From assembly GCF_044647545.1 (NCBI RefSeq), contig NZ_CP172818.1: DNA of 64,000 nucleotides; one strand, given 5' to 3'. A model generated the notes under the pieces. That model had not been told where the DNA came from. It ran no database searches and was given only the letters and a program-made list of their open reading frames with translations. How positions within the stretch are numbered: position 1 is the first letter of the stretch; every line of letters begins with the position of its first letter. The translations under genes and the position numbers were made by a program. Of the stretch, positions 1-64,000 are shown piece by piece. This DNA comes from Escherichia coli (GTDB lineage Bacteria; Pseudomonadota; Gammaproteobacteria; Enterobacterales; Enterobacteriaceae).

Positions 1-672
1 AACGCATTTTGCGATGCCCATCCCGATCATACTGTCGTCGTCTACGCCAACACTTCTGCTGCGGTAAAAGCGCGGGCAGATTGGGTGGTAACTTCAAGCA
101 TTGCCGTCGAACTTATTGATCATCTGGATAGTTTGGGTGAAAAAATCATCTGGGCACCCGACAAACATCTGGGGCGTTACGTGCAAAAACAGACGGGCGC
201 AGACATTTTATGTTGGCAGGGTGCCTGCATTGTGCATGATGAGTTTAAGACTCAGGCGTTAACCCGCTTGCAAGAAGAATACCCGGATGCTGCCATACTG
301 GTGCATCCAGAATCACCGCAAGCTATTGTCGATATGGCGGATGCGGTCGGTTCCACCAGTCAACTGATCGCTGCTGCGAAAACATTGCCACATCAGCGAC
401 TTATCGTGGCAACCGATCGGGGCATTTTCTACAAAATGCAGCAGGCGGTGCCAGATAAAGAGTTACTGGAAGCACCAACCGCGGGTGAGGGTGCAACCTG
501 CCGCAGCTGCGCGCATTGTCCGTGGATGGCCATGAATGGCCTTCAGGCCATCGCAGAGGCATTAGAACAGGAAGGAAGCAATCACGAGGTTCATGTTGAT
601 GAAAGGCTGCGAGAGAGGGCGCTGGTGCCGCTCAATCGTATGCTGGATTTTGCGGCTACACTACGTGGATAA
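1..672 (+). CDS. nadA: quinolinate synthase A, C-terminal part (5' end outside window)
   Basis: Frame 1 is open from nt 1 to TAA at 670-672; translation ends ...[15 protein letters not shown]...DFAATLRG as in NadA; the M at 85 is internal. Confidence 0.93.
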
Positions 673-709
673 CGAATAATAAGGCGTAACGTTACGCTTT
701 GGGGGAAAG

Positions 710-1429
710 ATGGATTTTTTTAGTGTGCAGAATATCCTGGTACATATACCAATAGGAGCAGGCGGTTATGATCTCTCATGGATCGAAGCGGTAGGCACGA
801 TCGCCGGGTTGTTGTGTATTGGCCTTGCCAGTCTGGAGAAGATCAGCAACTACTTCTTTGGCCTGATCAACGTCACCTTGTTTGGCATTATTTTCTTTCA
901 GATTCAGCTGTATGCCAGCCTGCTATTACAGATGTTTTTCTTTGCCGCGAATATTTACGGCTGGTATGCGTGGTCGCGACAAACCAGTCAGAACGAGGCG
1001 GAGTTGAAAATTCGCTGGTTGCCATTGCCGAAGGCGCTATGCTGGTTGGCGGTTTGCGTTGTTTCGATTGGTCTGATGACGGTATTTATCAATCCGGTGT
1101 TTGCATTTTTGACCCGCGTGGCAGTCATCATCATGCAAGCATTAGGATTACAGGTTGCGATGCCTGAACTGCAACCGGACGCTTTCCCGTTCTGGGATTC
1201 CTGCATGATGGTGTTATCTATCGTGGCAATGATTCTGATGACGCGTAAATATGTGGAAAACTGGCTGTTGTGGGTGATTATTAACGTGATTAGCGTCGTT
1301 ATTTTTGCACTTCAGGGCGTTTACGCCATGTCTCTGGAGTACATCATCCTGACCTTTATTGCGCTCAACGGCAGCCGGATGTGGATCAACAGCGCACGCG
1401 AAAGAGGCTCACGCGCGCTGTCCCATTAA
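710..1429 (+). CDS. pnuC: nicotinamide riboside transporter PnuC
   Basis: 239-aa polytopic membrane ORF immediately downstream of nadA; sequence and position match PnuC. Confidence 0.93.
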
Positions 1430-2367
1430 TGGTGATGATGTGAATGGCCAGACACCCCTTCATTCAGGTGGCAGTCTGGCCCATGACAAGGTTGATATTC
1501 CATCTGAATAGTGGCGTGCTCAATCTGATAGTGATCCATCAGGTAGTGTTGGATCTGATCTAACAAGGCATCGTGATCGTGTGGCGGGATCACCTGCACA
1601 TGCAGCGTCATCACCGGCTTCTCGCCTACCATCCATACATGTACATGGTGCACATTGCGGACTTCCGGGATTTCCCGGCACATACGACGCTTCAGTTCGG
1701 CGATATCCAGCGATACCGGTGCACCTTCAAGTAATTCATTCACGCTATCTTTCAACAGTCGCCACGCGCTACGCAGAACCAGAAGCGACACCAGTATTGA
1801 GAGAATGGGGTCAGCAGGTGTCCAGCCGGTCCAGATAATAATCAACGCGGCAATAATAGCCCCAACCGAACCCAGCAGGTCCCCGAGCACATGCAGTGCC
1901 GCTGCTCGCACGTTGAGGTTTTTCTCTTCGCTGCCGTGATGAAGTAACCAGAAAGAAAGTATATTTGCCAGCAGCCCAGCCACGGCAATTGCCATCATCA
2001 TGCCGCCCTCGACCGGACGCGGAGTGCGGAAGCGTTCTATCGCCTCCCAGACAATCAAAATAGTAATCACCACCAGGGCGATGGCATTCACAAACGCCGC
2101 GAGCGTGGTCAATCTTAGCCAACCGAAAGTGTGGCGAATGGTGGGAGGACGACGGGAAAATTGCACTGCGAGTAGGGCGAAAAGCAGGGCGGCAGTATCG
2201 GTCAACATATGACCCGCATCGGCCAGCAATGCCAGAGAACCGGAAAGAAAACCACCAATGACTTCTACGAGCATAAACCCGGCAGTCACGCCGAAAGCAT
2301 ACAACAAGCGACGAGCATTATTATCTTCTGGCAGGTGTGAGGAAGTGTGTGAGTGTGAGTGCGCCAT
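1426..2367 (-). CDS. zitB: Zn(II)/H+ antiporter, cation diffusion facilitator family
   Basis: 313-aa ORF with His-rich N-terminus ([11 protein letters not shown]) and C-terminus (SGHSHHHH) and six TM segments; 3' end overlaps pnuC stop by 4 nt. Confidence 0.93.
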
Positions 2368-2439
2368 GACGAGTCATCCCTTAATTATTCTCACTTAACT
2401 TTATGACATCATACTGCTTTTAGAAGGGAAAAATTAAAA

Positions 2440-2459
2440 GGGAGAGACTCCGCTCTCCC
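2440..2459 (-). terminator. hairpin downstream of ybgS (putative intrinsic terminator)
   Basis: GGGAGAG-N6-CTCTCCC inverted repeat, followed on the minus strand by a T-rich run. Confidence 0.5.
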
Positions 2460-2480
2460 ATTATTGGCTATTTCGCAGGG

Positions 2481-2861
2481 TTACTGCGTGGTACCGTCGG
2501 TTTTGGTATCGACATCATTGTTGATGCCATCACCGGTTTGGACTTTTTTATTGATATCAGGACAGCGGCCATCTTTGCACATGGTGTTCTTGTGCTCTTC
2601 ATCTTTGGTCATTCCGTCATTGTTCATTGAAGAACCATCCGAATGCAGCATTGTGCCACCAGAACCGGTATTTACCCCGTTATTGTCGACGTTATTTGGC
2701 GCGACATTTTCACGGGCGTCAGGGGCTACCTGGCCCGCATCAGCTGCGGCGTTTGCCTGGCCGTTATTAGTTTGTGCTCCGCTATCGGCAGCCAGTGCGG
2801 CACCGCTGGCAAGGCTTAGAGTGGCAGTCAAAAATAGTGTGGCCAGTTTTGTCATTTTCAT
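2481..2861 (-). CDS. ybgS: small secreted low-complexity protein YbgS
   Basis: 126-aa ORF with signal peptide ([24 protein letters not shown]) followed by N/D/G/T-rich low-complexity sequence and a CKDGRC pair. Confidence 0.85.
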
Positions 2862-3088
2862 AGGATGCTCCTGTTATGGTCGTTATGTCGGATAACCTCT
2901 TCCAACAGTGCATTTGCAGGTGAATATAAGGCAATGGTTTAAGATTTCAGCCAGGCAAAGATACCCAGCAGAGAATCTTGAAATAATTAACAAACAAAGG
3001 AGTTACAGTTAGAAATTGTAGGAGAGATCTCGTTTTTCGCGACAATCTGGCGTTTTTCTTGCTAATTCCAGGATTAATCCGTTCATAG

Positions 3089-3106
3089 TGTAAAACCCCG
3101 TTTACA
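3089..3106 (+). promoter_or_regulatory. TyrR box in aroG promoter region
   Basis: TGTAAA-N6-TTTACA palindrome (tgtaaaaccccgtttaca) about 70 nt upstream of aroG ATG. Confidence 0.65.
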
Positions 3107-3176
3107 CATTCTGACGGAAGATATAGATTGGAAGTATTGCATTCACTAAGATAAGTATGGCAACACTGGAACAGAC

Positions 3177-4229
3177 ATGAATTATCAGAACGACGATTTA
3201 CGCATCAAAGAAATCAAAGAGTTACTTCCTCCTGTCGCATTGCTGGAAAAATTCCCCGCTACTGAAAATGCCGCGAATACGGTCGCCCATGCCCGAAAAG
3301 CGATCCATAAGATCCTGAAAGGTAATGATGATCGCCTGTTGGTGGTGATTGGCCCATGCTCAATTCATGATCCTGTCGCAGCAAAAGAGTATGCCACTCG
3401 CTTGCTGGCGCTGCGTGAAGAGCTGAAAGATGAGCTGGAAATCGTAATGCGCGTCTATTTTGAAAAGCCGCGTACAACGGTGGGCTGGAAAGGGCTGATT
3501 AACGATCCGCATATGGATAACAGCTTCCAGATCAACGACGGTCTGCGTATTGCCCGCAAATTGCTGCTCGATATTAACGACAGCGGTCTGCCAGCGGCGG
3601 GTGAATTCCTGGATATGATCACCCCACAATATCTCGCTGACCTGATGAGCTGGGGCGCAATTGGCGCACGTACTACGGAATCGCAGGTGCACCGCGAACT
3701 GGCGTCTGGTCTTTCTTGCCCGGTAGGCTTCAAAAATGGCACTGATGGTACGATTAAAGTGGCTATCGATGCTATTAATGCCGCCGGTGCGCCGCACTGC
3801 TTCCTGTCCGTAACGAAATGGGGGCATTCGGCGATTGTGAATACCAGCGGTAACGGCGATTGCCATATCATTCTGCGCGGCGGTAAAGAGCCTAACTACA
3901 GCGCGAAGCACGTTGCTGAAGTGAAAGACGGGCTGAACAAAGCAGGTCTGCCAGCGCAGGTGATGATCGATTTCAGCCACGCCAACTCGTCCAAACAATT
4001 CAAAAAGCAGATGGATGTTTGTGCTGACGTTTGCCAGCAGATTGCCGGTGGCGAAAAGGCTATTATTGGCGTGATGGTGGAAAGCCATCTGGTGGAAGGC
4101 AATCAGAGCCTCGAGAGTGGGGAACCGCTGGCCTATGGCAAGAGCATCACCGATGCCTGCATTGGCTGGGATGATACCGATGCTCTGTTACGTCAACTGG
4201 CGAATGCAGTAAAAGCGCGTCGCGGGTAA
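3177..4229 (+). CDS. aroG: DAHP synthase, Phe-sensitive
   Basis: 350-aa ORF MNYQNDDLRIKEIKELLPP...; matches AroG; TyrR box in the upstream region. Confidence 0.96.
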   Translation: MNYQNDDLRIKEIKELLPPVALLEKFPATENAANTVAHARKAIHKILKGNDDRLLVVIGPCSIHDPVAAKEYATRLLALREELKDELEIVMRVYFEKPRTTVGWKGLINDPHMDNSFQINDGLRIARKLLLDINDSGLPAAGEFLDMITPQYLADLMSWGAIGARTTESQVHRELASGLSCPVGFKNGTDGTIKVAIDAINAAGAPHCFLSVTKWGHSAIVNTSGNGDCHIILRGGKEPNYSAKHVAEVKDGLNKAGLPAQVMIDFSHANSSKQFKKQMDVCADVCQQIAGGEKAIIGVMVESHLVEGNQSLESGEPLAYGKSITDACIGWDDTDALLRQLANAVKARRG

Positions 4230-4240
4230 AGTTTAATTGT

Positions 4241-4313
4241 CGGATGCGCCGTCAGAGTGGCGTATCCGATTAATCACCGGAGGCCTGATAAGACGCGCAG
4301 CGTCGCATCAGGC
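4241..4313. repeat. REP/BIME palindromic units downstream of aroG
   Basis: Two GC-rich imperfect palindromes (cggatgcgcc...ggcgtatccg; gcctgataagacgcg...cgtcgcatcaggc) typical of REP. Confidence 0.7.
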
Positions 4314-4342
4314 AATGTGCTCCATTGTTAGCAACGACAAAC

Positions 4343-4381
4343 AAAAAAGCCGACTCACTTGCAGTCGGCTTTCTCATTTTT
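4343..4381. terminator. bidirectional intrinsic terminator between aroG and gpmA
   Basis: Hairpin aagccgact-N7-agtcggctt flanked by an A-run upstream and a T-run downstream. Confidence 0.75.
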
Positions 4382-4394
4382 AAACGAATGACGT

Positions 4395-5147
4395 TTACTT
4401 CGCTTTACCCTGGTTCGCAACGGCTGCTGCTTTCGCCGCGATCTCATCAGCATTACCCAGATAATAGCGTTTCAGCGGTTTGAAGTTCTCGTCAAACTCA
4501 TAAACCAGCGGCACGCCGGTCGGGATATTCAGCTCAAGAATCTCTTCTTCGCTCATGTTATCGAGATATTTCACCAGCGCACGTAACGAGTTACCGTGTG
4601 CAGCGATGATGACGCGCTCACCGCTCTTCATACGCGGCAGAATGGTTTCATTCCAGTAAGGGATCACGCGGTCAATGGTCAGCGCCAGGCTTTCCGTCAG
4701 TGGCAGCTCTTTCTCGCTCAGTTTCGCGTAACGCGGATCGTGACCCGGATAACGCTCATCATCTTTAGTCAGTTCCGGCGGAGTCACCGCAAAACCACGA
4801 CGCCACTGTTTCACCTGCTCGTCGCCATACTTTTCAGCGGTTTCCGCTTTGTTCAGACCCTGCAATGCACCGTAGTGACGTTCGTTCAGTTTCCAGGATT
4901 TCTCAACGGGCAGCCATGCCTGATCCAGTTCGTCCAGCACATTCCATAGGGTATGAATAGCGCGTTTCAGCACAGAGGTGTAAGCAAAGTCAAAGCTGTA
5001 ACCTTCCTCTTTCAGCAGCTTACCTGCTGCTTTTGCTTCGCTTACGCCTTTCTCAGACAGATCCACGTCGTACCAACCGGTGAAACGGTTTTCTTTGTTC
5101 CACTGACTTTCGCCATGACGAACCAGAACCAGCTTAGTTACAGCCAT
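4395..5147 (-). CDS. gpmA: 2,3-bisphosphoglycerate-dependent phosphoglycerate mutase
   Basis: Start chosen at [17 protein letters not shown] (RHG catalytic motif) with GGAG RBS upstream; longer ORF to 5162 is an N-terminal extension. Confidence 0.93.
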
Positions 5148-5171
5148 ATACTTACTCCTCAAATCATCTTT

Positions 5172-5192
5172 TAATGATAATAATTCTCATTA
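5172..5192 (-). promoter_or_regulatory. Fur-box-like site in gpmA promoter
   Basis: aatgataataattctcattat immediately upstream of gpmA start resembles the Fur consensus GATAATGATAATCATTATC. Confidence 0.5.
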
Positions 5193-5349
5193 TATTGCCG
5201 TGACGAAGCAACAGCAATGCTTACGCATAACCATAGCGAAAATAGTGTCGCAGTGTAAGGTTGTTGTGAATATTGAGTTGCAAATATGTCGGTGTTTGCT
5301 GGTGATTTGAACAATATGAGGATAAAGCCCTCATGACGAGGGCTTAACA

Positions 5350-6390
5350 TTACTGAGCAATAAACTGATATTCCGTCAGGCTGGAATACTCTTCGCCAGG
5401 ACGCAGGAAGCAGTCCGGTTGCGGCCATTCAGGGTGGTTCGGGCTGTCCGGCAGAAATTCGCTTTCCAGAGCCAGCCCTTGCCAGTCGGCGTAAGGTTCG
5501 GTTCCCCGCGACGGTGTGCCGCCGAGGAAGTTGCCGGAGTAGAATTGCAGAGCCGGAGCGGTGGTGTAGACCTTCAGCTGCAATTTTTCATCTGCTGACC
5601 AGACATGCGCCGCCACTTTCTTGCCATCGCCTTTGGCCTGTAACAAGAACGCGTGATCGTAACCTTTCACTTTGCGCTGATCGTCGTCGGCAAGAAACTC
5701 ACTGGCGATGATTTTGGCGCTGCGGAAATCAAAAGAGGTTCCGGCGACAGATTTCAGACCGTCGTGCGGAATGCCGCCTTCATCAACCGGCAGATATTCG
5801 TCCGCCAGAATCTGCAACTTATGATTGCGCGCGTCAGACTGCTCGCCGTCAAGATTGAAATAGACGTGATTAGTCATATTCACCGGGCAAGGTTTATCAA
5901 CTGTGGCGCGATAAGTAATGGAGATACGGTTATCGTCGGTCAGACGATATTGCACCGTCGCGCCGAGATTACCCGGGAAGCCCTGATCGCCATCATCTGA
6001 ACTCAGGGCAAATAGCACCTGACGATCATTCTGGTTCACAATCTGCCAGCGACGTTTGTCGAACCCTTCCGGGCCGCCGTGCAGCTGGTTAACGCCCTGA
6101 CTTGGCGAAAGCGTCACGGTTTCACCGTCAAAGGTATAACGGCTATTGGCGATGCGGTTGGCATAACGACCAATAGAGGCCCCCAGAAATGCGGCCTGAT
6201 CCTGATAGCATTCCGGGCTGGCGCAGCCAAGCAGCGCCTCGCGGACGCTGCCATCGGAAAGCGGAATACGGGCGGAAAGTAAAGTCGCACCCCAGTCCAT
6301 CAGCGTGACTACCATCCCTGCGTTGTTACGCAAAGTTAACAGTCGGTACGGCTGACCATCGGGTGCCAGTGCGGGAGTTTCGTTCAGCAC
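5350..6390 (-). CDS. galM: aldose 1-epimerase (galactose mutarotase)
   Basis: 346-aa ORF at the distal end of the gal operon; overlaps galK stop by 7 nt. Confidence 0.95.
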
Positions 6391-7532
6391 TGTCCTGCTC
6401 CTTGTGATGGTTTACAAACGTAAAAAGTCTCTTTAATACCTGTTTTTGCTTCATATTGTTCAGCGACAGCTTGCTGTACTGCAGGCACCAGCTCTTCCGG
6501 GATCAGCGCGACGATGCAGCCGCCAAATCCGCCGCCGGTCATGCGTACGCCACCTTTGTCGCCAATCACAGCTTTGACGATTTCTACCAGAGTGTCAATT
6601 TGCGGCACGGTGATTTCGAAATCATCGCGCATAGAGGCATGAGACTCCGCCATCAACTCGCCCATACGTTTCAGGTCGCCTTGCTCCAGCGCGCTGGCAG
6701 CTTCAACGGTGCGGGCGTTTTCAGTCAGGATATGACGCACGCGTTTCGCCACGATTGGGTCCAGTTCATGCGCAACAGCGTTGAACTCTTCAATGGTGAC
6801 ATCGCGCAGAGCTGGCTGCTGGAAGAAACGCGCACCGGTTTCGCACTGTTCACGACGGGTGTTGTATTCGCTGCCAACCAGGGTACGTTTGAAGTTACTG
6901 TTAATGATGACGACAGCCACACCTTTCGGCATGGAAACTGCTTTAGTCCCCAGTGAGCGGCAGTCAATCAGCAAGGCATGATCTTTCTTGCCGAGTGCGG
7001 AAATTAGCTGATCCATGATCCCGCAGTTACAGCCAACAAACTGGTTTTCTGCTTCCTGACCGTTAAGCGCGATTTGTGCGCCGTCCAGCGGCAAATGATA
7101 AAGCTGCTGCAATACGGTTCCGACCGCGACTTCCAGTGAAGCGGAAGAACTTAACCCGGCACCCTGCGGCACATTGCCGCTGATCACCATGTCCACGCCG
7201 CCGAAGCTGTTGTTACGCAGTTGCAGATGTTTCACCACGCCACGAACGTAGTTAGCCCATTGATAGCTTTCATGCGCGACAATGGGCGCATCGAGGGAAA
7301 ACTCGTCGAGCTGATTTTCATAATCGGCTGCCATCACGCGAACTTTACGGTCATCGCGTGGTGCACAACTGATCACGGTTTGATAATCAATCGCGCAGGG
7401 CAGAACGAAACCGTCGTTGTAGTCGGTGTGTTCACCAATCAAATTCACGCGGCCAGGCGCCTGAATGGTGTGAGTGGCAGGGTAGCCAAATGCGTTGGCA
7501 AACAGAGATTGTGTTTTTTCTTTCAGACTCAT
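6384..7532 (-). CDS. galK: galactokinase
   Basis: 382-aa ORF with galactokinase signature [14 protein letters not shown] and GHMP-kinase glycine-rich loop. Confidence 0.97.
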
Positions 7533-7535
7533 TTC

Positions 7536-8582
7536 TTACACTCCGGATTCGCGAAAATGGATATCGCTGACTGCGCGCAAACGCTCTGCTGCCTGTTCTG
7601 CGGTCAGGTCTCGCTGGGTTTCTGCCAGCATTTCATAACCAACCATAAATTTACGTACGGTGGCGGAGCGCAACAGAGGCGGATAAAAGTGCGCGTGCAG
7701 CTGCCAGTGTTGATTCTCTTCGCCATTAAATGGCGCGCCGTGCCAGCCCATAGAGTAGGGGAAGGAGCACTGGAAGAGGTTGTCATAACGACTGGTCAGC
7801 TTTTTCAACGCCAGTGCCAAATCGCTGCGCTGGGCGTCGGTCAAATCGGTGATCCGCAAAACGTGGGCTTTGGGCAGCAGTAGCGTTTCGAACGGCCAGG
7901 CAGCCCAGTAAGGTACAACGGCTAACCAGTGTTCGGTTTCGACAACGGTACGGCTACCGTCTGCCAGCTCGCGCTGAACATAATCCACCAGCATTGGTGA
8001 TTTCTGCCCGGCGAAATATTCTTTTTGCAGGCGGTCTTCGCGCTCAGCTTCGTTAGGCAGGAAGCTATTTGCCCAAATCTGTCCGTGCGGATGCGGGTTA
8101 GAGCAGCCCATCGCCGCGCCTTTGTTTTCAAAGACCTGTACCCACGGGTACGTTTTTCCCAGCTCTGCGGTTTGCTCCTGCCAGGTTTTGACGATTTCCG
8201 TCAATGCCGCAACGCTCAGTTCTGGCAACGTTTTACTGTGATCCGGTGAAAAGCAGATCACCCGGCTGGTACCGCGCGCGCTCTGGCAACCCATTAGCGG
8301 ATCGTTGCTTTCTGGCGCATCTGGCGTGTCAGACATCAAGGCCGCAAAGTCATTAGTGAAAACGTAAGTCCCGGTGTAATCGGGGTTTTTATCGCCTGTC
8401 ACCCGTACATTACCTGCGCAGAGGAAGCAATTTGGATCGTGCGCAGGTAACACCTGTTTGGCTGGCGTTTCCTGCGCCCCCTGCCAGGGGCGCTTAGCGC
8501 GGTGCGGTGAAACCAGAATCCATTGCCCGGTGAGCGGGTTGTAGCGGCGATGTGGATGATCAACGGGGTTAAATTGCGTCAT
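7536..8582 (-). CDS. galT: galactose-1-phosphate uridylyltransferase
   Basis: 348-aa ORF with HPH active-site motif ([11 protein letters not shown]) and Cys/His zinc ligands. Confidence 0.97.
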
Positions 8583-8591
8583 GGTCGTTCC

Positions 8592-9608
8592 TTAATCGGG
8601 ATATCCCTGTGGATGGCGTGACTGCCAGTGCCAGGTGTCCTGCGCCATTTCATCGAGTGTGCGCGTTACGCGCCAGTTCAGTTCACGGTCGGCTTTGCTG
8701 GCGTCCGCCCAGTAGGCCGGAAGGTCGCCCTCGCGACGCGGTGCAAAATGATAATTAACCGGTTTGCCGCAGGCTTTGCTGAAGGCATTAACCACGTCCA
8801 GCACGCTGCTGCCTACGCCAGCGCCGAGGTTGTAGATGTGTACGCCTGGCTTGTTCGCCAGTTTCTCCATCGCCACGACGTGACCGTCCGCCAGATCCAT
8901 TACGTGGATGTAATCGCGCACGCCAGTACCGTCTTCGGTCGGATAATCGTTACCAAAAATCGCCAGCGAGTCGCGACGGCCTACAGCAACCTGGGCGATG
9001 TATGGCATCAGGTTATTTGGAATGCCTTGCGGATCTTCGCCCATATCGCCCGACGGATGTGCGCCAACCGGGTTGAAGTAGCGCAGCAGGGCAATGCTCC
9101 AGTCCGGCTGGGCTTTTTGCAGATCGGTGAGGATCTGTTCCACCATCAGCTTGCTTTTGCCGTAAGGGCTTTGCGGTGTGCCGGTCGGGAAGCTTTCAAC
9201 ATATGGAATTTTGGGCTGATCGCCATAAACGGTGGCGGAGGAGCTAAAGATAAAGTTTTTGACGTTAGCGGCGCGCATGGCGCTAATCAGGCGCAGAGTA
9301 CCGTTGACATTGTTGTCGTAATATTCAAGCGGTTTTTGTACCGATTCGCCAACGGCTTTCAGCCCGGCGAAGTGGATCACGGTGTCGATAGCGTGATCGT
9401 GCAGGATCTCGGTCATCAACGCTTCGTTACGGATATCGCCTTCAACAAACGTTGGATGTTTGCCGCCTAAACGCTCGATAACAGGCAGTACGCTGCGCTT
9501 ACTGTTACAGAGGTTATCAAGAATGATGACATCATGACCGTTTTGCAGTAATTGCACACAGGTATGACTTCCAATGTAACCGCTACCACCGGTAACCAGA
9601 ACTCTCAT
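8592..9608 (-). CDS. galE: UDP-glucose 4-epimerase
   Basis: Start chosen at MRVLVTGGSGYIGSH (NAD-binding Rossmann motif); the longer ORF to 9650 would begin inside the gal promoter. Confidence 0.95.
   Translation of the reverse strand: MRVLVTGGSGYIGSHTCVQLLQNGHDVIILDNLCNSKRSVLPVIERLGGKHPTFVEGDIRNEALMTEILHDHAIDTVIHFAGLKAVGESVQKPLEYYDNNVNGTLRLISAMRAANVKNFIFSSSATVYGDQPKIPYVESFPTGTPQSPYGKSKLMVEQILTDLQKAQPDWSIALLRYFNPVGAHPSGDMGEDPQGIPNNLMPYIAQVAVGRRDSLAIFGNDYPTEDGTGVRDYIHVMDLADGHVVAMEKLANKPGVHIYNLGAGVGSSVLDVVNAFSKACGKPVNYHFAPRREGDLPAYWADASKADRELNWRVTRTLDEMAQDTWHWQSRHPQGYPD
9574..9589 (-). promoter_or_regulatory. gal internal operator OI (GalR/GalS)
   Basis: atgtaaccgctaccac (complement GTGGTAGCGGTTACAT) inside the first codons of galE. 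Confidence 0.75.
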
Positions 9609-9702
9609 AATTCGCTCCATTAGGCTTATGGTATGAAATAACCATAGCATAACAAAGATGCGAAAAGTGTGACATGGAATAAATTAGTGGAATCGTTTAC
9701 AC
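9609..9702 (-). promoter_or_regulatory. gal P1/P2 promoter region with CRP site and external operator OE (9687-9702)
   Basis: Minus strand reads ...GTGTAAACGATTCCAC...TTATTCCATGTCACACTTTTCGCATCTTTGTTATGCTATGGTTATTTCATACC..., the gal control region. Confidence 0.8.
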
Positions 9703-9868
9703 AAGAATTTAGCCGTTTTTTATGTGCGATTAAGTGATTATAAAACAGAGGGTTTATGAATGATTGCGCTTTTTATCTGAAAAAAGTCTCGGTTTTATGC
9801 CTGGATGCGTCTAACTGTAGGCCGGAGAGGGCGCTTAGGCCGCCTCCGGTACAGTCAGCATTACCGAC

Positions 9869-11341
9869 TCAGTTTATTTTTGTCAGCGCATAGCGATAAA
9901 AGTCACCGTCCGGCACGAACTCCAGACGATGGGTAATACAGGCAGGCGCATCTTCAGCGTGGTGCGAAACAAACAACAATTGCGTTTCACCTTCGCTAAT
10001 CAGCACATCAACAAAACGGCGGATAAGCTGGCGATTGAGCGGGTCCAGCCCCTGTAGTGGTTCATCGAGAATAAGCAACGTCGGATGTTTCACCAGTGCG
10101 CGGACGATCAGCGCCAGACGCTGCTGTCCCCAGGAAAGACTATGGAACGGAGCGTCAGCCGTGCGTTTATCAATACCGAGAATATCCAGCCACTGCTGCA
10201 CCAGTTTTTGCTGGCGATCCGAAACGGCCTGATAAATGCCAATCGAATCAAAATAGCCAGAAAGAATCACATTACGCACGGTAGTGCTGACCCGGTAATC
10301 CAGATGCAAACTACTGCTGACGTAACCGATATGCTTTTTGATATCCCAGATGGTTTCGCCGCTGCCGCGACGTCGTCCGAAAAGCGTCAAATCGTTGCTG
10401 TAACCTTGCGGATGATCGCCAGTAATCAGGCTTAATAACGTCGATTTTCCCGCGCCATTTGGCCCGACAATTTGCCAGTGTTCGCCTGGATTCACCTGCC
10501 AGCTAAGGTTATTAAGAATGGGGCGATCGTTATAAGAAACCACGCCGTTGTTCAGCACAATGCGCGGTTCGTTGGCGGGTAAGGCGTGACGTGCTGAAGG
10601 TTCATCCGGCTCCGGCAGTTGCACACCTTCAAGCTGTTCGCTATGTGCCAGTTGCGCGACGAGTGCTTGTTGGAGCAGTTCTTCTTTAGCGCCAGTTTCC
10701 GCTAACGTGCAATCCGCCAGCACGCCAGCAAACTGGACAAATTCTGGGATCTCATCGAAGCGATTGAGCACCAGTACCAGAGTAATACCGGACTGATGTA
10801 ACGAGGCGAGTAGCTCAGCCAGCTGCTGACGTGAGGCAACATCCAGGCCATCGAACGGCTCATCAAGAATCAACAAGTCAGGCTCCGACATCAGCGCCTG
10901 ACACAGCAGGGTTTTTCGCGTCTCGCCAGTGGAAAGGTATTTAAAGCGTCGGTCGAGGAGGGCGGTAATACCGAACTGCTGCGCCAGTTGCATGCAACGC
11001 GGAGTATCCTTTACTTCATCCTGAATGATCTCAGCCGTGGTACGCCCGGTGTCATCTTCGCCAGGACTAAGCATATCGGTGTTATTCCGCTGCCATTCGT
11101 CGCTGACGAGCTTTTGCAATTGCTCGAAGGAGAGACGAGTGATGTGGGAAAACTGGCTTTGCCGTTCACCTTTCAAAAGCGGAAGTTCCCCCGACAGCGC
11201 GCGGGCCAGCGCCGATTTCCCGCTTCCATTCGAACCGACAAACGCCCAACTATCACCCGCGTTTAACGTTAGCCGAGGCAATTGCAGCGTTTTTGTGTCG
11301 CCAAGACGAAACGTGCCTTGCAAAATTTGCAACGATGACAT
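9869..11341 (-). CDS. modF: tandem-domain ABC ATPase ModF (no permease domain)
   Basis: Two Walker A motifs (GSNGSGKS, GPNGAGKST) and two ABC signatures (LSTGETRK, LSWGQQRL) in one ORF; start chosen at MSSLQILQG. Confidence 0.9.
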   Translation of the reverse strand: MSSLQILQGTFRLGDTKTLQLPRLTLNAGDSWAFVGSNGSGKSALARALSGELPLLKGERQSQFSHITRLSFEQLQKLVSDEWQRNNTDMLSPGEDDTGRTTAEIIQDEVKDTPRCMQLAQQFGITALLDRRFKYLSTGETRKTLLCQALMSEPDLLILDEPFDGLDVASRQQLAELLASLHQSGITLVLVLNRFDEIPEFVQFAGVLADCTLAETGAKEELLQQALVAQLAHSEQLEGVQLPEPDEPSARHALPANEPRIVLNNGVVSYNDRPILNNLSWQVNPGEHWQIVGPNGAGKSTLLSLITGDHPQGYSNDLTLFGRRRGSGETIWDIKKHIGYVSSSLHLDYRVSTTVRNVILSGYFDSIGIYQAVSDRQQKLVQQWLDILGIDKRTADAPFHSLSWGQQRLALIVRALVKHPTLLILDEPLQGLDPLNRQLIRRFVDVLISEGETQLLFVSHHAEDAPACITHRLEFVPDGDFYRYALTKIN

Positions 11342-11408
11342 TTTATATCCCATTTTGTGCAGCGATTACTGACAGGGATACGTGTTTCATAACAAATTGT
11401 CAACACGC

Positions 11409-12197
11409 TTAGCACAGCGTGGCGATAATCACGCTGTCGGCATTAAAGTAGGCCGTGACATTCTGTCCTTGCTGAAGAGAAGTCGCTTCATTTACCGGCA
11501 CTGTGGCGCACAGTGTTTGCCCGTCGGGTAGCGCCATTAATACTTCGCACTGCTCTGCGCCGCGCTCAATATGACTAATAATACCCGGTAATTGGTTGTC
11601 AGCGTTTTGCGCGACCGCCTCGTCCTGAGTAATGCCTACCCACGGCGCTTTTAGCAATATCAACACTTCTTTGCCTTCATCCAGCCCCAGACGTGCGCCG
11701 CTTTGTGCGGTAATTGCGACTTTCAGGCGTGTTTTTCCATCAGCCAGTAAGACATCAACATGCTGTTGAACGTCATCATGATCGCGGGCGGTGATGGTAC
11801 CGAACCACTGGTTACGGGCGCTGGTTTGCAGTGAAAAACGTGAGATCGCGGCCAGCAGGCTGTTCAGCGGCAGGGCGTCATCGTCACTTAACACATCAAA
11901 GGCTTTTTGCTGGATTTGCGCCAGTAAGTCATAGAGCTGAATCAGTCGCTGACCATAGCGGGTCAGTACTGCGCCGCCGCCACCTTTACCGCCTGTTGCG
12001 CGCTCAACCAGAATATGCTCACTTAACTGATTCATCTCGTTAATGGCATCCCAGGCGCTTTTATAGCTGATACCGGCATCTTTCGCTCCCTGGCTAATGG
12101 AACCGGAAAGCGCAATGTGTTTTAGTAGCGAAATGCGGCGCGGGTCGGCGAATAATTTTTGTTGGAGCTTAAGGGTGAGAAGGATTTCGGCCTGCAT
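11409..12197 (-). CDS. modE: molybdate-responsive transcriptional regulator ModE
   Basis: 262-aa ORF with N-terminal HTH and C-terminal tandem Mop (molbindin) domains; position between modF and divergent modABC. Confidence 0.95.
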   Translation of the reverse strand: MQAEILLTLKLQQKLFADPRRISLLKHIALSGSISQGAKDAGISYKSAWDAINEMNQLSEHILVERATGGKGGGGAVLTRYGQRLIQLYDLLAQIQQKAFDVLSDDDALPLNSLLAAISRFSLQTSARNQWFGTITARDHDDVQQHVDVLLADGKTRLKVAITAQSGARLGLDEGKEVLILLKAPWVGITQDEAVAQNADNQLPGIISHIERGAEQCEVLMALPDGQTLCATVPVNEATSLQQGQNVTAYFNADSVIIATLC

Positions 12198-12307
12198 AAC
12201 AATGTCCTGGCAAAAGTCTTATTGTGACGGAAAACGAACGCCACGCAAAGCTGACCGCACAAAAGGGGAGTGCTTTTCTGTGCTTAGCGGTTAGAATAGT
12301 CTCATGA

Positions 12308-12475
<168 letters not shown>

Positions 12476-12483
12476 TTCCCTGA

Positions 12484-12512
12484 ATGCCCGCTTAGTCGGG
12501 CATTTTCTTTTT
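12484..12512 (+). terminator. acrZ intrinsic terminator
   Basis: atgcccg-N6-cgggcat hairpin followed by TTTTCTTTTT. Confidence 0.75.
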
Positions 12513-12598
12513 CTCAACTTCCTGCTTTTCCTGCCGATATTTTTTCTCATCTACCTCACAAAGGTTAGCAATAACTGCTGGGAAAATTCCGAACTTGC

Positions 12599-12628
12599 CG
12601 TTATATTGACGCCTACATAACGTTACAT
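12599..12628 (+). promoter_or_regulatory. ModE operator at modA promoter
   Basis: cgttatattgacgcctacataacgttacat with CGTTATAT/ATAACG half-sites, ending 14 nt before modA ATG. Confidence 0.7.
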
Positions 12629-12641
12629 TAAGGGGTTACCA

Positions 12642-13415
12642 ATGGCTCGTAAATGGTTGAACTTGTTTACCGGGGCGGCACTCTCTTTCGCTGTTGCTGG
12701 CAATGCACTGGCAGATGAAGGGAAAATCACGGTGTTCGCCGCCGCATCACTGACTAACGCAATGCAGGACATTGCTACGCAGTATAAAAAAGAGAAAGGC
12801 GTGGATGTGGTTTCTTCTTTCGCTTCGTCATCTACTTTGGCCCGTCAGATTGAAGCGGGTGCGCCTGCGGATCTGTTTATTTCTGCCGATCAGAAATGGA
12901 TGGATTATGCGGTTGATAAAAAAGCGATCGATACGGCTTCGCGCCAGACACTGCTCGGCAATAGCCTGGTCGTTGTAGCACCGAAAGCCAGCGAGCAGAA
13001 AGATTTCACCATCGACAGCAAAACTAACTGGACTTCGCTGCTGAATGGCGGTCGCCTCGCGGTTGGCGATCCGGAACATGTCCCTGCTGGCATTTATGCA
13101 AAAGAAGCACTGCAAAAACTGGGCGCATGGGATACGCTCTCCCCGAAACTGGCTCCGGCGGAAGATGTTCGTGGCGCGCTGGCGTTGGTCGAACGCAATG
13201 AAGCGCCGCTGGGTATTGTTTACGGTTCTGACGCAGTTGCCAGCAAAGGGGTAAAAGTGGTTGCCACCTTCCCGGAAGATTCACATAAAAAAGTGGAATA
13301 TCCGGTTGCTGTTGTGGAAGGGCATAATAATGCGACAGTGAAAGCATTTTATGATTATCTGAAGGGGCCGCAGGCTGCGGAAATCTTTAAACGTTACGGA
13401 TTTACAACCAAGTAA
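12642..13415 (+). CDS. modA: molybdate ABC transporter periplasmic binding protein
   Basis: 257-aa ORF with signal peptide (…FAVAGNALA) ; ModE operator upstream; first gene of modABC. Confidence 0.96.
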   Translation: MARKWLNLFTGAALSFAVAGNALADEGKITVFAAASLTNAMQDIATQYKKEKGVDVVSSFASSSTLARQIEAGAPADLFISADQKWMDYAVDKKAIDTASRQTLLGNSLVVVAPKASEQKDFTIDSKTNWTSLLNGGRLAVGDPEHVPAGIYAKEALQKLGAWDTLSPKLAPAEDVRGALALVERNEAPLGIVYGSDAVASKGVKVVATFPEDSHKKVEYPVAVVEGHNNATVKAFYDYLKGPQAAEIFKRYGFTTK

Positions 13416-14104
13416 TGATACTGACCGATCCAGAATGGCAGGCAGTTTTATTAAGCCTGAAAGTTTCTTCCCTGGCTGTGCTGTTTAGCCTGCCGTTTGG
13501 GATCTTTTTTGCCTGGTTACTGGTACGTTGCACGTTTCCGGGCAAAGCTCTGCTCGACAGCGTACTGCATCTACCGCTGGTGTTACCGCCCGTGGTCGTC
13601 GGTTACTTATTATTAGTTTCGATGGGACGGCGCGGATTTATCGGTGAACGTCTGTATGACTGGTTTGGTCTTTCTTTCGCGTTTAGCTGGCGTGGTGCGG
13701 TTCTCGCTGCCGCTGTCATGTCTTTTCCGCTGATGGTGCGGGCGATTCGTCTGGCGCTGGAAGGTGTTGATATCAAACTGGAGCAGGCCGCAAGAACGTT
13801 GGGTGCCGGGCGCTGGCGTGTCTTCTTCACTATTACCTTACCGCTGACGTTGCCGGGAATTATTGTTGGTACGGTACTGGCATTCGCTCGTTCGCTCGGT
13901 GAATTTGGCGCAACCATCACCTTTGTGTCGAACATTCCTGGTGAAACGCGAACCATTCCTTCTGCTATGTATACCCTGATCCAGACCCCAGGCGGGGAAA
14001 GTGGCGCGGCGAGACTGTGTATTATTTCTATTGCGCTGGCGATGATCTCCCTGTTGATTTCAGAATGGCTGGCCAGAATCAGCCGTGAACGGGCGGGGCG
14101 CTAA
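13415..14104 (+). CDS. modB: molybdate ABC transporter permease
   Basis: 229-aa membrane ORF with ABC permease EAA-type loop; start overlaps modA stop. Confidence 0.96.
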
Positions 14105-14106
14105 TC

Positions 14107-15165
14107 ATGCTGGAACTGAATTTTTCCCAGACGTTGGGCAACCATTGCCTGACCATTAATGAAACGCTGCCCGCCAATGGCATCACCGCTATTTTTGGTG
14201 TCTCTGGTGCTGGAAAAACCTCGCTGATTAACGCCATCAGTGGGCTGACGCGCCCGCAAAAAGGGCGGATTGTCCTCAATGGTCGGGTACTAAATGATGC
14301 CGAAAAAGGTATCTGCCTGACGCCAGAAAAGCGTCGCGTTGGCTATGTGTTTCAGGATGCACGGCTGTTTCCGCATTATAAAGTGCGTGGCAATTTGCGC
14401 TACGGCATGGCAAAAAGCATGGTCAATCAGTTCGATAAGCTGGTGGCGCTTTTAGGCATTGAACCGTTGCTTGATCGTTTACCAGGCGGCCTGTCCGGAG
14501 GCGAAAAACAGCGCGTGGCGATTGGTCGGGCTTTGCTGACAGCACCGGAATTGCTGTTGCTGGATGAACCGCTGGCGTCACTGGATATTCCGCGTAAACG
14601 CGAACTGTTGCCTTATCTGCAACGTCTGACGCGGGAAATCAACATTCCGATGTTGTATGTCAGCCATTCGCTGGATGAGATCCTCCATCTGGCAGACAGA
14701 GTGATGGTACTGGAAAACGGTCAGGTGAAAGCCTTTGGCGCGCTGGAAGAAGTGTGGGGCAGTAGCGTGATGAATCCGTGGCTGCCGAAAGAGCAACAAA
14801 GTAGCATTCTGAAAGTGACGGTGCTTGAGCATCATCCGCATTACGCGATGACCGCGCTGGCGCTGGGCGATCAGCATTTGTGGGTCAATAAGCTGGACGA
14901 ACCGCTGCAAGCTGCGCTACGTATCCGCATTCAGGCTTCCGATGTTTCTCTGGTTTTACAACCGCCGCAGCAAACCAGCATTCGTAACGTATTGCGGGCA
15001 AAAGTTGTTAATAGTTATGACGACAACGGCCAGGTGGAAGTGGAGCTGGAAGTCGGCGGTAAAACGCTGTGGGCGCGTATCAGCCCGTGGGCCAGGGATG
15101 AACTGGCGATCAAACCAGGCCTGTGGCTGTACGCGCAAATTAAAAGTGTGTCGATAACCGCCTGA
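14107..15165 (+). CDS. modC: molybdate ABC transporter ATPase
   Basis: 352-aa ORF with Walker [10 protein letters not shown], signature [15 protein letters not shown] and C-terminal Mop domain. Confidence 0.96.
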
Positions 15166-15984
15166 TTAAATCAGGTGGCTATAAATGAACTGGGCAATGC
15201 TGTCGGTGGTGTTATCACCAATCACAATGTTGGCGCGCGCTTTTACCGCGTCATCGGCGTTGCCCATCGCCACGCCTGTACCAGCGGCTTCCAGCATACT
15301 GATATCATTAAAGTTATCGCCGAATGCCACGACGTTTTCCATCGACCAACCTTGTGCCTCAACCCATTTCGTCAAACGTTTACCTTTGCTGTTGCCGCCG
15401 CGTGCAATATCAACCTGATCGTGCCAGGACCATTCACACTCCAGTCCCAGTTCATGTTCGACATGCTTACCAAAATGCTGCAATTGCGGCAGGTCATCGT
15501 GCGTCAGGGCGAACTTCCATACGGCGTTAACTTGTTGCGCCGTTTCAGCCAGAGAAGCGACTTGTGTGAAAGTCGGACGCTGTTCCGGCGGCAGGGTTTG
15601 CGCCCAGTTAGACGTGCGAATGACATGCCCGGTCGGGTGCTCATAGACCATTGCATCATCGACATACATCAGACCGTGAATGTGGTGTTCATTCAGCATC
15701 TCAATGAGTTGCAGGGCTTTATTAACGGGCATTGGGTCCGCTTCCAGCACTGTTTTTGCATGATAATCATACAAATAGGTGCCATTACAGCAAATAGCAG
15801 GTGTATCCAGCGCCAGCGCCTGATAAAAAGGATGAATAGCGACGTGATGGCGACCTGTGACGATGATTAATCGATAGCCTGCTTCGCGAGCACGGGCCAG
15901 GGCTTCTATCGATGATGGAAGCAGGGTCTTTTTCGGGGTCAATAAGGTGCCGTCTAAGTCGAGAGCAATCACGCGTGTGGTCAT
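15166..15984 (-). CDS. ybhA: HAD-family sugar-phosphate/pyridoxal phosphate phosphatase
   Basis: Start chosen at MTTRVIALDLDGTLL (HAD motif I DxDGT); stop abuts the modC stop with no intergenic gap. Confidence 0.9.
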   Translation of the reverse strand: MTTRVIALDLDGTLLTPKKTLLPSSIEALARAREAGYRLIIVTGRHHVAIHPFYQALALDTPAICCNGTYLYDYHAKTVLEADPMPVNKALQLIEMLNEHHIHGLMYVDDAMVYEHPTGHVIRTSNWAQTLPPEQRPTFTQVASLAETAQQVNAVWKFALTHDDLPQLQHFGKHVEHELGLECEWSWHDQVDIARGGNSKGKRLTKWVEAQGWSMENVVAFGDNFNDISMLEAAGTGVAMGNADDAVKARANIVIGDNTTDSIAQFIYSHLI

Positions 15985-16102
15985 GGCGTATTCCAGATTA
16001 AGGTTAAGAATTTTCGTCTGCGCGAATGGTACACCGATACCACTATCGGACAAAATTCTGCGTTTTAATTCAGCATTCACCGCCAAAAGCGACTAATTTT
16101 AG

Positions 16103-17134
<1,032 letters not shown>

Positions 17135-17146
17135 CCGCTGATTTAC

Positions 17147-17170
17147 CCGGCGCAGTCTCTCCTGCGCCGG
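17147..17170. terminator. palindromic hairpin between convergent pgl and ybhD
   Basis: ccggcgcag-N6-ctgcgccgg perfect inverted repeat in the 40-nt gap between the two stop codons. Confidence 0.7.
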
Positions 17171-17174
17171 TGTA

Positions 17175-18128
17175 TTAACCTATCTCCTGTAACGCATGTC
17201 TCTGGCGTTCGACGATATTGGTCCACAAATTGTCTTTATCGTCAGTCCACAAATTAATCAGCAAGGCAAAAAAGCGTTCAGCTGCCGGAGAAAGCACGGC
17301 ATCTTTGCGGCGAATAATCCCCAATGTCCGACGTATAACGGGTTCCACCAGTGGGATACCAATAATCGAAGAATAGGGCGCATGGGGCATTGCCAGACCA
17401 GGAAGCGCCGAAATCCCCAGTCCTGCCTCCACCAGTCCTAATGACGTCGAAAGATGACGCACTTCGTAAAACCAGTCCAGCTTCCAGGGCTTGTCGGCTA
17501 GCTGTTGTTCTATCAACAGTCGGTTGCCGCTGGAGGAGCGTACGCCAATCATTTTGTAACCCACTAACTCCTGCCATTCTACAAGCTGCTTTTTGGCCAA
17601 TGGATGGTCACGCCGACAGGCCAGCACGAACGGCTCGTTGACCAGTGGGGTAAAATCGATGGATGAATTTGTGACGTTGTTCATGTTTATGCCAAAGTCT
17701 GATTCGTTACACAGCACCGATTCCATGCAATTATTCGTGCCTTGTTCCAGAATCCGCACTTTAATATTGGGATACAGCTCATTAAATTTACCGATTGCCA
17801 GCGGTAAAAAATAAAATACTGCGGTCGGAATACACGCTAATGTCACCATACCACGATGATAAGCATTCATATCACGAATATTAAAAAGCGTTTCATCGAA
17901 TTTCTTTATTAATTCCCGCGCCTCCGGGAGCAATCTTTTTCCTGCTTTTGTTAACGTAACCTTGCGAGTTGTACGCTCAAATAGTTGGATATGTAAATCT
18001 TCCTCCATCTTTTTTATTCTTCGCGTTAATGCAGGTTGCGTAATATTGAGTAATTTAGCGGCATTGTTAAATGAACTGGACTCTGCCAGTATGACAAATG
18101 CCTTCATACTTGATAATTCATGCTTCAT
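17175..18128 (-). CDS. ybhD: LysR-type transcriptional regulator
   Basis: Start chosen at MKHELSSMKAFVILAESSSFNNAAKLLNITQPALTRRIKKME (LTTR HTH); divergent from ybhH. Confidence 0.88.
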   Translation of the reverse strand: MKHELSSMKAFVILAESSSFNNAAKLLNITQPALTRRIKKMEEDLHIQLFERTTRKVTLTKAGKRLLPEARELIKKFDETLFNIRDMNAYHRGMVTLACIPTAVFYFLPLAIGKFNELYPNIKVRILEQGTNNCMESVLCNESDFGINMNNVTNSSIDFTPLVNEPFVLACRRDHPLAKKQLVEWQELVGYKMIGVRSSSGNRLLIEQQLADKPWKLDWFYEVRHLSTSLGLVEAGLGISALPGLAMPHAPYSSIIGIPLVEPVIRRTLGIIRRKDAVLSPAAERFFALLINLWTDDKDNLWTNIVERQRHALQEIG

Positions 18129-18205
18129 TATTACTCCGGAAAATGGAAGCGTCGATTTTGGGTGGCTGGCCGTTAAAAATTTTAACTGCATTTAGCCAAC
18201 TTAAA

Positions 18206-18226
18206 TTAATGAAAAAAAGTTATTAA
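18206..18226. promoter_or_regulatory. putative LysR-type (T-N11-A) box in ybhD/ybhH divergent promoter
   Basis: TTAAT-N11-ATTAA dyad (ttaatgaaaaaaagttattaa) in the AT-rich 183-nt divergent intergenic region. Confidence 0.4.
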
Positions 18227-18311
18227 TCGTTGAGCTAAAGTCATTAGAGATGCTTTGCCCTTAATGTAACCATATCGCAATAAGTTATGTTTTTAAATTG
18301 AGGGCATTATT

Positions 18312-19364
18312 ATGAAAAAAATACCCTGCGTGATGATGCGAGGTGGAACCTCGAGGGGCGCGTTCCTGTTAGCGGAACATCTACCCGAAGATCAAACGCA
18401 GCGCGATAAAATATTGATGGCAATTATGGGTTCCGGTAACGATCTGGAAATTGACGGTATTGGCGGCGGTAATCCGCTGACCAGTAAAGTCGCCATTATT
18501 AGCCGCTCCAGCGATCCGCGTGCAGATGTCGATTATCTGTTTGCTCAAGTTATCGTCCATGAGCAACGTGTCGATACCACGCCTAACTGCGGCAATATGC
18601 TGTCTGGCGTTGGGGCATTCGCCATTGAAAATGGTTTGATTGCAGCGACTTCGCCAGTTACCCGCGTACGTATCCGCAACGTCAATACGGGTACGTTCAT
18701 CGAAGCTGATGTGCAAACGCCAAATGGTGTTGTCGAGTACGAGGGTAGCGCCAGAATTGACGGCGTACCGGGTACTGCCGCACCGGTTGCGCTCACTTTC
18801 CTGAATGCCGCCGGAACCAAAACCGGAAAAGTCTTCCCGACGGATAATCAGATTGATTATTTTGACGATGTGCCGGTGACCTGTATCGATATGGCGATGC
18901 CAGTTGTCATTATTCCTGCTGAATATCTGGGAAAAACAGGCTATGAATTACCGGCAGAGCTGGATGCCGACAAAGCATTATTAGCCCGCATTGAATCTAT
19001 CCGTCTACAAGCGGGTAAAGCAATGGGCTTAGGCGATGTCAGTAATATGGTTATCCCTAAACCTGTACTTATTTCTCCAGCGCAGAAAGGCGGGGCAATT
19101 AATGTGCGTTATTTTATGCCGCATTCTTGCCATCGCGCTTTGGCGATAACCGGTGCTATTGCTATTTCCAGTAGTTGTGCATTGGAAGGCACCGTCACCC
19201 GACAAATCGTCCCTTCTGTAGGATACGGCAATATCAATATTGAACACCCCAGTGGTGCGCTCGACGTTCATTTAAGTAATGAAGGTCAGGATGCCACGAC
19301 GTTACGCGCATCTGTTATTCGGACGACCAGAAAAATATTTTCCGGTGAAGTTTATCTTCCCTGA
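18312..19364 (+). CDS. ybhH: PrpF/2-methylaconitate isomerase-family protein
   Basis: 350-aa ORF starting MKKIPCVMMRGGTSRG, the N-terminus typical of PrpF-family isomerases; RBS upstream. Confidence 0.88.
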   Translation: MKKIPCVMMRGGTSRGAFLLAEHLPEDQTQRDKILMAIMGSGNDLEIDGIGGGNPLTSKVAIISRSSDPRADVDYLFAQVIVHEQRVDTTPNCGNMLSGVGAFAIENGLIAATSPVTRVRIRNVNTGTFIEADVQTPNGVVEYEGSARIDGVPGTAAPVALTFLNAAGTKTGKVFPTDNQIDYFDDVPVTCIDMAMPVVIIPAEYLGKTGYELPAELDADKALLARIESIRLQAGKAMGLGDVSNMVIPKPVLISPAQKGGAINVRYFMPHSCHRALAITGAIAISSSCALEGTVTRQIVPSVGYGNINIEHPSGALDVHLSNEGQDATTLRASVIRTTRKIFSGEVYLP

Positions 19365-19439
19365 AAAATTTTGTTGTCGTGATAATGACAATCAATAAAG
19401 GAATTCTGTATGAGTCATACAGAAAGAACAGGATATTAA

Positions 19440-20873
19440 ATGAATAAGAAATCGTTATGGAAGCTAATTCTGATATTAGCAATCCCATGTATTATTGGCT
19501 TTATGCCAGCTCCAGCAGGATTAAGCGAACTGGCGTGGGTGCTTTTTGGTATTTACCTGGCGGCCATTGTGGGGCTGGTTATCAAGCCTTTCCCGGAACC
19601 TGTCGTACTGTTAATTGCCGTCGCCGCATCGATGGTAGTGGTGGGTAACTTATCAGGTGGGGAATTTAAAACCACCGCTGTATTAAGCGGTTACTCTTCC
19701 GGTACCACCTGGCTGGTGTTTTCTGCGTTTACTTTAAGCGCCGCGTTTGTAACCACAGGCTTAGGTAAACGTATTGCCTATCTGCTGATTGGTAAAATTG
19801 GTAGCACTACCCTGGGTCTGGGTTACGTTACGGTATTTCTCGATCTGGTACTGGCTCCGGCAACACCGTCTAACACCGCGCGTGCGGGCGGCATCGTGTT
19901 ACCGATCATCAACAGCGTGGCAGTGGCTTTGGGATCAGAACCGGAAAAAAGTCCGCGTCGTGTTGGACATTACCTGATGATGTCCATTTACATGGTCACC
20001 AAAACCACCAGCTATATGTTCTTTACCGCAATGGCGGGGAACATTCTGGCGCTGAAAATGATCAACGACATTCTGCACCTGCAAATTAGCTGGGGTGGAT
20101 GGGCGCTAGCCGCCGGATTGCCTGGCATCATTATGCTGCTGGTCACCCCGCTGGTGATTTACACCATGTATCCGCCAGAAATTAAGAAGGTGGATAACAA
20201 AACCATCGCCAAAGCGGGCCTTGCCGAACTGGGACCGATGAAAATCCGCGAAAAAATGCTGCTCGGTGTCTTCGTGCTGGCGCTGCTGGGCTGGATTTTC
20301 AGTAAGTCACTGGGGGTTGATGAATCCACCGTGGCAATCGTTGTTATGGCGACTATGCTGCTGCTGGGTATCGTTACCTGGGAAGACGTGGTTAAAAATA
20401 AAGGCGGCTGGAATACCTTAATCTGGTACGGCGGTATTATCGGCTTAAGCTCCTTATTATCGAAAGTTAAATTCTTCGAATGGTTAGCTGAAGTCTTTAA
20501 AAATAACCTGGCATTTGATGGTCACGGTAACGTTGCTTTCTTCGTTATTATTTTCCTCAGCATCATCGTGCGTTATTTCTTCGCTTCCGGTAGTGCCTAT
20601 ATCGTTGCCATGTTACCGGTATTTGCCATGCTGGCGAACGTCTCCGGCGCGCCGTTAATGTTAACCGCGCTGGCACTGTTGTTCTCTAACTCCTATGGCG
20701 GCATGGTTACTCACTATGGCGGCGCGGCAGGTCCGGTCATCTTTGGCGTGGGTTACAACGATATTAAATCCTGGTGGTTGGTCGGTGCGGTACTGACGAT
20801 ATTAACCTTCCTGGTGCATATCACCCTCGGCGTGTGGTGGTGGAATATGCTGATCGGCTGGAACATGCTGTAA
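19440..20873 (+). CDS. ybhI: DASS-family (divalent anion:Na+ symporter-like) transporter
   Basis: 477-aa polytopic membrane ORF directly downstream of ybhH on the same strand. Confidence 0.9.
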   Translation: MNKKSLWKLILILAIPCIIGFMPAPAGLSELAWVLFGIYLAAIVGLVIKPFPEPVVLLIAVAASMVVVGNLSGGEFKTTAVLSGYSSGTTWLVFSAFTLSAAFVTTGLGKRIAYLLIGKIGSTTLGLGYVTVFLDLVLAPATPSNTARAGGIVLPIINSVAVALGSEPEKSPRRVGHYLMMSIYMVTKTTSYMFFTAMAGNILALKMINDILHLQISWGGWALAAGLPGIIMLLVTPLVIYTMYPPEIKKVDNKTIAKAGLAELGPMKIREKMLLGVFVLALLGWIFSKSLGVDESTVAIVVMATMLLLGIVTWEDVVKNKGGWNTLIWYGGIIGLSSLLSKVKFFEWLAEVFKNNLAFDGHGNVAFFVIIFLSIIVRYFFASGSAYIVAMLPVFAMLANVSGAPLMLTALALLFSNSYGGMVTHYGGAAGPVIFGVGYNDIKSWWLVGAVLTILTFLVHITLGVWWWNMLIGWNML

Positions 20874-20874
20874 A

Positions 20875-20998
20875 TATACTCGTCATACTTCAAGTTGCAT
20901 GTGCTGCGTCTGCGTTCGCTCACCCCAGTCACTTACTTATGTAAGCTCCTGGGGATTCACTCGCTTGTCGCCTTCCTGCAACTCGAATTATTTAGAGT
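20875..20998 (-). repeat. ERIC (IRU) element between ybhI and ybhJ
   Basis: Reverse complement reads ...GAGTGAATCCCCAGGAGCTTACATAAGTAAGTGACTGGGGTGAGCGAACGCAGACGCAGCACATGCAACTTGAAGTATGACGAGTATA, matching the ERIC consensus from memory; ends approximate. Confidence 0.7.
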
Positions 20999-21055
20999 AT
21001 ATCCATTTATTATCTTTCTGCGCACTTCACGGTGCGCAGATATCTGGAGCATTTG

Positions 21056-23317
21056 ATGATCAAGTTATCTGAAAAAGGCGTGTTTCTCGCCAGTAATAAC
21101 GAAATAATTGCCGAAGAATATTTCACCGGCGAAATTAAAAAAGAAGAAGCCAAAAAAGGCACTATTGCCTGGTCTATTCTCTCTTCTCATAATACGTCCG
21201 GAAATATGGATAAACTTAAAATTAAGTTTGATTCATTAGCCTCTCACGATATTACCTTTGTTGGTATTGTACAGACCGCTAAAGCGTCCGGTATGGAACG
21301 TTTCCCGCTGCCGTATGTGCTGACCAACTGCCATAACTCACTCTGCGCCGTCGGCGGCACCATTAACGGTGATGACCATGTTTTTGGTTTATCGGCGGCC
21401 CAGCGTTATGGCGGTATTTTTGTGCCACCGCATATTGCGGTCATCCATCAATATATGCGTGAAATGATGGCAGGCGGCGGCAAAATGATCCTCGGGTCAG
21501 ACAGCCATACCCGTTACGGTGCGTTAGGGACAATGGCGGTTGGCGAGGGCGGCGGCGAGCTGGTAAAACAACTGCTTAATGACACCTGGGATATCGACTA
21601 TCCGGGCGTGGTTGCGGTGCATCTGACCGGAAAACCAGCGCTGTATGTGGGGCCACAGGATGTGGCGCTGGCTATCATCGGTGCCGTGTTCAAAAACGGT
21701 TACGTCAAAAACAAAGTGATGGAGTTCGTAGGTCCCGGTGTTGCAGCGCTCTCTACCGATTTCCGTAACAGCGTTGACGTGATGACCACTGAAACGACCT
21801 GTTTAAGTTCTGTCTGGCAAACCGATGAAGAAGTCCATAACTGGCTGACGCTGCACGGTCGCGGCCAGGATTACTGCCAACTTAACCCTCAACCAATGGC
21901 GTACTACGATGGCTGCATCAGCGTTGATTTAAGCGCCATCAAACCAATGATTGCGCTGCCATTCCACCCGAGCAACGTGTATGAAATCGACACGCTGAAC
22001 CAGAACCTGACCGACATTCTGCGTGAGATTGAAATTGAGTCCGAACGTGTGGCGCACGGTAAAGCCAGACTCTCGCTGCTGGATAAAGTGGAAAATGGTC
22101 GCCTGAAAGTGCAGCAGGGGATTATCGCGGGCTGTTCTGGCGGTAACTATGAAAACGTCATCGCGGCGGCGAATGCGCTGCGCGGTCAATCCTGTGGCAA
22201 TGACACCTTCTCGTTAGCGGTTTACCCGTCATCACAGCCCGTGTTTATGGATCTCGCCAAAAAAGGTGTGGTAGCAGATTTGATTGGCGCAGGCGCAATC
22301 ATCAGAACCGCGTTCTGCGGCCCATGCTTTGGCGCGGGCGATACACCAATCAATAACGGTTTGAGTATTCGCCACACCACGCGTAACTTCCCGAACCGCG
22401 AAGGCTCTAAGCCAGCTAATGGTCAGATGTCAGCGGTGGCGTTGATGGACGCTCGTTCTATCGCTGCGACTGCGGCAAACGGTGGCTATTTAACCTCTGC
22501 CAGCGAACTCGATTGCTGGGACAACGTGCCGGAGTACGCCTTCGATGTAACGCCGTATAAAAACCGTGTTTATCAGGGCTTTGTGAAAGGGGCGACCCAG
22601 CAACCGCTGATTTACGGACCGAACATTAAAGACTGGCCGGAATTGGGTGCGCTGACTGACAATATCGTCCTCAAAGTGTGCTCGAAGATCCTCGACGAAG
22701 TGACCACCACCGACGAACTGATTCCTTCCGGTGAAACCTCTTCTTATCGTTCAAATCCGATTGGTCTGGCGGAGTTTACCCTGTCACGCCGCGATCCAGG
22801 TTATGTTGGTAGAAGTAAAGCGACTGCTGAGCTGGAAAATCAGCGTCTGGCGGGAAATGTCAGCGAGCTGACAGAGGTGTTTGCGCGCATTAAGCAGATT
22901 GCTGGTCAGGAGCATATTGATCCGCTGCAAACTGAAATTGGCAGCATGGTCTATGCGGTGAAACCAGGCGATGGTTCTGCGCGTGAGCAGGCGGCGAGCT
23001 GTCAGCGTGTGATTGGCGGTCTGGCGAATATTGCCGAGGAGTACGCGACTAAACGCTACCGTTCTAACGTCATCAACTGGGGGATGTTACCGCTGCAGAT
23101 GGCGGAAGCACCGAACTTTGACGTAGGTGATTACATTTACATCCCTGGCATTAAAGCAGCGCTGGATAATCCGGGTACGACGTTTAAAGGTTATGTGATC
23201 CATGAAGATGCGCCGGTAACAGAGATTACGCTCTATATGGAAAGTCTGACTGCTGAAGAGCGCGAGATTATCAAGGCGGGTAGTTTGATTAACTTCAATA
23301 AAAACCGTCAGATGTAA
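21056..23317 (+). CDS. ybhJ: aconitase-family protein
   Basis: ORF contains aconitase-type motifs [23 protein letters not shown] and GDGSAREQ; start taken at MIKLSEKG (alternative ATG at 21032). Confidence 0.88.
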
Positions 23318-23389
23318 AAAAAGGCGCTATGAAATATAGCGCCCAGTTTCATTAACCCGATGGTTCAGACTATCGGGTTTTCTTTTTTT
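23316..23389. terminator. two hairpins between convergent ybhJ and ybhC (one terminator per strand)
   Basis: A7 + ggcgctat-N5-atagcgcc (T-run on minus strand, ybhC side) and cccgatag-like stem + TTTTCTTTTTTT (ybhJ side). Confidence 0.7.
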
Positions 23390-24671
23390 ACTTCTTCGCC
23401 TCTGCAACCACTTTGCTACCCACGCCGCGGTTATTGTATTCCCACATGCGGTTGTAGTTAGTGTCATTCAGATTGCGCTGTACTTCGTCGTTATCATCAA
23501 CGTTGCCAGTATTACCCGCAAACGGACGATTGGAAATCACCGCATCGGCCCACGGTTTCGCCGTGTTAAAACCTTCGTTGATGGCGCTATCACGGATCAC
23601 TACCTGACCGTTGGTATTGGCATCAACATCCAGCGAGCGGCCCAGTTGTGCCACGCCATCACCGGAAGCATTGAAACGGCTGTTTACGGCGAGGAAACCG
23701 TAGTAAATGTTGGACAGCGTAGCCGGTGCAAACACATACGCTTCTTGCTGGGTACGGGAGTTCACCACGCGGAATTCGGTGTTATCGAACACCACTGCGC
23801 CGCGACCAGAAACGATATCCACATCCCCTTCAATATAGCTGTTGGTCACCAGCGTACGCGGCTGACGGTTGGTTTCCAGACGGTTCTGCACACCGCTGTT
23901 GGTGACAAAGAAGGTGTTCTGACGACCGAGAATGTTGACGTTATTGATCTGCACTTTGTCGCCATCAGTACGCAGTGCCACCGCCGGATGGTTACCCGCA
24001 TCTACGCTATCGCCCAGCGTGTTTTCGATGGTCAGGTTTTGCAGTTGCAGGCCATTGTTTTGTGACCAGAAGACCGCAGAGCAGAGAACACCGATACTGT
24101 CGCTGCGTTTACTCTGGCAGCTATCGTACATATACCACGCCGGTTTACCTGGCATATATTTGCCGCGCGGGTTGACGTCGTGACGCCAGTCGGCAGGGCT
24201 CATGCCACCATCAAGGGAAAGCCCAATCTTCACATCAATCGGTTTTTCACCTGTACCGTACAGAGTAATTCCACCCGGAGCGGCAGGGACATACACCGTT
24301 CCCTGATACTCACCAGGCATCACGGCAATATACTGGCGCTTGTTGGTACGCTTGATAATTGCCGCATCTACCGCCGCCTGAATCGTGGTATGCGTTACAC
24401 CTTGAGTACCCGCCGGGCCGACAACAAAGTCAGGTTGCGCAGGCAGGGTAATCGGGGAAGGATTCCACGCTGCCGCACCTGGTGTCAGGGATGCAAAATA
24501 GTGTTGAGCATCGAAATTCTGCGCTTCTTTTGCCGACAGAATCGGGCGAGAAGAGGTACCAGGCGCGGTTTGATCAGAAGGACGTTGATCGGGCGGTGTT
24601 GAGCTACAGGCGGTCAGCGTCACGCCAAAAGCCAATGCCAGCGCCAGACGGGAAACTGAAAATGTGTTCAC
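23388..24671 (-). CDS. ybhC: outer-membrane lipoprotein, pectinesterase-fold acyl-CoA thioesterase
   Basis: 427-aa ORF with lipoprotein signal and lipobox (LTAC) followed by pectin-methylesterase-like beta-helix sequence. Confidence 0.92.
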   Translation of the reverse strand: MNTFSVSRLALALAFGVTLTACSSTPPDQRPSDQTAPGTSSRPILSAKEAQNFDAQHYFASLTPGAAAWNPSPITLPAQPDFVVGPAGTQGVTHTTIQAAVDAAIIKRTNKRQYIAVMPGEYQGTVYVPAAPGGITLYGTGEKPIDVKIGLSLDGGMSPADWRHDVNPRGKYMPGKPAWYMYDSCQSKRSDSIGVLCSAVFWSQNNGLQLQNLTIENTLGDSVDAGNHPAVALRTDGDKVQINNVNILGRQNTFFVTNSGVQNRLETNRQPRTLVTNSYIEGDVDIVSGRGAVVFDNTEFRVVNSRTQQEAYVFAPATLSNIYYGFLAVNSRFNASGDGVAQLGRSLDVDANTNGQVVIRDSAINEGFNTAKPWADAVISNRPFAGNTGNVDDNDEVQRNLNDTNYNRMWEYNNRGVGSKVVAEAKK

Positions 24672-24822
24672 AGGTTGCTCCGGGCTATGAAATAGAAAAA
24701 TGAATCCGTTGAAGCCTGCTTTTTTATACTAACTTTAGCGAAACGGGAAGGTAAAAAGACAAAAAGTTGTTTTTAATACCTTTAAGTGATACCAGATGGC
24801 ATTGCGCCATCTGGCAGAGTGA

Positions 24823-25299
24823 TTAACTAAACATCGCAGTAATCGAGGCACTCGCCAGAGAGTGAAAATGAACGTTAAACCCGACCATCGCGCCGCTGGC
24901 ACCTTCATCGACATCAATACGTTCTACATCCAGCGCGTGAACGGTAAAAATGTAGCGATGGGTTTCGCCTTTCGGCGGCGCTGCGCCATCGTATCCGGTT
25001 TTACCAAAGTCGGTACGCGTCTGCAAAACGCCGTCTGGCATTGCTACCAGACCAGAGCCAAACCCTTGCGGTAATACGCGGGTATCCGCGGGTAAATTAA
25101 CAACTACCCAGTGCCACCAGCCGGAGCCAGTTGGCGCATCCGGGTCGTAGCAGGTGACAACAAAACTTTTCGTTCCCACAGGAACATCATCCCACGCCAG
25201 ATGCGGTGAAATATTATCGCCATCGTAACCCATGCCGTTAAAGACATGACGATGTGGCAACTTATCGCCATCGCGTAAATCATTACTGATGAGTTTCAT
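24823..25299 (-). CDS. ybhB: PEBP/RKIP-family protein
   Basis: 158-aa ORF immediately downstream of bioA on the same strand; matches YbhB. Confidence 0.92.
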   Translation of the reverse strand: MKLISNDLRDGDKLPHRHVFNGMGYDGDNISPHLAWDDVPVGTKSFVVTCYDPDAPTGSGWWHWVVVNLPADTRVLPQGFGSGLVAMPDGVLQTRTDFGKTGYDGAAPPKGETHRYIFTVHALDVERIDVDEGASGAMVGFNVHFHSLASASITAMFS

Positions 25300-25357
25300 G
25301 AGCCCTCCTTTCTTGTTTGCAGAAAGTGTAGCCAGAAACCCTCACGCTGACTTCCCG

Positions 25358-26647
25358 TTATTGGCAAAAAAATGTTTCATCCTGCACCGCACGATTAACC
25401 GCTGCGGTCAGACGCTGCAACTGTTGCGGGAGAATAATATAGGGCGGCATCAGGTAAATCAGTTTGCCAAAAGGCCGGATCCAGACACCCTGTTCGACAA
25501 AGAATTTTTGCAGCGCTGCCATATTCACCGGACGAGTGGTTTCGACCACGCCGATTGCCCCCAGTACGCGCACATCGGCAACCATTTCGGCGTCACAGGC
25601 GGGGGCAAGTTGCTCGCGTAACTGCGCTTCAATAGCCGCCACCTGATGCTGCCAGTCGCCAGATTCGATAATCGCCAGGCTGGCGTTTGCTGCTGCGCAG
25701 GCCAGCGGATTGCCCATAAAAGTTGGCCCATGCATAAAGCAGCCGGCTTCGCCGTTACTGATGGTTTCCGCAACCTCGCGCGTGGTGAGCGTGGCGGAAA
25801 GGGTCATTGTGCCGCCGGTTAAGGCTTTACCGAGACACAAAATATCCGGCGCGATTTCTGCATGTTCACAGGCAAACAGTTTGCCGGTACGACCAAATCC
25901 GGTGGCGATCTCGTCGGCAATCAGCAAGATACCTTCGCGATCGCACATTTTGCGGATTCGTTTTAACCATTCCGGATGGTACATGCGCATCCCGCCTGCG
26001 CCCTGGACAATCGGTTCAATGATCACCGCCGCGATTTCATGACGATGCGCCGCCATCAGGCGGGCAAAGCCCACCATATCGCGCTCATCCCATTCGCCAT
26101 CCATGCGGCTTTGTGGAGCGGGAGCAAACAAGTTTTCTGGCAGATAGCCTTTCCACAGGCTGTGCATTGAGTTGTCCGGATCGCACACCGACATCGCGCC
26201 AAAGGTATCGCCATGATAACCATTGCGGAAGGTCAGAAAACGCTGGCGCGCTTCGCCTTTGGCCTGCCAGTACTGCAACGCCATTTTCATCGCCACTTCT
26301 ACCGCTACGGAGCCGGAGTCCGCGAGAAAAACGCACTCCAGCGGTTGCGGCGTCATTGCCACCAATTTGCGGCACAGCTCAATGGCGGGCGCATGGGTGA
26401 TACCGCCAAACATCACATGCGACATAGCATCAATTTGCGATTTCATCGCCGCATTAAGCTGCGGGTGATTGTAACCGTGGATCGCCGCCCACCAGGACGA
26501 CATACCGTCAACAAGGCGTCTGCCGTCAGACAAAATTAGCTCGCAACCTTCGGCGCTCGCCACCGGATAAACCGGTAGCGGGGAGGTCATGGATGTGTAT
26601 GGGTGCCAGATATGGCGTTGGTCAAAGGCAAGATCGTCCGTTGTCAT
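25358..26647 (-). CDS. bioA: adenosylmethionine-8-amino-7-oxononanoate aminotransferase
   Basis: Start chosen at [20 protein letters not shown] (429 aa); the longer ORF to 26758 would run through the bio operator. Confidence 0.95.
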
Positions 26648-26655
26648 AATCGACT

Positions 26656-26695
26656 TGTAAACCAAATTGAAAAGATTTAGGTTTACGAGTCTACA
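26656..26695. promoter_or_regulatory. bio operator (BirA binding site) in the bioA/bioBFCD divergent promoter
   Basis: About 40-bp imperfect palindrome ttgtaaaccaaattgaaaagatttaggtttacgagtctac between the divergent bioA and bioB starts. Confidence 0.8.
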
Positions 26696-26733
26696 CCGAA
26701 TTAACAACAAAAAACACGTTTTGGAGAAGCCCC

Positions 26734-27774
26734 ATGGCTCACCGCCCACGCTGGACATTGTCGCAAGTCACAGAATTATTTGAAAAACCGTTGCTGGATC
26801 TGCTGTTTGAAGCGCAGCAGGTGCATCGTCAGCATTTCGATCCTCGTCAGGTGCAGGTCAGCACTTTGCTGTCAATTAAGACCGGAGCTTGTCCGGAAGA
26901 TTGCAAATACTGCCCGCAAAGCTCGCGCTACAAAACCGGGCTGGAAGCCGAGCGGTTGATGGAAGTTGAACAGGTGCTGGAGTCGGCGCGCAAAGCGAAA
27001 GCGGCAGGATCGACGCGCTTCTGCATGGGCGCGGCGTGGAAGAATCCCCACGAACGCGATATGCCGTACCTGGAACAAATGGTGCAGGGGGTAAAAGCGA
27101 TGGGGCTGGAGGCGTGTATGACGCTGGGCACGTTGAGTGAATCTCAGGCGCAGCGCCTGGCGAATGCCGGGCTGGATTACTACAACCACAACCTCGACAC
27201 CTCGCCGGAGTTTTACGGCAATATCATCACCACGCGTACCTATCAGGAACGCCTCGATACGCTGGAAAAAGTGCGCGACGCCGGGATCAAAGTCTGCTCG
27301 GGCGGCATTGTGGGCTTAGGCGAAACAGTAAAAGATCGCGCCGGATTATTGCTGCAACTGGCAAACCTGCCAACGCCGCCGGAAAGCGTACCAATCAACA
27401 TGCTGGTGAAGGTGAAAGGCACGCCGCTTGCTGATAACGATGATGTCGATGCCTTTGATTTTATTCGCACCATTGCAGTTGCGCGGATCATGATGCCGAC
27501 CTCTTACGTACGCCTTTCTGCCGGACGCGAGCAGATGAACGAACAGACTCAGGCGATGTGCTTTATGGCTGGCGCAAACTCGATTTTCTACGGTTGCAAA
27601 CTGCTGACCACGCCGAATCCGGAAGAAGATAAAGACCTGCAACTGTTCCGCAAACTGGGGCTAAATCCGCAGCAAACTGCCGTGCTGGCGGGCGATAACG
27701 AACAACAGCAGCGTCTGGAGCAGGCGCTGATGACCCCGGACACTGACGAATATTACAACGCGGCAGCACTATGA
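26734..27774 (+). CDS. bioB: biotin synthase (radical SAM)
   Basis: 346-aa ORF with radical-SAM CxxxCxxC motif (CPEDCKYC); divergent from bioA across the bio operator. Confidence 0.97.
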
Positions 27775-28925
27775 GCTGGCAGGAGAAAATCAACGCGGCG
27801 CTCGATGCGCGGCGTGCTGCCGATGCCCTGCGTCGCCGTTATCCAGTGGCGCAAGGAGCCGGACGCTGGCTGGTGGCGGACGATCGCCAGTATCTGAACT
27901 TTTCCAGTAACGATTATTTAGGTTTAAGCCATCATCCGCAAATTATCCGTGCCTGGAAGCAGAGTGCGGAGCAATTTGGCGTCGGTAGCGGCGGCTCCGG
28001 TCACGTCAGCGGTTATAGCGTGGCGCATCAGGCGCTGGAAGAAGAACTGGCCGAGTGGCTGGGCTATTCGCGGGCACTGCTGTTTATCTCTGGTTTTGCC
28101 GCTAATCAGGCGGTCATTGCCGCGATGATGGCAAAAGAGGACCGCATTGTTGCTGACCGGCTTAGCCATGCCTCATTGCTGGAAGCTGCCAGTTTAAGCC
28201 CGTCGCAGCTTCGCCGTTTTGCTCATAACGATGTCACTCATCTGGCGCGACTGCTTGCTTCCCCCTGTCCGGGGCAGCAACTGGTGGTGACAGAAGGCGT
28301 GTTCAGCATGGACGGCGATAGTGCGCCACTGGCGGAAATCCAGCAAGTAACGCAACAGCACAATGGCTGGTTGATGGTCGATGATGCCCACGGCACGGGC
28401 GTTATCGGGGAGCAGGGGCGTGGCAGCTGCTGGCTGCAAAAGGTAAAACCAGAATTGCTGGTGGTGACTTTTGGCAAAGGATTTGGCGTCAGTGGGGCAG
28501 CGGTGCTTTGCTCCAGTACGGTGGCGGATTATCTGCTGCAATTCGCCCGCCATCTTATCTACAGCACCAGTATGCCGCCCGCTCAGGCGCAGGCATTACG
28601 TGCGTCGCTGGCGGTCATTCGCAGTGATGAGGGTGATGCACGGCGCGAAAAACTGGTGTCACTCATTGCGCGTTTTCGTGCCGGAGTGCAGGATTTGCCG
28701 TTTACGCTTGCTGATTCATGGAGCGCCATCCAGCCATTGATCGTCGGTGATAACAGCCGTGCGTTACAACTGGCAGAAAAACTGCGCCAGCAAGGCTGCT
28801 GGGTCACGGCGATTCGCCCGCCAACCGTACCTGCTGGTACTGCGCGACTGCGCTTAACACTAACTGCCGCGCATGAAATGCAGGATATCGACCGTCTGCT
28901 GGAGGTGCTGCATGGCAACGGTTAA
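27771..28925 (+). CDS. bioF: 8-amino-7-oxononanoate synthase
   Basis: 384-aa PLP-dependent acyltransferase ORF; start overlaps bioB stop (ATGA). Confidence 0.96.
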
Positions 28926-29667
28926 TAAACAAGCCATTGCAGCGGCATTTGGTCGGGCAGCCGCGCACTATGAGCAACATGCGGATCTACAGCGCCAGAG
29001 TGCTGACGTCTTACTGGCAATGCTCCCACAGCGTAAATACACCCACGTACTGGATGCGGGTTGTGGACCTGGCTGGATGAGCCGCCACTGGCGTGAACGT
29101 CACGCGCAGGTGACGGCGTTAGATCTCTCGCCGCCAATGCTTGTTCAGGCACGCCAGAAGGATGCCGCAGACCATTATCTGGCGGGAGATATCGAATCCC
29201 TGCCGTTAGCGACTGCAACCTTCGATCTTGCATGGAGCAATCTCGCGGTGCAGTGGTGCGGTAATTTATCCACGGCACTTCGCGAGCTGTATCGCGTGGT
29301 GCGCCCCGGAGGCGTGGTCGCGTTTACCACGCTGGTGCAGGGATCGCTCCCTGAATTACATCAGGCGTGGCAGGCGGTGGACGAGCGCCCGCATGCTAAT
29401 CGCTCTTTACCGCCAGATGAAATCGAACAGTCGCTGAACGGCCTGCATTATCAACATCATATTCAGCCCATCACGCTGTGGTTTGATGATGCGCTCAGTG
29501 CCATGCGTTCGCTGAAAGGCATCGGTGCCACGCATCTTCATGAAGGGCGCGACCCGCGGATATTAACGCGTTCGCAGTTGCAGCGATTGCAACTGGCCTG
29601 GCCACAAAAACAGGGGCGATATCCTCTGACGTATCATCTTTTTTTGGGAGTGATTGCTCGTGAGTAA
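28912..29667 (+). CDS. bioC: malonyl-ACP O-methyltransferase
   Basis: Start chosen at [14 protein letters not shown] (251 aa); SAM-MTase motif LDAGCGPG; overlaps the bioF 3' end. Confidence 0.93.
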
Positions 29668-30337
29668 ACGTTATTTTGTCACCGGAACGGATACCGAAGT
29701 GGGGAAAACCGTCGCCAGTTGTGCACTTTTACAAGCCGCAAAGGCAGCAGGCTACCGGACGGCAGGTTACAAACCGGTGGCCTCTGGCAGCGAAAAGACC
29801 CCGAAAGGCTTACGTAATAGTGACGCGCTGGCGTTACAGCGCAACAGTAGCCTGCAGCTGGATTACGCAACGGTAAATCCTTACACCTTCGCAGAACCCA
29901 CCTCGCCGCACATCATCAGCGCGCAAGAGGGCAGGCCGATAGAAGCATTGGTAATGAGCGCCGGATTACGCGCGCTTGAACAACAGGCTGACTGGGTGTT
30001 AGTGGAAGGCGCTGGCGGCTGGTTTACGCCGCTTTCTGACACTTTCACTTTTGCGGATTGGGTAACACAGGAACAACTGCCGGTGATACTGGTAGTTGGT
30101 GTGAAACTCGGCTGTATTAATCACGCGATGTTGACGGCACAGGCAATACTACACGCCGGACTGACTCTGGCGGGTTGGGTGGCGAACGATGTCACGCCTC
30201 CGGGAAAACGTCACGCTGAATATATGACCACGCTCACCCGCATGATTCCCGCTCCGCTGCTGGGCGAAATTCCCTGGCTTGCAGAAAATCCAGAAAATGC
30301 GGCAACCGGAAAGTACATCAATCTTGCCTTAATGTAG
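29660..30337 (+). CDS. bioD: dethiobiotin synthetase
   Basis: GTG start at 29660 gives (M)[16 protein letters not shown] (P-loop); overlaps bioC stop; 225 aa. Confidence 0.9.
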
Positions 30338-30348
30338 TCATCCTGTAC

Positions 30349-30400
30349 TTGGTTAAATTGCGAGCGAGATCGCGTCTTCGATTGACTGCAATTTAACCAA
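30349..30400 (+). other. long inverted repeat downstream of bioD (possible operon terminator structure)
   Basis: 13-nt arms ttggttaaattgc / gcaatttaaccaa separated by 26 nt; no clear T-run, so terminator function is uncertain. Confidence 0.4.
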
Positions 30401-30496
30401 TTAAATTCTAAAAAAATCACGAAAAAAATTTTACCTCCGCATCATGCGGTGAATGTGGGAATTGCCCAGGCGGCGGGGGATAGGGGCTGCAGACAG

Positions 30497-30519
30497 TTAT
30501 CCACTATTCCTGTGGATAA
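30497..30519. promoter_or_regulatory. inverted pair of DnaA-box-like sequences upstream of uvrB
   Basis: ttatccact ... gtggataa (TTATCCACA-like boxes in inverted orientation) about 400 nt upstream of uvrB ATG. Confidence 0.55.
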
Positions 30520-30821
30520 CCATGTGTATTAGAGTTAGAAAACACGAGGCAAGCGAGAGAATACGCGGCTTGCACGCGAATTGGCGTTAAAGACGGCTCA
30601 AAGAAATATCTTTTATTTTTTAACTGGTTAGATAATTGCAATGGCAGTCACTGAAGAGGCATCTCTTGCCATAAAACTGTCATCACTCATCTTGACAAAT
30701 GTTAAAAAAGCCGTTGCTTTGGGGATAACCCGGTAAGGCCGGAGTTTTATCTCGCCACAGAGTAAATTTTGCTCATGATTGACAGCTGAGTTTACGCTGT
30801 AACAGAAATATTATGGTGAGA

Positions 30822-30841
30822 AACTGTTTTTTTATCCAGTA
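30822..30841 (+). promoter_or_regulatory. LexA (SOS) box of uvrB overlapping promoter
   Basis: aaCTGTttttttatCCAGta (CTGT-N8-CCAG) immediately followed by TATAAT; about 75 nt upstream of uvrB ATG. Confidence 0.8.
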
Positions 30842-30915
30842 TAATTTGTTGGCATAATTAAGTACGACGAGTAAAATTACATACCTGCCCGCCCAACTCC
30901 TTCAGGTAGCGACTC

Positions 30916-32937
30916 ATGAGTAAACCGTTCAAACTGAATTCCGCTTTTAAACCTTCTGGCGATCAGCCAGAGGCGATTCGACGTCTCGAAGAGGGGCTGG
31001 AAGATGGCCTGGCGCACCAGACGTTACTTGGCGTGACTGGCTCCGGGAAAACCTTCACCATTGCCAATGTCATTGCTGACCTTCAGCGCCCTACCATGGT
31101 ACTTGCGCCCAACAAAACGCTGGCGGCCCAGCTGTATGGCGAAATGAAAGAGTTCTTCCCGGAAAACGCGGTGGAGTATTTCGTCTCCTACTACGACTAT
31201 TATCAGCCGGAAGCCTATGTACCGAGTTCCGACACCTTCATTGAGAAAGATGCCTCGGTAAACGAACATATCGAGCAGATGCGTTTGTCCGCCACCAAAG
31301 CGATGCTGGAGCGGCGTGATGTGGTTGTGGTGGCATCGGTTTCCGCGATTTATGGTCTGGGCGATCCTGATTTATATCTCAAGATGATGCTCCATCTTAC
31401 GGTCGGTATGATTATCGATCAGCGCGCGATCCTGCGTCGACTGGCGGAGCTGCAATACGCTCGTAATGATCAAGCCTTCCAGCGCGGTACTTTCCGCGTT
31501 CGTGGGGAGGTGATTGACATCTTCCCGGCAGAATCGGATGACATTGCACTTCGCGTGGAACTGTTTGACGAGGAAGTGGAACGATTGTCGTTATTTGATC
31601 CGCTCACCGGGCAGATTGTTTCCACTATTCCACGTTTTACCATCTACCCGAAAACGCACTACGTCACACCGCGCGAGCGCATTGTGCAGGCGATGGAAGA
31701 AATTAAAGAAGAACTGGCTGCCAGACGCAAGGTGCTGTTGGAAAACAACAAACTGCTGGAAGAGCAGCGGCTGACCCAGCGTACCCAGTTTGATCTGGAG
31801 ATGATGAACGAGCTGGGCTACTGTTCGGGGATTGAAAACTACTCGCGCTTCCTCTCCGGTCGTGGACCGGGTGAGCCACCGCCGACGCTGTTTGATTACC
31901 TGCCTGCCGATGGGCTGCTGGTGGTCGATGAATCTCACGTTACCATTCCGCAAATTGGCGGCATGTATCGCGGTGACCGGGCGCGTAAAGAGACGCTGGT
32001 GGAGTACGGCTTCCGCCTGCCATCAGCGCTGGATAACCGTCCGCTGAAATTTGAAGAGTTCGAAGCATTAGCGCCGCAAACCATCTATGTTTCGGCGACG
32101 CCGGGTAATTACGAGCTGGAAAAATCCGGCGGCGATGTGGTGGATCAGGTGGTGCGTCCAACAGGCTTACTTGACCCGATTATTGAAGTGCGTCCGGTAG
32201 CGACACAGGTCGATGATCTTCTATCGGAGATTCGTCAGCGAGCGGCAATTAACGAACGCGTACTGGTTACAACTCTGACCAAGCGGATGGCGGAAGATCT
32301 CACTGAATATCTCGAAGAACACGGTGAGCGCGTGCGTTATCTTCACTCAGATATCGACACCGTCGAACGTATGGAGATTATCCGCGACTTGCGTCTGGGT
32401 GAGTTCGACGTATTGGTAGGGATCAACTTACTGCGCGAAGGTCTGGATATGCCGGAAGTGTCGCTGGTGGCGATCCTCGACGCTGACAAAGAAGGCTTCC
32501 TGCGTTCCGAACGTTCGTTGATCCAGACCATTGGTCGTGCGGCACGTAACGTTAACGGTAAAGCGATTCTCTACGGCGATAAGATCACCCCATCAATGGC
32601 GAAAGCGATTGGCGAAACCGAACGTCGCCGCGAGAAACAGCAGAAGTACAACGAGGAACACGGCATTACGCCGCAAGGCTTGAACAAGAAAGTGGTCGAT
32701 ATCCTGGCGCTGGGGCAGAACATTGCCAAAACCAAAGCGAAGGGCAGAGGAAAATCGCGCCCGATTGTTGAGCCAGATAATGTGCCGATGGATATGTCGC
32801 CTAAAGCGTTGCAGCAGAAGATCCATGAACTGGAAGGGTTGATGATGCAACACGCGCAGAATCTGGAGTTCGAAGAAGCGGCGCAAATTCGTGACCAGTT
32901 GCATCAGCTGCGTGAGCTGTTTATTGCCGCGTCGTGA
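30916..32937 (+). CDS. uvrB: excinuclease ABC subunit B
   Basis: 673-aa ORF with Walker A GVTGSGKT, helicase motifs and C-terminal UvrB-UvrC interaction helix; LexA box upstream. Confidence 0.98.
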
Positions 32938-32942
32938 CAAGA

Positions 32943-32971
32943 ACGAAGCCGGAATATTCTTCCGGCTTCGT
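32943..32971. terminator. bidirectional terminator hairpin between uvrB and ybhK
   Basis: Perfect palindrome acgaagccggaa-tatt-cttccggcttcgt between the two convergent stop codons. Confidence 0.75.
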
Positions 32972-32972
32972 G

Positions 32973-33941
<969 letters not shown>

Positions 33942-34078
33942 TTAACCTGCCAATATTGAGGATACAAACTATTTTCTTCTACCTCTAAAGGACGATGTAC
34001 GCTATGCCTTCCTGATGATGTATATCAAAGTAAAACCGCCATTTTCCCTTATTCTGTAGCGAAATAGCACGATCATGA

Positions 34079-34102
34079 CGCTATATACATGATTACATAG
34101 CG
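34079..34102 (+). promoter_or_regulatory. putative ModE binding site upstream of moa operon
   Basis: CGCTATATA-N6-TACATAGCG dyad resembling the modA operator half-sites, about 175 nt upstream of moaA ATG. Confidence 0.5.
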
Positions 34103-34134
34103 AAAGTGTGGATGGTAAAAATCTCATTTACACG

Positions 34135-34277
34135 CTAGTATCGGCTTAACCACTAAACACTCTAGCCTCTGCACCTGGGTCAACTGATACGGTGCTTTGG
34201 CCGTGACAATGCTCGTAAAGATTGCCACCAGGGCGAAGGAAGAAATGACTTCGCCTCCCGTATCTGGAAAGGTGTAC
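34135..34277 (+). promoter_or_regulatory. moaA leader RNA: molybdenum-cofactor (Moco) riboswitch region
   Basis: Structured leader directly upstream of moaA containing CGCCUCCC and GGAAAGG near the RBS; assigned from knowledge of the E. coli moaA leader; boundaries approximate. Confidence 0.6.
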
Positions 34278-35267
34278 ATGGCTTCACAACTGACTGATGC
34301 ATTTGCGCGTAAGTTTTACTACTTGCGCCTGTCGATTACCGATGTGTGTAACTTTCGTTGCACCTACTGCCTGCCGGATGGCTACAAACCGAGCGGCGTC
34401 ACCAATAAAGGCTTTCTTACCGTCGATGAAATTCGCCGGGTTACGCGCGCCTTCGCCAGTCTTGGCACCGAAAAAGTCCGTCTGACGGGCGGTGAGCCAT
34501 CTTTACGCCGCGACTTTACCGATATCATCGCCGCTGTGCGAGAAAACGACGCTATCCGCCAGATTGCGGTCACCACCAATGGTTACCGTCTGGAACGCGA
34601 TGTGGCGAACTGGCGCGATGCTGGACTTACTGGCATCAACGTCAGCGTTGATAGCCTTGACGCTCGCCAGTTTCATGCCATTACCGGGCAGGATAAATTC
34701 AACCAGGTCATGGCAGGGATCGATGCTGCATTTGAGGCCGGTTTTGAGAAGGTCAAAGTCAATACCGTGCTGATGCGTGATGTTAATCATCATCAGCTCG
34801 ACACCTTTCTGAACTGGATCCAGCATCGCCCTATCCAGCTGCGTTTCATCGAATTGATGGAAACGGGCGAGGGCAGCGAGCTCTTCCGTAAGCATCACAT
34901 CTCTGGTCAGGTTCTGCGGGACGAGCTACTGCGTCGCGGCTGGATCCACCAATTACGTCAACGCAGCGACGGTCCCGCGCAAGTCTTTTGTCATCCGGAT
35001 TACGCCGGAGAGATTGGCCTTATCATGCCGTATGAAAAAGACTTCTGCGCCACTTGCAACCGCCTGCGCGTTTCCTCCATTGGTAAACTCCATCTCTGCC
35101 TGTTTGGTGAAGGCGGCGTTAACCTGCGCGATCTGCTGGAAGACGATACCCAGCAACAGGCGCTGGAAGCGCGTATTTCAGCGGCGCTGCGGGAGAAAAA
35201 ACAGACCCATTTCCTGCATCAAAACAACACCGGTATTACGCAAAACTTATCGTACATTGGTGGCTAA
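34278..35267 (+). CDS. moaA: GTP 3',8-cyclase (radical SAM)
   Basis: Start chosen at [31 protein letters not shown] (radical-SAM cysteines); the upstream in-frame extension is the leader RNA. Confidence 0.95.
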
Positions 35268-35288
35268 AACGTCAAAAGGAGAGATCAG

Positions 35289-35801
35289 ATGAGTCAGGTA
35301 AGCACTGAATTTATCCCGACCCGTATTGCTATTCTTACGGTTTCTAATCGTCGCGGTGAAGAAGACGATACCTCCGGTCACTATCTGCGCGACTCGGCGC
35401 AAGAAGCGGGCCATCACGTTGTCGATAAAGCCATTGTGAAAGAAAACCGCTACGCTATTCGCGCTCAGGTATCTGCGTGGATCGCCAGCGACGATGTACA
35501 AGTGGTGTTGATTACGGGTGGTACTGGCCTGACGGAAGGAGATCAGGCTCCCGAAGCGCTGCTGCCGTTGTTCGACCGTGAAGTTGAAGGTTTTGGTGAA
35601 GTGTTCCGGATGTTGTCGTTCGAAGAGATTGGCACTTCCACGTTGCAATCTCGTGCGGTAGCGGGCGTCGCTAACAAAACGCTGATTTTCGCCATGCCGG
35701 GTTCGACCAAAGCGTGCCGTACCGCATGGGAAAATATCATTGCGCCGCAGCTGGATGCCCGTACGCGTCCGTGTAATTTCCATCCACATTTGAAGAAATA
35801 A
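35289..35801 (+). CDS. moaB: MoaB (MogA-like molybdopterin-binding protein)
   Basis: 170-aa ORF with RBS; second gene of moaABCDE. Confidence 0.95.
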
Positions 35802-35803
35802 GT

Positions 35804-36289
35804 ATGTCGCAACTGACCCATATCAACGCCGCTGGCGAAGCGCACATGGTGGATGTCTCCGCCAAAGCGGAAACCGTGCGTGAAGCGCGCGCCGAAGCCT
35901 TTGTCACCATGCGCAGCGAGACGCTGGCGATGATTATTGATGGTCGCCACCACAAAGGCGACGTATTTGCCACTGCGCGTATTGCCGGTATTCAGGCGGC
36001 AAAACGCACCTGGGATCTGATCCCGCTGTGTCACCCGCTGATGCTCAGCAAAGTTGAAGTCAATTTACAGGCTGAGCCGGAGCACAATCGGGTACGTATA
36101 GAAACCTTATGCCGCCTGACCGGGAAAACCGGTGTCGAAATGGAAGCATTAACCGCGGCCTCCGTGGCGGCGCTGACCATTTATGACATGTGCAAAGCGG
36201 TGCAAAAAGATATGGTGATTGGTCCGGTACGTTTGCTGGCAAAGAGCGGCGGCAAATCAGGTGACTTTAAGGTGGAAGCGGATGATTAA
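35804..36289 (+). CDS. moaC: cyclic pyranopterin monophosphate synthase
   Basis: 161-aa ORF, 2 nt after moaB stop. Confidence 0.95.
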
Positions 36290-36527
36290 AGTTCTTTTTT
36301 TCGCCCAGGTGCGCGAGTTGGTGGGAACAGATGCAACCGAAGTAGCTGCGGATTTCCCAACCGTTGAAGCGTTACGCCAACATCTGGCTGCGCAGAGCGA
36401 TCGCTGGGCGCTGGCGCTGGAAGATGGCAAATTGCTGGCTGCTGTCAACCAGACGCTGGTGAGTTTTGACCATCCGCTGACTGACGGCGACGAAGTGGCT
36501 TTCTTCCCGCCGGTAACCGGAGGTTAA
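36282..36527 (+). CDS. moaD: molybdopterin synthase sulfur-carrier subunit
   Basis: Start at [15 protein letters not shown]; 81 aa ending in the GG C-terminus (…PPVTGG); overlaps moaC stop. Confidence 0.93.
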
Positions 36528-36528
36528 G

Positions 36529-36981
36529 ATGGCAGAAACCAAAATTGTTATCGGCCCGCAGCCGTTCAGCGTAGGAGAAGAGTATCCGTGGCTGGCGGAG
36601 CGTGATGAAGACGGTGCGGTAGTCACCTTTACCGGTAAGGTGCGCAACCATAACCTTGGCGACAGCGTCAAAGCATTAACCCTCGAACACTATCCGGGGA
36701 TGACTGAAAAAGCACTGGCAGAAATTGTCGATGAAGCGCGTAACCGCTGGCCGCTGGGGCGCGTCACGGTGATTCACCGCATCGGGGAATTATGGCCGGG
36801 CGATGAAATCGTTTTTGTCGGTGTCACCAGTGCGCATCGCAGCAGTGCGTTTGAAGCCGGGCAGTTTATTATGGATTATCTCAAAACCCGCGCACCGTTC
36901 TGGAAGCGCGAAGCCACGCCGGAAGGCGACCGCTGGGTCGAAGCTCGGGAGAGCGATCAGCAGGCGGCAAAACGCTGGTAG
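36529..36981 (+). CDS. moaE: molybdopterin synthase catalytic subunit
   Basis: 150-aa ORF starting 2 nt after moaD stop. Confidence 0.95.
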   Translation: MAETKIVIGPQPFSVGEEYPWLAERDEDGAVVTFTGKVRNHNLGDSVKALTLEHYPGMTEKALAEIVDEARNRWPLGRVTVIHRIGELWPGDEIVFVGVTSAHRSSAFEAGQFIMDYLKTRAPFWKREATPEGDRWVEARESDQQAAKRW

Positions 36982-37117
36982 TTTTTTGTTAGCCGGATAA
37001 GGCACCGCTGCGTCCGGCAATTTCACCGCTCAGTATATGCGTTTACGCTGCGTCGATGCACAGCCTCATCATTTTGCAGTATCCTTAAGATATTCCTTAT
37101 ATCTTCAGGAGATCGTC

Positions 37118-37822
37118 ATGGACAGATTCCCACGTTCTGATTCAATCGTACAAACCCGAACTGGCCTGCAAACCTATATGGCACAGGTCTATGGCTGGAT
37201 GACAGTAGGCTTGCTGCTTACTGCGTTTGTTGCCTGGTATGCGGCTAATTCCGCGGCCGTTATGGAGCTATTATTCACCAACCGCATCTTTTTAATTGGT
37301 CTGGTAATAGCACAATTAGCTCTGGTTATTGTGTTATCAGCGATGATTCAAAAGCTGAGCGCAGGTGTAACGACGATGCTCTTTATGCTTTATTCCGCGC
37401 TGACTGGCCTGACGCTTTCCAGTATTTTCATTGTCTATACCGCTGCTTCTATCGCCAGTACTTTCGTCGTTACTGCCGGGATGTTCGGCGCAATGAGCCT
37501 GTACGGTTACACCACGAAGCGCGATCTAAGTGGTTTCGGCAATATGCTGTTTATGGCGTTGATCGGCATTGTGCTGGCATCGCTGGTCAACTTCTGGCTG
37601 AAAAGCGAAGCGTTGATGTGGGCAGTCACATACATCGGCGTGATTGTCTTTGTCGGATTGACGGCGTATGACACCCAGAAACTGAAAAATATGGGTGAGC
37701 AGATTGATACCCGCGACACGTCGAACCTGCGCAAATATTCCATTCTTGGCGCGTTGACCTTGTATCTGGACTTCATCAACCTGTTCCTGATGTTGCTGCG
37801 GATCTTCGGCAACCGCCGTTAA
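37118..37822 (+). CDS. ybhL: Bax inhibitor-1 (BI-1/UPF0005)-family inner membrane protein
   Basis: Start chosen at MDRFPRSDSIVQ with AGGAG RBS (234 aa); 7-TM profile; intrinsic terminator downstream. Confidence 0.9.
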   Translation: MDRFPRSDSIVQTRTGLQTYMAQVYGWMTVGLLLTAFVAWYAANSAAVMELLFTNRIFLIGLVIAQLALVIVLSAMIQKLSAGVTTMLFMLYSALTGLTLSSIFIVYTAASIASTFVVTAGMFGAMSLYGYTTKRDLSGFGNMLFMALIGIVLASLVNFWLKSEALMWAVTYIGVIVFVGLTAYDTQKLKNMGEQIDTRDTSNLRKYSILGALTLYLDFINLFLMLLRIFGNRR

Positions 37823-37841
37823 TTCTTTTTTCACCATCAAT

Positions 37842-37869
37842 ATCCCGGCCTGGTGCCGGGATTTTTTTC
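37842..37869 (+). terminator. ybhL intrinsic terminator
   Basis: atcccggcc-tggt-gccgggat hairpin followed by TTTTTTT. Confidence 0.8.
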
Positions 37870-38028
37870 TTACTAAAAACGACACTTAACAAGTACCAGG
37901 TATAAAATATGCCTTATGGCCGAGCGGAAGTGTTTTCTGTATCCATAAATGCAAAAGTATTTTGTATGCGTGGTTTTAAATTTATTGATGGTGAATATTA
38001 ATGTTTTTTTCTAAGGACAACAAAAAGA

Positions 38029-38742
38029 ATGGAATCATTCTCACAAAATAGCAATAAATTAGATTTTCAGCACGAAGCCAGGATATTAAACGGCATATGG
38101 CTCATTACCGCTTTGGGTTTGGTGGCAACCGCAGGGCTGGCCTGGGGCGCTAAGTATCTCGAAATTACGGCAACAAAATATGATTCACCGCAAATGTATA
38201 TTGCTATAGGATTATTATTACTTTGTATGTATGGCTTAAGTAAGGATATCAACAAGATAAATGCCGCCATCGCAGGCGTAATATATCTGTTTTTAATCTC
38301 TTTGGTGGCGATTGTCGTTGCGAGTTTAGCGCCTGTATCTGCCATTATCGTCGTGTTCAGCACTGCGGGATCGATGTTTTTAATCAGTATGCTGGCAGGT
38401 CTATTGTTTAAATTTGATCCTGGTTCTCACCGTTTTATCATTATGATGACGTTGGCAGGGTTGGCCCTGGTAATCATCGTGAATGCCACATTAATGAGTG
38501 AACGACCCATTTGGGTAATAAGTTGCTTAATGATTGTCTTATGGTCAGGCATTATCTCGCATGGACGAAATAAGCTCCTTGAATTGACAGGAAAAAGCCA
38601 TAGTGAAGAATTATGGAGTCCGGTTCGTTGTGCTTTTATAGGTGCATTAACACTCTATTACTATTTTATCGGCTTCTTTGGGATTCTTGCCGCTATAGCT
38701 ATAACGCTTGTCTGGCAAAGGCATACGCGGTTTTTTCATTAG
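38029..38742 (+). CDS. ybhM: BI-1-like inner membrane protein
   Basis: 237-aa multi-TM ORF; shares the C-terminal GALTLY motif with YbhL. Confidence 0.88.
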   Translation: MESFSQNSNKLDFQHEARILNGIWLITALGLVATAGLAWGAKYLEITATKYDSPQMYIAIGLLLLCMYGLSKDINKINAAIAGVIYLFLISLVAIVVASLAPVSAIIVVFSTAGSMFLISMLAGLLFKFDPGSHRFIIMMTLAGLALVIIVNATLMSERPIWVISCLMIVLWSGIISHGRNKLLELTGKSHSEELWSPVRCAFIGALTLYYYFIGFFGILAAIAITLVWQRHTRFFH

Positions 38743-38777
38743 CCGTAAATGCACATACTAAAGAACTTAACTATACT

Positions 38778-39734
38778 TCACATCGCCGCTTCATTTTTCG
38801 CCCGCAGCTTCTTCGCCTGGCTTTCCAGTACCAGATAGCAAACCAGCGCCAGCAGCAGCGGGATAAAGTAATACAGCACACGGTAAGCGAGTAGGGCGGC
38901 GATAATTGTGCCCTTGGATGTATGCTCCCCAGCCAGTAGCGCGATAAACACCGCTTCCAGCACACCAATCCCCGCTGGAATATGCACGATGACGCCAGCA
39001 ATACTACTAACCAGTAACACGCCCAGTACAAAGAAATAGTTCACGCTTTGACCAAGTAACAGCCAGATAATCGCCCCCATTACCATCCAGTTAACACTGG
39101 AAATCAGCATTTGGGCGAGGGCGAATTTCCATGAAGGCAGCACCAGTTTTTGTCCTTTGATGGTCATATGGCGGTGCTTCGCGAAAGCGCAAAACCACAA
39201 ATAAACCGCGATAATCATCAGTAAGCCAATGCCGAGAATGCGCAGCGTGGTTTGATCGACATACCAGTGGTCCGGCAACTCCACCACGCCTGCGGTAAAG
39301 ATAACCCCCGCTAGCAAAATATAGCCTAGCCAGTTGGTGGTAATACTGAGCGAAAAAATCCGCGTAATAGTGCTGCCCGGTAACCCCAGTCGGGAGTACA
39401 AACGATAGCGCATACCAATGCCGCCGACCCAGGTACTGAGTGTCAGGTTGAAGGCGTAGCAGATAAACGACACCAGCATCACCTGGCGCTTCGCCAGTTT
39501 GTGACCGCAGTAGAAACGGGCGAGCAGGTCGTAGCAACCGTAAATCAGATAACTGACGACCACCAGCCCGACCGCACTAAGCAGCGCAACGCGATTGTAG
39601 TCGCGGATGACCTTCCAGACCTCTTCCCAGTCCACTTTTTTGGCGTAGACCACCAACAACACAATCACCGCGATAAAAAACAGCCAGGTGAGGAGTTTCT
39701 TTGCTAAGCGCCAGCGTGGGTGTGATTTACTCAT
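38778..39734 (-). CDS. ybhN: inner membrane protein, MprF-like flippase-type domain (UPF0104)
   Basis: 318-aa polytopic ORF; start overlaps the clsB stop. Confidence 0.9.
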   Translation of the reverse strand: MSKSHPRWRLAKKLLTWLFFIAVIVLLVVYAKKVDWEEVWKVIRDYNRVALLSAVGLVVVSYLIYGCYDLLARFYCGHKLAKRQVMLVSFICYAFNLTLSTWVGGIGMRYRLYSRLGLPGSTITRIFSLSITTNWLGYILLAGVIFTAGVVELPDHWYVDQTTLRILGIGLLMIIAVYLWFCAFAKHRHMTIKGQKLVLPSWKFALAQMLISSVNWMVMGAIIWLLLGQSVNYFFVLGVLLVSSIAGVIVHIPAGIGVLEAVFIALLAGEHTSKGTIIAALLAYRVLYYFIPLLLALVCYLVLESQAKKLRAKNEAAM

Positions 39735-40975
39735 CAGGGTTTTACCCCCGTGTTTTCAGTTTCTACCCGATCCTGCGTTTCCATTGTCGGTTGTGCGGGG
39801 GGATCAACCTGCGCCAGACGTGGCGTGTGTGCCGGAAGCCAGCCAACCAGCGCCGGGAAGTGGCGTAAAAAGTGGAACGCCAGCACGCTTTTAGTCAGGT
39901 TCCACCAGGTGCGTTTGGGCAGCATGGTTTCATCCACCTGCTGACAATCTGCGGCGATGATGCCGTTCAGATTATCGCGCAGCGTCTGGTTAAAATGACG
40001 ATCGTGGATGATGACATTTGCTTCGAGATTCAGTGACAAACTGAGCGGATCGAGATTACTGGACCCTACTGTCGCCCAGTGATCGTCCATCAATGCTACT
40101 TTGCCGTGGAGCGGGCGGCGGCGGTACTCAAAAACCTGAACGCCGCCTTTAACCAGATAGTTATACAGCAAACGCGCACCGACTCTGACAATCGGCATAT
40201 CCGGTTCGCCCTGAATGATCAGTTTGATCCGCACCCCGCGCCGTGCCGCTTTACGCAAGGCGTGTAAAAATCGATAGCCGGGGAAGAAGTAGGCGTTGGC
40301 GATAATCACTTCTCGCCGCGCCTGAGTGAGCATTTTCAGATAGTGACGTTCAATATCATCGCGATGTTCTTCGTTATCGCGCCAGACCAGCAATACCTGC
40401 GCTTCTCCCGGCTGGCGGTTCTCTTCCGCTTTGTGATGACGTCGCCACCAGCGTCGTGCCGCGCTCTGTCCTGGCAGGTTTTCCAGTTCAAATTGCAGAA
40501 TATCTTCGACAATCGGCCCTTCAAGGCGCACCGCGTAATCCTGTTTAGCCTCTGGACCGTAGCTGGACATATGCTCGGCGGAGTAATTCAGCCCGCCAAT
40601 AAAGGCGATAAGCGCGTCGATCACCACAATTTTGCGATGCATCCGGCGAAACACATTGGTGCGCATACCAAAAAGGCGCGGGCGGGGATCGTAGTAGCGA
40701 AATACCACGCCAGCTGCCGTCAGTTCATTGACAAACTCATCGCTGAGATCCGGCGAACCGTAGCCATCCAGCAAGACTTCCGCTTTCACCCCGCGTTGCG
40801 CTGCTGCCAGTAGCGCCGCATGCAGCTGTTTGCCGACGTCATCCTCAAACCAGATAAACGTTTCAAGAATGATGCGTTCTTGCGCCTCGCCAATCGCCTT
40901 AAACACCGCGGGATAATATTGCTCGCCGTTTTCCAGCAACTGGATCTTATTGCCTTCGCGCCAGCTACATTTCAT
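39734..40975 (-). CDS. clsB: cardiolipin synthase B (phospholipase D family)
   Basis: 413-aa ORF with two HKD motifs (HRKIVVID..., [20 protein letters not shown]); start overlaps ybhP stop. Confidence 0.95.
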
Positions 40976-41733
40976 AAATGAATCTCCGCACTTAAAGGGG
41001 CATGATCAGAAAGGTGTCGCCATGTCCGCAGCGGCAACGCGGTTGGCGCGCTGGCGCTGGCATTTTTGACGTAGATCCTGTCCAGTCGTAGTAGAGGAAA
41101 TTGCACCGGAAACGTGCGCGCCGGGCGTCCGTGGGCGCGGGTAAAAATCTCATCCAGTCCGGCCTGCACTTTTAACGGATGATTAGCTTTTTGCCGCCAG
41201 TCATTGAAATCACCCGCCACCAATACCGGTTCGCCGTCCGGTAGCTCATTCACCCATTCGGCGAGCATCGCAAGCTGCGCCTGACGGTGCGCCTCACGCA
41301 GGCCCAGATGTACGCACATCACATGAATCGCTTTCCCGGTCATCGGCGGCACAATGCGGCAGTAGAGCACGCCGCGCTTTTCCGCACCATCGACCGAAAC
41401 ATCACGATTCTCATAATGTTCAATGGGATAACGTGAAAGAACCGCATTACCGTGATGTCCTTCCGGGTATACGGCATTGCGACCGTAGGCGAAATCGCTC
41501 CACATGGTGTCGGCGAGAAACTCGTAGTGCGAGGTATCGGGCCAGTTTTCCACATGCAGCGGATGAACTTCGTGCGCGCCCATCACTTCCTGCAGGCAAA
41601 CAATATCGGCACTGACGGTACGCACGGCGTCGCGAAGTTCCGGCAAAATGAAGCGTCGGTTAAACGCGGTAAAGCCTTTGTGAATATTGATGGTGAGCAC
41701 CTTGAACGAAAATTGTTGTGTTTGATCGGGCAT
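40972..41733 (-). CDS. ybhP: endonuclease/exonuclease/phosphatase (EEP)-family protein
   Basis: 253-aa ORF, first gene of ybhP-clsB-ybhN. Confidence 0.92.
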
Positions 41734-41865
41734 AATTTTCCTGTCTTTGCCTCTTATCTCATTGAAATAGTGTAGTCGGCGTCACAAAAAGGTGCGGTCT
41801 TACGGAATTTTCCGTAAAGTTCGGTACTCTGAATAAGTAGAGATAAATTCTTCAGGAGAGAAGCC

Positions 41866-42276
41866 ATGAAGTGGCAACAACGTGTTCGTGTCGCAACGGG
41901 TCTAAGTTGCTGGCAGATTATGTTGCATTTACTGGTAGTGGCGCTGCTGGTGGTGGGCTGGATGAGTAAGACTCTGGTTCACGTCGGCGTGGGATTATGC
42001 GCACTGTATTGTGTCACGGTAGTGATGATGCTGGTGTTTCAGCGCCACCCCGAGCAACGCTGGCGTGAGGTGGCAGACGTGCTGGAAGAGCTGACCACGA
42101 CCTGGTATTTTGGTGCAGCGCTGATTGTGCTGTGGCTGTTGTCCCGCGTACTGGAAAACAACTTTTTGCTGGCAATTGCAGGGCTGGCAATCCTTGCTGG
42201 CCCGGCGGTAGTGTCTTTGCTGGCGAAAGATAAGAAGTTACATCACCTTACGTCTAAACATCGCGTACGCCGCTGA
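41866..42276 (+). CDS. ybhQ: small inner membrane protein
   Basis: 136-aa ORF with four hydrophobic segments and RBS; 3' end overlaps ybhR 3' end by 39 nt. Confidence 0.85.
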
Positions 42277-43344
42277 CCCTGTCGTGGCCGTTATCACCAG
42301 TAGCGGCCACAAACTATTCCACACAATATCCAGACTCGCATCCTTCAAATAAATCTGCTTGGTAATGTCCGTAAAGTGGCGAATAGGGTTAATCCACGTC
42401 AGATTTTGCAGCCACACTGGCATGTTTTCCACCGGCGAAACGTAACCGGAAAGGAGAATGGCGGGCATCATAAAGACAAACACGCCGATAAACGCCTGCT
42501 GTTGTGTCGAGCAGAGTGATGAAATCAACAGACCGAAGCCTACCAGCGATAAACCGTAAATCACCATCGTAAAGTAGAACAGCGCCAGCGATCCGGCGAA
42601 GGGGATTTGATACGCCCAGATACCAATCGCCAGCACAATGGTGGCCTGGAAGGTGGCGACAATTAATGCCGGTACGGCCTTGCCGATGAATATCTGCCAG
42701 GTGGTGAGCGGCGAAACCAGTAACTGATCGAGCGTACCTTGTTCACGTTCGCGGGCGACGGAAAGTGAAGTGACGATCATTACGCCGATAGTGGTGATCA
42801 TGGCGATCAGCGACGGCACCACAAACCATTTGTAGTCGAGATTCGGGTTATACCAGTTGCGTACCACCAGCTCGCTGTTGTTGGGTTTCGGTTTTCCTTC
42901 CAGCAGCTCCTGCTGATAATTTTTGACGATCTGTTGCAGGTAGTTGGCGGCAATTTGCGCACTGTTGGAGTTACGCCCGTCTAGGATCAACTGTAACGGC
43001 GCGGTCTGGAAGGTATCCAGTTTGCGCGAGAAGTCAGCCGGGAAACGCACCAGGAGTAACGCCTTTTGTGTGTCGATGGTCGGGCGGATCTCCTGCGGGC
43101 TTTTCAGCAGCAGCACATGGGTAAAGGCGCTGGCGCGGGCAAAACGTTGGGTCAGCTCCACCGAATGCTCGCCGTTATCTTCATCGTAGATGGCGATGGT
43201 GGCGTTAGTCACTTCCAGCGTGGCGGCGAACGGGAACAGGATCACCTGAATCAGCACGGGTAAAATAAGAATCGCACGGGTTTGCGGTTCGCGCAGCAGC
43301 GACTGCAACTCTTTGCGGATTAACGTCCATAAGCGATGAAACAT
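42238..43344 (-). CDS. ybhR: ABC-2 type transporter permease
   Basis: 368-aa membrane ORF, last gene of cecR-ybhGFSR; paralog of YbhS. Confidence 0.94.
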
Positions 43345-43354
43345 GCTCTTCTCC

Positions 43355-44480
43355 CTAATCCAGCCGACGTTTGGTTTTCAGCCACGTCAGGCCGATAAAC
43401 ATCACCGCCGAAGCGATCAAAAACAGCACGTTTACCACCAGCACCACTGGAATATTCCCGGCGAGGAACAGGCTTTGCAGGGTGCTGACGAAATAACGAG
43501 CGGGAATAATGTACGTCACCGCGCGGATCACCGCGGGCATACTGTCGATCTGAAAAATAAAGCCGGAAAGCATAATCGACGGCAGGAACGCGGCGTTCAG
43601 GGCGACCTGAGCGGCATTGAACTGGTTGCGGGTAATCGTGGAAATCAGTAGCCCCATCCCCAGGGTACTGAGTAAAAACAGGCTGGAGATAAAAAACAGA
43701 ATCAGCAGCGACCCGCGATACGGCACGCCGAGAATAAACACCGACACCAGCATACACAGCAACATCGCCAGCATCCCGAGAAAGTAATAAGGGATCAGCT
43801 TACACAGCAGCAGCTCCGTGCGGGTAATCTCCGTAGAGAGCAAAGCCTCCATGGTGCCGCGTTCCCATTCTCGCGCCACCACCAGCGAGGTGAGAATCGC
43901 ACCGATGACCGTCATGATAATAGTCACCGCACCGGGGATAATAAAGTGCTGGCTTATCGCCGCCGGGTTAAACCAGTAGCGGGTTTGTACATCAATAAGC
44001 GGTTCAAAAGTCTGCCCGTTATCCTCCGCGCGCTGCATTTGCCAGATCTGCCAGATCCCTTCGACATACCCCTGCACAAAGTTAGCGGTATTCGGCTCAC
44101 TGCCGTCGGTGATCACCTGAATCGGTGCAATGGCGTTGGCGCGCTCCATCTGTTCGGCGAAATCCACCGGAATAACCACCAGACCGCGAATTTTCCCCGC
44201 CTGCATTTTGGCGATCAGTTCCTGACGGTTATCGCTGATGGTGGCGTCGATGTAGGGCGAACCGGTCATGGTGTGGGTGAAATCCAGCGCCGCTTCGCTA
44301 CGCTGTTCCAGTAAAATCCCGACCCGCAGCTTGCTGGAGTCGAGGTTAATGCCGTAACCAAAAATAAACAGCAGTAGCAGCGGGATCACCACCGCAATCA
44401 GCCAGCTACTCGGATCGCGAACGATCTGCCGCGTCTCTTTGACGCACAGTGCCCGCACGCGACGCCAGGACAGGATCGGA

Positions 44481-44488
<8 letters not shown>
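43355..44488 (-). CDS. ybhS: ABC-2 type transporter permease
   Basis: Start chosen at [10 protein letters not shown] (377 aa; alternative ATG at 44494); overlaps ybhF 3' end. Confidence 0.92.
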
Positions 44489-47879
<3,391 letters not shown>

Positions 47880-48107
47880 CGCACAGTCCATTCTTAATCA
47901 AATGATTGATTAAGATTATGACTCCATAGGGGAGTTGTCCAGTATGGCTAAGAATTTTAGCTACGCCAGTCACAGGGATAATTTATGCGCTGCGTCACAA
48001 AAACTGCTACACTCCGCTCCCTCATGACATTGTGGTTTTTGTCATTTTCCTTTTCAGTATCTCCCTGAAAACTACACCGGTAACGGTCGGGGCGGTTCGG
48101 AGTAGTT

Positions 48108-49469
48108 ATGTCTTTCGATTCTTTGGGTTTAAGCCCTGATATCCTGCGCGCCGTTGCCGAGCAGGGTTACCGTGAACCCACCCCTATTCAGCAGCAGGCG
48201 ATCCCTGCGGTGCTGGAAGGCCGCGACCTGATGGCCAGCGCCCAGACCGGTACCGGCAAAACAGCGGGCTTTACGCTGCCGCTGTTGCAACACCTGATCA
48301 CTCGCCAGCCGCACGCCAAAGGGCGTCGTCCGGTACGTGCGCTCATTCTTACCCCAACCCGTGAACTGGCGGCGCAGATTGGCGAAAACGTCCGTGATTA
48401 CAGCAAATACCTGAATATCCGTTCGCTGGTGGTGTTTGGCGGTGTCAGCATTAACCCGCAGATGATGAAGTTGCGCGGCGGCGTTGATGTGCTGGTGGCA
48501 ACGCCGGGACGTCTGCTGGACCTGGAACATCAGAATGCGGTGAAGCTGGATCAGGTTGAAATCCTCGTCCTCGATGAAGCTGACCGCATGCTCGACATGG
48601 GCTTTATCCACGATATCCGTCGCGTGTTAACAAAACTGCCAGCGAAGCGCCAGAACCTGTTGTTCTCCGCGACCTTCTCTGACGATATTAAAGCTCTGGC
48701 GGAAAAACTGTTGCACAACCCGCTGGAAATCGAAGTGGCACGCCGCAATACCGCGTCTGATCAGGTGACCCAGCATGTTCACTTTGTCGATAAGAAACGC
48801 AAACGCGAATTGCTGTCGCACATGATTGGGAAAGGGAACTGGCAGCAGGTGCTGGTGTTTACCCGTACCAAACATGGCGCTAACCATCTCGCTGAACAGC
48901 TCAATAAAGATGGCATCCGTAGTGCGGCGATCCACGGTAATAAATCGCAAGGTGCGCGTACTCGTGCGCTGGCCGATTTTAAATCGGGCGATATTCGTGT
49001 ACTGGTGGCAACTGACATCGCTGCGCGCGGCCTGGATATTGAAGAGCTGCCGCACGTGGTCAACTATGAACTGCCAAACGTACCGGAAGATTATGTCCAC
49101 CGTATCGGGCGTACCGGTCGTGCGGCTGCTACCGGTGAAGCGTTGTCGCTGGTGTGTGTTGATGAACACAAACTGCTGCGTGATATCGAAAAACTGCTGA
49201 AAAAAGAGATCCCGCGCATTGCGATTCCGGGGTATGAGCCGGACCCGTCAATCAAAGCCGAACCGATACAGAACGGTCGCCAGCAACGTGGCGGCGGTCG
49301 TGGACAAGGCGGTGGTCGCGGTCAACAGCAACCACGCCGTGCGGAAAGTGGTGCGAAGTCTGGTAACGCGAAGCCCGCAGAAAAACCGTCTCGTCGTCCC
49401 GGCGATGCCAAACCGGCAGGCGAACAACAACGTCGCCGCCGTCCGCGTAAACCTGCCGCTGCGCAGTAA
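48108..49469 (+). CDS. rhlE: ATP-dependent DEAD-box RNA helicase
   Basis: ORF with motifs [21 protein letters not shown] and a basic R/G-rich C-terminal tail. Confidence 0.97.
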
Positions 49470-49475
49470 TCTTTT

Positions 49476-49622
<147 letters not shown>

Positions 49623-49702
49623 TTCACAACAAGCACTTGTCAGCAATTTGAGAACACGGGAAAAAATTTCTCTGTTTTACCTCCCATAAGCCACCCGAGA
49701 CG

Positions 49703-50185
49703 TTACTTCTCTATAGCCAATTGTTCGCGCAACTCCATTAAAAGGTAGCCCAGTCGATTCTTGCCCTTACCATTACCACCGTCTCCCCAGTAAGCATCAT
49801 TTTCCGTATGCTCAACCAGTTTTGCGGGCGCGGTTGCCAGCAAGAGCGCACGCAGTTCTGCATGCTGTTCGAATTTAGCGCGAAGTGCTTTTCGCATCAC
49901 CTGTTCTTTGACCGACTCCCAGTTTTTACGCAGAGGCTTAGAACGATCGCGCCCCATGCGTGCGGCGACCATAGGGGAAGAAACCCGACGGATCTCTTCG
50001 CGGTATTTTTCATCAAGGAATTTTTGTGCCTGAAAATAGTGTTCTGAGGTGGGCCAGGTTTTCCCGTCAACCTTGATGGGCCAGGCGGCAAAGTTAGAAA
50101 AATCACCGTAGTCATCGCCGGTGCTGTAGAAATTTATGATGGTGTCTTGCATGACGTGTTGGATCCTTTGTGCTCGAACGGGCAT
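49703..50185 (-). CDS. ybiA: N-glycosidase YbiA (DUF1768)
   Basis: 160-aa ORF divergent from dinG. Confidence 0.92.
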   Translation of the reverse strand: MPVRAQRIQHVMQDTIINFYSTGDDYGDFSNFAAWPIKVDGKTWPTSEHYFQAQKFLDEKYREEIRRVSSPMVAARMGRDRSKPLRKNWESVKEQVMRKALRAKFEQHAELRALLLATAPAKLVEHTENDAYWGDGGNGKGKNRLGYLLMELREQLAIEK

Positions 50186-50270
50186 TAAACCGCATTATGT
50201 TGATGGTTATTGCGAGCCGCTTTCCAGAAACAGAAAAACCATTACCCCTGAAAACCGAAAAATGCCACAA

Positions 50271-50290
50271 TATTGGCTGTTTATACAGTA
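50271..50290 (+). promoter_or_regulatory. non-canonical LexA box of dinG
   Basis: tattggCTGTttatACAGta, 15 nt upstream of the dinG ATG; right half-site is consensus, left half-site diverges. Confidence 0.65.
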
Positions 50291-50304
50291 TTTCAGGTTT
50301 TCTC

Positions 50305-52455
50305 ATGGCATTAACCGCCGCGCTTAAAGCGCAAATTGCCGCCTGGTATAAGGCGCTTCAGGAACAGATCCCCGACTTTATTCCCCGTGCGCCGCAGCGG
50401 CAGATGATTGCGGACGTCGCCAAAACGCTGGCCGGAGAAGAAGGGCGGCATCTGGCGATTGAAGCACCCACCGGCGTTGGGAAAACGCTCTCCTATTTGA
50501 TCCCCGGCATCGCCATTGCCCGCGAAGAGCAAAAAACGCTGGTGGTAAGTACCGCCAACGTGGCATTGCAGGATCAGATCTACAGCAAAGATTTACCGCT
50601 GCTGAAAAAGATCATTCCCGATCTTAAATTCACTGCTGCTTTTGGGCGTGGGCGCTACGTTTGCCCGCGTAATCTGACGGCGCTCGCCAGTACTGAACCC
50701 ACGCAACAGGATCTGCTGGCGTTTCTTGACGACGAGCTGACACCGAACAATCAGGAAGAGCAAAAACGTTGTGCGAAGCTGAAGGGCGATCTCGACACTT
50801 ATAAATGGGATGGCCTGCGCGATCATACTGATATCGCTATAGATGATGATCTCTGGCGTCGTTTGAGTACCGACAAAGCCAGCTGCCTCAACCGCAACTG
50901 TTACTACTATCGCGAATGCCCGTTTTTTGTTGCTCGTCGGGAAATTCAGGAAGCGGAAGTGGTGGTGGCAAACCATGCGCTGGTGATGGCGGCGATGGAA
51001 AGCGAAGCCGTATTGCCTGACCCGAAAAATTTACTGCTGGTGCTGGACGAAGGTCATCACCTGCCAGATGTGGCGCGGGATGCGCTGGAGATGAGCGCCG
51101 AAATCACCGCGCCCTGGTATCGACTACAGTTGGACTTGTTCACGAAACTGGTCGCTACCTGCATGGAGCAGTTTCGCCCGAAGACCATCCCACCGCTGGC
51201 GATCCCTGAACGTTTGAATGCGCATTGTGAAGAGCTGTATGAGCTTATCGCCTCGTTAAACAACATTCTCAATCTCTACATGCCTGCCGGGCAGGAGGCA
51301 GAGCACCGTTTTGCGATGGGCGAACTGCCTGATGAAGTGCAGGAGATCTGCCAGCGGCTGGCAAAACTCACCGAGATGCTGCGTGGCCTGGCGGAGTTAT
51401 TTCTTAACGATTTAAGTGAGAAAACCGGCAGCCATGACATTGTACGTCTGCATCGGTTGATTTTGCAGATGAATCGCGCGTTGGGGATGTTCGAGGCGCA
51501 AAGCAAACTCTGGCGGCTGGCGTCTCTGGCGCAATCTTCCGGTGCGCCGGTGACCAAATGGGCGACGCGGGAAGAGCGCGAAGGGCAGCTGCATCTCTGG
51601 TTTCACTGTGTGGGTATTCGTGTCAGCGATCAGCTGGAAAGGCTGCTGTGGCGCAGTATTCCGCACATTATTGTCACCTCCGCAACCTTGCGTTCGCTGA
51701 ACAGTTTTTCGCGTTTGCAGGAGATGAGTGGTCTGAAAGAGAAAGCGGGCGACCGTTTTGTGGCGCTGGATTCCCCCTTCAACCACTGCGAACAGGGCAA
51801 AATTGTTATTCCCCGGATGCGCGTTGAGCCTTCTCTCGACAACGAAGAGCAGCATATTGCCGAAATGGCGGCCTTTTTCCGTAAGCAGGTGGAGAGCAAA
51901 AAACATCTCGGTATGTTGGTACTGTTTGCCAGCGGACGGGCGATGCAGCGCTTTCTCGACTATGTGACGGATTTACGTCTGATGTTGCTGGTGCAGGGCG
52001 ATCAGCCGCGTTACCGTTTAGTTGAACTGCACCGCAAACGCGTCGCCAACGGTGAGCGCAGCGTGCTGGTGGGCTTACAGTCATTTGCCGAAGGGCTTGA
52101 TCTGAAAGGCGATCTGCTCAGCCAGGTGCATATCCACAAAATCGCTTTTCCGCCCATCGACAGTCCGGTGGTGATCACCGAAGGTGAATGGCTGAAAAGC
52201 CTCAACCGCTATCCGTTTGAGGTGCAAAGCCTGCCGAGCGCTTCGTTTAACCTGATTCAGCAGGTTGGGCGACTGATTCGAAGCCACGGTTGCTGGGGGG
52301 AAGTGGTTATCTACGACAAACGCTTGCTGACCAAAAATTATGGCAAGCGACTACTGGATGCATTACCGGTATTTCCGATAGAGCAACCGGAAGTCCCTGA
52401 AGGTATAGTTAAAAAGAAAGAAAAAACGAAATCCCCACGCCGTCGGCGGCGTTAA
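50305..52455 (+). CDS. dinG: ATP-dependent DNA helicase DinG (Fe-S, XPD-like)
   Basis: Start chosen at MALTAALKAQIAAWYK (716 aa); motifs APTGVGKT and VLDEGHHL; LexA-like box 15 nt upstream. Confidence 0.93.
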   Translation: MALTAALKAQIAAWYKALQEQIPDFIPRAPQRQMIADVAKTLAGEEGRHLAIEAPTGVGKTLSYLIPGIAIAREEQKTLVVSTANVALQDQIYSKDLPLLKKIIPDLKFTAAFGRGRYVCPRNLTALASTEPTQQDLLAFLDDELTPNNQEEQKRCAKLKGDLDTYKWDGLRDHTDIAIDDDLWRRLSTDKASCLNRNCYYYRECPFFVARREIQEAEVVVANHALVMAAMESEAVLPDPKNLLLVLDEGHHLPDVARDALEMSAEITAPWYRLQLDLFTKLVATCMEQFRPKTIPPLAIPERLNAHCEELYELIASLNNILNLYMPAGQEAEHRFAMGELPDEVQEICQRLAKLTEMLRGLAELFLNDLSEKTGSHDIVRLHRLILQMNRALGMFEAQSKLWRLASLAQSSGAPVTKWATREEREGQLHLWFHCVGIRVSDQLERLLWRSIPHIIVTSATLRSLNSFSRLQEMSGLKEKAGDRFVALDSPFNHCEQGKIVIPRMRVEPSLDNEEQHIAEMAAFFRKQVESKKHLGMLVLFASGRAMQRFLDYVTDLRLMLLVQGDQPRYRLVELHRKRVANGERSVLVGLQSFAEGLDLKGDLLSQVHIHKIAFPPIDSPVVITEGEWLKSLNRYPFEVQSLPSASFNLIQQVGRLIRSHGCWGEVVIYDKRLLTKNYGKRLLDALPVFPIEQPEVPEGIVKKKEKTKSPRRRRR

Positions 52456-52482
52456 TGATGTGAGTCAGGTAAGGAGTCGTAA

Positions 52483-53445
<963 letters not shown>

Positions 53446-53451
53446 TTCTTT

Positions 53452-54669
<1,218 letters not shown>

Positions 54670-54671
<2 letters not shown>

Positions 54672-54699
54672 AAAAAAGCCCGTCCAGTGGCGGACGGGC
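54670..54699 (-). terminator. hairpin with T-run on minus strand between ybiC and ybiJ
   Basis: gcccgtcc-N6-ggacgggc stem; minus strand reads hairpin then TTTTTTTT, consistent with a ybiJ terminator. Confidence 0.6.
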
Positions 54700-54809
54700 A
54701 AACAAGGGTAACATAGGATCAATGAGGGTTAGAGCATATGCGTCTGTCGGCAAACAGACAGGGAAATACTTGTGCTGAACGTAGCGTAACCGCCTGATTA
54801 GCATACGAA

Positions 54810-55070
54810 TTACTTATAAATTACCGCAGTACCGCTTAATTTATTGTTGTTGGTGGCAGAAGTGATGCTGTATCCACTGGCACCGGCCGCCGCGGCTTTC
54901 TCAGCCAGTTTCGCTTCCAGGGCATCGAGGGTGGATGCGCCATCGGCAGAAACCACGCCGATTTTATTCATGTTCTGTGCCTGGGATGCCGTTACCGGTT
55001 CCGCCGCGAACACGCCAAATGACAGAGTTGAAAGAGCCATAGCAGCAACAACAGTATTGATAGTTTTCAT
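54810..55070 (-). CDS. ybiJ: DUF1471 (YhcN-family) periplasmic small protein
   Basis: 86-aa ORF with signal peptide; paralogous to McbA (shared ...DLE.KLAEKA... and GTA(V/I)IYK motifs). Confidence 0.9.
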   Translation of the reverse strand: MKTINTVVAAMALSTLSFGVFAAEPVTASQAQNMNKIGVVSADGASTLDALEAKLAEKAAAAGASGYSITSATNNNKLSGTAVIYK

Positions 55071-55334
55071 AATTAATCTCTCGCAGGTGATTTTTGTATA
55101 AGTGACGTTGTTTCGTCGATGTGATGAGTATCACGTTTTTTTACGAGAGATAAAATCGAAGAGAATTGACCGCCTTGTTCAAATAAATTGATTGATATCT
55201 AACATACTGATAAACCATTTATTTGTTGTACTTATGGACTTGTTTTATACCGCGTGGCAGTCACGGTAGCGTTAAAGGCACGGAATGCCACGCAAAATAC
55301 AAATTATACTCGCTATACATCCCGCCAGTTGTAG

Positions 55335-55601
55335 TTAACGTAACTGGCTGTCTTTCGAACCTCTGCGATTATATCCTGTATAAGCTGGTTTTTGTAAATC
55401 TTTCTCCTGCTGACAATGAATGCATAAGCGCACGCCAGGAATGGCTTCCCGACGGGCCTGCGGGATAGGGGCACCGCACTCTTCACATTCATACAGGCTT
55501 TCGCCATGCGGAATTTCACCCCGAGCGCGGGCAATCGCATCTTCAATTGTACTGTTGATCTGTTCGTTGACGGCGTCATCATTAGCCCAACCGGATGCCA
55601 T
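55335..55601 (-). CDS. ybiI: DksA/TraR-family C4 zinc-finger protein
   Basis: 88-aa ORF with CEECGAPIPQARREAIPGVRLCIHCQ (CxxC-N17-CxxC). Confidence 0.9.
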   Translation of the reverse strand: MASGWANDDAVNEQINSTIEDAIARARGEIPHGESLYECEECGAPIPQARREAIPGVRLCIHCQQEKDLQKPAYTGYNRRGSKDSQLR

Positions 55602-55674
55602 ATCGTCCTCCCCATATCAATGCTTGTACAGCTAAGTGTAGCTAATATAGGGACGAACTCGGGCAGTTCAAGCG

Positions 55675-56352
55675 TCAGATCTCCGACCATTCCCGCAGCA
55701 GATTATGATAAAGATTGAGCAGCGACAGGATCTCTTCACTTTCGCCATGGCGGCTTTTCAGCGACTGAATATTGGTGTCCAGTTCGAACAGCATGGCGCG
55801 CTTTTTATCATCGCGGATCATCGACTGGATCCACATAAATGATGCCACCCGTACGCCACGGGTTACGGGTGTCACGCAGTGCAGGCTGCTGGAAGGGTAC
55901 AACACCAGATCGCCTGCCGGGAGTTTTACCCGATGTTGCCCGAAGGTGTCATTAACGACCAGTTCGCCGCCGTCGTAGCTTTCTGGATCGCTTAAAAACA
56001 GCGTGGCAGAAAGGTCAGTGCGCATCCAGCCGTTTTGTGGATGGCTGCGTACTGCGCCATCCACATGGAAACCATAGGTTTCATTGTTCTGATAGCGATT
56101 AAACAGCGGCGTGGAAAGGGTACGCGGCAAGGCCGCGGCAAAGAACAAAGCATGTTGATTAACCGCGTTCAGCACCTCATTTTGCAGGGCGGCGTATAAC
56201 GTGCTGCGGGTGTCTACCTGTTGATTGTTCTTAACTTGCGCACCTTGTGCGCCGGTGGTGACGCGTCCATCCACCCATTCGGCTTGTTCCAGTTGTTCGC
56301 GAAACCGGGCGACGTCCTTTGGCGATAGCACGCCGGGAATGTGGTACATCAT
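55675..56352 (-). CDS. ybiX: Fe(II)/2-oxoglutarate-dependent oxygenase (PKHD-type hydroxylase)
   Basis: Start chosen at [11 protein letters not shown] (225 aa); HxD motif (FHVDGA) ; directly downstream of fiu. Confidence 0.9.
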
Positions 56353-56393
56353 ACAAGTTCTCCAAAAAATGGGGCCTGCGCCCCACATCTGAA

Positions 56394-58676
56394 TCAGAAA
56401 TGCATATTGGCCGTGAGCAAGAAGGTTCTTGGCTCGCCCGGGTGATAACGGTAGCCGCTCTTGTTGATTGAGGCGACGTAATCGGTATCAAACAGGTTGT
56501 AGACGTTTAGCTGGAAGTCGAGATTGCGATTAACCCGATACCCCAGTTTAGCGTCGGCGACCCAATAACCTTCGGTAAACGCTGGCGTTCCCACCGCGCC
56601 GTCAGAACCTTTATGCATACTGCCGATATACCGTGCGCCCGCACCAACGGAAATATCATCGGTTGCCTGATATTGGCTCCATAAGGTAAAGGCGTGCTCC
56701 GGCGTATAGGGCAGCGATGAGGAACCATCTTGGGCAACATCTTTGCCGTTTTTGATGGTTGCTTTTTGCTGGGTATAGCCGCCAATCACCTGCCACGCGG
56801 GAGTGATATTCCCGGCCACGGATATCTCATAGCCTTCGACGCGTTTCTTACCGTATTGCGAGTAAGTTCCGTCATCATTTTGCTCAACTTCATTTTCGAT
56901 ATCAGTACGGAACAGCGCGGCGGTGAGCAACAGGCGTTTATCCAGAACCTGCCATTTGGTGCCAATCTCGCTGGTGTTGGCTTTTTGCGGTTTAAAATCG
57001 GTGCGGTTGGCACTGTTACCGCTGCCAGACTGCGCAAGGGCGAAGTTGTTGCCGCCCGGCGGCTGCTGGGAAACGGCATAGTTAATATAGACATTGCCGT
57101 TTTCCGTCAGGTGATACAGCGCCCCGGCTTTCCAGTTCACCAGATTGCCCGACTTGGCGGTATCGACGGTGGTGACCGGAGAACCTTTTGCCACGCCAGC
57201 AGGGCAGGTGATGGCACCGCGTCCGCTGCCGCCGCAGGCGGTGGCACTGTCATATTCAGTATGATAATTATCCAGACGGATCCCGCCGTTCAGCTCAAAA
57301 TCACGGGTGATTTGCAGCGTATCGAAGGCGTAAATTGCGAAGGTATCCGTCTGACCATTGGCGTTTGCGCCGTTGCGCGTCAGGCCGCCGGGATGAATGC
57401 TGCTGTCAGGATGATAAATATTTACCGCAGGTAACGTCACCGGATTAACGCCGTAGTTAGTCTGCGTTTCACGGGTAAATTCCACGCCGGTACTGACATC
57501 ATGACCGATAGAACCGGTATAGAACGTCGAGGTCAGGTTGGTCTGGTTGGTGAGAATTTTATTACTCACATCTTTAGTATTCGCCGTGCGTGACCAGGTC
57601 CAGCTATTCACATCGCTGGTGGGCTGGGTAATATTCGACGCCCCGCCCATAATCGCCGTCATCAGGTAATCCTGCTTCACGCGCGACCAACGGGTAGTAT
57701 TGCGAATGGTGGTGTTATCGTTGATGTCGTGCTCAAAACGCATGGTAGCGGTGTCGGTGGTCGAATCGTCGTAATCGGAATCCGTGCCGTAAAAGTTATG
57801 CGTATCAACTTTTCCGGAATGATTCAGGGCCGCCGTTCCCGCAGATGGGGCAGAATAACCCGGTAAACCGATGGTCGGAATGCCGCCGTCTGGCGTGTTG
57901 TGCTGGGTGACATGCAGATAATTAAGATACAAACGATTCGCTGTACCAAGGCCAAAAGCGACAGAAGGGGCGACGCCGTAACGCTCATTTTTGACTTTGT
58001 CGCGTCCGGCATCGTGCGTTTTTTCGCCCATCACGTTCAGGCGCACCGCAGTGGTATCACCAATGACCTGATTGACGTCCAGCGTGCCGCGGCGGAACCA
58101 GGCGCTGCCAATACTCGCGGAGGCGTCAATGCCCGAATCATTGCGCGGCTGCTTGCTGATCATATTGATCGAGCCCGTCGGCGCGCTGCGCCCGTAGTCG
58201 GTGCCGGACGGCCCTTTAATTACTTCGACCTGCTCGGTATTGAAGGTGTCGCGCGAGACGCTGCCGATATCGCGAATGCCATCAATATAAATACTGTTAG
58301 AAGTATCGGCACCGCGCATATAAATGGCGTCGCCAGTGGTGGAGTTACCGTTCTCACCCGCAAAAAACGCACCCACGCCGGGGACGTTTTTGAGCGCGTC
58401 GGTAAGGTTGGTTGCGCCCTGATCTTTAATCACTTGTTCAGAAATCACCGTCATCGTGCGGGTAGTATCCGCTACCGGACGCGAGAATTTCGGATCGGCA
58501 GATTGTTGTGGCGCATAAAGCGAAGGCGTTGATGCTTCGACAACCAGCGTGTCATCCGCGTTAGTTTGCCCTTCGGCGGCGAGAGCCTGAGCCACAGGCG
58601 TGATGCCAATACAAAGACCGGCAAAGAACGTGAGCGAATGAAATTGTCTGGCAGGGAAATTGCGATTGTTTTCCAT
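56394..58676 (-). CDS. fiu: TonB-dependent catecholate siderophore receptor
   Basis: 760-aa ORF with signal peptide, TonB-box-like DTLVVEA, and C-terminal ...LTANMHF (terminal Phe); Fur-box-like AT-rich site upstream. Confidence 0.96.
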
Positions 58677-58780
58677 TTTGCAGGTGACTTTTTCTTATAT
58701 GTTGAAATTTTCACTGCCACGAGAAAGCATCTCTGCGGATGCGATGCCACTGTTAATCTCGTGATAGCGTTCGTGCAAGT

Positions 58781-58807
58781 GATAATAATTTTGATAAGCA
58801 TTATCAC
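58781..58807 (-). promoter_or_regulatory. Fur box(es) in fiu promoter
   Basis: gataataattttgataagcattatcac, overlapping GATAAT/CATTATC Fur hexamer arrays, about 105-130 nt upstream of fiu ATG. Confidence 0.65.
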
Positions 58808-58940
58808 TTAGCGCGATTTTCTATCACCCATTGCGCGAAAAAGAAATACATTTATTTACATTGCGTTCATATTTGATGTTTTTTGCTTACAAATCGGACG
58901 AAAACTGCATCCAGAGGCGAATGCAGTTACGTTGGTGGGG

Positions 58941-59201
58941 TTATTTGTAGATGATTGCAGTACCGAACATCTGGTCATTTCCGCCTGCGGAATTAATGAC
59001 ATAACCTTTCGCGCCTTGTTCGCGCGCTTTTTCTGCCAGTTTATCCTCCAGATCGCTTAGGTTTGATGCGCCAGTTGCCGAAACGGTACCGGCGGGCCGT
59101 AGCTGACCGCTGTCCAGGTTACTCATCGGTTGCGCGGCATAAGCCGTGAGAGAGATTCCGCTCAGGACGGTGGCAATCAGTAGTGTGAGGCACTTTTTCA
59201 T
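58941..59201 (-). CDS. mcbA: DUF1471 periplasmic protein McbA
   Basis: Start chosen at MKKCLTLLIATVLSGISLTAYA (86 aa); the longer ORF to 59345 is an upstream extension. Confidence 0.88.
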   Translation of the reverse strand: MKKCLTLLIATVLSGISLTAYAAQPMSNLDSGQLRPAGTVSATGASNLSDLEDKLAEKAREQGAKGYVINSAGGNDQMFGTAIIYK

Positions 59202-59476
59202 AATGACATCCTCATAAATACAACGGGTAGTGCCTGATAAGTGTAGGTCGCCTGGGCGATGAAAATGACGCAAAAAATTGACAGAGATGTGCTTGTTTTT
59301 TGAACGATATATTTTTACAAAACAAGACAAATCAATGATATGCATAATGCTGACTTTTATGATGAATTGCCATAAACCATAGCCATGTGAAGGTTTATAG
59401 AAATGATAAACGCAGCCAGATATTTACCCTGTCGCGTTATGCGGGTATCTTACGCCGCTGCTTAAAGGAGAATGCT

Positions 59477-60403
59477 ATGTCCGCCCAGAAACCGGGGTTG
59501 CATCCGCGCAACCGTCATCACAGCCGCTACGATCTCGCCACGCTTTGTCAGGTCAATCCTGAACTCAGGCAATTCCTCACGCTTACACCCGCCGGGGAGC
59601 AAAGCGTAGACTTTGCCAATCCGCTGGCGGTGAAGGCGCTCAATAAGGCGTTGCTGGCCCATTTTTACGCCGTAGCGAACTGGGATATCCCCGACGGTTT
59701 TCTCTGCCCACCAGTACCGGGCCGGGCGGATTATATTCATCACCTTGCCGATTTACTGGCAGAAGCAACAGGATCAATTCCAGCTAATGCCAGCATTCTG
59801 GATATCGGCGTTGGTGCGAACTGTATTTATCCGCTGATTGGCGTACATGAATATGGCTGGCGTTTTACTGGTAGTGAAACCAGCAGCCAGGCGTTAAGCA
59901 GTGCGCAGGCGATCATCAGTGCTAATCCGGGGCTTAACCGCGCCATTCGTCTGCGTCGGCAAAAAGAGAGTGGGGCGATTTTTAACGGCATCATCCATAA
60001 AAACGAGCAATACGACGCGACCTTGTGTAACCCGCCATTCCACGATTCCGCCGCTGCGGCACGGGCAGGTAGTGAACGTAAACGCCGTAACCTGGGGCTA
60101 AACAAAGACGATGCACTGAATTTTGGTGGTCAGCAACAGGAGTTGTGGTGTGAAGGCGGTGAAGTCGCTTTTATTAAAAAGATGATTGAAGAGAGCAAAG
60201 GCTTCGCGAAGCAGGTGATGTGGTTTACCTCGCTGGTATCTCGTGGTGAAAACTTACCGCCGTTGTATCGTGCCCTGACGGACGTGGGCGCGGTGAAGGT
60301 GGTTAAAAAAGAGATGGCCCAGGGGCAAAAGCAGAGTCGCTTTATTGCCTGGACCTTTATGAACGACGAGCAGCGCCGCCGTTTTGTCAATCGCCAGCGT
60401 TAA
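59477..60403 (+). CDS. rlmF: 23S rRNA m6A1618 methyltransferase
   Basis: Start chosen at [15 protein letters not shown] with AAGGAG RBS (308 aa); SAM-MTase motifs [12 protein letters not shown] and NPPF. Confidence 0.92.
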
Positions 60404-62625
60404 AGCGTTGGTTCCCCCGGCGGCAACGGTTCAGCCGGGGTCGCGCCCGGAGCAGGCAGCACCTGATAAGTCTGCACTGGCGCGCGAACGCCCGCCAGGT
60501 CGAAATGTTTTTTCACCTGGCTGTCGAGGGCAAAGCGGACCGTCCACTGTTTGAGTGGCAGCGTGGTGAACGAAACACGCAGTGTAAACGCGGTATTGCT
60601 TAAGCCGACAATCCCGGCAAAATTCGGTTCACCAATAATCAGCCCGCGAATTTCTTCGTTTTCCATCAATTCCGCTACCGCATCTTTCAGTGCCTGATTG
60701 GCTTTATCAGCATCTTCATGGCGATCAACATCGTAATTTGCCACCACCGAACCAATGCCGCGGACGAAGTTAGCAAAGGTAGTTATAGAAGACCACGGAA
60801 TGATGTGATACGCCCCGGTATCCTGACGCACGCCCACGGAGCGAATCGACATCCGTTCCACAGTGCCGGTCAACGGCCCGATAGTCACCAAATCTCCAGT
60901 GTTCATACCGTTTTCAAACTGAATAAATACCCCGGTGATAATATCTTTCACCAGCGTTTGCGAACCAAACGAGATAGCCAGACCTAATGCCCCGGCACCT
61001 GCCAGCAATGGCGCGATATTGACGCCGATTTCCGACAACACAATCATGATGGTGATGGTACTGATAATCACCGCCAGCGCGTTACGAAACAGCGTAAGCA
61101 GGGTACGCGTGCGGGCGCTGGGTAGCGGGCGGCCATGAATATCCGAAGCCAGCCGGTTTTCGATCAAACTGGCGAGCACCGTCCAGCCAACCGCCGAGAA
61201 GAAAAGAATGAGTGCGATACGGATCAGGATATCTACGGTTTTCTGCCCCGCACCGTTTTGCAGCCAGTTCCAGAAATCGAACAATCCCCATGCGCTCAAC
61301 AGCAGCATTACCGCCACGCAGACGGTCAGAATACGCGCCGTTTTCAATGCCGCCGAAAGCCAGCCGTTCAGCCGTTTTTGCAGCTCCGGATAATTTCGCT
61401 GAGTATGTGGCGAGAGGGTGATGGTTTTCGCCAGCCAGCGGGAAAACATACCGGAAACAAATGCTGCGATACCAATAATCGCCAGGCTACGCACCGTTGC
61501 ACCCATCATAAATTTCAGGCTGTTGCCCGGATCGAACAACGAAAAGAAAAACAGCACGATAAAATAGGCGCTTGCCAGCCAGTGCCACACCAGCGCAAAG
61601 GCGCGGATAAACAGGCTGAAAAAGGCCAGCGAATGCTCCGCGAAGTTGAGCAAATGCTGGGTAATCTCTTTTTTATTACGAAAGATCAGGTACAGCGCCC
61701 AGACCGTCATGCACAGCATAATGATGACGTTCGCCAGCGCACCTATCTGTACATTCACCTGATTAGAGATAATCGGCACAGCCACAATCAGACCATAGCC
61801 AATCAGGCTGCTTAACCAGCTCAGGCGACGACTCCAGTAACGGGCGGTCTCGTCATGAATCGTGAACGGGCGCAGTTCAGCCACGTTTGGGCAAAAAATC
61901 AGGCGTAGTACGGCTTTGAAAAATTCAATCAGGGCAAAGGCGTTGAGAAACAAACTTTGTTGGAAAGCGATGGTGCGACTGCCCGCATTCAGGTTGTCGC
62001 TTAAAACCTGACCGACAAATAATGTCAGTGCCAGTAACAGCAGGTCGATAATAAACGCCCCGATAATCATCGCCGGAAGCTGCAACCAGTTACTGCGCTC
62101 ACGATTTTTTTGCCGCGCCCACTGGCCCATTTTGCGATACAGCGGAAGTGCGCACAGGCGAATCAGCCAGTAAAAACCAAACACTAATACCGCTAACATT
62201 GAAAAATGGGTCAACGCATTGCTGAAGGTTTGTGGATTAAACGGCTTATGCGGGGAGCCGGTGATATTGCGATAAAGTTGCCCGAAGCGGGCGGAAAGGG
62301 CTTCACCATAATGGCGGCTGACTTCGGTGACCTTTTGCAGCACGGTTTGCTCTTCAACCAGCGTCGGCGGCACGATCTTCGGTACGGGTTCTGCCGGGGG
62401 CGTCGCGGCGACGGTGCGCAACTGGTCGATCAACTCTTTACGCGAGGTGTCATTATCCAGCACATCCGCCAGTGCGCCATAGGCCGCTTTTTTTTGTTCG
62501 ATATCCGGTTCCGGGGCCGGTTCAGTCGTTGAGTCCGTTGTCGTTGTGGTTGTAACGCCGGGTATGGATACCGCGTGGGCAGGTGCGCCCAGCAGGCAGA
62601 AGAGGATGAACAGGATCCACCGCAT
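60400..62625 (-). CDS. ybiO: MscS-family mechanosensitive channel with large N-terminal extension
   Basis: Start chosen at [18 protein letters not shown] (signal-like, GGAG RBS); multiple TM segments and MscS-like C-terminal domain; 3' end overlaps rlmF stop by 4 nt. Confidence 0.92.
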
Positions 62626-62737
62626 GACTCCTCCAGTGAGAAAACAGAGCAAAAAGATAAGTATAGATGCTGGGGGAGGAGCGATTTTAAATGAGAGGAA
62701 TCTGGTGTGCCTCCCTTTCGGGGAAAGGGAGGCTGAG

Positions 62738-63460
62738 TTAAGAGACGTGCTGCAAAAATTCCTGCAAGCGCTGGCTCGGTGGGTTCTTGATCAACACCTG
62801 CGGATCGCCATCTTCCGCAATCCGGCCTTTGTCGATAAAGATCAGGCGCGAAGCTACTTTCTCGGCAAAACCGATTTCGTGTGTCACGATCACCATCGTC
62901 ATCCCTTCTTCAGCCAGATCCTGCATAACCTTCAGCACTTCATGGCGCAGTTCCGGGTCAAGAGCGGAAGTCGGTTCATCAAACAGCATCATTTTCGGCT
63001 TCACCGCCAGCGCGCGTGCGATCGCCACACGCTGCTGTTGACCACCAGAAAGTTCGGAAGGGTAGTGATGTGCACGTTCTGCCAGACCGACTTTCGCCAG
63101 CAGCTCACGCGCCAGTTTTTCCGCCTCTTCTTTGTTCGCGCCACGCACGCGTAGCGGACCAAACATGACGTTTTCCAGCGCCGTCAGATGCGGGAAGAGG
63201 TAAAACTGCTGGAACACCATACCTGCTTCCTGGCGAATCAGGCGCTCGTCAACTTTCGGATCGTTAACCTTCAGGCCATCGACAATCAGATCGCCGGAAG
63301 TGATTTCTTCCAGTTTGTTGATGCAGCGCAGCAGGGTCGATTTACCGGAACCGGACGGCCCGATAATCACCACGACTTCGCCCTGAGCAATGTTCAAATC
63401 GATATTGTGCAGCACCTGGGTTGGACCAAAATGCTTGGAGACGTTTTTAAATTCAATCAC
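62738..63460 (-). CDS. glnQ: glutamine ABC transporter ATPase
   Basis: 240-aa ORF with Walker [10 protein letters not shown] and signature [15 protein letters not shown]. Confidence 0.97.
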
Positions 63461-64000
63461 AGGATTTTCATCCTTCTTTCCAGACGACGCAGAATAAAGC
63501 TCAGCACCAGGGTAATAATCAGATAGAACACCGCCACGGCGCTCCAGATCTCAAGGGCGCGGAAGTTACCGGCAATAATTTCTTGCCCCTGACGGGTCAG
63601 TTCCGCCACGCCGATAACAATAAACAGCGAGGTGTCTTTAATGCTGATGATCCACTGGTTACCCAGCGGCGGCAGCATACGACGCAGTGCCAGCGGTAAA
63701 ATGACGTAGCGAATGGTTTCCCAACGTGAAAGACCGAGCGCCAGTCCTGCTTCACGAAAACCTTTATGAATAGACAGCACCGCACCACGCGTGATTTCCG
63801 CAATGTACGCGCCAGAGTTGATCATGATGGTGACCACCGCCGCAGTAAACGGGTCGATGCGTAAGTCGTTAAACGCCATCGGCAGGGCGAAATAGATAAA
63901 CATCACTTGGACGACGATAGGTGTGCCGCGGATCACTTCAATAAAGACCAGCGCGACGTGGTTGGCTATCCAACCACCGAAGGTGCGTGCAAAACCTGCC
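63457..64000 (-). CDS. glnP: glutamine ABC transporter permease, C-terminal part (5' end outside window)
   Basis: Minus-strand frame open to the window edge; permease EAA-like loop; stop overlaps glnQ start. Confidence 0.93.

Follow-up and report, generated by a model that had tools for sequence, protein, structure and literature searches.

The abundant exported protein YbgS of Escherichia coli may be a disordered, hydrophilin-like stress protein of the periplasm

Few small proteins exported by stationary-phase E. coli are as abundant as YbgS, which regularly shows up as a peak in MALDI-TOF spectra yet has no assigned function. Its misleading 'homeobox' name is still accepted in recent papers. 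What kind of protein does ybgS encode, and does its position next to the zinc exporter gene zitB say anything about its role? The original prediction, made from the sequence of the window (the whole 64,000-nucleotide stretch of E. coli DNA that was analysed), described a secreted low-complexity protein and hinted at metal binding. Here we consider the identity, anatomy and context of the gene, and the explanations that they favor.

The gene is indeed ybgS, as had been proposed without mention of its strand, which is minus. The ORF list gives a frame of 126 amino acids with an ATG start (Table 1), and its product matches Pfam family PF13985 (YbgS-like) in a profile search with a score of 207.5 bits (cut-off 27; E=7.6e-62), with residues 3-126 aligned to profile positions 1-124 of 124, and thus over the full length. 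The RefSeq product name is 'YbgS-like family protein' (WP_000784351.1). This is a known, annotated gene of a known family, and the window protein carries both the cleavable N-terminal signal peptide and the C-K-D-G-x-C-P motif that mark PF13985. Of 5426 complete E. coli genomes, 5425 carry the locus, and the family is limited to Enterobacteriaceae and Erwiniaceae. Conservation counts given below refer to 80 orthologues or their 80 loci. Between genera, saturation of synonymous sites leaves dS by region undefined or above 1, and the selection estimates (dN 0.04-0.3, lowest in the C-block) can be used only qualitatively, to say that dN is much lower than dS. Searches of the PDB by sequence and by profile yielded no match at E up to 10, and PADLOC returned none.

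Table 1. Features of the ybgS transcription unit in the window
Feature	Position	Strand	Details and basis
ybgS coding sequence	2481..2861	minus	126 codons plus stop at 2481-2483; ORF list, Pfam PF13985, RefSeq annotation
Sec signal peptide, aa 1-24	2790..2861	minus	MKMTK, hydrophobic core, ALA then A; sequence reading and published top-down MS/MS
Conserved N-block, aa 25-64	2670..2789	minus	conservation across 80 orthologues
Hypervariable, indel-prone G/S/T-rich linker, aa 65-78 in E. coli	2628..2669	minus	cross-genus alignment
Pentapeptide-register core, aa 79-103	2553..2627	minus	MNNDG/MTKDE/EHKNT/MCKDG/RCPDI; register table, 80 orthologues
CKDGRC loop, Cys95-x4-Cys100	2562..2579	minus	TGC AAA GAT GGC CGC TGT; putative disulfide by MS/MS (PMC8629258)
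C-terminal tail, aa 104-126	2484..2552	minus	orthologue alignment
Rho-independent terminator of ybgS, between ybgS and zitB	2430..2459	minus	GGGAGAGCGGAGTCTCTCCC + TTTTAATTTT; terminator scan
Sequence-conserved leader abutting the start codon	2862..2912	minus	includes AGGAG ribosome-binding site 2868-2872; cross-genus alignment
Promoter-like site (putative)	2923..2950	minus	CTGAAA, 16 nt, TATATT; consensus match only, 9/12

The prediction that YbgS is secreted agrees with published data. Top-down MS/MS detected a mature protein that begins with ADSGAQ, the 24-residue signal peptide having been removed by cleavage after ALA24 (PMC8629258), and the published mature sequence is identical to residues 25-126 of the window protein (ADSGAQ...TDGTTQ). 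In the same study, overnight cultures on plates had accumulated much of the 10.5-kDa mature chain, which stood out in the MALDI spectrum together with HdeA, HdeB and YahO, and a disulfide between Cys95 and Cys100 was inferred from the MS/MS data (PMC8629258). YbgS is also present in vesicles from a tolA mutant (PMC7973035). These properties bear directly on the legacy reading of YbgS as a 'homeobox' DNA-binding protein, which goes back to inherited names (PMC2634741, where ybgS appears as 'putative homeobox protein'; UniRef names; and PMC12282026, where YbgS is handled as DNA-binding). The protein has a cleaved export signal, is acidic and shows no confident fold, and a Pfam scan up to E=1 gave the YbgS family alone and no homeodomain. 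The chance that the legacy name is right is close to nil.

The mature chain of 102 amino acids consists of 14.7% N, 12.7% D, 12.7% G, 9.8% T and 9.8% A, with N, D, G and T together making up 50%, which fits the low-complexity chain rich in these five residues that had been described. It contains 16 D+E and not a single F, W or Y, and has a pI of 4.36 and a GRAVY of -1.15. Among 36 orthologues aromatic residues are likewise absent, with a median GRAVY of -1.15 and 8-15% Gly. Orthologues keep this composition along with a good part of the sequence itself, and the low-complexity region is conserved. A resemblance to intrinsically disordered periplasmic proteins had also been suggested, and AF2 is consistent with it, giving no confident fold (pLDDT 48.7 without an alignment and 48.6 with a 20-sequence alignment; pTM 0.12-0.13). 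Since the alignment is shallow, this low confidence fits disorder without proving it, and it is too low for fold matches to the model to be meaningful. Hydrophilins were reportedly defined by Garay-Arroyo et al. in 2000 by Gly above 6%, a hydrophilicity index above 1 and induction by water deficit. Mature YbgS has the composition of a hydrophilin (Gly 12.7%, GRAVY -1.15), whereas the precursor, with its signal peptide still in place, does not (GRAVY -0.71).

Composition is only part of what has been preserved. The family is laid out as two sequence-conserved blocks and a G/S/T-rich linker in which residues have been gained and lost. Within the N-block, N37 and P55 are invariant, and N33, G34, G43, A49 and N64 are conserved in at least 90% of the 80 orthologues. 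Depending on the genus, the stretch from N64 to H90 spans 20 to 63 amino acids, of which G, S and T each account for 15-16%; at one locus (L061) the linker has been enlarged by a 33-nt tandem repeat, and within E. coli there are rare in-frame duplication and deletion alleles in the linker and N-block. No DNA tandem repeats were found in E. coli ybgS. In the core, M84 is kept in 78/80, H90 in 79/80, M94 in 70/80, and K91 and N92 in all 80. The mature chain has exactly two cysteines, both within CKDGRC (residues 95-100) and both inside the pentapeptide core, and C95, K96, D97, G98, C100 and P101 occur in 80/80, so the single cysteine pair noted earlier is a fixed feature of the family. In the tail, K106 (77/80) and V107 (74/80) are well conserved and the terminal TKTDGTxQ is nearly invariant, while the middle part has been lost in some genera.

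How is the gene expressed, and is it tied to zitB? The two genes are immediate neighbors, as had been stated: zitB (1426-2367, minus) lies immediately downstream of ybgS on the same strand, across a gap of 113 nt. This gap holds an intrinsic terminator with a 7-bp stem that includes 5 GC pairs in the terminator scan, and an equivalent hairpin and T-run occurs in 79 of the 80 orthologous loci, which argues against co-transcription. Upstream of ybgS, the leader contains a block, GCACTGTTGGAAGAnGTTATCCGACATAACGACCAnAACAGGAGCAT, that is conserved across genera, and the remaining spacer is poorly conserved. Rfam reported nothing relevant in leader or spacer, its one match being MicX with 16.5 bits, below the gathering score of 75. 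RNAalifold placed 6 pairs with negligible covariation, the single-sequence fold had z=-1.64, and a tested 15-pair structure showed no compensatory pairs. The promoter-like site was the sole sigma-70-like match in the scan and is poorly conserved in other genera. Published work leaves little doubt that the gene is expressed, for the protein is abundant (PMC8629258) and its transcripts are strongly RpoS-dependent: the dependence is 82-fold in EDL933 (PMC2907692), and reads fall from 4003 to 6 in a Salmonella delta-rpoS strain (PMC4330354). In addition, ybgS belongs to the Crl regulon (PMC6469107), figures in the HU cluster among genes listed as osmotically induced (PMC2634741) and has been described as a multi-stress hub gene (PMC9501238). 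We therefore read ybgS, as the best account of these observations, as a monocistronic, sigma-S-driven unit with its own leader, ribosome-binding site and conserved intrinsic terminator.

The neighborhood tells a similar story. The gene lies between aroG and zitB in the window, in 77 of 80 species loci and in distant members too, and almost every locus keeps zitB as the same-strand neighbor of ybgS; yet gpmA, aroG, zitB and pnuC are all equally syntenic around ybgS. In one lineage, that of Mixta and P0132, a two-component system (a response regulator and a hybrid kinase) has been inserted between ybgS and zitB. That ybgS sits beside zitB reflects inherited synteny and no functional tie to zinc export. 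The suggestion of metal binding fares no better at the level of the protein. Orthologues contain 0-5 His and 1-6 Met and range in net charge from 8 acidic to 4 basic and in pI from 4.2 to 9.2; no conserved ligand set (a His, Cys, Asp or Met cluster) was found, and the putative disulfide would tie up the Cys pair. No metal-related NCBIfam family was matched by mature YbgS sequences, and no paper in the searchable literature ties ybgS functionally to zinc or zitB. Calcium-binding motifs (EF-hand, DxDxDG, RTX) did not fit by eye either, and the Pfam and NCBIfam scans listed no such family.

Short repeats had also been predicted, and here the outcome is mixed. DG (five copies, P=0.011) and NN[G/D] (four copies, P=0.0003) occur more often than in composition shuffles, but the motifs that had been named, NNDG and DGxxxN, occur once each, the latter at chance level (P=0.22, composition shuffles), and the true periodicity is five residues. 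Period-5 identities at residues 79-103 (P=0.003) follow the register [M/I/V]-x-K-[D/N]-x, with MTKDE and MCKDG as exact MxKDx units and MNNDG, EHKNT and RCPDI as degenerate ones. The corresponding family, TIGR02953 (pentapeptide MxKDx repeat, MrpX type), has a curated cut-off of 41 bits, and all YbgS scores fall below it: the full-length window protein reaches 12.6 bits, its mature form 14.9 and mature orthologues 16.6-21. It is nevertheless matched by 25 of 36 full-length orthologues (best E=2.8e-6), and once the signal peptide is removed it is the sole NCBIfam family matched, by 8 of 10 orthologues (E 2e-4 to 2e-2). In the reverse direction, Pfam YbgS is the top family for 9 of 13 genuine MxKDx proteins (best 1.7e-5), and one MxKDx protein has a precomputed PF13985 match. 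Aligned by hhalign, YbgS residues 79-102 lie in register with MxKDx at 46% identity and E=0.0029, though with a probability of only 10.6%, and the real score of YbgS against MxKDx was reached by 0/2000 global and 0/2000 local shuffles. Full-length orthologues also gave NCBIfam matches to Asr, Spy, CpxP, CopL, PsiF and ZraP; these vanish without the signal peptide, and we rejected them as effects of the signal peptide or of composition.

We consider it about an even bet (probability roughly 0.5) that YbgS is a disordered, hydrophilin-like periplasmic stress protein made from a free-standing RpoS-driven gene. Published data show that ybgS is transcribed almost entirely under RpoS, and that the precursor is exported and loses its 24-residue signal peptide. 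According to this proposal, the mature protein, probably natively unfolded and very hydrophilic, may then protect by physical means, as a flexible and hydrated chain in the periplasm, under stationary-phase, osmotic or water-deficit stress. The conserved blocks (the N-block, and the core with its disulfide loop together with the TKTDGTTQ tail) would probably contact envelope components, with the indel-prone G/S/T linker serving as a spacer. A protective activity, or a stress phenotype of the ybgS deletion, is absent from the searchable literature; the only phenotype reported is a slightly lower cost of IncHI2 plasmid carriage in Salmonella delta-ybgS (PMC9599605). A hydrophilic shield accounts for the conservation of YbgS only loosely, because a pure shield requires conserved composition alone. 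Sequence conservation extends to about half of the positions, and CKDGxCP is invariant, which points to specific recognition. YbgS could thus be a disordered periplasmic adaptor or regulator whose blocks are short linear motifs for a defined envelope protein or structure, for example an enzyme, chaperone, sensor or peptidoglycan. The KDGR turn, closed by the disulfide, would be the knob that is recognized, and the linker would act as a tether. Conservation that is positional and goes beyond composition, from the invariant N37 and P55 through the almost universal H90 and the core residues to the end of the tail, favors this alternative, as do the variable length of the inter-block linker and the low dN of the C-block. 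We nevertheless regard it as unlikely, since AF2 gives no confident folding elements, such high abundance would be unusual for a stoichiometric regulator, and the genomic context offers no candidate partner, its neighbors being housekeeping genes in ancestral synteny.

The pentapeptide register suggests another role. MrpX of Azospira is oxidized sacrificially at Met by hypochlorite and recycled by periplasmic methionine sulfoxide reductase (PMC4436054), and has been linked to the 'MXKDX repeat protein' (PMC8315932). The YbgS core could be a degenerate MxKDx array, descended from or convergent on such peptides, whose units 4 and 5 are joined by a disulfide; YbgS would then be an enterobacterial, sigma-S-controlled relative of MrpX-type peptides, an MsrP substrate whose exposed Met and Cys are oxidized sacrificially, and would serve the periplasm in stationary phase as an abundant redox sink. 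The reciprocal profile matches, although sub-threshold, exceed all shuffles, the hhalign alignment is in register, M84 and M94 are largely retained, and a Salmonella study grouped ybgS, as a conjecture, with oxidative-stress genes (PMC9599605). Even so, we judge this distinctly improbable. Every score stays under the curated cut-off, and convergence can produce short repetitive matches. The pentapeptide run covers 25 of 102 mature residues and not most of the chain, whereas MxKDx proteins have 7-10 units; Met makes up 3.9% of YbgS (1-7% in orthologues) versus 16-20% in MxKDx proteins, and the N-block and tail have no counterpart there. In Azospira and Brucella there is a genomic link to msrPQ/yedYZ and ECF sigma/anti-sigma genes (PMC4436054, PMC8315932), and neither is found beside ybgS, whose neighbors are aroG, zitB, pnuC and gpmA. 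Less probable again, and in our view very unlikely, is that an acidic, Asp/Asn/His/Met-rich YbgS serves in the periplasm as a ligand or buffer for Zn(II) or some other divalent cation, in cooperation with ZitB. The near-constant same-strand adjacency, the acidic (pI 4.36) and DG-rich E. coli chain and the conserved H90 and M94 near the Cys loop would agree with such a role. Against it stand the terminator in 79/80 loci and the inserted two-component system, the wide variation of His, net charge and pI among orthologues, the Cys pair that MS/MS indicates to be oxidized (PMC8629258), the missing metal-binding family match after signal peptide removal, and regulation by RpoS, Crl and osmotic stress, with a zinc link absent from the searchable literature.

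Reading the zitB adjacency as inherited order, together with the modular anatomy of YbgS, leaves fewer experiments worth doing. The sub-threshold link to MrpX provides one concrete and cheap hypothesis, and if true, it would connect an orphan y-gene to periplasmic methionine-sulfoxide repair.

How does YbgS compare with known systems? The founding member of PF13985 is E. coli YbgS itself (UniProt P0AAV6), and synteny and invariant motifs are common to all 80 orthologues examined. YahO, OsmY and HdeA/HdeB resemble YbgS in being small, exported and RpoS-dependent, and they appear in the same experiments, but they have no sequence relationship to it. They have defined folds (DUF1471, BON and HdeA-type, respectively). 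MrpX of Azospira suillum and BcrX of Brucella are, like YbgS, small Sec-exported charged peptides that are predicted to be unfolded, and residues 79-103 of YbgS follow the five-residue [M]-x-K-D-x register of the MrpX type; YbgS has in addition an N-block, a linker, a Cys loop and a tail. With hydrophilins and LEA-like proteins, a compositional class and not a homologous family, YbgS shares high Gly, hydrophilicity, the lack of aromatic residues and of a confident fold, stationary-phase induction and a listing among osmotically induced genes. Whereas hydrophilins are cytosolic, YbgS is periplasmic, and it adds to the hydrophilin-like character a disulfide loop and strongly sequence-conserved blocks.

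ybgS lies in the gene order nadA-pnuC-zitB-ybgS-aroG-gpmA-galM, and the Pfam family PF13985 'YbgS-like protein' matches the ORF over its full length (207.5 bits against a cut-off of 27). Of 5426 complete E. coli genomes, 5425 matched a 901-nt query comprising ybgS and its flanks, and the arrangement was zitB, ybgS, aroG in every one. A filter-free phmmer search of 1.84 billion cluster representatives returned only 61 matches at E <= 1e-3, many of them fragments, and relatives turned up in 220 of 100,044 species when each was represented by a single genome. We retained 80 loci for comparison, which come from Enterobacteriaceae and a few Erwiniaceae (e.g. Mixta and an Erwinia MAG). Between genera, dN is 0.04-0.3, with its minimum in the C-block, against saturation at synonymous sites, which points to purifying selection. 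An antisense ORF of 143 aa (2464-2895, plus strand) spans the whole gene but has nothing in its favour: it is the minus-strand frame that is conserved, and the product of that frame has been detected as a protein.

A few loci are irregular. One assembly titled 'Chryseobacterium sp. 18061' (CACSKA010000002.1) carries a typical enterobacterial gpmA-aroG-ybgS-zitB-pnuC locus, with neighbours 80-92% identical to E. coli, and is probably mislabelled or contaminated. In Citrobacter amalonaticus AUH_CA_2023_1 (locus L042:4001-4336), the ybgS frame shifts after the CPDVNKK motif, so that the product has 111 aa and ends in foreign sequence; either the assembly is wrong there or the gene is a pseudogene. 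The genome of the divergent homologue P0156 has a PsiF_repeat protein gene between galM and gpmA (locus L085:689-1021) and an acetyltransferase gene between gpmA and aroG.

Features of ybgS, its product and its surroundings (nucleotide positions count on the window; aa, residues of the precursor; L-numbers, loci with ybgS homologues)
Feature	Position	Strand	Description
ybgS	2481-2861	minus	126-codon ORF; RefSeq annotation ybgS
ybgS terminator	2459-2430	minus	Strong intrinsic, 3' of ybgS; GGGAGAGCGGAGTCTCTCCC plus T-run
ybgS leader	2862-2912	minus	About 50 nt directly 5' of start codon; GCACTGTTGGAAGAGGTTATCCGACATAACGACCATAACAGGAGCAT
CKDGRC	2562-2579	minus	TGC AAA GAT GGC CGC TGT
N-block	aa 25-64		Second of five parts, after signal peptide; N37 and P55 invariant in 80 orthologues
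G/S/T-rich linker	aa 65-78		Gains and loses residues; N64-H90 stretch 20-63 aa across 80 orthologues
Core	aa 79-103		Contains M-x-K-D-E-x-H-K-N-x-M-C-K-D-G-[RK]-C-P-D, as read across 80 orthologues
Register position 1, units 1-5			M 50/80, M 78/80, I/V/M 70/80, M 70/80, R/K
Register position 3, units 1-5			H or N, K 59/80, K 80/80, K 80/80, P 80/80
Register position 4, units 1-5			D/E 65/80, D 70/80, N 80/80, D 80/80, D 75/80
Tail	aa 104-126		C-terminal end TKTDGTxQ
Two inserted genes	L079:4557-8275 (Mixta tenebrionis); L082, L084 too		LuxR/GerE-type regulator and 1031-1047-aa hybrid kinase with periplasmic solute-binding domains; cation-efflux gene zitB-like
Moco (molybdenum cofactor) riboswitch	34146-34290	plus	Rfam, at gathering threshold, 103.4 bits
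ES036 (CssrF) sRNA	49544-49586	minus	Rfam, at gathering threshold, 43.3 bits

It is well supported that ybgS is an autonomous RpoS-dependent gene whose product is an abundant, Sec-exported, disulfide-looped periplasmic protein of 10.5 kDa. The precursor begins with what reads as a typical Sec signal (MKMTK, a hydrophobic core, and ALA preceding the cleavage point), and the sequence of a protein found in E. coli O104:H4 by top-down MALDI-TOF-TOF equals residues 25-126 of the window YbgS, which bears out the original prediction of secretion; the authors report removal of the 24-residue signal peptide, infer an intramolecular disulfide between both cysteines, and describe YbgS as a high-copy host protein of overnight cultures, alongside HdeA, HdeB and YahO (PMC8629258). 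A tolA mutant also has YbgS in its vesicles (PMC7973035). Published data show strong expression: RpoS dependence is 82-fold in EDL933 (PMC2907692), and deletion of rpoS in Salmonella lowers normalised ybgS reads from 4003 to 6 (PMC4330354). The gene appears in lists of the Crl regulon (PMC6469107) and of osmotically induced genes (PMC2634741), is named a multi-stress hub (PMC9501238), and rises 5.4-fold upon acrylic acid exposure (PMC6699081). The sole reported phenotype is that ybgS deletion in Salmonella slightly lowers IncHI2 plasmid cost, and the same authors conjecture a redox link from the two cysteines (PMC9599605). The gene, family, export, disulfide and regulon membership are already published or annotated. 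Added here are the modular anatomy, a pentapeptide register with a sub-threshold reciprocal link to MxKDx/MrpX proteins, a conserved terminator uncoupling ybgS from zitB, and a sequence-conserved 50-nt leader. YbgS is an abundant orphan that offers hypotheses to test, though specialists would find nothing unexpected here.

UniRef and published papers still carry the legacy label 'homeobox protein YbgS', and one of these papers infers DNA binding from it and calls YbgS a DNA-binding hub (PMC12282026). We rejected this label, as there is no homeodomain match and the product is exported.

The low-complexity composition first noted is confirmed: the 102-residue mature chain contains N 14.7%, D 12.7%, G 12.7%, T 9.8% and A 9.8%, zero F, W or Y, and 16 acidic versus 8 basic residues (pI 4.36, GRAVY -1.15). 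As described originally, its only two cysteines are those of CKDGRC (aa 95-100). All 36 diverse members lack aromatics and have GRAVY of about -1.15, Gly content of 8-15% and exactly two Cys; pI (4.2-9.2), net charge (8 acidic to 4 basic) and the numbers of His (0-5) and of Met (1-6) vary. AlphaFold2 gave a mean pLDDT of 48.7 for the sequence alone and 48.6 when supplied with 20 aligned sequences, pTM of 0.12-0.13 and no residue above 70; neither sequence nor profile search found a relative in the PDB. Taken with the composition, these results fit, but do not prove, a natively unfolded chain in which the six-residue disulfide ring would be the sole covalent constraint.

The low-complexity region is conserved among orthologues, and K91, N92, C95, K96, D97, G98, C100 and P101 are present in 80 of 80. 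Given this conservation and the strong expression, neither of the two outcomes named with the original observation as refuting it holds. Within E. coli, rare in-frame duplication or deletion alleles occur in N-block and linker alike, and in Pseudenterobacter timonensis a 33-nt tandem repeat (L061:4219-4352; 2.8 copies, 93% matches, coding TGTSATGTTGT units) expands the linker to 63 aa. No tandem repeat was found in the DNA of the window ybgS. The repeats first proposed held up only in part: NNDG occurs once, as does DGxxxN, which is chance level (P=0.22), while five DG (P=0.011) and four NN[G/D] (P=0.0003) are more than shuffles of the same composition give. The real repeat is a pentapeptide register at aa 79-103, read as MNNDG, MTKDE, EHKNT, MCKDG and RCPDI, and each of the last two units has one of the two cysteines as its second residue. 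Self-identities within this segment number six at period 5 and four at period 10, with scarcely any elsewhere (P=0.003).

The leader is much better conserved across genera than the remainder of the aroG-ybgS spacer, and has two GGA motifs, one within the ribosome-binding site; a hairpin predicted there has z=-1.64 and shows no compensatory changes. A post-transcriptional regulator might act at the leader. Genomic SELEX papers on K-12 report that RpoN holoenzyme has a 'constitutive' binding peak within this spacer, here 2862-3176 (PMC8743547).

Composition and proximity to zitB, the zinc exporter gene, had suggested a metal-related role, a reading that is unsupported. A hairpin and T-run equivalent to the window terminator occur in 79 of 80 orthologous loci, and therefore ybgS is monocistronic. 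The order gpmA-aroG<>ybgS>zitB<pnuC is retained in 77 of 80 loci, and since all its genes are equally syntenic, adjacency to zitB carries no specific information. The most divergent members still lie downstream of aroG, and in Mixta and the P0132 lineage, two genes, for a response regulator of the LuxR type and for a hybrid sensor kinase, stand between ybgS and the cation-efflux gene. No functional tie to zinc was found in the searchable literature; because, in addition, candidate ligands vary and the disulfide is oxidised, we consider metal binding by YbgS very improbable. Two blocks show strict positional conservation, which argues that specific contacts count; a model with a specific partner, though unlikely, therefore carries sizeable weight.

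The register also raises the possibility of an oxidant sink like MrpX of Azospira suillum, a natively unfolded, 20%-Met periplasmic peptide of the MxKDx type that is sacrificially oxidised by hypochlorite and re-reduced by a periplasmic YedY-type methionine sulfoxide reductase (PMC4436054); Brucella BcrX, a 'MXKDX repeat protein', is described as its homologue (PMC8315932). TIGR02953 ('pentapeptide MXKDX repeat protein') is the sole NCBIfam model matching YbgS orthologues without signal peptides (8 of 10; E 2e-4 to 2e-2, 15-21 bits against a cut-off of 41), and matches 25 of 36 at full length (best E 2.8e-6). The match also holds in reverse: genuine MxKDx proteins, 13 in number, were taken from Burkholderia, Cupriavidus, Rhodopseudomonas, Rubrivivax and metagenomes, and for 9 of them Pfam YbgS is the best family (best E=1.7e-5). 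hhalign places aa 79-102 in register with the MxKDx consensus (46% identity, E=0.0029, probability only 10.6%). With an HMM that we built from MxKDx repeats, window YbgS scores 17.6 bits, and 0 of 2000 whole-sequence and 0 of 2000 local-segment shuffles exceed 10.6 bits; the resemblance therefore lies in residue order, beyond composition. It spans only about 25 residues, falls below all curated thresholds and fits common descent and convergence alike.

YbgS fails the defining features of the MxKDx/MrpX family: its Met content is 3.9% versus 16-20%, its MxKDx-type repeats are few and degenerate, and its locus has no msrPQ or ECF sigma neighbourhood. An oxidant-sink role is rather improbable. 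We favor a natively unfolded YbgS that would act as a hydrophilin-type envelope protectant under stationary-phase, osmotic or water-deficit stress. Hydrophilins were reportedly defined by Garay-Arroyo et al. in 2000 by Gly above 6% and hydrophilicity above 1, and YbgS falls within this compositional definition for both glycine and hydrophilicity.

Follow-up and report, generated by a model that had tools for sequence, protein, structure and literature searches.

The convergent gene pairs that meet without any intergenic spacer in the window analysed here, a 64,000-nucleotide stretch of Escherichia coli DNA, are likely to be of a kind that is ordinary for the E. coli chromosome, namely convergent gene ends that were compacted long ago. 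With no spacer between the partners, each transcript would pass its own stop codon, run into the partner gene in antisense and gain its 3' end there, and the determinant of that 3' end would differ from junction to junction. The overlapping RNAs produced in this way could pair with one another and could be cut by RNase III, and compaction most likely produced their overlap as a tolerated by-product, not as a switch by design.

The geometry of the junctions was checked by comparing the list of open reading frames with the raw sequence and with the RefSeq annotation of both K-12 and a strain nearly identical to this one, and all of these sources agree. The modC gene (14107..15165, + strand) ends with a TGA at 15163-15165 that, as the first-pass annotation of this DNA had described, directly abuts the TTA at 15166-15168, which is the TAA stop of ybhA (15166..15984, - strand), leaving a spacer of 0. 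Such a junction at 0 nt is an abutment and strictly no overlap. The two 4-nt overlaps that had been described together with it are likewise found in all sources: pnuC (710..1429, + strand), the last gene of nadA-pnuC, and zitB (1426..2367, - strand) have in common the TTAA at 1426-1429 (cat TAA / TTA atg), in which the zitB stop reads as TTA on the + strand at 1426-1428 and the pnuC stop occupies 1427-1429, and rlmF (59477..60403, + strand) and ybiO (60400..62625, - strand) have in common the TTAA at 60400-60403. A fourth spacer-less pair, which was absent from that earlier list, consists of ybhQ (41866..42276, + strand) and ybhR (42238..43344, - strand), which overlap by 39 nt (42238-42276). 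The pnuC/zitB and rlmF/ybiO overlaps, both TTAA, fit the YTAR class of tetramers that contain both stops (CTAA, TTAA, CTAG and TTAG), and relatives carry TTAA, CTAA, TTAG or CTAG at the site where E. coli has TTAA. The overlaps are formed by two real coding sequences on opposite strands, and the conservation across genera of the proteins, of their tails and of the stop positions rules out an annotation artefact as the source of those positions.

Spacer-less arrangement of convergent genes is not special, being the state of about one quarter of E. coli convergent pairs. Spacers of 0 or less occur in 4 of the 11 convergent pairs of the window as compared to 8 of the 32 pairs in a control made up of four 50-kb stretches of K-12 annotation (200 kb; Fisher p=0.47), with median convergent spacers of 37 and 40 nt, respectively, and half of the spacer-less control pairs (4 of 8) are 4-nt overlaps. 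The 58 convergent overlaps of E. coli and their YTAR stop-stop tetramers were described in 2007 (PMC2174442); a literature count of 58 overlaps in ~704 pairs gave P ~0.01-0.09 for a local enrichment of tight packing, a reading that we dropped because the direct control from current annotation is itself 25% spacer-less and does not differ from the window.

The packing also appears to be old, as judged by its recurrence in sequences from across the Enterobacteriaceae. The 4-nt overlap of pnuC and zitB is retained in ~17 Enterobacteriaceae loci and the spacer of 0 between modC and ybhA in 18, as well as in 3 loci of Pantoea, with an alignment of 240 columns that is free of gaps, and the -39 layout of ybhQ and ybhR is identical in Citrobacter, Salmonella, Leclercia and Enterobacter. 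The rlmF/ybiO spacer of -4 is shared by Salmonella, C. koseri, Pseudocitrobacter and Trabulsiella, while K. quasipneumoniae has 0 and E. cancerogenus +47. In Yersinia, Serratia, Hafnia, Rahnella and Budvicia, spacers of 33-734 nt are found, with terminator-like palindromes, which in Yersinia, Serratia and Hafnia are plainly of the bidirectional type.

Where there is no intergenic room, transcripts must end within the partner gene and their 3' UTRs therefore overlap. Such overlap had been proposed from the sequence in the first-pass annotation and agrees with published RNA data: each of the four pairs is catalogued as one of the convergent excludons of MG1655 by ExcludonFinder (NAR 2025, PMC12288877), entry into this excludome denoting detection in 50% or more of 58 RNA-seq sets, and antisense RNA is raised over zitB, ybhA and ybhR (antisense/sense RPM of 12.8/24.0, 18.7/19.4 and 24.0/14.2, respectively, in total RNA-seq; PMC7373196 Table S1c) as compared to ~1-5 antisense RPM for neighbouring listed genes, with ybhS back at 1.2 (same table). 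Published data on p19-captured dsRNA give 83-491 RPM in ybhA and up to ~350 RPM in ybhQ and ybhR, and at the level of whole genes ybhA, ybhQ and ybhR have high dsRNA signals, zitB and pnuC moderate ones, and modC and rlmF low ones. The accompanying proposal that these junctions have no room for an intrinsic terminator holds for intergenic space, of which there is none, and does not hold for the partner coding sequences, in which hairpins are embedded (H1, H2 and the hairpin at 15902-15934, all described below). The question of terminator location in such pairs had been raised in 2007, when Rho-independent terminators were reported within the partner coding sequence for ~20% of 116 E. coli convergent-overlap genes (PMC2174442), and predicted terminators lie within the neighbour's transcription unit in 146 of 165 convergent excludons (PMC12288877). 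The curated Term-seq list has no 3' end at 783xxx or 796-797xxx, and in the published data examined none of H1, H2 and the ybhQ hairpin coincides with a mapped 3' end. The bicyclomycin (Rho) table of PMC7815308 has no entry for pnuC, zitB, modC, ybhA, rlmF or ybiO, the six genes that were looked up there; as the genes are weakly expressed, this amounts to absence of data and is uninformative.

The pnuC/zitB junction has two reciprocal hairpins, each just past one of the stops and within C-terminal codons of the partner, that are candidates for its 3'-end elements. H1 (1389..1421, - strand) belongs to zitB-sense RNA, starts 3 nt past the zitB stop and occupies C-terminal codons of pnuC (SAR..SRAL), and H2 (1446..1481, + strand) belongs to pnuC-sense RNA, lies 16 nt past the pnuC stop and occupies C-terminal codons of zitB (GPDC..SGH). 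Their folding energies of -24.9 and -20.2 kcal/mol place H1 in the top 0.02% of 41-nt segments of the whole window and H2 in the top 0.3%. Among the sequences aligned, 82.9% of cells are paired for H1 (23 sequences, with two-sided changes at 4 pairs) and 84.8% for H2 (17 sequences, with two-sided changes at 6 pairs). Covariation is 0.168 for H1 versus 0.113 when shuffled (0/500) and at most 0.104 in the slid control, and 0.316 for H2 versus 0.169 (0/500) and at most 0.139, although the shuffle controls overstate significance because the aligned sequences are related, and the signal of H1 is modest. RNAalifold applied to wide alignments missed both hairpins, owing to variable loops and to indels in distant taxa, and was replaced by the scoring of named structures on trimmed alignments. 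Some of the compensatory changes in H1 and H2 are synonymous (e.g., CCA/TCT to CCG/TCC and GCG/CGC to GCC/CGG), and the wobble pairs of both hairpins are biased towards the RNA of whichever gene ends just before the hairpin, with G.U exceeding A.C by 22 to 10 on the zitB-sense strand of H1 and by 19 to 2 on the pnuC-sense strand of H2. H1 is a GC-rich stem-loop that is followed in Pantoea, Erwinia and Cedecea by UUUUAAUCC or UUUUGAUCC and in E. coli by UGUUGAUCC, which falls below the U-tract rule of our terminator scan (5 T in 8). H2 is a stable stem with no U tract after it, and the C/G ratios downstream of it (0.90 and 0.64) are not rut-like. We infer that H1 is a terminator-like 3' element for zitB and that H2 is a U-tract-less 3'-end stem-loop for the nadA-pnuC mRNA, each with a putative role in termination or protection.

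At the ybhQ/ybhR junction, the hairpin GTGGCCGTTAT cacca GTAGCGGCCAC (42284..42310, + strand) lies 8 nt past the ybhQ stop, within ybhR codons, and is more stable than dinucleotide shuffles (z = -4.7). It is retained in 5 genera, across which its 3' arm is invariant and compensatory changes are absent. The stem-loop has no U tract and is followed by a rut-like tract that is rich in C and poor in G (C/G 2.25 over the first 75 nt), a combination that would suit a Rho-dependent 3' end trimmed to a protective stem-loop. The GC-rich hairpins downstream of rlmF are explained by composition (z = 0.05) and are non-homologous between species, and we rejected them as a conserved element. Rut-like C/G ratios above 1.5 are found at 75-225 nt past the stops of modC, ybhA, ybhR and ybiO, and a search of Rfam gave no family match at any of the junctions. 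As there is no supported embedded structure near the modC/ybhA and rlmF/ybiO junctions, read-through at these two would probably be ended by the action of Rho on antisense RNA that is C-rich and untranslated, by collisions of polymerases that meet head-on, or by both.

A reading that dispenses with 3'-end signals altogether, in which compaction was purely neutral and the hairpins are by-products of protein constraints and GC-rich codons, is in our judgement unlikely. It is consistent with the compositional origin of the rlmF/ybiO hairpins, with the invariant 3' arm at ybhQ, with an inverted repeat at modC/ybhA (see below) that tracks conserved protein tails, and with the position of H1 and H2 within the range of dinucleotide shuffles of their own sequence, against which they are no outliers (z = -1.6 and -1.3, respectively). 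It does not accommodate the synonymous compensatory substitutions in H1 and H2, or covariation in excess of both controls, and protein constraints would not be expected to make G.U outnumber A.C 19:2 on the just-ended gene's strand.

The repeat in question is a 9-bp inverted repeat, CCGCCTGAT taa ATCAGGTGG (15158..15178, not assigned to a strand), centred on the stops of both modC and ybhA, with a folding energy of -14 kcal/mol on either strand (~5th percentile). As a conserved bidirectional terminator it was rejected, since its covariation of 0.114 versus 0.103 when shuffled (147/500) gives no support and since it is missing from six loci that retain the spacer of 0. These results bear on the model of Ju et al. 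2019 and Wang et al. 2022 (10.1101/2022.10.23.513370), in which a hairpin at the junction pauses both polymerases and head-on and trailing collisions release them, and which predicts sharp 3' ends flanking the hairpin on both strands. Hundreds of convergent pairs in E. coli, with terminators that lack U tracts and are Rho-independent, have been put forward as cases of this model, and the junctions described here resemble those pairs in their convergent genes, their boundary hairpins (no farther than 20 nt from the stops of pnuC, zitB and ybhQ, besides the repeat that spans the modC/ybhA stops) and the lack of a canonical U tract. Its application to the present genes is nevertheless doubtful: a single boundary hairpin of the bidirectional kind is found neither at modC/ybhA, where the repeat fails as noted, nor at pnuC/zitB, which has two separate, strand-specific hairpins in place of one common element, and collision is best suited to highly expressed genes, unlike the weakly expressed ones here.

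Farther along the modC strand, the terminator scan detected a hairpin and U-run (15902..15934, + strand) within the 5' part of ybhA, with a stem of 9 bp (15902-15922) and a U tract by the scan's rule (TCTTTTT in 15923-15934). The Term-seq 3' end of MG1655 at 798381 (+), which corresponds to window position 15934, falls at this hairpin (PMC7815308 supplementary file 1), 769 nt past the modC stop. The hairpin is Escherichia-specific and its T-run derives from PKK codons of ybhA. The RNA that ends at 15934 may have originated as read-through from modABC or as an antisense RNA of its own that would start near 15772, and a modC 3' UTR of 769 nt could not be claimed from this end. The single dsRNA duplex mapped in ybhA (15801-15825) is distant from the junction with modC, and a separate antisense RNA, not read-through from modC, may give rise to the antisense signal seen over ybhA.

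Excludons in the regulatory sense, in which the spacer-less layout has been kept by selection because transcribing one gene represses its partner, by interference between polymerases and by RNase III cutting the 3' duplex, and expression becomes mutually exclusive (e.g., modABC versus ybhA, or nadA-pnuC versus zitB), are quite improbable here. Membership of the pairs in the published excludome speaks for them, as do the lower single-cell co-expression and higher synteny of the class (PMC12288877), the nucleotide-exact conservation of the layouts over long divergence and the dsRNA reads in ybhA, ybhQ and ybhR. However, a transcript that reaches its stop at a spacer of 0 or less overlaps the partner, which makes an entry in the excludome close to automatic; the spacer-less control pairs zapC-ycbX, yccX-tusE, cho-ves and nudG-ynjH are also listed. 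Mutually exclusive expression is the defining trait of the convergent excludons of ExcludonFinder, and in the present pairs the RNA-seq signature by which they are recognized follows almost from geometry; the support for exclusive expression is the single-cell result at the level of the class, and validation of convergent excludons with p19 failed for the authors of the excludome. A functional link between the partners is not evident, and the rlmF/ybiO layout varies (-4, 0, +47 or ybiO absent) without obvious pattern. Exact conservation is also expected under neutrality, because a spacer can be regained only by insertion at a single position or by a stop change that alters the protein tail. 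It is very unlikely that exact conservation marks a selected reciprocal 3'-overlap switch, with the tails of PnuC and ZitB (and YbhR) shaped by the partner's hairpin and induction of one gene damping the other.

Compacted gene ends of the ordinary kind, the reading that we favour, are in keeping with what has been described previously. Spacer-less convergent pairs are already known, the class having been analysed in 2007 and these particular pairs catalogued in 2025 as overlapping transcripts. The pnuC/zitB and rlmF/ybiO pairs correspond to the opposite-strand TTAA arrangement with stops overlapping by 4 nt of Lillo & Krakauer 2007 (PMC2174442), from whose class nothing essential differs here, modC/ybhA being an abutment and ybhQ/ybhR overlapping over a longer stretch (39 nt). 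Both H2 and the hairpin at ybhQ, which are stable, U-less and just past a stop, resemble the protective stem-loops at Rho-dependent ends of Dar & Sorek 2018 (PMC6061677), as does the C-rich, G-poor tract that follows the ybhQ hairpin; unlike those stem-loops, the two lie inside the coding sequence of another gene, and the tail of H2 is not C-rich.

As a discovery, the significance of these junctions is small, since convergent genes that meet without a spacer are frequent in E. coli. The pnuC/zitB junction is a clean, conserved case of dual coding, in which C-terminal codons also appear to encode the 3'-end hairpin of the partner gene, and it could be used to gauge how far embedded signals constrain protein tails. 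Those who recode or delete any of the present genes should expect that the 3' end of the neighbouring gene may be disturbed, and "excludon" calls for spacer-less pairs are better regarded as something close to a geometric necessity than as evidence of regulation.

Convergent genes meet without a spacer at four junctions of the window, which spans nadA to glnP of the E. coli chromosome. The pnuC (end 1429) and zitB (end 1426) genes have a TTAA common to both stops, as do rlmF (end 60403) and ybiO (end 60400); the modC TGA (15163-15165) directly abuts the ybhA stop (15166-15168, TTA on the + strand), giving a spacer of 0, and ybhQ (end 42276) and ybhR (end 42238) overlap by 39 nt at 42238-42276. 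The last pair was absent from the first-pass annotation, whose junction coordinates for the other three are all borne out by the raw sequence and the ORF list. RefSeq annotates the same gene order and junctions both in a near-identical strain and in K-12 MG1655; positions 14000-17000 are 100% identical to several non-K-12 strains, and this region is found in 5391 of 5426 complete genomes. Relative to NZ_CP033850.1 (FDAARGOS_497), gene coordinates are off by 3-4 nt beyond ~33 kb (window about 33000-60000), and in this near-identical strain the LysR-type regulator gene ybhD, at 17175-18128 (-), is a pseudogene with an internal stop, the gene being intact in K-12.

The 11 convergent spacers of the window measure -4, 165, 0, 40, 70, 37, 35, -39, 233, 138 and -4 nt (median 37 nt), as compared to a median of 40 nt among 32 CDS-CDS convergent pairs in a control sample of the current K-12 annotation, four stretches of 50 kb each (Fisher p=0.47). 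Spacers of 0 or less occur in 8 of the 32 control pairs, four of them as 4-nt overlaps; roughly one in four convergent pairs of E. coli thus has no spacer, and the packing observed here is the genome's normal state. A mild local excess of tight packing, first suggested by literature numbers (58 convergent overlaps counted in E. coli in 2007, PMC2174442, used with a count of 704 convergent pairs), was dropped after this control. Other long convergent overlaps, seen in the control stretches, include bioP/metR (113 nt), cho/ves (41 nt), sxy/yccS (38 nt) and nudG/ynjH (35 nt). The tetramers that let two stops overlap by 4 nt (CTAA, TTAA, CTAG and TTAG) were described in the 2007 study, which also posed the question of where the terminators of such pairs are located (PMC2174442).

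The packing is old. Species-representative genomes were scanned via GalT with 10-kb flanks, which cover the pnuC/zitB and modC/ybhA junctions, and orthologues and their stops were then located. The modC/ybhA spacer is 0 in Escherichia albertii, three Citrobacter, Pseudocitrobacter, Kluyvera, Enterobacter, Superficieibacter, Siccibacter, Cedecea and three Pantoea, and 6-734 nt in Erwinia, Pantoea stewartii, Serratia, Hafnia, Rahnella, Yersinia and Budvicia; a 240-column alignment of 20 sequences around this junction contains zero gaps. The pnuC/zitB spacer measures -4 at about 17 loci; a few others have 0, -7, +1 or +2, and Yersinia has 75-76 nt. Contigs encoding RlmF homologues give an rlmF/ybiO spacer of -4 in Salmonella, C. 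koseri, Pseudocitrobacter and Trabulsiella, 0 in K. quasipneumoniae and +47 in E. cancerogenus, ybiO being missing from Kluyvera, and the ybhQ/ybhR layout is the same in Citrobacter, Salmonella, Leclercia and Enterobacter. The outgroup spacers of 33-734 nt hold long perfect palindromes between A and T runs, e.g., TCAGTCAGGCGA...TCGCCTGACTGA (pnuC-zitB, Yersinia loci L037 and L040; modC-ybhA, loci L026, L027 and L040). These look like bidirectional terminators that the Enterobacteriaceae lost, and the likely history, judged from these sequences, is loss of a spacer bearing such a terminator. Geometry, ordinariness and age we regard as established.

At the pnuC/zitB junction, the informative one among the four, each gene carries a hairpin within its codons. 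H1 (1389-1421, -) starts 3 nt past the zitB stop, in the pnuC codons SAR..SRAL, and H2 (1446-1481, +) starts 16 nt past the pnuC stop, in the zitB codons GPDC..SGH. Their folds (-24.9 and -20.2 kcal/mol) lie in the top 0.02% and 0.3%, respectively, of the window's 41-nt windows, although neither stands out from shuffled versions of itself (z = -1.6 for H1, -1.3 for H2). Both are present in every genus examined, with pairing-preserving changes that include synonymous two-sided ones (CCA/TCT to CCG/TCC in H2; GCG/CGC to GCC/CGG in H1). Counted on the named structures, H1 has 82.9% of cells paired, four two-sided pairs and a covariation of 0.168 (shuffled 0.113, 0/500; slid at most 0.104), and H2 has 84.8%, six two-sided pairs and 0.316 (shuffled 0.169, 0/500; slid at most 0.139), the shuffle control being too favourable because the aligned sequences are related. 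Wobble pairs read as G.U versus A.C number 22 versus 10 for H1 on the zitB-sense strand and 19 versus 2 for H2 on the pnuC-sense strand; this established strand bias thus fits hairpins suited to the transcript whose coding region lies just upstream and not to the mRNA that supplies their codons. The tail of H1 is UGUUGAUCC in E. coli, and either UUUUAAUCC or UUUUGAUCC in Pantoea, Erwinia and Cedecea; H1 resembles an intrinsic terminator whose U tract varies in quality. H2 lacks a U tract. Between nadA and pnuC, at 684-697, the perfect 14-nt palindrome GCGTAACGTTACGC has the look of a weak terminator on the - strand, in the path of any zitB transcript that reads through pnuC.

Past the ybhQ stop, a strong hairpin begins after 8 nt (42284-42310; z = -4.7), and the tract behind it is rich in C and poor in G (C/G 2.25). 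The hairpin is kept in five genera with an invariant 3' arm, hence with no compensatory changes among these. The modC/ybhA and rlmF/ybiO junctions have no supported structures. A 9-bp inverted repeat centred on both stops of modC/ybhA ranks only at about the 5th percentile of stability, lacks covariation (0.114 versus 0.103 shuffled, 147/500) and is gone in six taxa still at spacer 0, and an alifold scan of 120 nt to either side of the junction found nothing on either strand. GC-rich hairpins downstream of rlmF, tried as a conserved element, were rejected as non-homologous between species and accounted for by composition (z = 0.05). At 75-225 nt downstream of the modC, ybhA, ybhR and ybiO stops, C/G exceeds 1.5, as expected where Rho loads onto antisense RNA that is not translated. 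Rfam gave zero family matches at any junction. Elsewhere in the window it places a molybdenum cofactor riboswitch upstream of moaA (34146-34290, +; RF01055, 103 bits) and an ES036 (CssrF) sRNA match at 49544-49586 (-), which scores 43.3 bits (gathering score 37.6) and falls within the convergent spacer of 233 nt between rhlE and ybiA.

Overlapping 3' transcripts, as the first-pass annotation had proposed, agree with published data, which also show dsRNA at some of these genes. Wild-type sense and antisense RNA-seq values (RPM per gene; Huang et al. 2020, PMC7373196) are 40.9 and 2.0 for pnuC, 24.0 and 12.8 for zitB, 94.2 and 2.4 for modC, 19.4 and 18.7 for ybhA, 111 and 5.0 for ybhQ, 14.2 and 24.0 for ybhR (antisense exceeding sense), 16.2 and 1.2 for ybhS, 10.6 and 2.8 for rlmF, and 29.8 and 4.5 for ybiO. 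The partner downstream of the stronger-expressed gene thus carries the elevated antisense signal, which is gone by the next gene, a pattern that fits read-through ending within the partner. In the same study, p19-captured dsRNA amounts to 83-491 RPM for ybhA and up to about 350 RPM for ybhQ and ybhR, is moderate for zitB and pnuC, and is low for modC and rlmF (PMC7373196). A published RNase III-cut duplex (MG1655 v2 784002-784026; window 2323-2347) sits 20-45 nt into zitB from its start, well away from the 3' overlap, which implies that the 5' end of zitB is transcribed in antisense. Among the curated Term-seq 3' ends of Adams et al. 2021, none falls at the pnuC/zitB, modC/ybhA or rlmF/ybiO junctions, and the bicyclomycin table of that study lists none of these six genes, both uninformative given their weak expression (PMC7815308).

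Part of the ybhA signal probably has another origin. A separate antisense RNA is predicted inside the 5' half of ybhA (15744-15934, +), to which point a published sigma54 ChIP site antisense within the gene (15744-15760), the membership of ybhA among 17 genes with an antisense TSS common to E. coli and Salmonella, and an RNase III duplex at 15801-15825 (PMC7373196). A putative RNA of ~165 nt ending at 15934 would explain these data and much of the ybhA antisense signal. The Term-seq 3' end at that position (MG1655 798381, +; PMC7815308), which coincides with a hairpin and U-run found by terminator scan at 15902-15934, could instead be the terminus of modABC read-through, 769 nt beyond the modC stop; the three data sets point away from this and to the separate antisense RNA. 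The hairpin occurs only in Escherichia, its T-run deriving from the PKK codons of ybhA.

H1 would terminate zitB, and H2 and the ybhQ hairpin may protect 3' ends after termination further downstream, much like the protective stem-loops described for Rho-dependent transcripts (PMC6061677). Read-through at modC/ybhA and rlmF/ybiO would be ended by Rho and/or polymerase collisions. The finding fits two known classes, the YTAR convergent overlaps of 2007 (PMC2174442) and the convergent excludome of E. coli MG1655 (ExcludonFinder, NAR 2025, PMC12288877), which names these very pairs. The excludome paper reports 146 of 165 convergent excludons with predicted terminators inside the neighbour's transcription unit, and its set also contains the spacer-less control pairs zapC-ycbX, yccX-tusE, cho-ves and nudG-ynjH; its authors note that p19 capture failed to validate convergent excludons (PMC12288877). 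For pairs without a spacer, geometry by itself makes an excludon call nearly unavoidable. The embedded hairpins of pnuC/zitB illustrate dual coding well, and are of a kind already counted in the 2007 and 2025 papers.

Follow-up and report, generated by a model that had tools for sequence, protein, structure and literature searches.

The closest described systems to the locus examined here are tarR/tarAB of Bacillus velezensis FZB42, the citCDEFXG-citT locus of Escherichia coli, mitochondrial-type monomeric aconitase, the (4E)-oxalomesaconate delta-isomerases LigU/GalD and the AcnD-PrpF pair of Shewanella oneidensis. In a 2024 survey, four Pseudomonas enzymes (AI-7-1, AI-16-1, AI-32-1 and AI-41-1) had forward aconitate isomerase activities of 88-101% of that of TarA, PrpF-proper homologs from the same strains had 2-4% and AI-79 of Providencia rettgeri had <1%; other Enterobacteriaceae, including Escherichia fergusonii, carry TarA homologs (Table S6; PMC11495376). 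In E. coli, the deletion of ybhD leads to a strong upregulation of ybhH and, in glycerol minimal medium, to a growth phenotype that requires added L-malate (Rodionova et al. 2022, PMC9068703), and YbhJ has been called catalytically inactive, the ybhJ deletion leading to H2O2 sensitivity and low NADPH (PMC4054840). Our literature search found no enzyme, transport or growth data for E. coli YbhH, YbhI or YbhJ. Hence, the preliminary description of this DNA was essentially right that no substrate had been assigned to the cluster, except that a malate-related suggestion exists (PMC9068703).

Organisation and conservation of the ybhDHIJ locus

The window is the whole 64,000-nucleotide stretch of DNA that was analysed, and its positions 17175-23317 match chromosomes of E. 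coli with the annotation ybhD/ybhH/ybhI/ybhJ at 100% identity. The open reading frames lie exactly where they had been described, with ybhH, ybhI and ybhJ on the same strand and ybhD divergent from them:

17175-18128, minus strand: ybhD, LysR-type transcriptional regulator of 317 aa, divergent from ybhH (ORF and RefSeq annotation)
18129-18311, no strand: ybhD-ybhH divergent control region, 183 bp (from the sequence)
18205-18227, no strand: candidate YbhD operator, a perfect inverted repeat ATTAAT-N11-ATTAAT of the LysR T-N11-A type
18312-19364, plus strand: ybhH, PrpF-superfamily isomerase of 350 aa, proposed aconitate cis/trans isomerase
19404-19424, no strand: palindrome TTCTGTATGAgTCATACAGAA in the ybhH-ybhI spacer
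19440-20873, plus strand: ybhI, DASS-family carrier of 477 aa, proposed tricarboxylate/dicarboxylate exchanger
20876-21012, no strand: ERIC/IRU-type repeat element filling the ybhI-ybhJ spacer
21056-23317, plus strand: ybhJ, aconitase-family [4Fe-4S] hydratase of 753 aa, proposed aconitate hydratase
23323-23379, no strand: a pair of hairpins lying between ybhJ and ybhC, which converge; a T-run follows the second, which is terminator-like

The mechanical ORF of ybhD extends to 18191, the RefSeq start being 18128; that of ybhJ begins with a GTG at 21032, but the start was set at 21056 since all orthologs begin with MIKL or MITL. The translation of ybhH begins with MKKIPCVMMRGGTSRG. A T-run was looked for 3′ of the palindrome in the ybhH-ybhI spacer and none was found, so that it is not a terminator by the rule of the scan. 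The element in the ybhI-ybhJ spacer, which presumably contains both classical ERIC primer sequences, has a median of 5 copies per E. coli genome and a predicted fold of -42.6 kcal/mol (z = -5.6).

The ybhD-ybhJ stretch is present at a coverage of at least 80% in 5315 of 5426 complete genomes, and selection on its genes is strongly purifying (dN/dS about 0.02-0.08 relative to Citrobacter and Edwardsiella, with dS saturated; about 0.04 for ybhJ). E. coli ECONIH1, whose chromosome matches the 6.1-kb region at 100%, also carries citCDEFXG-citT; in E. coli ybhHIJ is unlinked to the cit locus, the two lying about 160 kb apart. In Klebsiella aerogenes, the whole ybh cluster adjoins citAB, oadGAB and citS, a citrate-fermentation locus.

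For YbhD, over 50 LysR-type NCBIfam models give full-length alignments, as expected from its earlier assignment; it reaches the equivalog cutoff of none of them. The control region contains blocks that are conserved across Escherichia, Citrobacter and Edwardsiella; a search for sigma-70 and CRP consensus sequences within its 183 bp gave none better than chance. Six enterobacterial sequences share the left half-site of the candidate operator without change and conserve its right half in part.

YbhH and its relatives

YbhH had been described as PrpF-like, and a profile search agrees (Pfam PrpF, PF04303, residues 1-350, E 3.7e-168). Its crystal structure is 6OTV. Lys59 and Cys93 align with Lys66 and Cys100 of LigU, which we take to be the catalytic pair of that enzyme. 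PrpF proper is ruled out, as YbhH scores 187 bits on that model (cutoff 440); its branch is LigU/GalD-like, with 515 bits on NF033377 (4-oxalomesaconate tautomerase, cutoff 440). The gene contexts do not support the corresponding RefSeq name for this branch: at the seven YbhH-clade loci examined, gallate or protocatechuate genes were sought and found at none, and a ring-cleavage dioxygenase or LigJ/GalB-type hydratase was annotated at none. YbhH shares 63-68% identity with proteins from Klebsiella, Pseudomonas and Dickeya (63% for the Pseudomonas clade) and 45-46% with LigU. The Pseudomonas gene sits with genes for a LysR-type protein, a DctA-like carrier, a carrier of the CitMHS citrate:H+ symporter family and an OprD-family porin, and the Dickeya gene with a LysR gene, an MFS carrier gene and citCDEF.

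The primers used for the four measured Pseudomonas enzymes encode MQRIPCV... and ...RLAG (PMC11495376). These termini, together with 16 to 18 primer bases, match the 63%-identical Pseudomonas clade, and so the measured aconitate isomerases, tied to YbhH through primer-encoded termini rather than full sequences, appear to form its sister clade. The poorly active AI-79 is probably a YbhH ortholog, as judged from its C-terminus; the first 8 residues are absent from its construct, which begins at an internal Met.

YbhI is a DASS carrier with citrate-linked orthologs

The DASS-type assignment of YbhI was borne out by TIGR00785 (553 bits, cutoff 198.6). Its nearest solved relatives are the chloroplast proteins DiT1 and DiT2.1 and the DASS entries 6WTW/6WU1 (presumably LaINDY), all of which we take to be exchangers of malate or dicarboxylates. 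YbhI is 33% identical to CitT. In Providencia, the YbhI ortholog (65% identical to YbhI and only 36% to CitT) follows citCDEFXG and precedes the YbhH ortholog, and in Serratia fonticola the order is citF-citX-citG, a hydrolase, an AcnB paralog and the YbhI ortholog. YbhI would take up a tricarboxylate, probably in exchange for a C4-dicarboxylate such as succinate or malate.

YbhJ retains most of an aconitase active site and has orthologs in citrate operons

YbhJ is a full-length member of the aconitase family, as had been claimed (Pfam Aconitase, 41-470, E 7e-87; Aconitase_C, 638-684). It scores 1535 bits on NF008503 and 342 on the aconitase model PRK07229 (cutoff 612), and reaches none of the curated aconitase cutoffs. 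All four motifs quoted earlier as Fe-S and substrate motifs occur in the translation and align with Cys358, Cys421/424, Arg447/452 and Ser642/Arg644 of mitochondrial aconitase. YbhJ also keeps His101, His147, Asp165, His167 and Glu262, and all four carboxylate-binding arginines (447, 452, 580 and 644). The substitutions are Asp100 to Cys, Asn258 to Val, Ser643 to Ala and Gln72 to His; Asp100 is the partner of the catalytic His101 in aconitase, and the Cys in its place is invariant across the YbhJ family. Across 76 sequences from four phyla, there is no variation in the cluster ligands or the other catalytic residues.

YbhJ orthologs with 66-73% identity occur in Clostridia and other gut anaerobes (49 loci), and in 24 of these citrate synthase, isocitrate dehydrogenase or citrate lyase is encoded within 5 kb. 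One locus (L017) is a tight operon of YbhJ, citrate synthase and isocitrate dehydrogenase with gaps of 29 and 3 nt, and another (L024) a tight operon of YbhJ and citDEFGC. Three others (L014, L058 and L054) hold in one string a CitMHS/MatC-like carrier and a PrpF-like protein, in either order, the YbhJ ortholog and citrate lyase genes, with a divergent LysR gene ahead of the string in L014 and L058. Some Clostridia keep the YbhJ ortholog beside a canonical aconitase, so that the two are unlikely to be simply redundant. Others have a YbhJ paralog accompanied by a canonical aconitase and by PrpF-like, 390-aa Iso_dh-like and RraA-like proteins, which shows that the family has diversified.

Discussion

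The gene neighbourhoods point independently to aconitate and citrate for each of ybhH, ybhI and ybhJ. We therefore favour, with reasonable though far from full confidence and on sequence grounds, ybhD/ybhHIJ as an inducible module for using aconitate from outside the cell, chiefly trans-aconitate, a plant acid. YbhD would bind the divergent spacer, presumably at ATTAAT-N11-ATTAAT, and keep ybhHIJ off, in line with the published derepression, and its inducer, by analogy with TarR, may be trans-aconitate. YbhI, from the exchanger branch of DASS, would bring in the tricarboxylate as its paralog CitT does citrate; YbhH, by homology, would convert trans- to cis-aconitate by a 1,3-proton shift involving the conserved Lys59/Cys93; and the Fe-S hydratase YbhJ, given its conserved residues and ortholog operons, would form citrate and/or isocitrate. 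Judging from the neighbourhoods in other species, the product could pass to citrate lyase CitDEF in anaerobiosis or to the TCA cycle via Icd. The preliminary description had proposed that a trans-aconitate-like acid is taken up, isomerised between its cis and trans forms and hydrated, and the ortholog neighbourhoods and the apparent sister-clade enzyme data support this. Its funnelling into the TCA cycle stands as one likely route, but citrate lyase, in anaerobic citrate fermentation, is at least as likely a sink. To our knowledge, growth of E. coli K-12 on aconitate is not known. If the module works as proposed, four E. coli genes import trans-aconitate, convert it to citrate and supply central metabolism.

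It is unlikely, though worth keeping in view, that the substrate is a different citrate-family acid (cis-aconitate or isocitrate alone, homoaconitate or homocitrate, or another unsaturated tricarboxylate from plants or hosts) on which YbhH catalyses an allylic shift and YbhJ a hydration. The four arginines of YbhJ indicate a tricarboxylate without fixing which, the Serratia locus with its aconitase and YbhI ortholog but no isomerase would fit the uptake of cis-aconitate or isocitrate, and the YbhJ family has diversified; however, the apparent sister clade of YbhH was measured on aconitate, and the partners are citrate synthase, isocitrate dehydrogenase and citrate lyase rather than enzymes of homocitrate or isopropylmalate. 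The RefSeq name would instead imply that YbhH isomerises lignin- or gallate-derived oxalomesaconate and that YbhJ hydrates the product to 4-carboxy-4-hydroxy-2-oxoadipate, as the NF033377 score and the conserved catalytic pair would allow. Oxalomesaconate is a close structural analogue of aconitate, which also speaks for this; its origin in aerobic ring cleavage sits badly with the presence of YbhJ orthologs in gut anaerobes. Since YbhH is nearer to the Pseudomonas/Klebsiella/Dickeya clade than to LigU, the genes found at the YbhH-clade loci are those for citrate carriers and citrate lyase, and no LigK/GalC-type aldolase adjoins the enterobacterial, Pseudomonas or Dickeya genes examined, we hold this to be very unlikely. 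A role mainly in the utilisation of C4-dicarboxylates, namely L-malate, as suggested by Rodionova et al. (2022), is quite improbable as well: the malate-dependent phenotype and the nearest solved relatives of YbhI favour it, but a cell utilising malate has no need of a PrpF-type isomerase or an Fe-S aconitase-like hydratase, malate as a counter-substrate of the derepressed exchanger would explain the phenotype without being the pathway substrate, and the ortholog contexts are centred on citrate.

A methyl-aconitate-like substrate, also raised earlier, would make YbhJ and YbhH an AcnD/PrpF-like pair for 2-methylcitrate/2-methylaconitate in propionate catabolism; the same pairing in Shewanella (PMC5690661) is in its favour. 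We give this very little credence, as YbhJ reaches 62 bits on AcnD (cutoff 1420) and YbhH 187 on PrpF proper (cutoff 440), prpB and prpC were not found nearby, and the operon's carrier means that the substrate comes from outside the cell. Moreover, E. coli presumably already uses PrpD. It would be similarly surprising if the pathway ran in reverse, from citrate through cis- to trans-aconitate and export, like tbrAB of Bacillus thuringiensis. Aconitate isomerases are reversible, TarA and TbrA are interchangeable and the direction of an exchanger is unreadable from sequence; against export, the genes are repeatedly linked to those for citrate lyase and for partners of an uptake type (OprD-family porin, CitMHS, DctA), and the Pseudomonas isolates with the matching-termini enzymes and one Providencia isolate grow on trans-aconitate. 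Slightest of all is the chance that YbhJ is an aconitase paralog without catalytic activity that acts in regulation or stress, and that its gene neighbourhood is a coincidence. The replaced Asp100 and the deletion phenotype would fit, but the otherwise invariant active site, the low dN/dS and the citrate synthase-isocitrate dehydrogenase operons do not, and truly degenerate relatives, which lack the cysteines, look quite different. Blank et al. (2002), the source cited for inactivity, reportedly showed solely that ybhJ inactivation left the residual aconitase activity of acnAB mutants unchanged.

As a proposed aconitate module, ybhD/ybhHIJ resembles tarR/tarAB, a proven system of trans-aconitate assimilation (PMC11495376), in its divergent LysR gene about 170-180 bp upstream, in the order of a PrpF-superfamily isomerase and then a carboxylate importer and in operator candidates that are AT-rich 6-bp palindromes. 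Enterobacterial TarA homologs are about 38-40% identical to TarA (Table S6), a range that may hold for YbhH itself. The ybh module differs from tarR/tarAB in having a DASS exchanger-type carrier instead of an MFS importer, a dedicated aconitase-family gene and a regulator that is a repressor in the one available data set, TarR being an activator. Like citCDEFXG-citT, the operon for citrate fermentation, it encodes a full-length paralog of the citrate/succinate antiporter CitT, whose Providencia ortholog occupies the post-citG position held by citT in E. coli; unlike it, it includes an isomerase and a hydratase that would act before citrate and is under a LysR regulator rather than the adjacent DpiAB two-component system. 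YbhJ shares the domain order, three cysteines, catalytic residues and four arginines of Aquifex/mitochondrial-type aconitase (PRK07229; pig heart 7ACN), apart from about 100 extra residues in two insertions and the four substitutions. YbhH shares with LigU/GalD (6P3H/J/K; 46% identity) the Lys/Cys pair and the class of 1,3-allylic proton shift on a tricarboxylate, but belongs to a separate clade with citrate-related contexts. Lastly, the pairing of an aconitase-family enzyme with a PrpF-family isomerase recalls AcnD-PrpF of S. oneidensis, from which ybhHIJ is set apart by its scores far below the family cutoffs, its lack of prp genes and the presence of a carrier.

Four intact genes under purifying selection

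We read the ybhD-ybhJ region as a module that probably takes up trans-aconitate and converts it. The region comprises four genes, named in RefSeq as a 'LysR family transcriptional regulator', a '4-oxalomesaconate tautomerase', an 'anion permease' and a 'hydratase', respectively:

17175-18128, minus strand: ybhD, intact ORF
18312-19364, plus strand: ybhH, intact ORF
19440-20873, plus strand: ybhI, intact ORF
21056-23317, plus strand: ybhJ, intact ORF

The sequence from 17175 to 23317 is 100% identical to E. coli chromosomes carrying these four genes. Of 5426 complete genomes, 5315 carry the stretch at ≥80% coverage, and it is flanked by pgl on one side and by ybhC, ybhB and bioA on the other. 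Purifying selection is strong on all four genes, with dN/dS values of about 0.02-0.08 (against Citrobacter and Edwardsiella) that are approximate only, since dS is saturated and one pair gave no value. Apart from PMC9068703, we found no functional study of ybhH, ybhI, ybhJ or ybhD in the literature.

The G+C content is 42-47% across ybhD-ybhH (17500-19500), compared to 52-53% in the flanks, and the Edwardsiella cluster proteins are 79-85% identical to those of E. coli, which is no farther than those of Citrobacter. In Klebsiella aerogenes, the whole cluster (ybhD divergent from ybhH, ybhI, an extra DASS gene and ybhJ) lies at a chromosomal site that differs from that of E. coli. Together, these features hint that the cluster moves within Enterobacterales.

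Profile searches agree with the families that a preliminary description had assigned to the four proteins. YbhH, described as PrpF-like, matches the Pfam model PF04303 over its full length (residues 1-350 on model positions 1-371, E 3.7e-168), and YbhI, described as a DASS-type transporter, scores 553.5 bits on TIGR00785 (cutoff 198.6, residues 23-468). YbhJ carries the Aconitase and Aconitase_C domains of the family proposed for it, ordered as in monomeric aconitases. The assignment of ybhD as a divergent LysR-type regulator is likewise borne out by its gene position and by end-to-end alignment with 54 LysR-type models, none of which reaches an equivalog cutoff.

The clade nearest YbhH very probably contains aconitate isomerases

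A crystal structure of YbhH exists (6OTV, titled 'putative isomerase YbhH'), for which our literature search found no paper. The next solved relatives are LigU, a (4E)-oxalomesaconate delta-isomerase, followed by methylitaconate isomerase and PrpF. Lys66 and Cys100, the catalytic pair of LigU, align with Lys59 (LTSKVA) and Cys93 (PNCGN) of YbhH.

The RefSeq name corresponds to the GalD/LigU equivalog NF033377 ('OMA_tautomer'), whose cutoff YbhH exceeds (515.2 bits against 440). The same cutoff is passed by proteins of Pseudomonas, Dickeya and Providencia (7001-8077 of L088, 7001-8092 of L090 and 7522-8577 of L092, where L numbers denote loci of relatives whose gene neighbourhoods were examined), and the genes of these proteins neighbour citrate carriers or citrate lyase. 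At the Pseudomonas locus, a LysR gene and the divergent isomerase gene are found with a DctA-type carrier, a carrier of the CitMHS citrate:H+ symporter family and an OprD-family porin, and at the Dickeya locus with an MFS carrier, an FAA-hydrolase-family protein and citC, citD, citE and citF. No genes for gallate/protocatechuate 4,5-cleavage (dioxygenase, LigJ/GalB hydratase or LigK/GalC aldolase) are annotated at the E. coli, Klebsiella, Pseudomonas, Dickeya or Providencia loci. Moreover, YbhH is 45-46% identical to LigU, compared to 63-68% for the Klebsiella, Pseudomonas and Dickeya proteins. Since the passing proteins lie in citrate-type contexts, NF033377 seems too broad, and since the loci of the YbhH clade lack gallate/protocatechuate genes, '4-oxalomesaconate tautomerase' is probably an over-annotation of YbhH.

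Measured aconitate isomerases bear directly on this clade. The tarR / tarAB system of Bacillus velezensis combines a divergently encoded LysR activator with TarA, an aconitate isomerase of the PrpF superfamily, and with TarB, an importer of the MFS type, and 16 TarA homologs from environmental isolates growing on trans-aconitate were assayed in the same study (PMC11495376), which gives primers, and so gene ends, for these enzymes (AI-n) rather than their sequences. According to its primer table, four Pseudomonas enzymes (AI-7-1, AI-16-1, AI-32-1 and AI-41-1) start with MQRIPCV and end in RLAG. These are the termini of the YbhH-like Pseudomonas clade, which is 63% identical to YbhH, and the forward primers of AI-32-1 and AI-7-1 match L088 at 18 and 16 of 18 gene-specific bases, respectively. 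The forward activity of the four enzymes was 88-101% of that of TarA, and in the reverse direction AI-7-1 and AI-16-1 reached 107-115%, compared to only 12-16% for AI-32-1 and AI-41-1 (PMC11495376). PrpF-proper homologs from the same strains, starting with MAHVPQV and similar, had 2-4% forward activity (PMC11495376). Hence, on a link made through the termini only, true aconitate isomerases very probably occur in the clade nearest YbhH.

One further enzyme, AI-79 from Providencia rettgeri, speaks against this, as it had <1% activity, although its source isolate grows on trans-aconitate (PMC11495376). The C-terminus of AI-79 (GDVYVP) is that of the enterobacterial YbhH orthologs, and it is a probable ortholog itself. 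Its primer (supplementary primer table and Table S4 of PMC11495376) begins at the internal Met of MRGGTSK, and the construct is without the first 8 residues of the YbhH-type protein (MKQIPCVL in P. rustigianii). A wrongly annotated gene start may therefore account for the near-inactivity of AI-79.

YbhI is suggested to be an exchanger, with orthologs encoded beside citrate lyase

The solved structures nearest to YbhI are those of DiT1 and DiT2.1, dicarboxylate transporters of the chloroplast, and the DASS entries 6WTW/6WU1, which we take to be LaINDY. DiT1, DiT2.1 and LaINDY are exchangers and not Na+ symporters. YbhI is also a full-length paralog (33% identity) of CitT, a citrate/succinate antiporter encoded in the strain's own citCDEFXG-citT operon. 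By analogy, this suggests that YbhI works by exchange (antiport) rather than by Na+ symport.

The neighbours of YbhI orthologs point to the cargo. In Providencia rustigianii (L092 512-8577), citC, citD, citE, citF, citX and citG are followed in one string by the genes for orthologs of YbhI and YbhH, in this order; the carrier shares 65% identity with YbhI and only 36% with CitT, and its gene sits where the E. coli operon has citT. The Serratia fonticola string (L094 1-7434) runs from citF, citX and citG through a hydrolase and an AcnB-type aconitase to a YbhI ortholog, and the K. aerogenes cluster directly adjoins the citAB, oadGAB and citS genes of the citrate-fermentation locus. No informative neighbours were found at the locus of the Snodgrassella YbhI homolog. 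The repeated occurrence of a YbhI-type carrier with citrate lyase and an isomerase or aconitase is best explained by the import of aconitate, with isocitrate as an alternative.

YbhJ keeps the aconitase cluster ligands and has Cys for Asp100

YbhJ and its family profile were aligned to pig and bovine mitochondrial aconitase, as well as to canonical short aconitases. The Fe-S ligand and substrate motifs that had been noticed in YbhJ from its sequence are indeed conserved in the alignment. The [4Fe-4S] ligands Cys358, Cys421 and Cys424 (mitochondrial aconitase numbering) correspond to YbhJ Cys360, Cys421 and Cys424, which are invariant in 76 orthologs, and the catalytic Ser642 corresponds to Ser641. 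The equivalents of the substrate arginines 447, 452, 580 and 644 are Arg443, Arg448, Arg565 and Arg643, and those of His101, His147, Asp165, His167 and Glu262 are His93, His131, Asp149, His151 and Glu246. Asp100 is replaced by Cys92 (motif NCHN), which is invariant in the YbhJ family, whereas canonical relatives have DH; the other changes are Asn258 to Val, Ser643 to Ala and Gln72 to His. Since a 19-residue signature, HCHHDSHVECCCTRRRSAR, is identical across 76 YbhJ-family sequences (59-100% identity), the substitutions are a family trait and not decay.

In aconitase, the third carboxylate is held by Arg580, a residue that isopropylmalate isomerases have lost. Its retention in YbhJ argues for a tricarboxylate substrate. 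YbhJ falls below all curated aconitase cutoffs (AcnA, AcnB, mitochondrial and PRK07229; at best 342 bits against 612 on PRK07229) and reaches that of its own model, NF008503 'hydratase'; its fold is not in doubt. In 2002, Blank et al. reportedly showed only that the aconitase activity left in acnAB mutants owes nothing to ybhJ, which is what one would expect if the gene is repressed.

Five individual YbhJ-like proteins of 32-37% identity (P0147, P0154, P0215, P0217 and P0229) are without the Fe-S cysteines and most catalytic residues. They retain N-terminal and C-terminal regions, look different from YbhJ and are candidate pseudo-enzymes.

YbhJ orthologs recur beside citrate enzymes

At least 596 YbhJ relatives were found in a scan of one genome per species. 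The best 80 of these are mostly non-enterobacterial, with 66-73% identity, and include Lachnospiraceae, Enterocloster, Hungatella, Clostridium, Collinsella, Megasphaera, Synergistales and Erysipelotrichaceae. Such identity is very high across phyla, which suggests that YbhJ has spread by horizontal transfer.

ORFs were called in all YbhJ loci and clustered, and the recurrent neighbours were annotated. Leaving out Enterobacterales and Collinsella, a citrate enzyme lies within 5 kb of the YbhJ ortholog at 24 of 49 loci (citrate synthase at 11, isocitrate dehydrogenase at 14 and citrate lyase at 8), many of the remaining 25 being short contigs. At L017, the genes for the YbhJ ortholog, citrate synthase and isocitrate dehydrogenase are separated by gaps of 29 and 3 nt; this citrate synthase is above its NCBIfam cutoff, and the aconitase-like protein scores 1387 bits on NF008503. 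A LysR gene diverges from a YbhJ ortholog-citD-citE-citF-citG-citC series at L024, and in Synergistales (L039) the YbhJ ortholog is followed by an NADP-dependent isocitrate dehydrogenase. In Lacrimispora amygdalina (L014), Lachnospiraceae JC7 (L058) and at L054, a CitMHS/MatC-like carrier, a PrpF-like protein, the YbhJ ortholog and citrate lyase form one string, with the order of carrier and isomerase varying and with a divergent LysR gene preceding the string at L014 and L058. This string is the E. coli gene set physically joined to a citrate-cleaving enzyme. No YbhI homolog was seen beside YbhJ orthologs outside Enterobacterales, where CitMHS/MatC-like carriers are found instead. From these neighbourhoods, we conclude that the predicted substrates of the YbhJ family are citrate, aconitate and isocitrate, which would make it most simply an aconitase. 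Since the YbhJ ortholog adjoins a canonical PRK07229 aconitase at four Clostridia loci (L022, L048, L053 and L055), the two types may not be fully redundant.

A second type of cluster occurs in Clostridia at L048 (8567-15872), L005 and L022. Besides a canonical PRK07229 aconitase and a YbhJ paralog of about 48% identity, it holds a PrpF-like protein, a 390-aa protein similar to isocitrate dehydrogenase and an RraA-like one that resembles CHA aldolase / oxaloacetate decarboxylase. This cluster probably represents a different tricarboxylate pathway.

At the Collinsella loci (L057, L059-L071 and L073-L084), the YbhJ ortholog stands alone between dnaK/dnaJ/hspR-like and clpB-like genes, as judged from sequence. 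No metabolic partners were seen there, as expected for a housekeeping enzyme, and the context is uninformative.

Control region and non-coding elements

In the ybhD deletion, ybhH is strongly up-regulated by RNA-seq, and one ChIP-exo site of YbhD was reported, with ybhH/ybhI as the listed targets (PMC9068703). The 183-bp ybhD-ybhH spacer contains a perfect inverted repeat, ATTAAT-N11-ATTAAT (18205-18227), whose left half does not vary among six enterobacterial sequences and which we propose as a candidate YbhD operator. A promoter scan of the region gave no excess of sites (7 compared to 9.4 in shuffles), and no CRP-like site with ≤3 mismatches was found in the spacer, despite the listing of ybhH by SELEX.

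Between ybhI and ybhJ, an ERIC/IRU-type repeat (20876-21012) fills the 182-bp spacer. It carries both classical ERIC primer sequences, has a median copy number of 5 per E. coli genome and folds as a long, imperfect hairpin (-42.6 kcal/mol, z = -5.6). In K. aerogenes, the extra DASS gene (420 aa, L086 6683-7945) occupies the position of this repeat between ybhI and ybhJ. Hairpins, one of them with a T-run, lie downstream of ybhJ.

The 75-bp ybhH-ybhI spacer holds a palindrome with a 9-bp stem, TTCTGTATGAgTCATACAGAA (19404-19424), with no T-run after it. It has the form CTG-N11-CAG and is one base longer than a LexA box allows.

Proposed pathway and alternatives

We propose that YbhD would keep the operon repressed, with release on binding of an inducer that is presumably trans-aconitate. 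YbhI would swap external aconitate for an internal C4-dicarboxylate, YbhH would convert trans- to cis-aconitate, and YbhJ would add water to give citrate or isocitrate, for which citrate lyase (anaerobically) or the TCA cycle would be the sink. Direct support in E. coli is for the repression step only, and we infer the others. As trans-aconitate inhibits canonical aconitases, one possibility is that the dedicated aconitase is an anaerobically expressed or trans-aconitate-insensitive enzyme.

Several alternatives were weighed against this pathway. That the cluster handles another acid of the citrate family is unlikely, but it deserves some weight. We regard oxalomesaconate as an improbable substrate: the NF033377 score favours it, whereas the absence of annotated gallate/protocatechuate genes in five genera and the distance from LigU speak against it. 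Malate utilisation is about equally improbable as the role of the system; the growth phenotype of the ybhD deletion does depend on malate (PMC9068703), and it fits a derepressed exchanger with malate among its substrates. There is still less reason to favour methylaconitate and an AcnD/PrpF-like route, as YbhH scores far below the cutoff of the PrpF-proper equivalog TIGR02334 (2-methylaconitate isomerase; 186.9 bits against 440.55), and the production and export of trans-aconitate seems just as improbable. Least probable is that YbhJ is an inactive regulatory paralog: PMC4054840 calls it catalytically inactive, giving Blank et al. 2002 as the source, but the signature is identical in 76 sequences, and truly degenerate relatives look different. 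The methylaconitate, oxalomesaconate, malate-only and inactive-paralog readings were hence rejected. We also dropped a route through itaconate/citraconate, patterned on Mii-DmdAB from Eubacterium barkeri, since the Arg580 kept in YbhJ implies a third carboxylate and since the partners of YbhJ are citrate enzymes.

Beyond the trans-aconitate pathway, we tentatively put forward a wider reading. The YbhJ type would be a distinct class of aconitase, with a Cys-His pair replacing the universal Asp-His, and would serve many gut Clostridia, Collinsella and Synergistales as their working aconitase, and E. coli as a third functional one. Acquired horizontally by Enterobacterales and joined to an isomerase and an exchanger, it would allow the anaerobic fermentation of plant trans-aconitate via citrate lyase, an arrangement possibly explained by a tolerance of this aconitase to trans-aconitate.

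Significance and comparison with known systems

If the trans-aconitate reading is correct, four conserved, long-unexplained E. coli y-genes would gain a substrate and a directly testable pathway, and YbhH, with a crystal structure in hand but without a function, would be supplied with one. trans-Aconitate, an abundant acid of grasses and cereals, would join the carbon sources fermentable by gut Enterobacteriaceae. A probable RefSeq mis-annotation that has spread through Enterobacterales and Pseudomonas would be corrected, and a new aconitase subfamily would be recognised, apparently serving the oxidative TCA branch in many abundant gut anaerobes.

The genes themselves are already known and annotated, and trans-aconitate assimilation modules have been known as a kind since 2024. 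As in tarR / tarAB, a divergent LysR gene, a PrpF-family gene and a carboxylate carrier are found together in ybhD/ybhH/ybhI. The carrier differs, being the MFS importer TarB in the former and, as predicted from sequence, of the DASS exchanger type in E. coli. Furthermore, unlike tarR / tarAB, ybhDHIJ includes a dedicated predicted aconitase, a member of an uncharacterised subfamily in which Cys replaces Asp100, and is wired to citrate lyase in relatives.

Follow-up and report, generated by a model that had tools for sequence, protein, structure and literature searches.

A conserved dyad between ybhD and ybhH of Escherichia coli, part of a probable composite LysR-type operator for the regulator YbhD

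The divergent genes ybhD and ybhH of Escherichia coli are separated by an intergenic region that contains the palindromic element ATTAAT-N11-ATTAAT, which is most likely the high-affinity recognition site of a composite LysR-type operator through which YbhD controls ybhH. YbhD belongs to those LysR-family regulators of E. coli K-12 for which neither a ligand nor a binding site has been described. For this regulator, the present analysis delimits a putative operator (positions 18205-18247), complete with a partner box and a predicted promoter. All positions refer to the window, i.e. the whole stretch of 64,000 nucleotides that was analyzed.

Results

Genes flanking the intergenic region

The segment 18100-18340 of the window was matched in 5,346 of the 5,426 complete E. 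coli genomes, and the genes on its two sides carry the RefSeq labels ybhD and ybhH. Gene coordinates (Table 1) were obtained by alignment with E. coli JM109, using the RefSeq annotation of near-identical genomes, and from family scans. The start codon of ybhD is the ATG at 18128, which is preceded by GGAG, and the longer open reading frame on the ybhD side that reaches 18191 is mechanical only. YbhD is a LysR-type regulator of about 300 amino acids that combines an N-terminal winged helix-turn-helix domain (HTH_1, PF00126; 2.8e-21, residues 6-64) with a C-terminal substrate-binding domain (LysR_substrate, PF03466; 2.5e-46, residues 91-290); its best solved relatives are NtcB, CbbR, OxyR and BenM. 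The structure of YbhH has been solved (6OTV), and the nearest characterized relative of this protein is an oxalomesaconate isomerase (6P3H).

The 75-nt gap between ybhH and ybhI contains no terminator-like site on the plus strand, and the two genes are probably co-transcribed. The membership of ybhJ in the ybhH transcript is uncertain: this gene is separated from ybhI by 182 nt with a repeat element inside and is missing from the loci of the Klebsiella oxytoca group. Within the ybhI-ybhJ spacer, the segment 20880-21005 holds CGCTCACCCCAGTCACTTACTT followed by ATGTAAGCTCCTGGGGATTCAC, which we take to be the targets of the ERIC2 and ERIC1R PCR primers; this spacer would thus contain an enterobacterial repetitive intergenic consensus (ERIC) element. 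Sequences of the form ATA-N9-TAT are present at 19444-19458, at the start of ybhI, and at 20999-21013, 43 nt upstream of ybhJ.

Table 1. Genes and predicted regulatory elements of the ybhD-ybhH locus and the related operator linked to tcuA
Feature	Position	Strand	Description and basis
ybhD	17175-18128	-	LysR-family regulator, 317 aa; ORF list, translation, RefSeq annotation (JM109), Pfam
Candidate -10 hexamer of ybhD	18179-18184	-	TAAAAT, 20 nt from the dyad; predicted
Recognition site ATTAAT-N11-ATTAAT	18205-18227		Center 18216, T-N11-A pair formed by T18210 and A18222; sequence, conservation, shuffles, matrix
Linker	18228-18241	+	Fixed at 14 nt in all 75 operator loci, T-rich in most genera
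CATTAG box	18242-18247	+	Putative promoter-proximal activation-type sub-site at the predicted -35 region (approximately -38 to -33)
Predicted extended -10 of ybhH promoter	18265-18273	+	TG-T-AACCAT, fits TGnNAnnnT
Predicted transcription start of ybhH	18279-18281	+	About 32 nt upstream of the start codon; deduced from the predicted -10 element
ybhH	18312-19364	+	PrpF-family isomerase, regulated gene; RefSeq annotation and family scans
ybhI	19440-20873	+	DASS-family anion/carboxylate transporter; family scans
ybhJ	21056-23317	+	Aconitase-family hydratase; RefSeq annotation and family scans
tcuA-linked operator	L083 8337-8379; L165 11693-11735; L173 11760-11802		ATTAATGCGCATAACGCATTAAT-N14-CATTAG

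The intergenic dyad and its expectation by chance

The ybhD-ybhH spacer (18129-18311) is 183 bp long and has a G+C content of 33% compared to 52% for the window. The preliminary description had pointed to an AT-rich region of 183 nt with a TTAAT-N11-ATTAA motif at 18206-18226. The motif is indeed present at exactly these coordinates (TTAATGAAAAAAAGTTATTAA); the coordinate 18192, from which the same description had the promoter region begin, simply marks the end of the longer mechanical reading frame. The symmetry extends one base farther on each side, resulting in ATTAAT-N11-ATTAAT at 18205-18227. The TTAAT-N11-ATTAA motif is expected 0.04 times in the whole window and was present in 4 of 100 window shuffles, and the 6+6 version of the dyad was found in none of the 100. 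However, because the spacer is AT-rich, the whole-window expectation flatters the dyad. When the spacer alone was shuffled 5,000 times, the exact pattern was recovered in 0.3% of the shuffles, any perfect 6+6 dyad at N11 in 7.7% and any perfect 5+5 dyad in 24%. Given the latter frequency, the evidence from a single sequence is weak: on this sequence alone, the dyad is real and weakly significant, and its weight comes from conservation.

Several other features of the spacer were noticed. Inside the dyad, in the non-conserved 11-nt segment, the window has A at position 18218, whereas K-12 and other Escherichia species have T (GAAAAAAAGTT versus GAAAAAATGTT). A second palindrome, GCCGTTAAAA/TTTTAACTGC, is located at 18169-18189 in the ybhD-proximal half of the spacer, over the candidate -10 hexamer of ybhD, and reads GTTAAAC-A-GTTTAAC in other Escherichia species, which is a compensatory change. 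This palindrome could be a site for another factor or a hairpin in the ybhD leader. A scan of 18050-18400 against Rfam yielded zero matches to RNA families, and the possibility of a riboswitch or small RNA in this segment was dropped for this reason.

Conservation of the probable composite operator in orthologous loci

An alignment of YbhD with homologues of 53-87% identity was used to fetch 80 loci, one from the representative genome of each species, which cover Escherichia, Citrobacter, Edwardsiella, Intestinirhabdus, Klebsiella, Dickeya, Pantoea, Providencia, Kosakonia, Enterobacter, Celerinatantimonas and many species of Pseudomonas. A YbhH homologue (56-100% identity) is divergently adjacent to the regulator gene in 78 of the 80 loci, the exceptions being L017, with gene fragments only, and L025, which has no ybhH. 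The divergent arrangement of regulator and target that is expected for a LysR operator is thus found in the window and in these 78 loci. One and the same layout is shared by 75 of the 80 spacers: ATTAAT-N11-ATTAAT is followed, after 14 nt, by CATT(A/G/T)G and, 17 nt past this box, by TGnNAnnnT; one of these 75 loci (L012) has a 10-nt spacer within an A-run. The dyad is located 77-95 nt from the start codon of ybhH, and its distance to the start codon of ybhD varies from 38 to 99 nt.

When the set was made non-redundant at 85% identity, 43 spacers remained. The T6 and A18 positions, which form the T-N11-A pair, are invariant in all 43, as are A21, A39 and T41, and the columns upstream of the dyad are nearly information-free; in other words, the T-N11-A dyad characteristic of a LysR operator is conserved among the orthologous promoters. 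Within the CATTAG box, columns C38, A39, T40, T41 and G43 are conserved at 91-100%, and T32, T34 and T35 of the linker show moderate conservation. The 14-nt linker is a possible upstream activation sub-site. Convincing symmetry for a second dyad around CATTAG was not found; only T32 and A44 fit the T-N11-A spacing, and such a dyad formed by these two positions is a possibility.

The register of the operator was chosen by the motif itself, and therefore three controls were included, namely an unanchored alignment, shuffles and a matrix from distant clades. The unanchored MAFFT alignment, which spans 19 genera, is invariant only in the two half-sites, in ATTAG and at the T, A and T of the predicted -10 element, the G of which is nearly invariant. 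The mean best-match mismatch is 1.9 for the real spacers versus 6.4 for the shuffles. Finally, a 44-nt matrix derived only from clades in which YbhD is less than 60% identical to the E. coli protein has its top match in the 64-kb window at 18205(+), with 17.1 bits compared to 4.0 for the runner-up. Across 693 kb of fetched loci, 80 of the 88 matches above 12 bits to this matrix fall in the ybhD-ybhH spacer in the orientation of ybhH, and the remaining eight are mostly on the opposite strand of the same spacer. A 23-nt matrix of the dyad alone gives a score on par with that of the true dyad to GTTAATGCAGGTTGCGTAATATT (18025-18047), which encodes the LNITQPALT segment of the ybhD helix-turn-helix; this match was rejected as coding-driven and unsupported by the 44-nt matrix.

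The spacers of the Klebsiella oxytoca group (L018-L021; Klebsiella grimontii, K. oxytoca, K. michiganensis and K. indica) are 279 bp long and lack the canonical operator. They contain the variant ATTAAG-N11-CTTAAA (N10 in L021), about 74 nt from ybhH, in which the symmetric change yields G-N11-C. The recognition helix of YbhD in these loci has TKK, not TRR, and this paired change of operator and helix in a single lineage is suggestive. In K. indica, the YbhH match is only partial (residues 1-101). The motif is also absent from L025, where the YbhD homologue has no adjoining ybhH.

Some individual loci show further peculiarities. In Citrobacter koseri (L017), ybhH and ybhI are present only as fragments and the operator is retained. 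In E. coli E69 (L005, about 2917-3817), ybhH may carry an insertion, as YbhH residues 42-350 map approximately 0.8 kb too far from the spacer. Most of the Pseudomonas spacers (e.g. L048 and L061) contain the palindrome ATCAAT-N7-ATTGAT downstream of the predicted -10 element, about 15 nt before the start of the ybhH homologue; this palindrome, which is missing in enterobacteria, may be the site of a second regulator.

Predicted promoters of ybhH and ybhD

At the position 17 nt past CATTAG, TG is found in 36 of the 43 non-redundant spacers, and the hexamer that follows has A as its second base in 38 and T as its sixth base in 38, a pattern that fits an extended -10 element (Table 1). A scan of 18000-18450 for -35-dependent consensus sigma-70 promoters gave no match on the plus strand of the spacer, because the scan needs a match to the -35 element, which the predicted extended -10 promoter lacks. 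With transcription predicted to start at about 18280, the dyad would be centered at about -64, and CATTAG would cover about -38 to -33. In the textbook LysR arrangement, the recognition site is located around -65 and a second, activation site overlaps the -35 region of the target promoter.

On the opposite strand, Escherichia, Citrobacter, Edwardsiella and Intestinirhabdus share a TAnnnT in register with the candidate -10 hexamer of ybhD, as seen in the unanchored alignment and the raw spacers. Transcription of ybhD is predicted to begin near 18172 on the minus strand. The other enterobacterial clade has TAnnnT 11 nt from the dyad, along with a TTTACA- or TTTGCA-like -35 element within the dyad spacer. 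The -35 region of ybhD would accordingly lie on or next to the left half-site and appears to overlap the recognition site in both enterobacterial clades. An overlap of this kind is the usual basis of autorepression by LysR-type regulators, and YbhD would be autoregulated in this way.

A related operator upstream of tcuA

A search of metagenome contigs for the exact 18-base composite pattern returned at least 120 stretches. Among the contigs listed, 96 of the 99 with less than 46% G+C have no related gene nearby, i.e. the exact composite pattern is non-specific in AT-rich DNA, whereas 19 of the 21 contigs listed with 46% G+C or more encode a YbhD-like regulator next to the pattern. Three of these 19, L083, L165 and L173, the last two of which are near-identical, are not ybhD-ybhH loci, and the operator is located in them between a LysR gene and tcuA. 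The identification of the latter gene as tricarballylate dehydrogenase comes from an NCBIfam equivalog (664 bits versus a cut-off of 369), and the reading frame with cysteine-rich motifs that follows tcuA can be read as a putative TcuB. The regulator encoded in these loci is 35% identical to YbhD and has the recognition helix SQSAITRRIQK; the spacer comprises only 81 nt, and the start codon of the regulator is located inside the dyad. The tcuA promoters contain TAAAGT or TATAGT in exactly the register predicted for the -10 element of ybhH and thus provide independent support for the prediction of the ybhH promoter.

Evidence for YbhD as the probable cognate regulator

In the clades that retain the motif, the recognition helix of YbhD, (T/S)QPAL(T/S)RRIKK, has hardly changed. 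RNA-seq of a ybhD deletion strain in M9 plus threonine has shown ybhH to be strongly up, and the authors of that study, which gives no YbhD motif, call the genes de-repressed (PMC9068703). This response supports the proposal of the preliminary description that the site is placed for control of ybhH by YbhD. The same description had taken the element for a LysR-type recognition site and had suggested a comparison of orthologous spacers; in this comparison, the dyad turned out to be the most conserved spacer element, being retained in 75 of the 80 loci over the range from Escherichia to Pseudomonas, and the invariance of the T-N11-A pair (43/43), the fixed distance to the second box and the extended -10 element and the predicted location near -64 all agree with such a site, to which YbhD would bind.

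No published YbhD binding site, EMSA or footprint was found in the literature searched, and the effector of YbhD is given as unknown in a 2024 review (PMC11495319). In the only ChIP-exo data set for YbhD, obtained with YbhD-8myc in glucose M9, the ybhD-ybhH spacer has no peak; the one peak reported is weak (signal/noise 3.57) and lies within yihP (PMC8464067 supplement). The sequence of the yihP peak contains no ATTAAT dyad and is for this reason uninformative as an independent source of the motif. The miss at the spacer might be due to low expression, to the C-terminal tag or to the growth condition, and still counts as negative evidence. Furthermore, in the 80 fetched loci the operator is invariably accompanied by ybhD as well as ybhH, and therefore the comparative data alone cannot prove that YbhD, over another factor, is the binder.

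Discussion

Alternative explanations of the conserved dyad

The dyad might be recognized by a regulator other than YbhD, for example Nac, an enterobacterial regulator that itself belongs to the LysR family, or CRP, but we consider this quite unlikely. EcoCyc and iModulonDB are cited for regulation of ybhH and ybhI by Nac (PMC9068703), ybhH is among the targets predicted by genomic SELEX of CRP (PMC3105977), and YbhD was not seen at the dyad in ChIP-exo (PMC8464067). However, the Nac-type consensus ATA-N9-TAT is absent from the spacer, and a search of the window for this consensus found it at chance level (6 found versus 8.9 expected); TGTGA-N6-TCACA, the sequence looked for in the case of CRP, was not seen in the dyad. 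Moreover, the element accompanies the ybhD-ybhH pair as far as Pseudomonas and Celerinatantimonas and recurs beside the second, 35%-identical LysR regulator at tcuA, which ties the motif to a LysR sub-branch with a near-identical recognition helix.

It is very unlikely that the ATTAAT hexamers and the A-rich spacer between them reflect promoter architecture, that is, a UP-element-like or bent AT tract, or -10- and -35-like hexamers of the divergent promoters. The G+C content of this region is as low as 23%, an A-tract is present in Escherichia and Citrobacter, and the candidate -35 region of ybhD overlaps the dyad; yet what is conserved is the two-fold symmetry with a spacer of exactly 11 nt, including the inner symmetric GCG/CGC in many genera, and not AT-richness itself, as the spacer sequence varies freely. 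In addition, a spacing of 11 nt is unfit for a -35/-10 pair, and separate -10 elements are located elsewhere. Finally, that the dyad is a functionless chance palindrome in AT-rich intergenic DNA is scarcely credible: perfect 5+5 dyads at N11 do arise in 24% of the spacer shuffles, and the 18-base pattern is away from any related gene in 96 of the 99 low-GC metagenomic contigs listed, but the element is invariant across deep clades with otherwise unalignable spacers, its geometry is fixed and its location near-exclusive, a related LysR gene lies beside the pattern in 19 of the 21 contigs listed with at least 46% G+C, and the 51-66% protein identity along with the otherwise divergent spacers excludes recent horizontal transfer of the whole spacer.

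A proposed model of regulation by YbhD

If the operator is bound by YbhD, as we propose, one pair of the DNA-binding domains of this regulator would occupy ATTAAT-N11-ATTAAT, about -64 from the predicted start of ybhH, and the second pair of the tetramer would reach CATTAG, at the -35 region of a promoter (TGTAACCAT) that is predicted to be weak and of the extended -10 type. Without the inducer, YbhD located on both sites would keep the ybhH promoter shut, which fits the de-repression of ybhH in the ybhD deletion. Upon binding of the inducer, which is probably a C6 tricarboxylate (for instance trans-aconitate or a related compound), the proximal pair might shift upstream onto the 14-nt linker, so that the -35 region would be freed and RNA polymerase could start. 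The same site overlaps the -35 region predicted for the divergent ybhD promoter, and by occupying it YbhD would limit its own synthesis.

Comparison with characterized systems

The ybhH operator shares several features with the LysR operators of BenM, CatM and CbnR (ATAC-N7-GTAT; sites near -65 and -35). These include a T-N11-A dyad centered about 64 nt upstream of the predicted start, a less symmetric second site over the predicted -35 region, a divergent regulator gene with a promoter that is predicted to overlap the operator, and a weak target promoter; some Enterobacter spacers (L037) even read exactly ATAC-N7-GTAT in the inner dyad. Conversely, the outer half-site of the putative ybhH operator, ATTAAT, is itself palindromic, and in E. 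coli an A-tract takes the place of the inner symmetric positions.

The loci with TcuR-like regulators and tcuA have an identical composite operator and a -10 hexamer in the same register. They differ in that the target is tcuA/tcuB instead of a PrpF isomerase gene and in the organization of the 81-nt spacer, with the regulator start codon in the dyad. Lewis et al. (2009, Res Microbiol 160:179) are said to have described tricarballylate as a co-inducer, as well as footprints, for Salmonella TcuR.

A functional parallel is provided by Bacillus velezensis FZB42, in which the LysR regulator TarR is encoded divergently, across 173 bp, from tarA, the gene for an aconitate isomerase of the PrpF superfamily, which is followed by the transporter gene tarB (PMC11495376). 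TarR is a pure activator induced by trans-aconitate, and the Ptar promoter region shows two DNase I footprints that contain three 6-bp AT-only palindromes (TTATAA), all of which are needed for binding (PMC11495376). The ybhD-ybhH locus resembles this system in the divergent combination of a LysR gene with a PrpF-superfamily gene and a transporter gene and in the presence of three boxes (here ATTAAT, ATTAAT and CATTAG), and differs from it in the sequence of the boxes and in that YbhH is nearer to oxalomesaconate isomerase. Among the rows examined in Table S6 of the TarR study, several enterobacteria are flagged, with homologues that share about 31-40% identity with the Tar proteins; E. coli is absent from these rows (PMC11495376).

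The probable nature of the inducer

The representative loci examined encode a PrpF-family isomerase together with a carboxylate transporter. Depending on the clade, this transporter belongs to the DASS family, to the MFS or to the sodium:dicarboxylate symporters, or is represented by an OprD porin with a weak TctC-type match behind it. An enzyme of the aconitase or the FAA-hydrolase family is sometimes added; in Escherichia and Citrobacter, this is the aconitase-family hydratase. The operator shared with tcuA and the parallel to TarR and trans-aconitate together point to a tricarboxylate inducer, and by analogy with these systems it seems reasonable to infer that the effector of YbhD is a tricarboxylate.

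A broader and distinctly more tentative proposal, which we regard as possible but rather doubtful, is that the YbhD-type and TcuR-type regulators, and possibly those of the TarR type, form a sub-branch of LysR regulators that sense C6 tricarboxylates. The three-box operator ATTAAT-N11-ATTAAT-N14-CATTAG would then be common at least to the YbhD and TcuR types, and ybhDHIJ might be a silent module for uptake and conversion of a compound that is also its inducer. Should this be the case, the substrate of ybhDHIJ would be an unsaturated tricarboxylate, e.g. trans-aconitate or an oxalomesaconate-like compound, and this compound would be the missing inducer.

Concluding remarks

Taken as a whole, the element upstream of ybhH is very probably an ordinary LysR-type operator that has been kept from Escherichia to Pseudomonas. 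The 44-nt matrix may be applied in searches for further targets of YbhD and in the annotation of orthologous clusters from Citrobacter, Enterobacter, Kosakonia and Pseudomonas. The preliminary description had presented the site as a handle for finding the inducer of the cluster; this handle is real, although indirect. The candidate inducers suggested by the tcuA operator and the TarR parallel are tricarballylate, cis- and trans-aconitate and oxalomesaconate-like tricarboxylates. The operator involves no new regulatory principle, and the main value of its delineation is that the question of the ybhDHIJ inducer becomes directly testable.

Follow-up and report, generated by a model that had tools for sequence, protein, structure and literature searches.

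Within the 64,000-nt stretch of Escherichia coli DNA analyzed here (the window), bioA is followed on the same strand by ybhB and ybhC, and bioB, bioF, bioC, and bioD are transcribed in the opposite direction from a shared control region (Table 1). The bioA product matches the Pfam family Aminotran_3 with an E value of 1.9e-130. The control region was located by alignment to K-12, and we take it to be the bioO operator on the basis of established knowledge of the bio operon. The preliminary description of this DNA had placed ybhB behind bioA, on the same strand and after a gap of 58 nt, and the coordinates confirm every particular. The K-12 chromosome has the identical layout, with ybhB (b0773) at 807433-807909 and bioA (b0774) at 807968-809257; subtracting 782,610 from a K-12 coordinate gives the window coordinate. 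The ybhB gene of the window is the same gene as that of K-12, of the same length and in the same position, with ybhC and bioA on either side, and it carries two coding differences. The gap carries three substitutions relative to K-12, which leave untouched the element GCTACACTT discussed below. The 2.7-kb region is found in 5404 of 5426 complete E. coli genomes (at least 80% coverage), where it is annotated in the order bioA, ybhB, ybhC, and several complete E. coli genomes match it at 100% identity. The ybhB ORF was reportedly already present in the bio operon sequence of 1988.

Table 1. Features of the bioA-ybhB locus, in window coordinates
Feature	Coordinates	Strand	Description	Basis
Window			E. 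coli gal–attλ–bio–uvrB region; chromosome from ybhC to uvrB	
ybhC	23388-24671	minus		ORF list
3′ hairpin	24792..24814	minus	Stable hairpin CCAGATGGC-GCAAT-GCCATCTGG, past the ybhB stop by ~10 nt	Fold, z = −2.5
ybhB	24823-25299	minus	158 aa, cytoplasmic PEBP/YbhB-family protein	ORF list, translation, Pfam, NCBIfam, PDB match
bioA-ybhB gap	25300-25357	minus	Exactly 58 nt, without intrinsic terminator	Sequence, terminator scan, fold, hairpin survey
ybhB Shine-Dalgarno	25304..25310	minus	AAGGAGG, 4 nt ahead of the ATG	Read from sequence
−10-like element	25324..25332 (TACACT = 25330..25325)	minus	GCTACACTT, σS type, 25 nt ahead of the ybhB ATG	Cross-species conservation
bioA	25358-26647	minus	Adenosylmethionine-8-amino-7-oxononanoate aminotransferase, 429 aa	ORF and translation
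Putative bioO operator with face-to-face bioA/bioB promoters	26654..26689			Alignment to K-12
bioB, bioF, bioC, bioD	26734-30337	plus	Followed by uvrB	

The YbhB protein can be placed in its family at several levels. It matches PF01161/PBP with an E value of 1.4e-41 (142 bits, cut-off 24), TIGR00481 with 194 bits (cut-off 58), and the NCBIfam equivalog NF007609, named "kinase inhibitor," with 343 bits (cut-off 226). The crystallized YbhB proteins of PDB entries 1FJJ_A and 1VI3_A match it over residues 1-158 with two residue differences, and this match to solved structures gives YbhB the PEBP fold, with a predicted anion-binding pocket. The family is large, comprising 12,366 clusters at 50% identity. 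Tsoy & Mushegian (2022) have argued for an enzymatic role of the YbhB family, with small molecules that contain sugars or ribonucleosides as substrates. YbhB is most plausibly a stress protein that binds or processes a small molecule. Gene order alone does not advance the question of what role PEBP proteins play in bacteria.

It had also been claimed that no obvious terminator separates bioA from ybhB, and three approaches agree on this point. A terminator scan of the gap found no terminator-like site, the predicted RNA fold of its 58 nt shows no significant structure (z = −1.5), and a survey of the orthologous locus from 80 Enterobacteriaceae species revealed a gap hairpin with a T-rich tail in a single species (locus L020), the bioA gene of which is broken. 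Hairpins are instead a feature of the region downstream of ybhB, where 70 of the 80 loci contain one of −10 kcal/mol or stronger (median −19) no more than 90 nt past the ybhB stop. The hairpin in the window belongs to this position, and the bioA-ybhB transcript has its published 3′ end 7 nt past it, at window 24785 (K-12 807,395). The terminator scan did not call this hairpin because it lacks a T-run, and termination at the hairpin is evidently leaky, because bioA-ybhB-ybhC transcripts exist too. We considered the hairpin as a classical intrinsic terminator and rejected that assignment in view of the missing U-run and the recorded read-through into ybhC.

Full-length primary transcripts of K-12 connect ybhB to the bioA promoter. 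The SMRT-Cappable-seq supplement of Yan 2018 lists an operon b0774-b0773 with its TSS at 809,289 and its TTS at 807,395, together with a longer variant, b0774-b0773-b0772; both bioA-ybhB variants are marked as novel relative to RegulonDB, and ybhC is given a separate start at 807,323. In the same data the bioA TSS corresponds to window 26679, which lies inside the bioO region, and the bioB TSS (809,301) to window 26691. Since these transcripts run from the bioA TSS into ybhB, part of the ybhB mRNA comes from the bioO/BirA-controlled promoter. The locus thus resembles the other read-through operon variants of Yan 2018, in which a RegulonDB single-gene unit is extended into the next gene, but ybhB appears to have in addition an internal promoter, predicted below, that is absent from the long-read data.

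That internal promoter is suggested by comparison of the gaps across species. The gaps of the 80 loci measure 35-74 nt and have diverged almost beyond recognition, leaving TACACT, mostly in the form GCTACACTT, as the sole conserved island. TACACT occurs in 68 of the 75 distinct gaps from these Enterobacteriaceae species, compared with at most 8 of 75 for any 6-mer in shuffled gaps. The sequences that flank it are diverse (48 different on the left and 47 on the right) and show preferences at individual positions, namely, G at −14 (71%), C at −13 (63%), and T at −6 (79%); the full 9-mer is matched by 29 of the 75 gaps and CTAYRCT by 49. Between the motif and the following start codon there are 23-39 nt, and between it and the bioA stop 2-39 nt. 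Where other genes have entered the gap, the motif stands ahead of them. One such insertion, a DJ-1/PfpI-family gene of 226 aa that separates bioA from ybhB, is found in Buttiauxella, Phytobacter, and Cedecea colo, and here the motif precedes the inserted gene. In Erwinia rhapontici bioA is followed by curA (encoding an NADPH enone reductase), DJ-1/PfpI, and ybhB, in that order, with GCTACGCTT upstream. The Salmonella gap carries GGCTACACTT. Such conservation and spacing are the behavior expected of a −10 promoter element. A consensus promoter scan of the gap made no call, its rule demanding a stronger −35 than the gap provides, and the motif emerged only through the 80-species comparison.

The −10 consensus for σS was reportedly given as KCTAYRCTTAA by Weber et al. 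in 2005 and Typas et al. in 2007. Compared with σS (RpoS) promoters by way of this consensus, GCTACACTT fits K-C-T-A-Y-R-C-T-T at 9 of 9 positions and is accompanied by a weak −35. From this fit and the conservation we infer that GCTACACTT is the −10 element of an internal ybhB promoter on which σS acts directly. An element at 25332..25324 predicts a transcription start near 25318 (K-12 807,928) and hence a 19-nt leader containing AAGGAGG. SMRT-Cappable-seq reportedly selects long RNAs, so that a ybhB transcript of ~0.5 kb would escape it. The tables of Yan 2018 list no TSS in the gap (80792x-80793x), and the Cappable-seq supplement of Ettwiller 2016, a possibly incomplete table, lists no position in 80791x-80795x. 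The motif itself has been noticed before: for Enterobacteriaceae, Tsoy & Mushegian (2022) described a conserved, nonpalindromic TACACTT ahead of ybhB and raised a variant −10 as one possible reading of it.

RNA-seq data from E. coli K-12 show that ybhB expression is largely uncoupled from that of the bio genes. In the first 49 samples of the PRECISE compendium, bioA and bioB vary together (r = 0.88), and the correlation of ybhB is 0.44 with bioA and 0.29 with bioB. The correlation of ybhB with ybgS, a stress-induced gene that we take to be RpoS-dependent and hence to serve as a σS marker here, is 0.76, and once ybgS is accounted for the partial correlation of ybhB with bioA is −0.05. When bioA is below 7 log2TPM (n = 30), ybhB varies over a 3.6-fold range and correlates with ybgS (r = 0.93) and not with bioA (r = −0.13). 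When bioA is at or above 8 log2TPM (n = 14), the two genes are expressed at nearly the same level, with ybhB minus bioA equal to 0.08 (range −0.29 to 0.39). Over all 49 samples this difference extends from −0.3 to +2.9 log2 units, a ratio that shifts ~9-fold between conditions. Thus, ybhB is never much under bioA, and under repression of the bio operon it exceeds bioA by a wide margin, as a read-through floor combined with an independent promoter would produce. A nonlinear additive model of read-through and an own promoter, fitted to the 49 samples, gave a = 0.07 and an R2 of 0.57 both with and without the read-through term, and so left the two inputs unseparated. Most of the PRECISE samples with high bioA are also high in stress expression.

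Data from Salmonella supply a genetic link to σS. In the supplement of Lévi-Meyrueis 2014, which compares stationary-phase Salmonella Typhimurium 14028 with its rpoS mutant, ybhB falls from 88 normalized counts in the wild type to 19 in the mutant (0.21x, a ~5-fold drop, padj 5e-6). In the same cells bioA gives 9 and 14 counts, respectively, which is not a significant change, and bioBFCD are near zero; per nucleotide, ybhB exceeds bioA about 26-fold. Since Salmonella ybhB is transcribed with the bio operon shut and falls without rpoS, its expression is σS-dependent, through an effect that may be indirect. Reports on stress responses are in keeping with such regulation. Ampicillin, ofloxacin, and restriction attack all induce a set of nine E. 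coli genes that includes ybhB together with osmC, rpsV, yciEF, yjbJ, and dsrB, and in Sphingomonas a YbhB/YbcL gene is a member of the EcfG general stress regulon. The ybhB gene is like members of the σS regulon in being rpoS-dependent in Salmonella and in tracking ybgS in E. coli, but it differs from them in being missing from the list of RpoS-regulated genes of E. coli O157 EDL933 (Dong & Schellhorn 2009). The small supplement to the σS ChIP-seq study of Peano 2015 likewise has no ybhB entry. For the E. coli gene, the motif and the correlation with ybgS together suggest that ybhB is to be assigned to σS.

The conserved position of ybhB raises the possibility, put forward in the preliminary description, that the protein has a part in biotin or fatty-acid metabolism. 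The arrangement of bioA followed by ybhB on the same strand is present in all 80 Enterobacteriaceae species loci and also, among Erwiniaceae, in Pantoea and Erwinia. Beyond this lineage the picture changes, as three homologues of 42-47% identity adjoin mreB, folate genes, and uvrB, with no bio genes beside them. Consistent with this, the context survey of Tsoy & Mushegian (2022) found that YbhB-family genes rarely occur in conserved operons or neighborhoods. The location of these homologues and the published survey leave the proposed biotin or fatty-acid role unsupported; bioA and ybhB are neighbors through a synteny specific to the Enterobacterales lineage, and this does not mark YbhB as an enzyme of biotin synthesis. 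Two further homologues (P0130 and P0148), intact ybhB genes from genomes in which bio and hut genes are fragmented, were set aside as evidence because a short gene can survive in frameshift-rich assemblies by chance. The literature searched for ybhB together with bioA, BirA, or biotin yielded almost only strain genotypes, Δ(ybhB-bioAB)::λ, and a literature search for biotin auxotrophy or bradytrophy of ybhB mutants found no phenotype data. Only bioABFCD and bioH are known to give biotin auxotrophy, and ybhB is not known as an auxotrophy locus. The inserted DJ-1/PfpI (deglycase/glyoxalase-type) and CurA genes point to carbonyl or electrophile stress and not to cofactor synthesis.

Collectively, these data favor a model, to which we assign a probability of roughly 0.7, in which two promoters in tandem drive ybhB: the BirA/bioO-controlled bioA promoter and an internal promoter in the gap. 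RNA polymerase starting at the bioA promoter would continue past bioA, because the gap has no terminator, and through ybhB as far as the hairpin, sometimes entering ybhC. Such read-through would provide a floor of ybhB mRNA that is higher once the bio operon is derepressed. The gap promoter, with GCTACACTT as its −10, σS features (G-14, C-13, TAYRCT, and T-6), and a poor −35, would drive biotin-independent ybhB expression linked to stress and stationary phase, and would be dominant whenever the bio operon is repressed. The strong Shine-Dalgarno sequence would allow ybhB to be translated independently. Compared with the divergent bio operon itself (bioA/bioBFCD under BirA-bioO), ybhB is alike in lying downstream of bioA, unterminated, and in sharing the transcript from the bioA TSS; it differs in that it does not track bioA and bioB, has its own promoter-like element, is linked to bioA only in Enterobacterales, and is not known to act in making biotin. 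The earlier proposal that ybhB is under bio-operator (BirA) control therefore holds in part: the co-transcript does begin at a bioA promoter overlapped by bioO, but expression of the gene is largely uncoupled from bioA. That proposal had been set against the alternative of biotin-independent ybhB transcription from a promoter in the gap, and of this alternative a conserved −10-like motif and bioA-independent expression were found, with the promoter itself a prediction. In sum, we regard ybhB as most likely a stress gene of σS type, with no terminator separating it from bioA, and not as a biotin-pathway gene.

A simpler account would make ybhB an ordinary downstream gene of the leftward bio transcript, served by the BirA-controlled bioA promoter only and forming part of biotin synthesis. 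The unterminated 58-nt gap, the co-transcript that begins at the bioA TSS, the equal levels of ybhB and bioA under bioA derepression, and the synteny in more than 80 species are all compatible with it. However, a gene with that promoter only would not be expected to stand up to 2.9 log2 units above bioA at a ratio that shifts ~9-fold, nor to lose all correlation with bioA when bioA is low, and in Salmonella rpoS-dependent expression of ybhB persists at near-zero, unchanged levels of bioA. The PRECISE and Salmonella expression data thus largely refute this account, and the conserved promoter-like motif in the gap, the homologues outside Enterobacterales that lie away from bio genes, and the restriction of the known biotin auxotrophy loci to bioABFCD and bioH also count against it; we consider it extremely improbable. 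The expression data could also be approached from the RNA side, with TACACT acting as a processing or stabilizing signal, the excess of ybhB over bioA arising from differential decay, and the effect of rpoS being indirect. The gap without a mapped TSS in the Yan 2018 and Ettwiller 2016 data and the weak −35 would fit such a mechanism, and the stable 3′ hairpin could shield the ybhB segment. Against it stand the ~26-fold per-nucleotide excess in Salmonella, where ybhB alone changes in the rpoS mutant, and the placement of the motif, which keeps to 23-39 nt from the next start codon, even ahead of inserted genes, while its distance from the bioA stop runs from 2 to 39 nt. In addition, the motif and its flanks make up a −10 hexamer with σS-type determinants. 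We therefore regard an RNA-level signal as unlikely.

A third proposal accepts a connection to bioA at the level of chemistry. BioA uses S-adenosylmethionine as its amino donor, and a keto acid results as the by-product. YbhB might provide damage control for this compound, S-adenosyl-4-methylthio-2-oxobutanoate, or for its breakdown products, and the proposal can be extended to the DJ-1/PfpI and CurA genes inserted in Erwinia, Buttiauxella, Phytobacter, and Cedecea. The by-product is a recognized dead-end metabolite with no known consuming enzyme, ybhB lies behind bioA throughout the Enterobacterales genomes examined and is read through from the bioA promoter, and the bioA-curA-DJ-1/PfpI-ybhB order of Erwinia and the bioA-DJ-1/PfpI-ybhB order of Buttiauxella, Phytobacter, and Cedecea are further points in its favor. 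The enzymatic activity on sugar- or ribonucleoside-containing small molecules argued for by Tsoy & Mushegian (2022) would suit it as well. However, ybhB expression is dominated by what appears to be a bioA-independent, stress-linked promoter, and the family is huge (the 12,366 clusters noted above), with the distant members that were sampled located away from bio genes. Flux through biotin synthesis is, by established knowledge, tiny, so that a need for detoxification is doubtful. Both the role of YbhB in damage control and its extension to the inserted genes are accordingly judged highly unlikely. If the proposal were correct, a PEBP-family protein would gain an enzymatic or scavenging function and a metabolic dead end of E. 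coli would be closed.

The elements on which the two-promoter model draws have each been published or deposited before, namely, the gene order, the crystal structures, the co-transcript, the rpoS effect in Salmonella, and the TACACTT site. What is new here is the synthesis only: that ybhB has two inputs and that a stress-type promoter, rather than BirA, sets its level under most conditions. With read-through under biotin limitation as one input and a stress- or stationary-phase promoter as the other, biotin-dependent changes in ybhB mRNA are to be expected, and they imply no function in biotin metabolism. The two-promoter model has little import for biotin biology, and a position behind bioA is insufficient to make ybhB a pathway gene of the BirA regulon. 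It does bear on strain construction, as the many engineering strains that carry Δ(ybhB-bioAB)::λ miss a conserved, stress-induced PEBP protein.

An A-to-G change relative to K-12, located between the start sites of bioA and bioB, is present in the right arm of the inverted repeat of bioO, the operator of the BirA-controlled bioA promoter. The change converts this arm from GGTTTACAAG in K-12 to GGTTTACGAG in the window, with the loss of one palindrome position. Among 5419 complete E. coli genomes, 1920 carry exactly the same 83-nt control-region haplotype, so the variant represents a common natural allele. Analysis of the first 49 samples of PRECISE, an E. coli K-12 RNA-seq compendium, revealed that repression of bioA and bioB is relieved 4- to 8-fold upon iron chelation (fur__wt_dpd), upon fur deletion (fur__delfur_*), in soxR and soxS mutants treated with paraquat (oxidative__delsoxR/S_pq), and in BW25113 Δnac (nac_ntrc__bw_delnac_csn). 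In these samples, ybhC moves opposite to bioA and bioB (r = -0.59 with bioA).

In the bioA-ybhB loci of several other genera, a palindrome of the form TTGTTAATCAGTAGATTAACAA is found immediately 3′ of the −10-like motif, between TACACT and the ybhB ATG, where it overlaps the Shine-Dalgarno region. This element, which E. coli lacks, could act as an operator for a repressor or form a hairpin in the leader. The bioA-ybhB gap is also a site of gene insertion. In genera other than that of the window, the inserted genes are located behind the conserved CTACACT motif: a 226-aa DJ-1/PfpI-family protein is encoded there in Buttiauxella, Phytobacter, and Cedecea colo, and CurA plus a DJ-1/PfpI protein in Erwinia rhapontici.

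On the other side of ybhB, the phage lambda attB core, located ~90 nt past the ybhB stop codon, is vacant in the window. In one relative (L004), ybhB is followed by phage tail-fibre genes and a cargo gene, which by eye was judged to be diguanylate-cyclase-like, of the GGDEF type. In this locus and in two others (L002 and L005), no ybhC lies within 4 kb of ybhB, the arrangement that an occupied att site would produce. In two further genomes (L086 and L087), bioA, bioB, bioF, and the hut genes are in fragments; ybhB is intact in both (157-160 aa, 58-67% identity). This pattern could reflect either the decaying genome of a bacterium restricted to a host or an assembly rich in frameshifts.

Locations of features in the window and in bioA-ybhB loci (L-numbers) of relatives
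Feature	Location	Strand	Details
bioO inverted repeat	window 26654-26689		A-to-G at 26687
attB core GCTTTTTTATACTAA	window 24718-24732	+	ybhC-ybhB intergenic region
Molybdenum-cofactor riboswitch RF01055	window 34146-34290	+	103 bits
Rfam sRNA family ES036/CssrF match	window 49544-49586	-	43.3 bits (gathering score 37.6)
TTGTTAATCAGTAGATTAACAA-type palindrome, Kluyvera	L058, L063, L065, L074, L079
TTGTTAATCAGTAGATTAACAA-type palindrome, Klebsiella and Enterobacter sp.	L052, L056, L059, L066, L072
TTGTTAATCAGTAGATTAACAA-type palindrome, Citrobacter	L023, L031, L035
DJ-1/PfpI-family insert, bioA-ybhB	L061 3290-3970		same position in L067, L070, L076, L078, L080
Insert between bioA and ybhB, Erwinia rhapontici	L084 2265-3988		curA (NADPH enone reductase) and DJ-1/PfpI

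Among the RNA elements elsewhere in the window, the RF01055 riboswitch is an already known element and, from its position, is presumably the one upstream of moaA.

Follow-up and report, generated by a model that had tools for sequence, protein, structure and literature searches.

The operator bioO of Escherichia coli K-12 is the closest described system for the locus examined here, and Otsuka and Abelson are said to have described it in 1978 as a 40-bp BirA operator between bioA and bioBFCD. When biotin rises above demand in K-12, BirA carrying biotinoyl-5'-AMP dimerises and places its two winged helix-turn-helix domains on the two arms of the operator. Published work gives the same picture of a 40-bp bioO that lies between bioA and bioBFCD and is bound by BirA carrying biotinoyl-AMP (PMC4382993, PMC5640590). 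Quantitative work on BirA and bioO, which deals with the coupling of enzyme activity, dimerisation and DNA binding, has practically all been performed on the K-12 operator. The biochemistry found in our literature search likewise used K-12 DNA, and the search returned no mention of a polymorphism in the operator, no printed operator sequence, no per-base operator mutation data and no measurement on an operator carrying the G described below. In the present study, a 64,000-nt stretch of E. coli DNA (hereafter the window) was analysed, and its bioO is an ordinary, already known element with a common natural allele.

The initial annotation had placed a bio operator at 26651–26695, and bioO, found at 26652–26691 with the sequence GACTTGTAAACCAAATTGAAAAGATTTAGGTTTACGAGTC, falls within these coordinates. 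It had also reported that the arms differ at one position, T versus C, which was confirmed both by the sequence and by a repeat finder. The latter returned 15-nt inverted arms at 26652–26666 and 26677–26691 that are 87% complementary across a 10-nt gap; within the outer 12 bp of the arms, the single mismatch lies at arm position 5, where T at 26656 stands against the complement of G at 26687. A pattern search with TYGTAAACC-N16-GGTTTACRA, tolerating up to two mismatches, gave one match in the 64-kb window, and none of 100 dinucleotide-preserving shuffles contained any match. The element consists of arms of the TTGTAAACC / GGTTTACAA type with 16 bp between them, together forming a 40-bp imperfect inverted repeat. 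It is located within the short intergenic region between the divergent genes bioA and bioB and extends over the core elements of both promoters and their start sites. Identity with the K-12 operator was not found, as 39 of the 40 bases are equal and 26687 is G in the window versus A in K-12. The operator with G at 26687 is an allele of the same bioO and no separate element. The features of the locus are collected in Table 1.

Table 1. Features of the bio control region and its genes in window coordinates
Feature	Position	Strand	Basis
bioO, 40-bp imperfect inverted repeat, predicted BirA-biotinoyl-AMP dimer site	26652–26691		Window sequence, repeat finder, pattern search; cf. PMC4382993, PMC5640590
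Left 12-bp arm, bioA-proximal, GACTTGTAAACC	26652–26663		12/12 positions invariant in 12 Enterobacteriaceae species among the matches listed
Right 12-bp arm, bioB-proximal, GGTTTACGAGTC, reverse complement GACTCGTAAACC	26680–26691		Window sequence, repeat finder
Polymorphic base, G in the window and A in K-12	26687		MG1655 alignment, allele counts
Predicted PbioB -35, TTGTAA	26655–26660	+	17-bp spacing to TAGGTT, mapped start 26691; invariant in 14 aligned sequences
Predicted PbioB -10, TAGGTT	26678–26683	+	8 nt upstream of mapped start; invariant in 14 aligned sequences
bioBFCD transcription start	26691–26692	+	Cappable-seq, EDL933 and RegulonDB K-12 transcription starts
Predicted PbioA -10, TAGACT	26688–26693	-	TAnnnT conserved in 14 sequences; fits mapped bioA start
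bioA transcription start	26680–26682	-	EDL933 and RegulonDB K-12 start-to-ATG distances (PMC10469882)
bioA coding sequence, ATG at 26647	25358–26647	-	ORF list, mapped ST648 annotation, MG1655 annotation
bioB coding sequence, ATG at 26734	26734–27774	+	ORF list, MG1655 annotation, mapped ST648 annotation
bioF (27771–28925), bioC (28912–29667) and bioD (29660–30337), co-transcribed with bioB	27771–30337	+	Mapped ST648 annotation, ORF list

Alignment with MG1655 (NC_000913.3 809100–809500), the check proposed in the initial annotation, showed that the window is a variant and not identical to the reference, the one difference in 161 aligned bases being the G versus A at 26687. In the same alignment, the K-12 derivative CJ236 and ordinary O157:H7 also carry A at the equivalent position. 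As a result, the outer arms match at 12 of 12 positions in the K-12 operator and at 11 of 12 in that of the window. The further suggestion of a strain-specific change did not hold, because 36% of complete E. coli genomes contain the G form exactly (1932 of 5406 for a 60-mer centred on the operator) and it also occurs in outgroups; the allele is already present in public genomes by thousands. The corresponding K-12 60-mer with A is exact in 3365 of 5419 complete genomes (62%), and the two haplotypes together account for 97.7% of genomes. G was read in ST648, the type strain ATCC 11775, Nissle 1917, the possum isolate A4, the atypical O157:H7 strain TR01 and two CDC STEC isolates, and STEC 2011C-4251 has G; A was read in MG1655, CJ236, O104:H4 C227-11, two ordinary O157:H7 strains and one O25:H16 strain. 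On the known population structure of E. coli, carriers of G presumably include phylogroups B2 and F, and carriers of A presumably include A, B1 and E. In an alignment of 11 E. coli sequences, polymorphism affects 231 of 2900 sites, and within the 86-bp intergenic region 26687 is the single site that varies.

The surroundings of the operator are those of a standard E. coli chromosome. Over 30 kb around bioO, identity with the chromosome of E. coli strain ST648 reaches 99.97%, with four mismatches and four gap openings, and no difference from ST648 was found across 2.9 kb. Gene order is the standard modE-modABC-ybhA-pgl-...-ybhC-ybhB-bioA, followed by bioBFCD-uvrB-moaABCDE. Several side observations were made on this neighbourhood. 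The ybhI gene (window 19440–20873) is an intact 477-aa open reading frame here and is annotated as frameshifted in the ST648 record, possibly through an assembly error of that record. In Nissle 1917 and A4, an InsQ/TnpB-family gene is annotated in the place of ybhB directly downstream of bioA (window-equivalent positions ~24800–25300). Genome searches in E. coli also recovered the bioA-bioB control region on two plasmid records and twice in at least one genome. In O157:H7 TR01 (NZ_CP033605.1 934330–937389, corresponding to window ~25140–28200), a G operator is accompanied by a bioA/bioB/bioF haplotype that lies 49 nt from ordinary O157:H7 over 2.9 kb, and ybhB has the protein accession normally seen in O157, a pattern suggestive of a local import of the bio haplotype by recombination beside the lambda attachment region.

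The direction of the change was considered using an outgroup sample obtained by a BioB scan of species-representative genomes, which covered at least 80 loci and listed 12 Enterobacteriaceae species; no Salmonella, Klebsiella, E. fergusonii or cryptic Escherichia clades are among the matches listed. Ten of these 12 species (E. albertii and 9 of the 11 others) carry the G form of the right arm (GGTTTACGA), the genera among the matches listed being represented by E. albertii, two Citrobacter, Pseudocitrobacter, Kluyvera, Superficieibacter and four others. The symmetric right arm with A was found in 2 of the 12 among the matches listed, both being Enterobacter-labelled genomes. All 12 positions of the left arm GACTTGTAAACC are invariant in the 12 species listed, and the outer three bases of the bioB-proximal arm vary among the same species. 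In these 12 species the bioA ATG is always 4–6 nt away from the left arm, so that this arm is probably under further constraint, both from the initiation of bioA translation and from its role as the PbioB -35 element.

E. albertii NBRC 107761 matches the window without a single difference for 246 nt (26577–26822), against a background divergence of 8% (233 differences in 2900 nt). This run takes in the bio control region together with the starts of both genes. Either extreme constraint or inter-species recombination would account for it, and E. albertii may therefore be a non-independent outgroup. In the genera beyond E. albertii, the flanks have clearly diverged and G is retained. Because an asymmetric right arm is the family norm among the species listed, an ancestral G is the most parsimonious reading; most likely, G at 26687 is ancestral and the perfect arms of K-12 are derived. 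The direction of change would then most likely be the reverse of that implied by the initial annotation, with the K-12 reference carrying a derived, symmetrising allele.

Base preference within the half-site bears on what the two alleles may do. Across 130 gammaproteobacterial half-sites among the matches listed, arm position 5 is T in 108 and C in 18, and 10 of the 18 listed C half-sites are Enterobacteriaceae right arms; half-site positions 6, 7, 9 and 10 were fixed by the search pattern and are uninformative on conservation. Judged from these counts, C at arm position 5 of the BirA half-site is a tolerated minority base. The repressor gene birA is present in 5420 of 5426 genomes and lies ~1.3 Mb from the bio locus in MG1655. 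Residues 1–69 of BirA, comprising the helix-turn-helix and wing, are the same in MG1655 and in CFSAN018748, a genome with the G operator, so that this comparison revealed no compensatory BirA change accompanying the G allele in the helix-turn-helix and wing. IHE3034 and O157:H7 LSU61 also share residues 1–69 with MG1655, and across six diverse BirA sequences residues 1–60 were altered only by T28S in one and by A12T with S59C in another. Among the solved structures matching BirA, no entry had a molecule name indicating bound operator DNA.

The position of 26687 relative to the two promoters was derived from published start sites and from conservation. To transfer starts between genome versions, a shift of 777 was applied, which is based on the older gene coordinates; it is supported by the fact that another listed start then falls at the moaA riboswitch. 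With this shift, the strong plus-strand start at U00096.2 808524 (score 778) in MG1655 Cappable-seq data (PMC4782308) maps to window 26691. The distance from start to ATG is 43 nt in EDL933 and 42 nt in RegulonDB K-12 data for bioB (PMC10469882), and 33 nt in EDL933 and 35 nt in RegulonDB K-12 data for the main bioA start (PMC10469882 supplementary file 6). On the minus strand, a TAnnnT at 26693–26688 has its T, A and final T invariant in 14 sequences, and its middle bases vary (TAGACT, TATACT, TAAACT and TAGGAT), which is the signature expected of the PbioA -10 element. A simple promoter scan detected no bio promoter; both bio -10 hexamers are weak matches to consensus, so the scan is uninformative here. 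The bioA and bioB starts are divergent and 9–11 bp apart, and each -10 element covers the start of the opposite promoter. Base 26687 thus sits at -4/-5 of PbioB and at -5/-7 of PbioA, within both discriminators and within the BirA right half-site.

Two other roles for the variant were considered and rejected. The G might have changed a PbioA -35 element (TTGTAA to TCGTAA on the minus strand), but the bioA start at 26680–26682 and the TAnnnT at 26693–26688 rule against this, and the base sits just downstream of the PbioA -10, outside any -35. It might also have altered the bioA leader RNA; however, 26687 is upstream of both main starts, in the untranscribed gap, and is absent from both main mRNAs, and the 36-nt bioA leader has the same fold in both alleles. 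Separately, EDL933 Cappable-seq data contain minor minus-strand starts at 11, 45 and 223 nt from the bioA ATG (window 26658, 26692 and ~26870), and the minor start at 45 nt would put the polymorphic base into RNA.

Taken as a whole, 26652–26691 is very probably the canonical bioO with an ancestral-type G at 26687, and this operator would be fully functional, with a right half-site at most modestly weaker than that of K-12. As established for K-12, a BirA-biotinoyl-AMP dimer occupying both arms would occlude two tightly interlocked divergent promoters. The G/A base forms position 5 of the right half-site and at the same time belongs to the discriminator of both promoters; given its position in the untranscribed gap between the starts, it would act only at the DNA level. 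G was most likely inherited from the Enterobacteriaceae ancestor, and A most likely arose within E. coli, where it now predominates (62% of complete genomes, including K-12, O157:H7 and O104:H4). The change to A would have made the outer 12-bp arms perfectly symmetric and left both discriminators with one G:C pair fewer. As most half-sites have T at this arm position, A should improve the right half-site, and K-12-type strains might show slightly tighter repression, a slightly higher output on derepression, or both. The effect of G versus A on repression is expected, on these sequence comparisons, to be at most modest. Nevertheless, it may be non-negligible, because no other base of the 86-bp control region varies within E. 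coli, and a site of no consequence would stand out there as an exception.

Four other accounts of the G in the window were weighed. A strain-private mutation of the operator-constitutive type, weakening BirA repression in this isolate, would fit the difference from MG1655 and its location inside a 12-bp arm. However, an allele that 1932 complete E. coli genomes share with 10 of the 12 Enterobacteriaceae species among the matches listed, and that occurs on unrelated flanking haplotypes within E. coli, is hardly private, and we regard this explanation as extremely improbable. We give no credence to a sequencing or assembly error in the window, as several independent complete assemblies match it over 241 bases and 1932 do so over 60 bases.

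The remaining two accounts concern the consequence of the polymorphism. It may be selectively neutral, with BirA and both promoters indifferent to the base and with frequencies reflecting only phylogeny and hitch-hiking. The high frequency of both alleles, the position of the base outside the most conserved core of the half-site, the lack of co-variation in the BirA DNA-binding domain and the natural occurrence of C at this arm position elsewhere, for example in Pectobacterium and Stutzerimonas left arms, are all in keeping with neutrality. Nonetheless, 26687 is the sole variable site of the 86-bp region although the flanking 2.9 kb is 8% polymorphic. Furthermore, the arm position holds only C or T across the family (C in 10 of the 12 listed) despite diverged spacers and outer right-arm bases, which suggests that the position is constrained. 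We consider neutrality to be not far short of an even chance. Alternatively, the derived A may be an adaptive re-tuning through arm symmetry and a lower discriminator G+C content, resulting in tighter repression, higher derepressed output, or both, such that the biotin set-point would not be the same in lineages with A (such as K-12, O104:H4 and ordinary O157:H7) and in those with G (such as Nissle 1917, ATCC 11775 and ST648). This is suggested by the majority of T at the half-site position (108 of 130 among the matches listed), by the location of the base in the discriminator of both promoters, by the rise of A to 62% of genomes and by its presence in two other, Enterobacter-labelled, Enterobacteriaceae lineages. 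However, its frequency may reflect heavy sampling of A-carrying lineages, and G persists in very successful ones. An adaptive A is a tentative possibility, distinctly below an even chance.

The joint proposition that the K-12 operator is derived and that major E. coli lineages differ, through the G/A polymorphism, in their biotin repression thresholds or bioA:bioB expression ratios is rather unlikely. If it were true, a cis-regulatory variant would be segregating naturally in one of the best-studied bacterial operators and would simultaneously affect a repressor half-site and the discriminators of two interlocked promoters. Should the alleles differ in affinity or promoter strength, constants determined with K-12 DNA would not be exactly transferable to lineages with G, among them Nissle 1917, the type strain and ST648. 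Comparative motif models based on K-12 would also overstate the symmetry of the site. Any effect of the alleles is likely to be small.

The E. coli K-12 bioO shares with the window its locus, length, left arm, 16-bp centre and promoters, and 160 of 161 bases around the operator, and it differs in having A where the window has G at 26687. The operators of E. albertii, Citrobacter, Kluyvera, Pseudocitrobacter and Superficieibacter agree with that of the window in the left arm GACTTGTAAACC, in a spacing of 16 bp and in an asymmetric right arm, which reads GGTTTACGA; those of other Enterobacteriaceae differ in a diverged central spacer, in the outermost right-arm bases and in the bioB leader, and E. 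albertii alone matches the window exactly among the matches listed. More distant BirA sites, in Pectobacterium, Pseudomonas and Vibrio, also consist of inverted GT(A/C)AAC-type half-sites, 14–16 bp apart, upstream of bioB and are, as a rule, asymmetric. In contrast to the Enterobacteriaceae, where the right half is GGTTTACGA, these genera have GGTTGACAG, which includes TTGACA, with a half-site spacing of 14–15 bp and a site that lies at least 100 nt from the bioB ATG.
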